Below are positions 1-5,407 of a DNA stretch of 5,407 nt, piece after piece. The notes under the pieces are model-generated. The model ran no database searches and was not told where the DNA came from. It saw nothing but the letters and a program-made list of their open reading frames with translations. Source of the DNA: an uncultured archaeon (GTDB taxonomy: Archaea > Iainarchaeota > Iainarchaeia > Iainarchaeales > CSSED10-239); the NCBI GenBank assembly GCA_964591795.1, contig CAZQEL010000034.1, forward strand, positions 1-5,407, in the 5' to 3' direction. Numbering within the stretch: the stretch's first letter is position 1; each line of letters opens with the position of its first letter. Position numbers and translations under genes: made by a program.

Positions 1-695
1 CTTTCAAATTTATTTGCAATAATACCAGTAGTACCTGAACCATTAAAAGGATCTAAAACAACATCATTTTTATTTGTAGAACTAAGAATTATTCTTCTTA
101 ATAATTCTAAAGGCTTTTGTGTAGGATGTCTACCACATACTTTTTCAGATTTAGGAGTAAATGGTATAGACCAAACACTTCTCATTTGTTTTCCTGAAGA
201 ACTAATTTTATCATCCCATTTTTTCATTAAATCATAATTAAATTTATGTTTACTTTTATTATTTTTAGCAGCCCAAATTAAAGTTTCATGACTATGTGTA
301 AAATACCTACAACTAAGATTAGGAGGAGCATTTGGTTTAAACCAACTAATTTCATTTAATACTTTATAATTTAAAAGTTGTAAAGCAAAACCTATTTGAT
401 AAATATTATGAAAAGTTCCAGATATCCAAATAGAACCATCTTTTTTAAGAATTCTATTACATTCTTTAATCCAGTTAAAATTAAATTCAAAATCTTTAGA
501 TAATCCTTTAGAAACATCCCATTTTGCTTTATTAACAGAAACCATTTTTCCATTTTTACAACTAATACCACCATTAGATAAAAAATAAGGTGGATCAGCA
601 AAAACTAGGTCTACAGATTCATCATCTACATCTTTTAATAGATTTAAAGAATCACCTTTAAATAATTTAAAATTATCAGAATTATAATATAGCAT
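1..695 (-). CDS. Beta-class DNA (N6-adenine, or possibly N4-cytosine) methyltransferase, DpnA / M.DpnIIB / M.MboI-second-methylase-like. It is partial: the C-terminus runs off the left edge of the window.
   Basis: I translated the minus strand by hand from the ATG at 695..693. The frame stays open for 231 codons to position 3 with no stop, which explains its absence from the complete-ORF track. The translation begins MLYYNSDNFKLFKGDSLNLLKDVDDESVDLVFADPPYFLSNGGIS and continues through NAPPNLSCRYFTHSHETLIWAAKN, GRHPTQKPLELLRRII and VLDPFNGSGTTGIIANKFE. Catalytic motif IV (DPPY, 585..596) precedes AdoMet motif I (FNGSG, 33..47), which is the beta-class order. From memory, the ADPPYFLSNGGIS, PNLSCRYFTHS and HPTQKP blocks closely match the second methylase of DpnII-type GATC systems. 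Confidence 0.9.
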   Translation of the reverse strand, partial: MLYYNSDNFKLFKGDSLNLLKDVDDESVDLVFADPPYFLSNGGISCKNGKMVSVNKAKWDVSKGLSKDFEFNFNWIKECNRILKKDGSIWISGTFHNIYQIGFALQLLNYKVLNEISWFKPNAPPNLSCRYFTHSHETLIWAAKNNKSKHKFNYDLMKKWDDKISSSGKQMRSVWSIPFTPKSEKVCGRHPTQKPLELLRRIILSSTNKNDVVLDPFNGSGTTGIIANKFE

Positions 696-754
696 AATAT
701 TATATTATATTTAAAAGTATATAATGATTTCTAAACAGTAGTTGGCCGTAGCAA

Positions 755-1612
755 TTAATAATTTTTAATAAGAACTTCTTTAATAAGTCCTCTATTTAGA
801 CCATTAGAATTAATCATTCTTCTAGCATTAACTTCTTTAATATTAAATTTTTTATAATTAGAATTTATAAAATCAGTAGAACTATTACTTTGAAGAAATT
901 TAACTTTTTTTTTATTTAAAGTATTACAAAAATCTTTAAGTAAAACTTGATCATCTCTAGTAAAGTCATCTTTAGTATAACTAGTAAAACTATTATCATC
1001 AATTTTATCATAAGGAGGATCTAAATACAAAAAATCATTTTTTTTAACAAATTTTAAAATATTAGAATAAGAACAAACTTTAAAATTTACCTTTTGTATT
1101 AATTTTGAAATTCTAATTAAACCATCATTATCAAAAATGGATGGATTTTTATATTTACCCATAGGTACATTAAATTGATTATCGCTATTAACTCTATATA
1201 ATCCATTAAAACAAGTTTTATTAAGATATATAAATCTAGCAGCTTTAGTTACATCATCACTACAAAAATTACTATCTTTTAAAATAATATTATGCTTTTT
1301 AGTAATTCTACTTTCTAAACCTCTAAGAGAATAATAAAATTCAAAAGAATGATTTTCTTTAAAATCAGTCAATATATTTATTAAATTATCAACATCATTT
1401 TTAACAATATTATAAACATTAATTAAATCTTCATTAATATCAGAAACAATTACATTTTTAACATCACAATTATTTAAAATATAAAATAAAACAGATCCTC
1501 CACCTAAAAAAGGTTCAAAATAATTACTAATAGATGAAGGTAGATTTTGAGATATTTCTGGCAACAATTGAGTTTTTCCACCAGCCCATTTTAGAAAAGG
1601 TTTAACTTTCAT
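755..1612 (-). CDS. dam: Dam-family (alpha-class, MethyltransfD12-type) DNA N6-adenine methyltransferase, DpnM/M.MboIA-like, 285 aa. GATC specificity is likely but not proven.
   Basis: The N-terminus is MKVKPFLKWAGGK. Motif I is FEPFLGGGSV (FLGGG at 1496..1510). The family-specific block RFIYLNKTCFNGLYRVNSDNQFNVPMGKY is present. Motif IV is LDPPY (1010..1021), and the C-terminus contains ARRMINSNGLNRGLIKEVLIKNY. Motif I precedes motif IV, giving the alpha-class order. I prefer the ATG at 1612 over the track's ATG at 1660, because the extra 16 residues (MYFSFLFLIFSTNIYI) are low-complexity AT-rich read-through and Dam proteins normally begin just before PFLKWAGGK. The stop is TAA at 755..757. 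Confidence 0.93.
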   Translation of the reverse strand: MKVKPFLKWAGGKTQLLPEISQNLPSSISNYFEPFLGGGSVLFYILNNCDVKNVIVSDINEDLINVYNIVKNDVDNLINILTDFKENHSFEFYYSLRGLESRITKKHNIILKDSNFCSDDVTKAARFIYLNKTCFNGLYRVNSDNQFNVPMGKYKNPSIFDNDGLIRISKLIQKVNFKVCSYSNILKFVKKNDFLYLDPPYDKIDDNSFTSYTKDDFTRDDQVLLKDFCNTLNKKKVKFLQSNSSTDFINSNYKKFNIKEVNARRMINSNGLNRGLIKEVLIKNY

Positions 1613-1706
1613 TATATATATATTAGTAGAAAATATTAAAAAGAGAAAAGAAAAGTACATTAAATAAAAGGTAATTATTAAATAATCTTTGATATACCAA
1701 TATTTT

Positions 1707-2150
1707 ATGAAAGATAAAAATAAACTTTTAAAAAATAAAACTCAATTTAAAGATATTTTAGAAGAAAACACTATAAACTATAAAGGGAAACATGAAAATA
1801 CAATAAAACAATGTCCAAAAATATATGAATTACTTTGTAAATTATTAGATTCGGAAACAATAGAGTCAAAAGATAAAAGCCAAATAAGTTCAGCCATAGC
1901 ATATTTTATTCTTCCAAAAGATATATTTCCTGAAGAATTATTTGGAGCAAAAGGATATATAGATGATATTTATTTAAGCCTATATATATTAAAAAAAATT
2001 GAACAAAAATATGAAATTGAAGAGTTATTAGAAAATTGGAACTACGATTGTAAACTCTTAATAAACTTATTAAATAAAGAATATCAAATGTTAAATAAAG
2101 AATATAATTACATATTAAAAGATATGTTAGAATATATTGGACTTAAATAG
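1707..2150 (+). CDS. Hypothetical 147-aa Lys/Glu-rich protein with a DUF1232 (YkvA)-like core motif. It is the only plus-strand gene in the window.
   Basis: The ORF is open from 1689 to 2150. The track starts it at TTG 1689, but I prefer the first ATG at 1707 (MKDKNKLLKN...). Residues encoded at about 1893..1991 read AIAYFILPKDIFPEELFGAKGYIDDIYLSLYIL. This fits my recollection of the DUF1232 signature (A-L-x-Y-x-x-x-P-x-D-x-I-P-D-x-x-P-x-x-G-x-x-D-D). There is no Shine-Dalgarno upstream of either candidate start. The stop is TAG at 2148..2150. The coding call rests on ORF length in a stop-codon-rich AT background plus this motif. The domain call is tentative. Confidence 0.6.
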   Translation: MKDKNKLLKNKTQFKDILEENTINYKGKHENTIKQCPKIYELLCKLLDSETIESKDKSQISSAIAYFILPKDIFPEELFGAKGYIDDIYLSLYILKKIEQKYEIEELLENWNYDCKLLINLLNKEYQMLNKEYNYILKDMLEYIGLK

Positions 2151-2160
2151 AATATAGTTA

Positions 2161-2175
2161 ATAGCTAATAGCTAT
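2161..2175. repeat. Short inverted repeat (ATAGCT-aat-AGCTAT, equivalent to two copies of the palindrome TAGCTA) in the 24-bp gap between the convergent genes. It may be a weak bidirectional terminator.
   Basis: This is read directly from the sequence: 2161-2166 atagct, loop 2167-2169 aat, 2170-2175 agctat. The stem is only 6 bp and is not followed by a clear U-tract on either strand, so its function is uncertain. Confidence 0.25.
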
Positions 2176-3311
2176 CAACTACAAGAATTATATATTCTTT
2201 TTAAAACATCTTGAATTTCAGAAATTCTTTCTTTTTCAGATCCACTAAGTTTTTTTGGATTAGTAGCAGAAAAATTAACTCTAGATAATATTTCATAAAC
2301 TGTATTTAATTTATTTATAAAATTTTTTTCATTTTTTTTCATTTTAATATTAACTGCTAAGATATTTGGCTTTTGAGAACCTATTAATAAATCATCTATT
2401 TCAGAATCAGTTCCATTTTCTATAATATATGAAAAATCTCTAACATTTGAATCTCCAGATGCAGCTGCTTTTATAATTGGTAAATAATCATTAGTACCAT
2501 ACATAAGATCAATAATTTTTTCTACAGATTCATCACTAAAAGTAAAAGTTTGGTCATCAAAATTAAAATATCTTCTTAAATTATTTTTTTTAAGAATATC
2601 ACCTATAATTGAAAATTTTTTGGTAAGATCATCAGAAGACCTAGGATAATGTTCTAATTGATAATAAGCTCTATAAGTTCTTAATTTATCTCTAACATCA
2701 TTAATTTTTAAGGAATATAAATTTGCAATAATTTTAGATATCTTATGATCATATCTAAAACTAGAAAAATCATTTTCATTACCACCATATTCTCTAAAAT
2801 AATAAGACATATAAGTTTTAAAAATATTAAAAGAAGCAGGTAAAAAAGACCATTGTTTTATAGATCCATGGTGTCTTAAACCTAATAAATAATTAATTTC
2901 TTCTTCACAATTATTAGTAAGATCAATACAATTTATTTTAGTCATAGAATTTAAAATAGATTCTGATAAAATATCATTTTTAGTTGCTTCTGACTTATGT
3001 TTTTGAATCAAATACTTAATAGCAGTAATTCTTCTATTACCTTCTACAACAAGATATTTTTGATTTATCTTTTTAACAAATATATTTTCAAAGGGTATAA
3101 AACCTTTATTTTTGATAGATTCAGCTAAATAACTAATTTCAAAATGATTTGTCGAAGCTAACATCTTTAATAAAACCTCTTCTTGAACATCATCAGATTC
3201 ATATTCCTCTTTAGACACTAAATTTTCAAAACTTTTAGAAAATCTAGGATTATTTGGGTCTAATATTAAATCATCTATATCTAAACGTATAGATTCACCT
3301 ATATTACTCAT
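2175..3311 (-). CDS. ParB/Sulfiredoxin-fold (ParBc, 'ParB-like nuclease') N-terminal-domain protein, 378 aa, with an unassigned C-terminal region of about 270 aa.
   Basis: The N-terminus reads IRLDIDDLILDPNNPRF (DPNNPR at 3243..3260). It continues with LAESIKNKGFIPFENIFVKKINQKYLVVEGNRRITAIKYL (EGNRR at 3030..3044). Together these give the ParB-N pattern: I-x-x-I-x-x-x-P-x-N-P-R, then L-x-x-S-I-x-x-x-G-x-x-x-P, then the G-x-R-R-x-x-A arginine box. An AGGAGA Shine-Dalgarno lies 8 nt upstream of the ATG at 3311. The stop is TGA at 2175..2177, immediately followed by TAG. Confidence 0.85.
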   Translation of the reverse strand: MSNIGESIRLDIDDLILDPNNPRFSKSFENLVSKEEYESDDVQEEVLLKMLASTNHFEISYLAESIKNKGFIPFENIFVKKINQKYLVVEGNRRITAIKYLIQKHKSEATKNDILSESILNSMTKINCIDLTNNCEEEINYLLGLRHHGSIKQWSFLPASFNIFKTYMSYYFREYGGNENDFSSFRYDHKISKIIANLYSLKINDVRDKLRTYRAYYQLEHYPRSSDDLTKKFSIIGDILKKNNLRRYFNFDDQTFTFSDESVEKIIDLMYGTNDYLPIIKAAASGDSNVRDFSYIIENGTDSEIDDLLIGSQKPNILAVNIKMKKNEKNFINKLNTVYEILSRVNFSATNPKKLSGSEKERISEIQDVLKRIYNSCS

Positions 3312-3312
3312 A

Positions 3313-5196
3313 TTAAATTTCTCCTAAAATTTTATTTAAATTACAATCATAAATATAGTCTTTTAATTCAAATTTCACCAAATATATTATACTTAATATA
3401 AATTTCAAATCTATAGGAAATTTATTTAAAGATGAAATTTTAGCAAAAACTAATTTATTTTGATCTTTTATATCATAATTTTTTATTTTTTCTAAATCAC
3501 AAATTAAATTTAGAATAAATTCATAATTTTCTTTAGAAACATAACAACCTTCAAACCCTCCAAAAACAAGTGGCATCTTAAAAACATAACCTGTCGGATT
3601 CAAAGAATCATAATTCTTTTTTAAAACATTTTTATTAATACAATTATCAATAAATTTAAGAAATAAATCTGGAAAATCATCTATTTTGGAAAATAAAAAA
3701 TATTTTAATCTTTCAACTTTTTCTTTAGAAATAATTTCATTATCTGCATGCTTTAAAGCAGTAACTAAATCAGTTACAAAACAATCTTCTGAAAAAAAAG
3801 TATCTTCTCTTGAAACTTTAAGAATATCAAATAAATATCTATTATAATAATTATAAACAGATGATATATTATTAGATAAAGAATTATAAATATTAATATA
3901 CTTATAATAATCTTCACCTCCAATTGGTAAAATCTTCCAAACACTGTCAGCAGAAATAGACCTATTATAATTAAAAACTAATAAAGAAAATTTAGATCCA
4001 TTATTATAAATATCATAATTTAAACGAGTATCTTCAACATTATATTTTTTTAAAATTAGATTTAATTTTTCATTGAAATCTATAGGATTTTTATATTTTT
4101 GTTCAATAACAATTGGTTCTAAACTATCAGAGATATCTGAAAATAACCATAAATTATTAATTCTATATTTCATATTTAAATGGTCATCAAAAAGGTCTAA
4201 AACATAAACATCTTTCCAATTTTGTTTAGGAGATCTTACAACTCTACCTACACATTGAACATAATAAAGAACAGATTTTGTAGGTACACCCATAACAACA
4301 GTATTAATACTAGGGTCATCATAACCTTCATTCAATATTTTACAATTAATTAATATAGAAGATGATAAAGATTTATGATAATTCAAATAATCTTCAGTAG
4401 ACAATTTTAAATCATTATCTAAGCTATGAATAAAACCTATATGATTATAAGGTAAACCTAGAGATTCATTTTTAGATTTCAAAGTAGCCCATAAATCCTC
4501 AACATGCTTATTAGTACTTACAAACACAATAACTTTCTTATAAATATCTGTTCTTTCAAAAATAATTTCTGCAATTTTATTATTTCTTTCAGTAGTATTA
4601 AATAAAGAAGAACCTTCATCATCAGCATTAACTGTTATATTTGTATTAACATCATGAAAAATAGGTTTTAAAATTACATTTTTTTTAATAAGATCCAAAA
4701 AACTTATAGAATAAGAAACCTTTTCAAATTTTAATTCTTTATCATCATTTCTTGTAGGTGTTGCAGTTAAACCTAAAACACCTATCTTTTTAGTAAAAAA
4801 ACAATCATAACCCCTAGCTCCACAATGATGAGCTTCATCAATAATAACAAATTTATATTCTTCAGAATTTAATAATTTTTTAGCATTTGTAACTAATTCT
4901 ACATGAATTGTTTTAGATAAAGAATCACAAAAATTAAATTTTATTTTATTTTTATAATTATTAATTACTTCGGTAGTTTGAGCTTTTAGTTGAATTCTAT
5001 GACAAACCCATAATATTTTTTCTTCAGGTTTTATAAAACCATCTTTAATTAACTTATTTATAGTTCTAATAGCAGTTAAAGTTTTACCTCCACCTGTAGG
5101 TATAACTAATAACAATTTAGAATATAAATTTGTTTTAAAATCATCACAAATATTTTTTATAGCTTCATCTTGAAAAGAATAATCTACATTTTCCAT
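3313..5196 (-). CDS. Superfamily-2 DEAH-box helicase/translocase (ResIII + Helicase_C type core, aa 1-~335) with an unassigned C-terminal domain of about 290 aa. Total length is 627 aa.
   Basis: All SF2 motifs can be read directly. These are Q-like YSFQDEAI; motif I IPTGGGKT (PTGGGKT at 5080..5100); Ia ILWVCHRIQL; II VIIDEAHH (4825..4839); III GLTATP (4756..4773); IV KVIVFVST; V INCKILNEGYDDPSINTVV; and VI QCVGRVVR (4234..4257). I prefer the ATG at 5196 (MENVDYSF...) to the track's GTG at 5205, because that GTG is part of an AAGGTG Shine-Dalgarno 6 nt upstream of the ATG. Walker A begins at residue 33, so there is no room for an N-terminal nuclease domain of the HsdR type. The stop is TAA at 3313..3315. 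Confidence 0.9.
   Translation of the reverse strand: MENVDYSFQDEAIKNICDDFKTNLYSKLLLVIPTGGGKTLTAIRTINKLIKDGFIKPEEKILWVCHRIQLKAQTTEVINNYKNKIKFNFCDSLSKTIHVELVTNAKKLLNSEEYKFVIIDEAHHCGARGYDCFFTKKIGVLGLTATPTRNDDKELKFEKVSYSISFLDLIKKNVILKPIFHDVNTNITVNADDEGSSLFNTTERNNKIAEIIFERTDIYKKVIVFVSTNKHVEDLWATLKSKNESLGLPYNHIGFIHSLDNDLKLSTEDYLNYHKSLSSSILINCKILNEGYDDPSINTVVMGVPTKSVLYYVQCVGRVVRSPKQNWKDVYVLDLFDDHLNMKYRINNLWLFSDISDSLEPIVIEQKYKNPIDFNEKLNLILKKYNVEDTRLNYDIYNNGSKFSLLVFNYNRSISADSVWKILPIGGEDYYKYINIYNSLSNNISSVYNYYNRYLFDILKVSREDTFFSEDCFVTDLVTALKHADNEIISKEKVERLKYFLFSKIDDFPDLFLKFIDNCINKNVLKKNYDSLNPTGYVFKMPLVFGGFEGCYVSKENYEFILNLICDLEKIKNYDIKDQNKLVFAKISSLNKFPIDLKFILSIIYLVKFELKDYIYDCNLNKILGEI
3320..3325 (-). promoter_or_regulatory. 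Shine-Dalgarno (AGGAGA) for the ParB-like gene, embedded in the last codons of the helicase gene.
   Basis: The minus strand reads ttttAGGAGAaatttaatATG, an 8-nt spacer. The helicase TAA (3313..3315) lies between the SD and the ATG, 1 nt before the ATG. This is the classic geometry for translational coupling. Confidence 0.6.
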
Positions 5197-5202
5197 TAAG
5201 CA

Positions 5203-5208
5203 CACCTT
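5203..5208 (-). promoter_or_regulatory. Shine-Dalgarno-like AAGGTG for the helicase gene.
   Basis: The minus strand reads ggtAAGGTGtgcttaATGGAA, a 6-nt spacer to the ATG at 5196. Confidence 0.5.
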
Positions 5209-5308
5209 ACCAAATATTTAAAATACAAAACACACTTAAACATTACTAATATCTAAATTAAGAATATTTTTTTAAACTCCTCATATAAATTCAACAATCA
5301 TCTTTTAT

Positions 5309-5407
5309 TTAATTTACAAATTGTTCAGCTTGTTCTATTATTAAATCAACAACATCTTTTCTTTTACTAGGAGGATAACCATACTTTTTAAGTAATCTTT
5401 TTACTTT
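5309..5407 (-). CDS. hsdR: 3' end (last 32 codons) of a type I restriction enzyme R subunit (HsdR-like C-terminal helix). The gene begins beyond the right edge of the window.
   Basis: The minus-strand frame entering at 5407 translates as KVKRLLKKYGYPPSKRKDVVDLIIEQAEQFVN*, with TAA at 5309..5311. The K-R-x-L-x-K-Y-G-Y-P-P-(D/S)-K ... V-x-E-Q-A-E tail is the conserved extreme C-terminus of many HsdR proteins, recalled from memory. Only 32 residues are visible, so this rests on one short but distinctive motif. Confidence 0.7.
   Translation of the reverse strand, partial: KVKRLLKKYGYPPSKRKDVVDLIIEQAEQFVN

Follow-up and report, generated by a model that had tools for sequence, protein, structure and literature searches.

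Genetic organization of the locus

Within the window (the whole 5407-nt stretch of DNA that was analyzed), two adjacent genes of the same orientation encode an SF2 helicase and a ParB-like protein. They are located between the 3′ end of a type I hsdR gene, 112 nt from the helicase start, and a group comprising a DUF1232 gene and two DNA methyltransferase genes (Table 1).

Table 1. Features identified within the window and the evidence for each assignment.
Feature	Position	Strand	Evidence
N6_N4 DNA methyltransferase, first 231 codons (255 aa in L171)	1..695	−	Pfam N6_N4_Mtase 3e-52
Dam-family D12 N6-adenine DNA methyltransferase	755..1660	−	Pfam MethyltransfD12 7.6e-66; NCBIfam dam 1.4e-86
DUF1232 (YkvA-family) protein, 153 aa (TTG 1689) or 147 aa (ATG 1707)	1689..2150	+	Pfam DUF1232 2.2e-8
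Hairpin, 14-bp stem, between the convergent ParB-like and DUF1232 genes	2153..2183	.	Only terminator-like match in the window
ParB/Srx (ParB-CTPase) fold protein, 378 aa	2175..3311	−	Homolog alignment, AlphaFold, Foldseek, PADLOC
AGGAGA ribosome-binding site of the ParB-like gene, inside the helicase ORF	3320..3325	−	Direct sequence reading
SF2 DEAH helicase/translocase, 627 aa	3313..5196	−	ORF, start context, Pfam, AlphaFold, Foldseek
hsdR 3′ end, type I restriction (context only)	5309..5407	−	Pfam T1RH-like_C (PF11867) 4.7e-9

The helicase ORF reaches a GTG codon at 5205 (3313..5205, minus strand); its start is likely to be the ATG at 5196, which is preceded by AAGGTG, and an identical 627-aa helicase called from this ATG is present in public data (P0099). 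The helicase stop codon (TAA, 3315..3313) is separated by a single spacer base (3312) from the ATG of the ParB-like gene (3311..3309), and AGGAGA is placed 8 nt from this ATG. The 1-nt junction and the internal Shine–Dalgarno sequence indicate that the two proteins would be made together. A 1-nt junction is in itself ordinary for operons.

The hairpin is likely to act as a bidirectional terminator, and the DUF1232 gene separates the ParB-like gene from that of the D12 methylase, whose probable start at 1612 gives a protein of 285 aa. A further contig, L171, which departs from the window at 3 of 5407 bases, carries the same D12 gene call, and continues past the window edge into a DpnII endonuclease gene (PF04556; 5532–6440). 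The two near-identical contigs come from different samples and keep the genes of the pair intact; 3 substitutions are too few for a selection test. Because the DpnII endonuclease, missed by the first-pass annotation, adjoins the double methyltransferase beyond the window, the latter is part of a DpnII-type system and not mere island context, as had been assumed: the D12 methylase, the N6_N4 methylase and the endonuclease form a complete DpnII-type type II cassette. The D12 methylase also matches the PADLOC model PD-Lambda-5_B (6.5e-16; residues 23–282 on positions 8–256 of 291), yet scores far higher as a type II Dam-class enzyme (MTase_II, 5e-93).

The helicase and the ParB-like protein

The helicase consists of an ATPase core (residues 1–360) and a C-terminal part of approximately 270 aa, a region common to the helicases of distant (class B) relatives. 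Pfam analysis revealed ResIII (3.7e-20) and Helicase_C (1.2e-9) domains spanning residues 10–324, with an additional DEAD match. The GGGKT (K38) and DEAH (D120–H123) motifs are invariant among 62 homologs. The PADLOC matches are confined to the helicase portions of PbeA (1.2e-19) and of a SauUSI-like mREase_IV model (3.9e-8; up to 1.6e-17 for relatives). The best Foldseek matches of the AlphaFold model (pLDDT 89.5) are RadD, SauUSI (7clg), the type ISP enzyme LlaBIII, XPB and HsdR of EcoR124I. Pfam, PADLOC, NCBIfam and Foldseek (full-length model) revealed no nuclease domain, residues 360–627 contain no nuclease motif, and no match emerged when PDB sequences were searched with a profile of the C-terminal part.

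The ParB-like protein comprises an N-terminal domain of NTP-binding type (carrying DPNNPR and GNRR), a middle helical domain that aligns with the ParB HTH region, and long C-terminal helices. Both boxes, DPNNPR (18–23) and GNRR (91–94), are invariant in the 62 homologs, the unchanging residues being D18, N21, P22, R23, E90–R94, G144, R146 and H147. Pfam matches are sub-threshold only (ParB_N, 0.015, 15.8 bits against a cut-off of 26.3; GmrSD_N, 0.01, 16.4 bits against 33.2), no HNH domain was detected by Pfam, and sequence kinship of the family to solved ParBs is near noise (E ≈ 0.9). In contrast, the AlphaFold model (pLDDT 90.7) matched KorB (8qa9), ParB (7bnk), Noc (7ol9) and Spo0J (1vz0) with a Foldseek probability of 1.0 over about 270 columns. 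The modeled fold and the arginine P-motif place the protein, at superfamily level, within the ParB-CTPase fold, closest to the NTP-gated DNA clamps KorB, ParB and Noc. Among PADLOC models, the protein matches PDC-M38A (1.1e-26; residues 6–276 aligned to positions 8–258 of the 715-position profile) and 18 PD-Lambda-5_A models (best 7e-17; residues 8–150 on positions 5–141 of 466, with no match in the C-terminal two-thirds).

These results confirm everything that the first-pass annotation had read from the sequence itself: translational coupling of the two genes, a complete DEAH core lacking a nuclease, a ParB-N fold with both boxes intact, an hsdR gene upstream and a double methyltransferase downstream, and neither a ParA gene nor parS-like repeat arrays, none of which were found in the window. 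Its view of the ParB-like protein as an “effector” is not borne out by the data, since the fold is nearest to NTP-gated clamps and the dedicated nucleases of relatives are encoded by separate genes, of which the window has none.

Conservation of the gene pair

Loci containing related genes were gathered mostly from the ParB side, and their neighbors were annotated with ad hoc HMMs and simple ORF calls. Counted over relatives with readable upstream DNA, the ParB gene is directly preceded, on the same strand, by a gene for a helicase of the same family in 33/33 class A (close) and 31/32 class B (distant) relatives. In both look-ups that started from helicase homologs, the next gene downstream was of the ParB family (E 1e-143 and 1e-120), and a D12 methyltransferase was also present. 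Among the 82 loci that contain the pair, most have helicase–ParB junctions of −8 to +18 nt; natural fusions of the two proteins number at least four (P0116, P0221, L133 and L134), and three further proteins of 700–914 aa have the ParB region at the C-terminus. The significance of the pair thus rests on adjacency conserved over ~70 non-redundant loci, not on the 1-nt junction.

The same GNRR ParB family also occurs in two sister architectures. In class B, a helicase, three ParB paralogs and a PLD protein are encoded beside dndBCDE (8/11 flanked loci), while class C combines ParB with an Mrr-type nuclease (Mrr_cat). GNRR is universal across all three architectures. The DUF1232 gene, also overlooked in the first-pass annotation, is a conserved member of the long-helicase sub-type to which the window belongs: it is a convergent neighbor at the same position in L001, L002, L012, L092, L096, L098 and L119, and lies on the same strand in L094. 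Frequent further components of the conserved cassette are a separately encoded nuclease (PLD/HKD or HNH), DUF1232 or a 73-aa protein.

The pair has a patchy distribution, in CPR bacteria, DPANN archaea and other phyla; dozens of unrelated microbes carry it, nearly always next to genes for DNA modification. Its neighbors include genes for restriction enzymes, methyltransferases, Dnd proteins, TIR proteins, toxin–antitoxin systems and HKD nucleases; some loci adjoin integrases or recombinases. These observations support the view that the two genes are a conserved, co-expressed unit of restriction or defense contexts.

A role outside defense, in DNA partition, RadD-like repair or DNA processing by mobile elements, would be in keeping with the best structural matches (RadD, a repair helicase, and ParB/KorB proteins that act in partition or regulation) and with the adjoining integrases or recombinases. 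Such a role appears very improbable: no ParA, relaxase or replication genes and no parS-like repeats were present in any locus examined, in agreement with the earlier opinion that this is not a partition locus, and both the defense-related neighbors and the patchy distribution across phyla argue against it.

Modification genes and nucleases linked to the pair

A modification gene was identified in 11/12 fully flanked class A loci, compared to 15/60 of the ParB+Mrr class (Fisher p = 2e-5), usually encoding a Dam-class (D12) methyltransferase. The D12 gene convergently overlaps the ParB stop in 10 loci and lies directly 5′ of the helicase in three surveyed loci (gaps of −4, +1 and 123 nt) and in a fourth, L174 (1-nt gap). 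Altogether, 14 independent loci show either translational coupling of the D12 gene to the helicase or its overlap with the ParB stop. In L119, dndCDE replaces the methyltransferase. The pair is therefore genetically tied to DNA-modification genes, the type of which is interchangeable, methyltransferase and dnd genes substituting for each other. A P2-like phage hotspot contains ParB-N, an unknown gene and a C5 methyltransferase.

Four class A loci (L100, L102, L103 and L113) have neither a D12 methyltransferase nor dnd genes beside the pair; an N6_N4 methyltransferase gene lies ~3 kb upstream in L100, and in the others the neighboring genes encode TIR, PLD, DUF3800 or kinase proteins. The methyltransferases are accompanied by a candidate type II endonuclease of their own (DpnII or a small PD-ExK protein) in the window and in no fewer than seven further loci, where they may have no role beyond serving that enzyme.

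The pair might accordingly be an autonomous two-gene defense, in which the helicase and the ParB-like protein sense and destroy invader DNA independently of host modification and the methyltransferases are mere island neighbors. The loci L102, L103 and L113, where the pair (plus a 73-aa gene) lacks an adjacent D12 or dnd gene, are compatible with this proposal, as are the DpnII endonuclease already served by the window methylases and the general clustering of defense genes (here with a type I hsdR upstream). It is nevertheless rather unlikely in view of the 14 independent couplings or overlaps of D12 genes, the mutual replacement of methyltransferase and dnd genes, and the enrichment of modification genes over the ParB+Mrr class (p = 2e-5). 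Of the two-gene defense module originally proposed, the conserved, co-expressed unit in defense contexts thus stands, but it is not self-contained, since the cassette normally includes a modification gene, either for a D12 or N6_N4 methyltransferase or dndCDE.

About a third of class A relatives have an added PLD/HKD nuclease gene; these PLD proteins carry a single HxK motif and weakly match DrmC (1e-4 to 1e-6). L094 contains an HNH-like nuclease gene instead. In all of the nearest relatives (L092, with 49% identity, L001, L012, L096 and L098), ParB and DUF1232 flank a PLD gene, whereas only 24 nt separate them in the window. This gap could mean that the window carries a decaying remnant, whose PLD nuclease was lost and whose remaining genes restrict nothing. 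We regard this as unlikely: every ORF is intact with its invariant motifs, PLD-less versions recur independently (L094 with HNH, L119 and short-helicase loci), and the genes are intact in both near-identical contigs, whose 3 substitutions are too few to test for selection.

Comparison with known defense systems

No PADLOC 2.0 system model covers the helicase and the ParB-like protein together over their full lengths, individual models matching only parts of either protein, and no paper describing the helicase–ParB architecture was found, consistent with the initial impression that no named system is recognizable.

A close parallel is PD-λ-5, a validated anti-phage system (termed “RM+Abi” by its authors, in a compacted form) composed of a ParB-N-type protein and a D12-class adenine methyltransferase, cloning of which required an mrr-deleted host (Vassallo et al. 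2022, PMC9519451). Both kinds of protein are also encoded in the window. However, only the N-terminal ~150 aa of its ParB-like protein match PD-λ-5_A, the rest of which (~470 aa) is unrelated, and PD-λ-5 itself lacks the helicase, PLD and DUF1232, whereas the helicase is an obligatory neighbor of the window ParB family (33/33). Membership was thus rejected: the D12 neighbor is present, but a full-length PD-Lambda-5_A match and a helicase-free two-gene layout are not. PDC-M38A is the best PADLOC match for the window ParB and all relatives tested, but covers the profile only partially (8–258 of 715), and none of the PDC-M38 models matches the helicase. No publication describing PDC-M38 was located.

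The window helicase belongs to the same SF2 sub-type as those of PbeABCD (CxC-ABC) and of SauUSI-type HKD–helicase enzymes, and relatives of the module use an HKD/PLD nuclease beside dnd genes, as does PbeA (PMC10853773). In PbeA the HKD nuclease is fused to the helicase, whereas in the relatives it is a separate gene and in the window it is absent. Only positions 254–420 of 672 of PbeA were matched, with no HKD motif in the window helicase, and neither the window nor L171 contains ORFs for the CxC ABC ATPase (PbeC), the DndE cognate (PbeD) or the small disordered protein (PbeB); instead, a ParB-fold partner is obligatory. PbeABCD was therefore rejected. DISARM was likewise discarded (no DrmA or DrmB match).

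The genetic coupling of a ResIII-family translocase with an adenine methyltransferase is reminiscent of type III and type ISP systems, and several relatives show the order methyltransferase–helicase with overlapping stop and start codons. Unlike type III Res, the window helicase combines ResIII (3.7e-20) with a C-terminal part (residues 360–627) that shows neither a PD-(D/E)xK nuclease nor any other nuclease domain or motif; the methylase belongs to the Dam-class D12 enzymes and not to the Mod type, which carries a target-recognition domain, and type III systems have no counterpart of the ParB-fold partner.

The CTP-gated clamps ParB, KorB and Noc are the best structural match over the N-terminal nucleotide-binding domain and the adjoining helical DNA-binding region, and their arginine-rich GxxRR P-motif is retained. 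In the window protein, however, the catalytic Glu of canonical GERR is replaced by Asn (GNRR), as is the Gln of box I; ParA, parS and the canonical C-terminal dimerization domain are lacking, and the partner is a helicase. Together with the sub-threshold ParB_N score, this speaks against a canonical ParB of a ParABS system.

ParB-fold proteins of the DUF262 type (GmrSD, BrxU, SspE and DndI), as well as DndB/DpdB, act in modification-linked defense, and some are NTP-regulated (PMC11662687; PMC13251355). The window protein shares the ParB/Srx fold in such a setting, but lacks a DUF1524 HNH fusion, and its structural neighbors are ParB/KorB and not DUF262 proteins. With GmrSD_N below its cut-off and no HNH domain, membership of GmrSD/BrxU/SspE was rejected, as was a SauUSI-type type IV enzyme, with which the alignment is limited to the helicase core (profile positions 241–570 of 945). 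The pair could still attack foreign-modified DNA in the manner of SauUSI or GmrSD, as the mREase_IV matches of the helicase core (3.9e-8; up to 1.6e-17 in relatives), its match to the SauUSI structure and the weak GmrSD_N match (0.01) would allow. Such modification-dependent restriction is decidedly unlikely, given the absence of a DUF3427/SRA-type reader domain, a fused PLD or a DUF1524 HNH, and the operon coupling to methyltransferases or dnd genes, which is the signature of systems protected by self-modification and not that of type IV enzymes.

Proposed function of the gene pair

The pair most likely represents the motor-plus-switch core of an undescribed restriction-type defense system rather than a free-standing two-gene module. 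In our estimation there is about an even chance that an ATP-driven restriction system linked to DNA modification has these two proteins as its constant core, and the pair would then be a new variant of helicase-driven, modification-linked restriction, for which the following mechanism is proposed. The ParB-fold protein, a putative NTP-binding DNA clamp or switch, would engage DNA lacking the host mark through its N-domain and HTH-like middle domain, and would then license or tether the SF2 dsDNA translocase, which in many relatives may deliver a separately encoded nuclease (PLD/HKD or HNH). DUF1232 would be a conserved accessory.

Host DNA would be spared by a mark from the linked modification enzymes, the D12 methylase being its probable source. 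For the present genome, N6-adenine methylation of GATC by the adjacent DpnII-type methylase pair is the most likely mark; therefore, the module would share its self-mark with DpnII. Since a PLD gene is missing from this copy, any DNA damage would have to come from the ParB-like protein, a neighboring endonuclease or translocation alone.

More tentatively, the family may define a previously unrecognized class of restriction-type immunity in which an SF2 translocase is bound to a ParB-CTPase-fold NTP switch, with interchangeable self-marking modules (Dam-class m6A, N6_N4 or phosphorothioate) and nucleases (HKD, HNH or none). If the ParB-fold protein is a nucleotide-gated clamp that reads DNA modification and licenses the motor, ParB-type clamp chemistry would here serve self/non-self discrimination for the first time.

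Helicase and ParB-like genes as a conserved unit

The first-pass annotation had proposed that the SF2 helicase and ParB-like genes constitute an undescribed two-gene defence module. The analysis confirmed a coupled and conserved pair; instead of standing alone, this pair is most likely the core of a larger, apparently undescribed, modification-linked restriction cassette. The window is an entire public contig (5407 bp, approximately 21% GC), in which the main genes all lie on the − strand and the DUF1232 gene on the + strand.

Features of contig CAZQEL010000034.1 (the window)
Feature	Position	Strand	Remark
Type I hsdR	5309..5407	−	last 33 codons; PF11867
Spacer between hsdR and helicase gene			112 nt
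SF2 helicase gene	3313..5196	−	
ParB-like gene	2175..3311	−	
Hairpin	2153..2183		divides the convergent ParB and DUF1232 genes
DUF1232 (YkvA-family) gene	1689..2150	+	convergent
Dam-class D12 methyltransferase gene	755..1660	−	
N6_N4 methyltransferase gene	1..695	−	first 231 codons

The two genes are co-expressed across a junction in which, as annotated, the helicase stop codon (TAA, 3315..3313) is separated by one base from the ATG of the ParB-like gene (3311..3309), with an AGGAGA sequence upstream of this ATG (3325..3320).

At least 175 loci were gathered: species-representative genomes contributed 80 and metagenomes 79, and the remainder came from exact look-ups and one phage record. Retrieval started mostly from the ParB side, and annotation relied on naive ORF calls and on ad hoc HMMs trained on the genes of the window and on their first homologues. 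After duplicate removal, three architectures emerged among the matches listed, to which all class counts refer. In class A (at least 37 loci), which comprises the close relatives of the window ParB, the same helicase family is encoded directly upstream of ParB on the same strand in 33/33 loci with upstream DNA visible. Class B (at least 41 loci) consists of a helicase, three tandem ParB paralogues and a PLD nuclease; the helicase is adjacent in 31/32 cases and PLD was found in 33 of the 41 loci listed. Class C (at least 78 loci) contains a single ParB gene, followed in 72/78 by a gene for a nuclease of approximately 250 aa (Mrr_cat; Pfam 6e-15). The helicase–ParB junctions span −8 to +18 nt in most cases. 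In both look-ups that started from helicase homologues (n = 2), the gene immediately downstream belonged to the ParB family (E 1e-143 and 1e-120), and a D12 methyltransferase gene was also present. Natural helicase–ParB fusions were identified in class A (proteins P0116, 910 aa, and P0221, 905 aa) and in class B (loci L133 and L134), and three further proteins of 700–914 aa have a C-terminal ParB region. The helicase and the ParB-like protein almost certainly act as a single unit.

A profile search assigned approximately 260 clusters (50% identity) at E ≤ 1e-30, and approximately 1000 at E ≤ 1e-10, to the GNRR ParB-like family, which ranges across CPR bacteria, DPANN archaea, Proteobacteria, Acidobacteria, Bacteroidota and P2-like phages. 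Plasmid and phage collections contained no close relatives, only distant ParB-N proteins (P2 hotspot) and one plasmid ParB. In locus L018 (9965–12112), insertion of an ISL3-family transposase has cut the ParB gene to 267 codons.

Predicted folds and comparison with known systems

The DEAH translocase core of the helicase is intact, as first read: K38 (within GGGKT) and D120–H123 (DEAH) are invariant across 62 homologues. Foldseek matches of the helicase model (pLDDT 89.5) are dsDNA translocases and repair helicases (RadD, SauUSI, the type ISP enzyme LlaBIII, XPB and HsdR of EcoR124I), the whole-model matches being dominated by the helicase core. The C-terminal part of approximately 270 aa is shared with class B helicases; it contains no conserved acidic, Lys or His motifs and gave no PDB sequence or Pfam match. 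The absence of a recognizable nuclease domain was likewise borne out by Pfam, PADLOC, NCBIfam, PDB sequence search and inspection of C-terminal motifs.

Both signature boxes of the ParB-like protein, DPNNPR (residues 18–23) and GNRR (91–94), proved intact and invariant among 62 ParB homologues. Its model (pLDDT 90.7) best matched KorB (PDB 8qa9), Myxococcus ParB with CDP (7bnk), Noc (7ol9) and Spo0J (1vz0), with probability 1.0 over approximately 270 columns corresponding to the nucleotide-binding N-domain and the adjoining helical DNA-binding region; matches to sulfiredoxin and SerK were confined to the N-domain. At the sequence level, the family shows hardly any relationship to the solved ParBs (E ≈ 0.9). 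The canonical ParB P-motif is GERR; GNRR occurs in 231/231 family members checked, and the Gln of box I is replaced by Asn. An RHHG-type motif (LGLRHHG, residues 143–149 of the window protein), which falls in the model's sole loop of low confidence (residues 148–151), is retained in the helicase-linked ParBs (class A and, in class B, paralogues 1 and 2), nearly missing from paralogue 3 and missing from the Mrr-linked class C. Alongside these matches to ParB proteins stands the gene content of the window, which includes, as originally stated, neither a ParA gene nor a repeat array; a role of the pair outside defence appears highly improbable.

PADLOC 2.0 produced partial matches only for both proteins. 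The ParB-like protein matched PDC-M38A over profile positions 8–258 of 715 and PD-Lambda-5_A over its N-terminal 150 aa only, while the helicase matched PbeA and SauUSI-like type IV enzymes through its helicase part alone. PD-λ-5, PbeABCD, type III R-M, ParABS, GmrSD/SspE, SauUSI and DISARM each have at least one defining feature that is missing from the window. A helicase-linked ParB module is mentioned neither in PMC10853773 nor in the ParB-CTPase survey PMC12704722 nor in the other literature searched, in line with the first reading, which did not recognise the two-gene architecture as a named system.

The nearest validated system is PD-λ-5, a broadly anti-phage combination of a ParB-N-type protein and a D12 methyltransferase, termed compacted RM+Abi and cloned in an mrr-deleted host (PMC9519451). 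PbeA has been re-annotated as an HKD nuclease–SF2 helicase fusion accompanying dnd or methylase genes (PMC10853773). By comparison, the helicase–ParB family resembles a PbeA-like enzyme whose helicase and HKD portions are encoded by separate genes and which has gained a ParB-fold protein as constant partner. After the portal gene in a P2-like phage hotspot (L172; NC_049457.1, 5009–8045) lies a three-gene cluster related to PD-λ-5 whose methylase is of another class. It encodes a ParB-N protein (372 aa; PD-Lambda-5_A, 7.5e-23), a 330-aa protein unmatched in Pfam and PADLOC and a convergent C5 cytosine methyltransferase.

Linkage to DNA-modification genes

The pair had been described as lying between a type I hsdR and a double methyltransferase. 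Both are present. A look-up with the helicase identified L171, a longer contig from another sample that differs from the window by 3 bases and carries a DpnII-family endonuclease gene (PF04556; 5532–6440) after the N6_N4 gene, just past window position 1. It follows that the double methyltransferase represents the dpnM/dpnA-like half of an entire DpnII-type (GATC) type II system, within which the window stops. Exact look-up with the window ParB protein matched no contig, and a look-up with another protein, P0220, yielded nothing new. The window shows no depletion of GATC sites (15 found, 11.4 expected), and a promoter scan (54 found, 51 expected) was uninformative in DNA this AT-rich. Genetic code 4, considered because of the 21% GC, was ruled out, since Trp is encoded by TGG and the ORFs lack in-frame TGA.

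Among the loci listed, 11/12 class A loci flanked on either side by 3 kb or more carry a modification gene, compared with 15/60 in class C (Fisher p = 2e-5). The linkage extends to the operon. In at least 10 independent loci, ParB meets a convergent D12 gene no more than 6 nt from the ParB stop codon (overlapping it in nine, usually by 4 nt), and in most of them a 71-aa HTH gene comes next. D12 is also found directly upstream of the helicase in at least three survey loci (gaps of −4, +1 and 123 nt) and, as a fourth case, in L174 (1-nt gap). The modification genes are interchangeable: in L119, helicase–ParB–DUF1232 is followed by dndCDE in place of the methyltransferase, class B adjoins dndBCDE in 8/11 fully flanked loci among those listed, and the P2-like phage hotspot combines ParB-N with a C5 methyltransferase. 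Since the modification chemistry is swapped while the ParB core remains constant, the arrangement is what one would expect of a restriction function with self-mark protection. Type IV-like restriction, which would recall the SauUSI-like matches of the helicase, is set against this pattern and seems decidedly improbable. For phosphorothioation, class B resembles a previously undescribed restriction partner that could stand in for dndFGH or pbeABCD.

Examples of class B, often beside dndBCDE, include L008 (6050–13738), L019, L020, L021, L123–L157 and L167. The class C pair of ParB (approximately 365 aa) and Mrr_cat (L022–L091 and L158–L170, e.g. L023, 9965–11820) sometimes adjoins D12+N6_N4+DpnII or dnd genes.

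In the window and at least seven other class A loci, D12 and N6_N4 are accompanied by their own candidate type II endonuclease. This is DpnII in the window/L171, L092 and L015. The DpnII position is occupied in L001 (5379–5927), L012 (5837–6361), L014 (7766–8332) and L175 (10253–10786) by an approximately 180-aa PD-ExK family with a weak PDDEXK_11 match, probably an uncharacterised type II endonuclease family, and in L013 by a DUF6996/6997 protein. In such loci the methylation made for the type II enzyme may simply be used by the helicase–ParB module as well, or the module may operate independently of that enzyme. Solitary D12 genes embedded in the operon argue for dependence of the module on methylation, and three loci with no methyltransferase beside the pair (L102, L103 and L113) suggest that this dependence is not absolute. 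Both observations bear on the possibility of an autonomous two-gene system, which we consider rather unlikely.

A second ParB-fold gene, unrelated to the cassette ParB, was observed in L006 (11904–13235), where a 443-aa fusion of ParB_N and an N6_N4 methyltransferase is encoded 2 kb away from the helicase–ParB–D12 cassette.

Cassette nucleases, sub-types and accessory genes

The nucleases of the cassette can likewise be exchanged. About one third of the class A loci listed, and most of those in class B, encode a separate PLD/HKD protein that has a single HxK motif; Mrr_cat takes this place in class C, and the candidate in L094 is HNH-like. The latter assignment of a 311-aa gene product comes from motifs alone, with no Pfam family at E ≤ 0.01; its identification as a divergent PLD was rejected. 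No nuclease gene is present in the window, in L119 or in short-helicase loci without PLD.

Class A comprises two sub-types. The long-helicase sub-type, which includes the window, has a helicase of approximately 630–650 aa, PLD, HNH or neither, and a conserved DUF1232 gene. In the short-helicase sub-type (approximately 520–565 aa) the helicase usually follows a conserved 73-aa protein (RFKRLAxxRTN…LSNCSNRSxYxY…KIF), found in at least 17 non-redundant loci and without a Pfam match. This protein (e.g. L004, 6188–6409; L006, 6196–6417; L016, L017, L100, L102, L103, L113 and others) is absent from the sub-type of the window, being neither concealed in the window nor fused to its helicase.

In the closest relatives listed (L092, L001, L012, L096 and L098), PLD is located between ParB and DUF1232. 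The window has just 24 nt between these genes, so PLD was either lost or never gained in its lineage. That the window genome holds a decayed copy is improbable, with this gap to be set against the intact motifs of both proteins. The convergent DUF1232 neighbour (L001, 10073–10537; L002, 6682–7128; L012, 4246–4695; L092, 4569–5018) is kept with the long-helicase/ParB(/PLD) sub-type across distantly related organisms; no defence role of DUF1232 (YkvA-family) is reported in the literature searched.

Proposed mechanism and significance

In our preferred general model, which we judge to have about an even chance of being correct, the ParB-fold protein would bind NTP and serve as a DNA clamp or switch, engaging DNA without the host mark and recruiting or licensing the translocase, which in turn would deliver the nuclease in loci that have one. 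The mark in the window genome is probably GATC m6A made by the DpnII-type methylases, a specificity deduced solely from the association with DpnII. The proposal of modification-linked restriction is directly testable in methylation-proficient versus methylation-deficient hosts. If true, it would extend the known restriction-type defences by a widespread family, and many dndBCDE clusters without dndFGH or pbeABCD would gain a likely candidate for their missing restriction partner. It would also provide a functional setting for a branch of the ParB-CTPase fold; the recent fold-wide survey (PMC12704722) contains no helicase-linked members.
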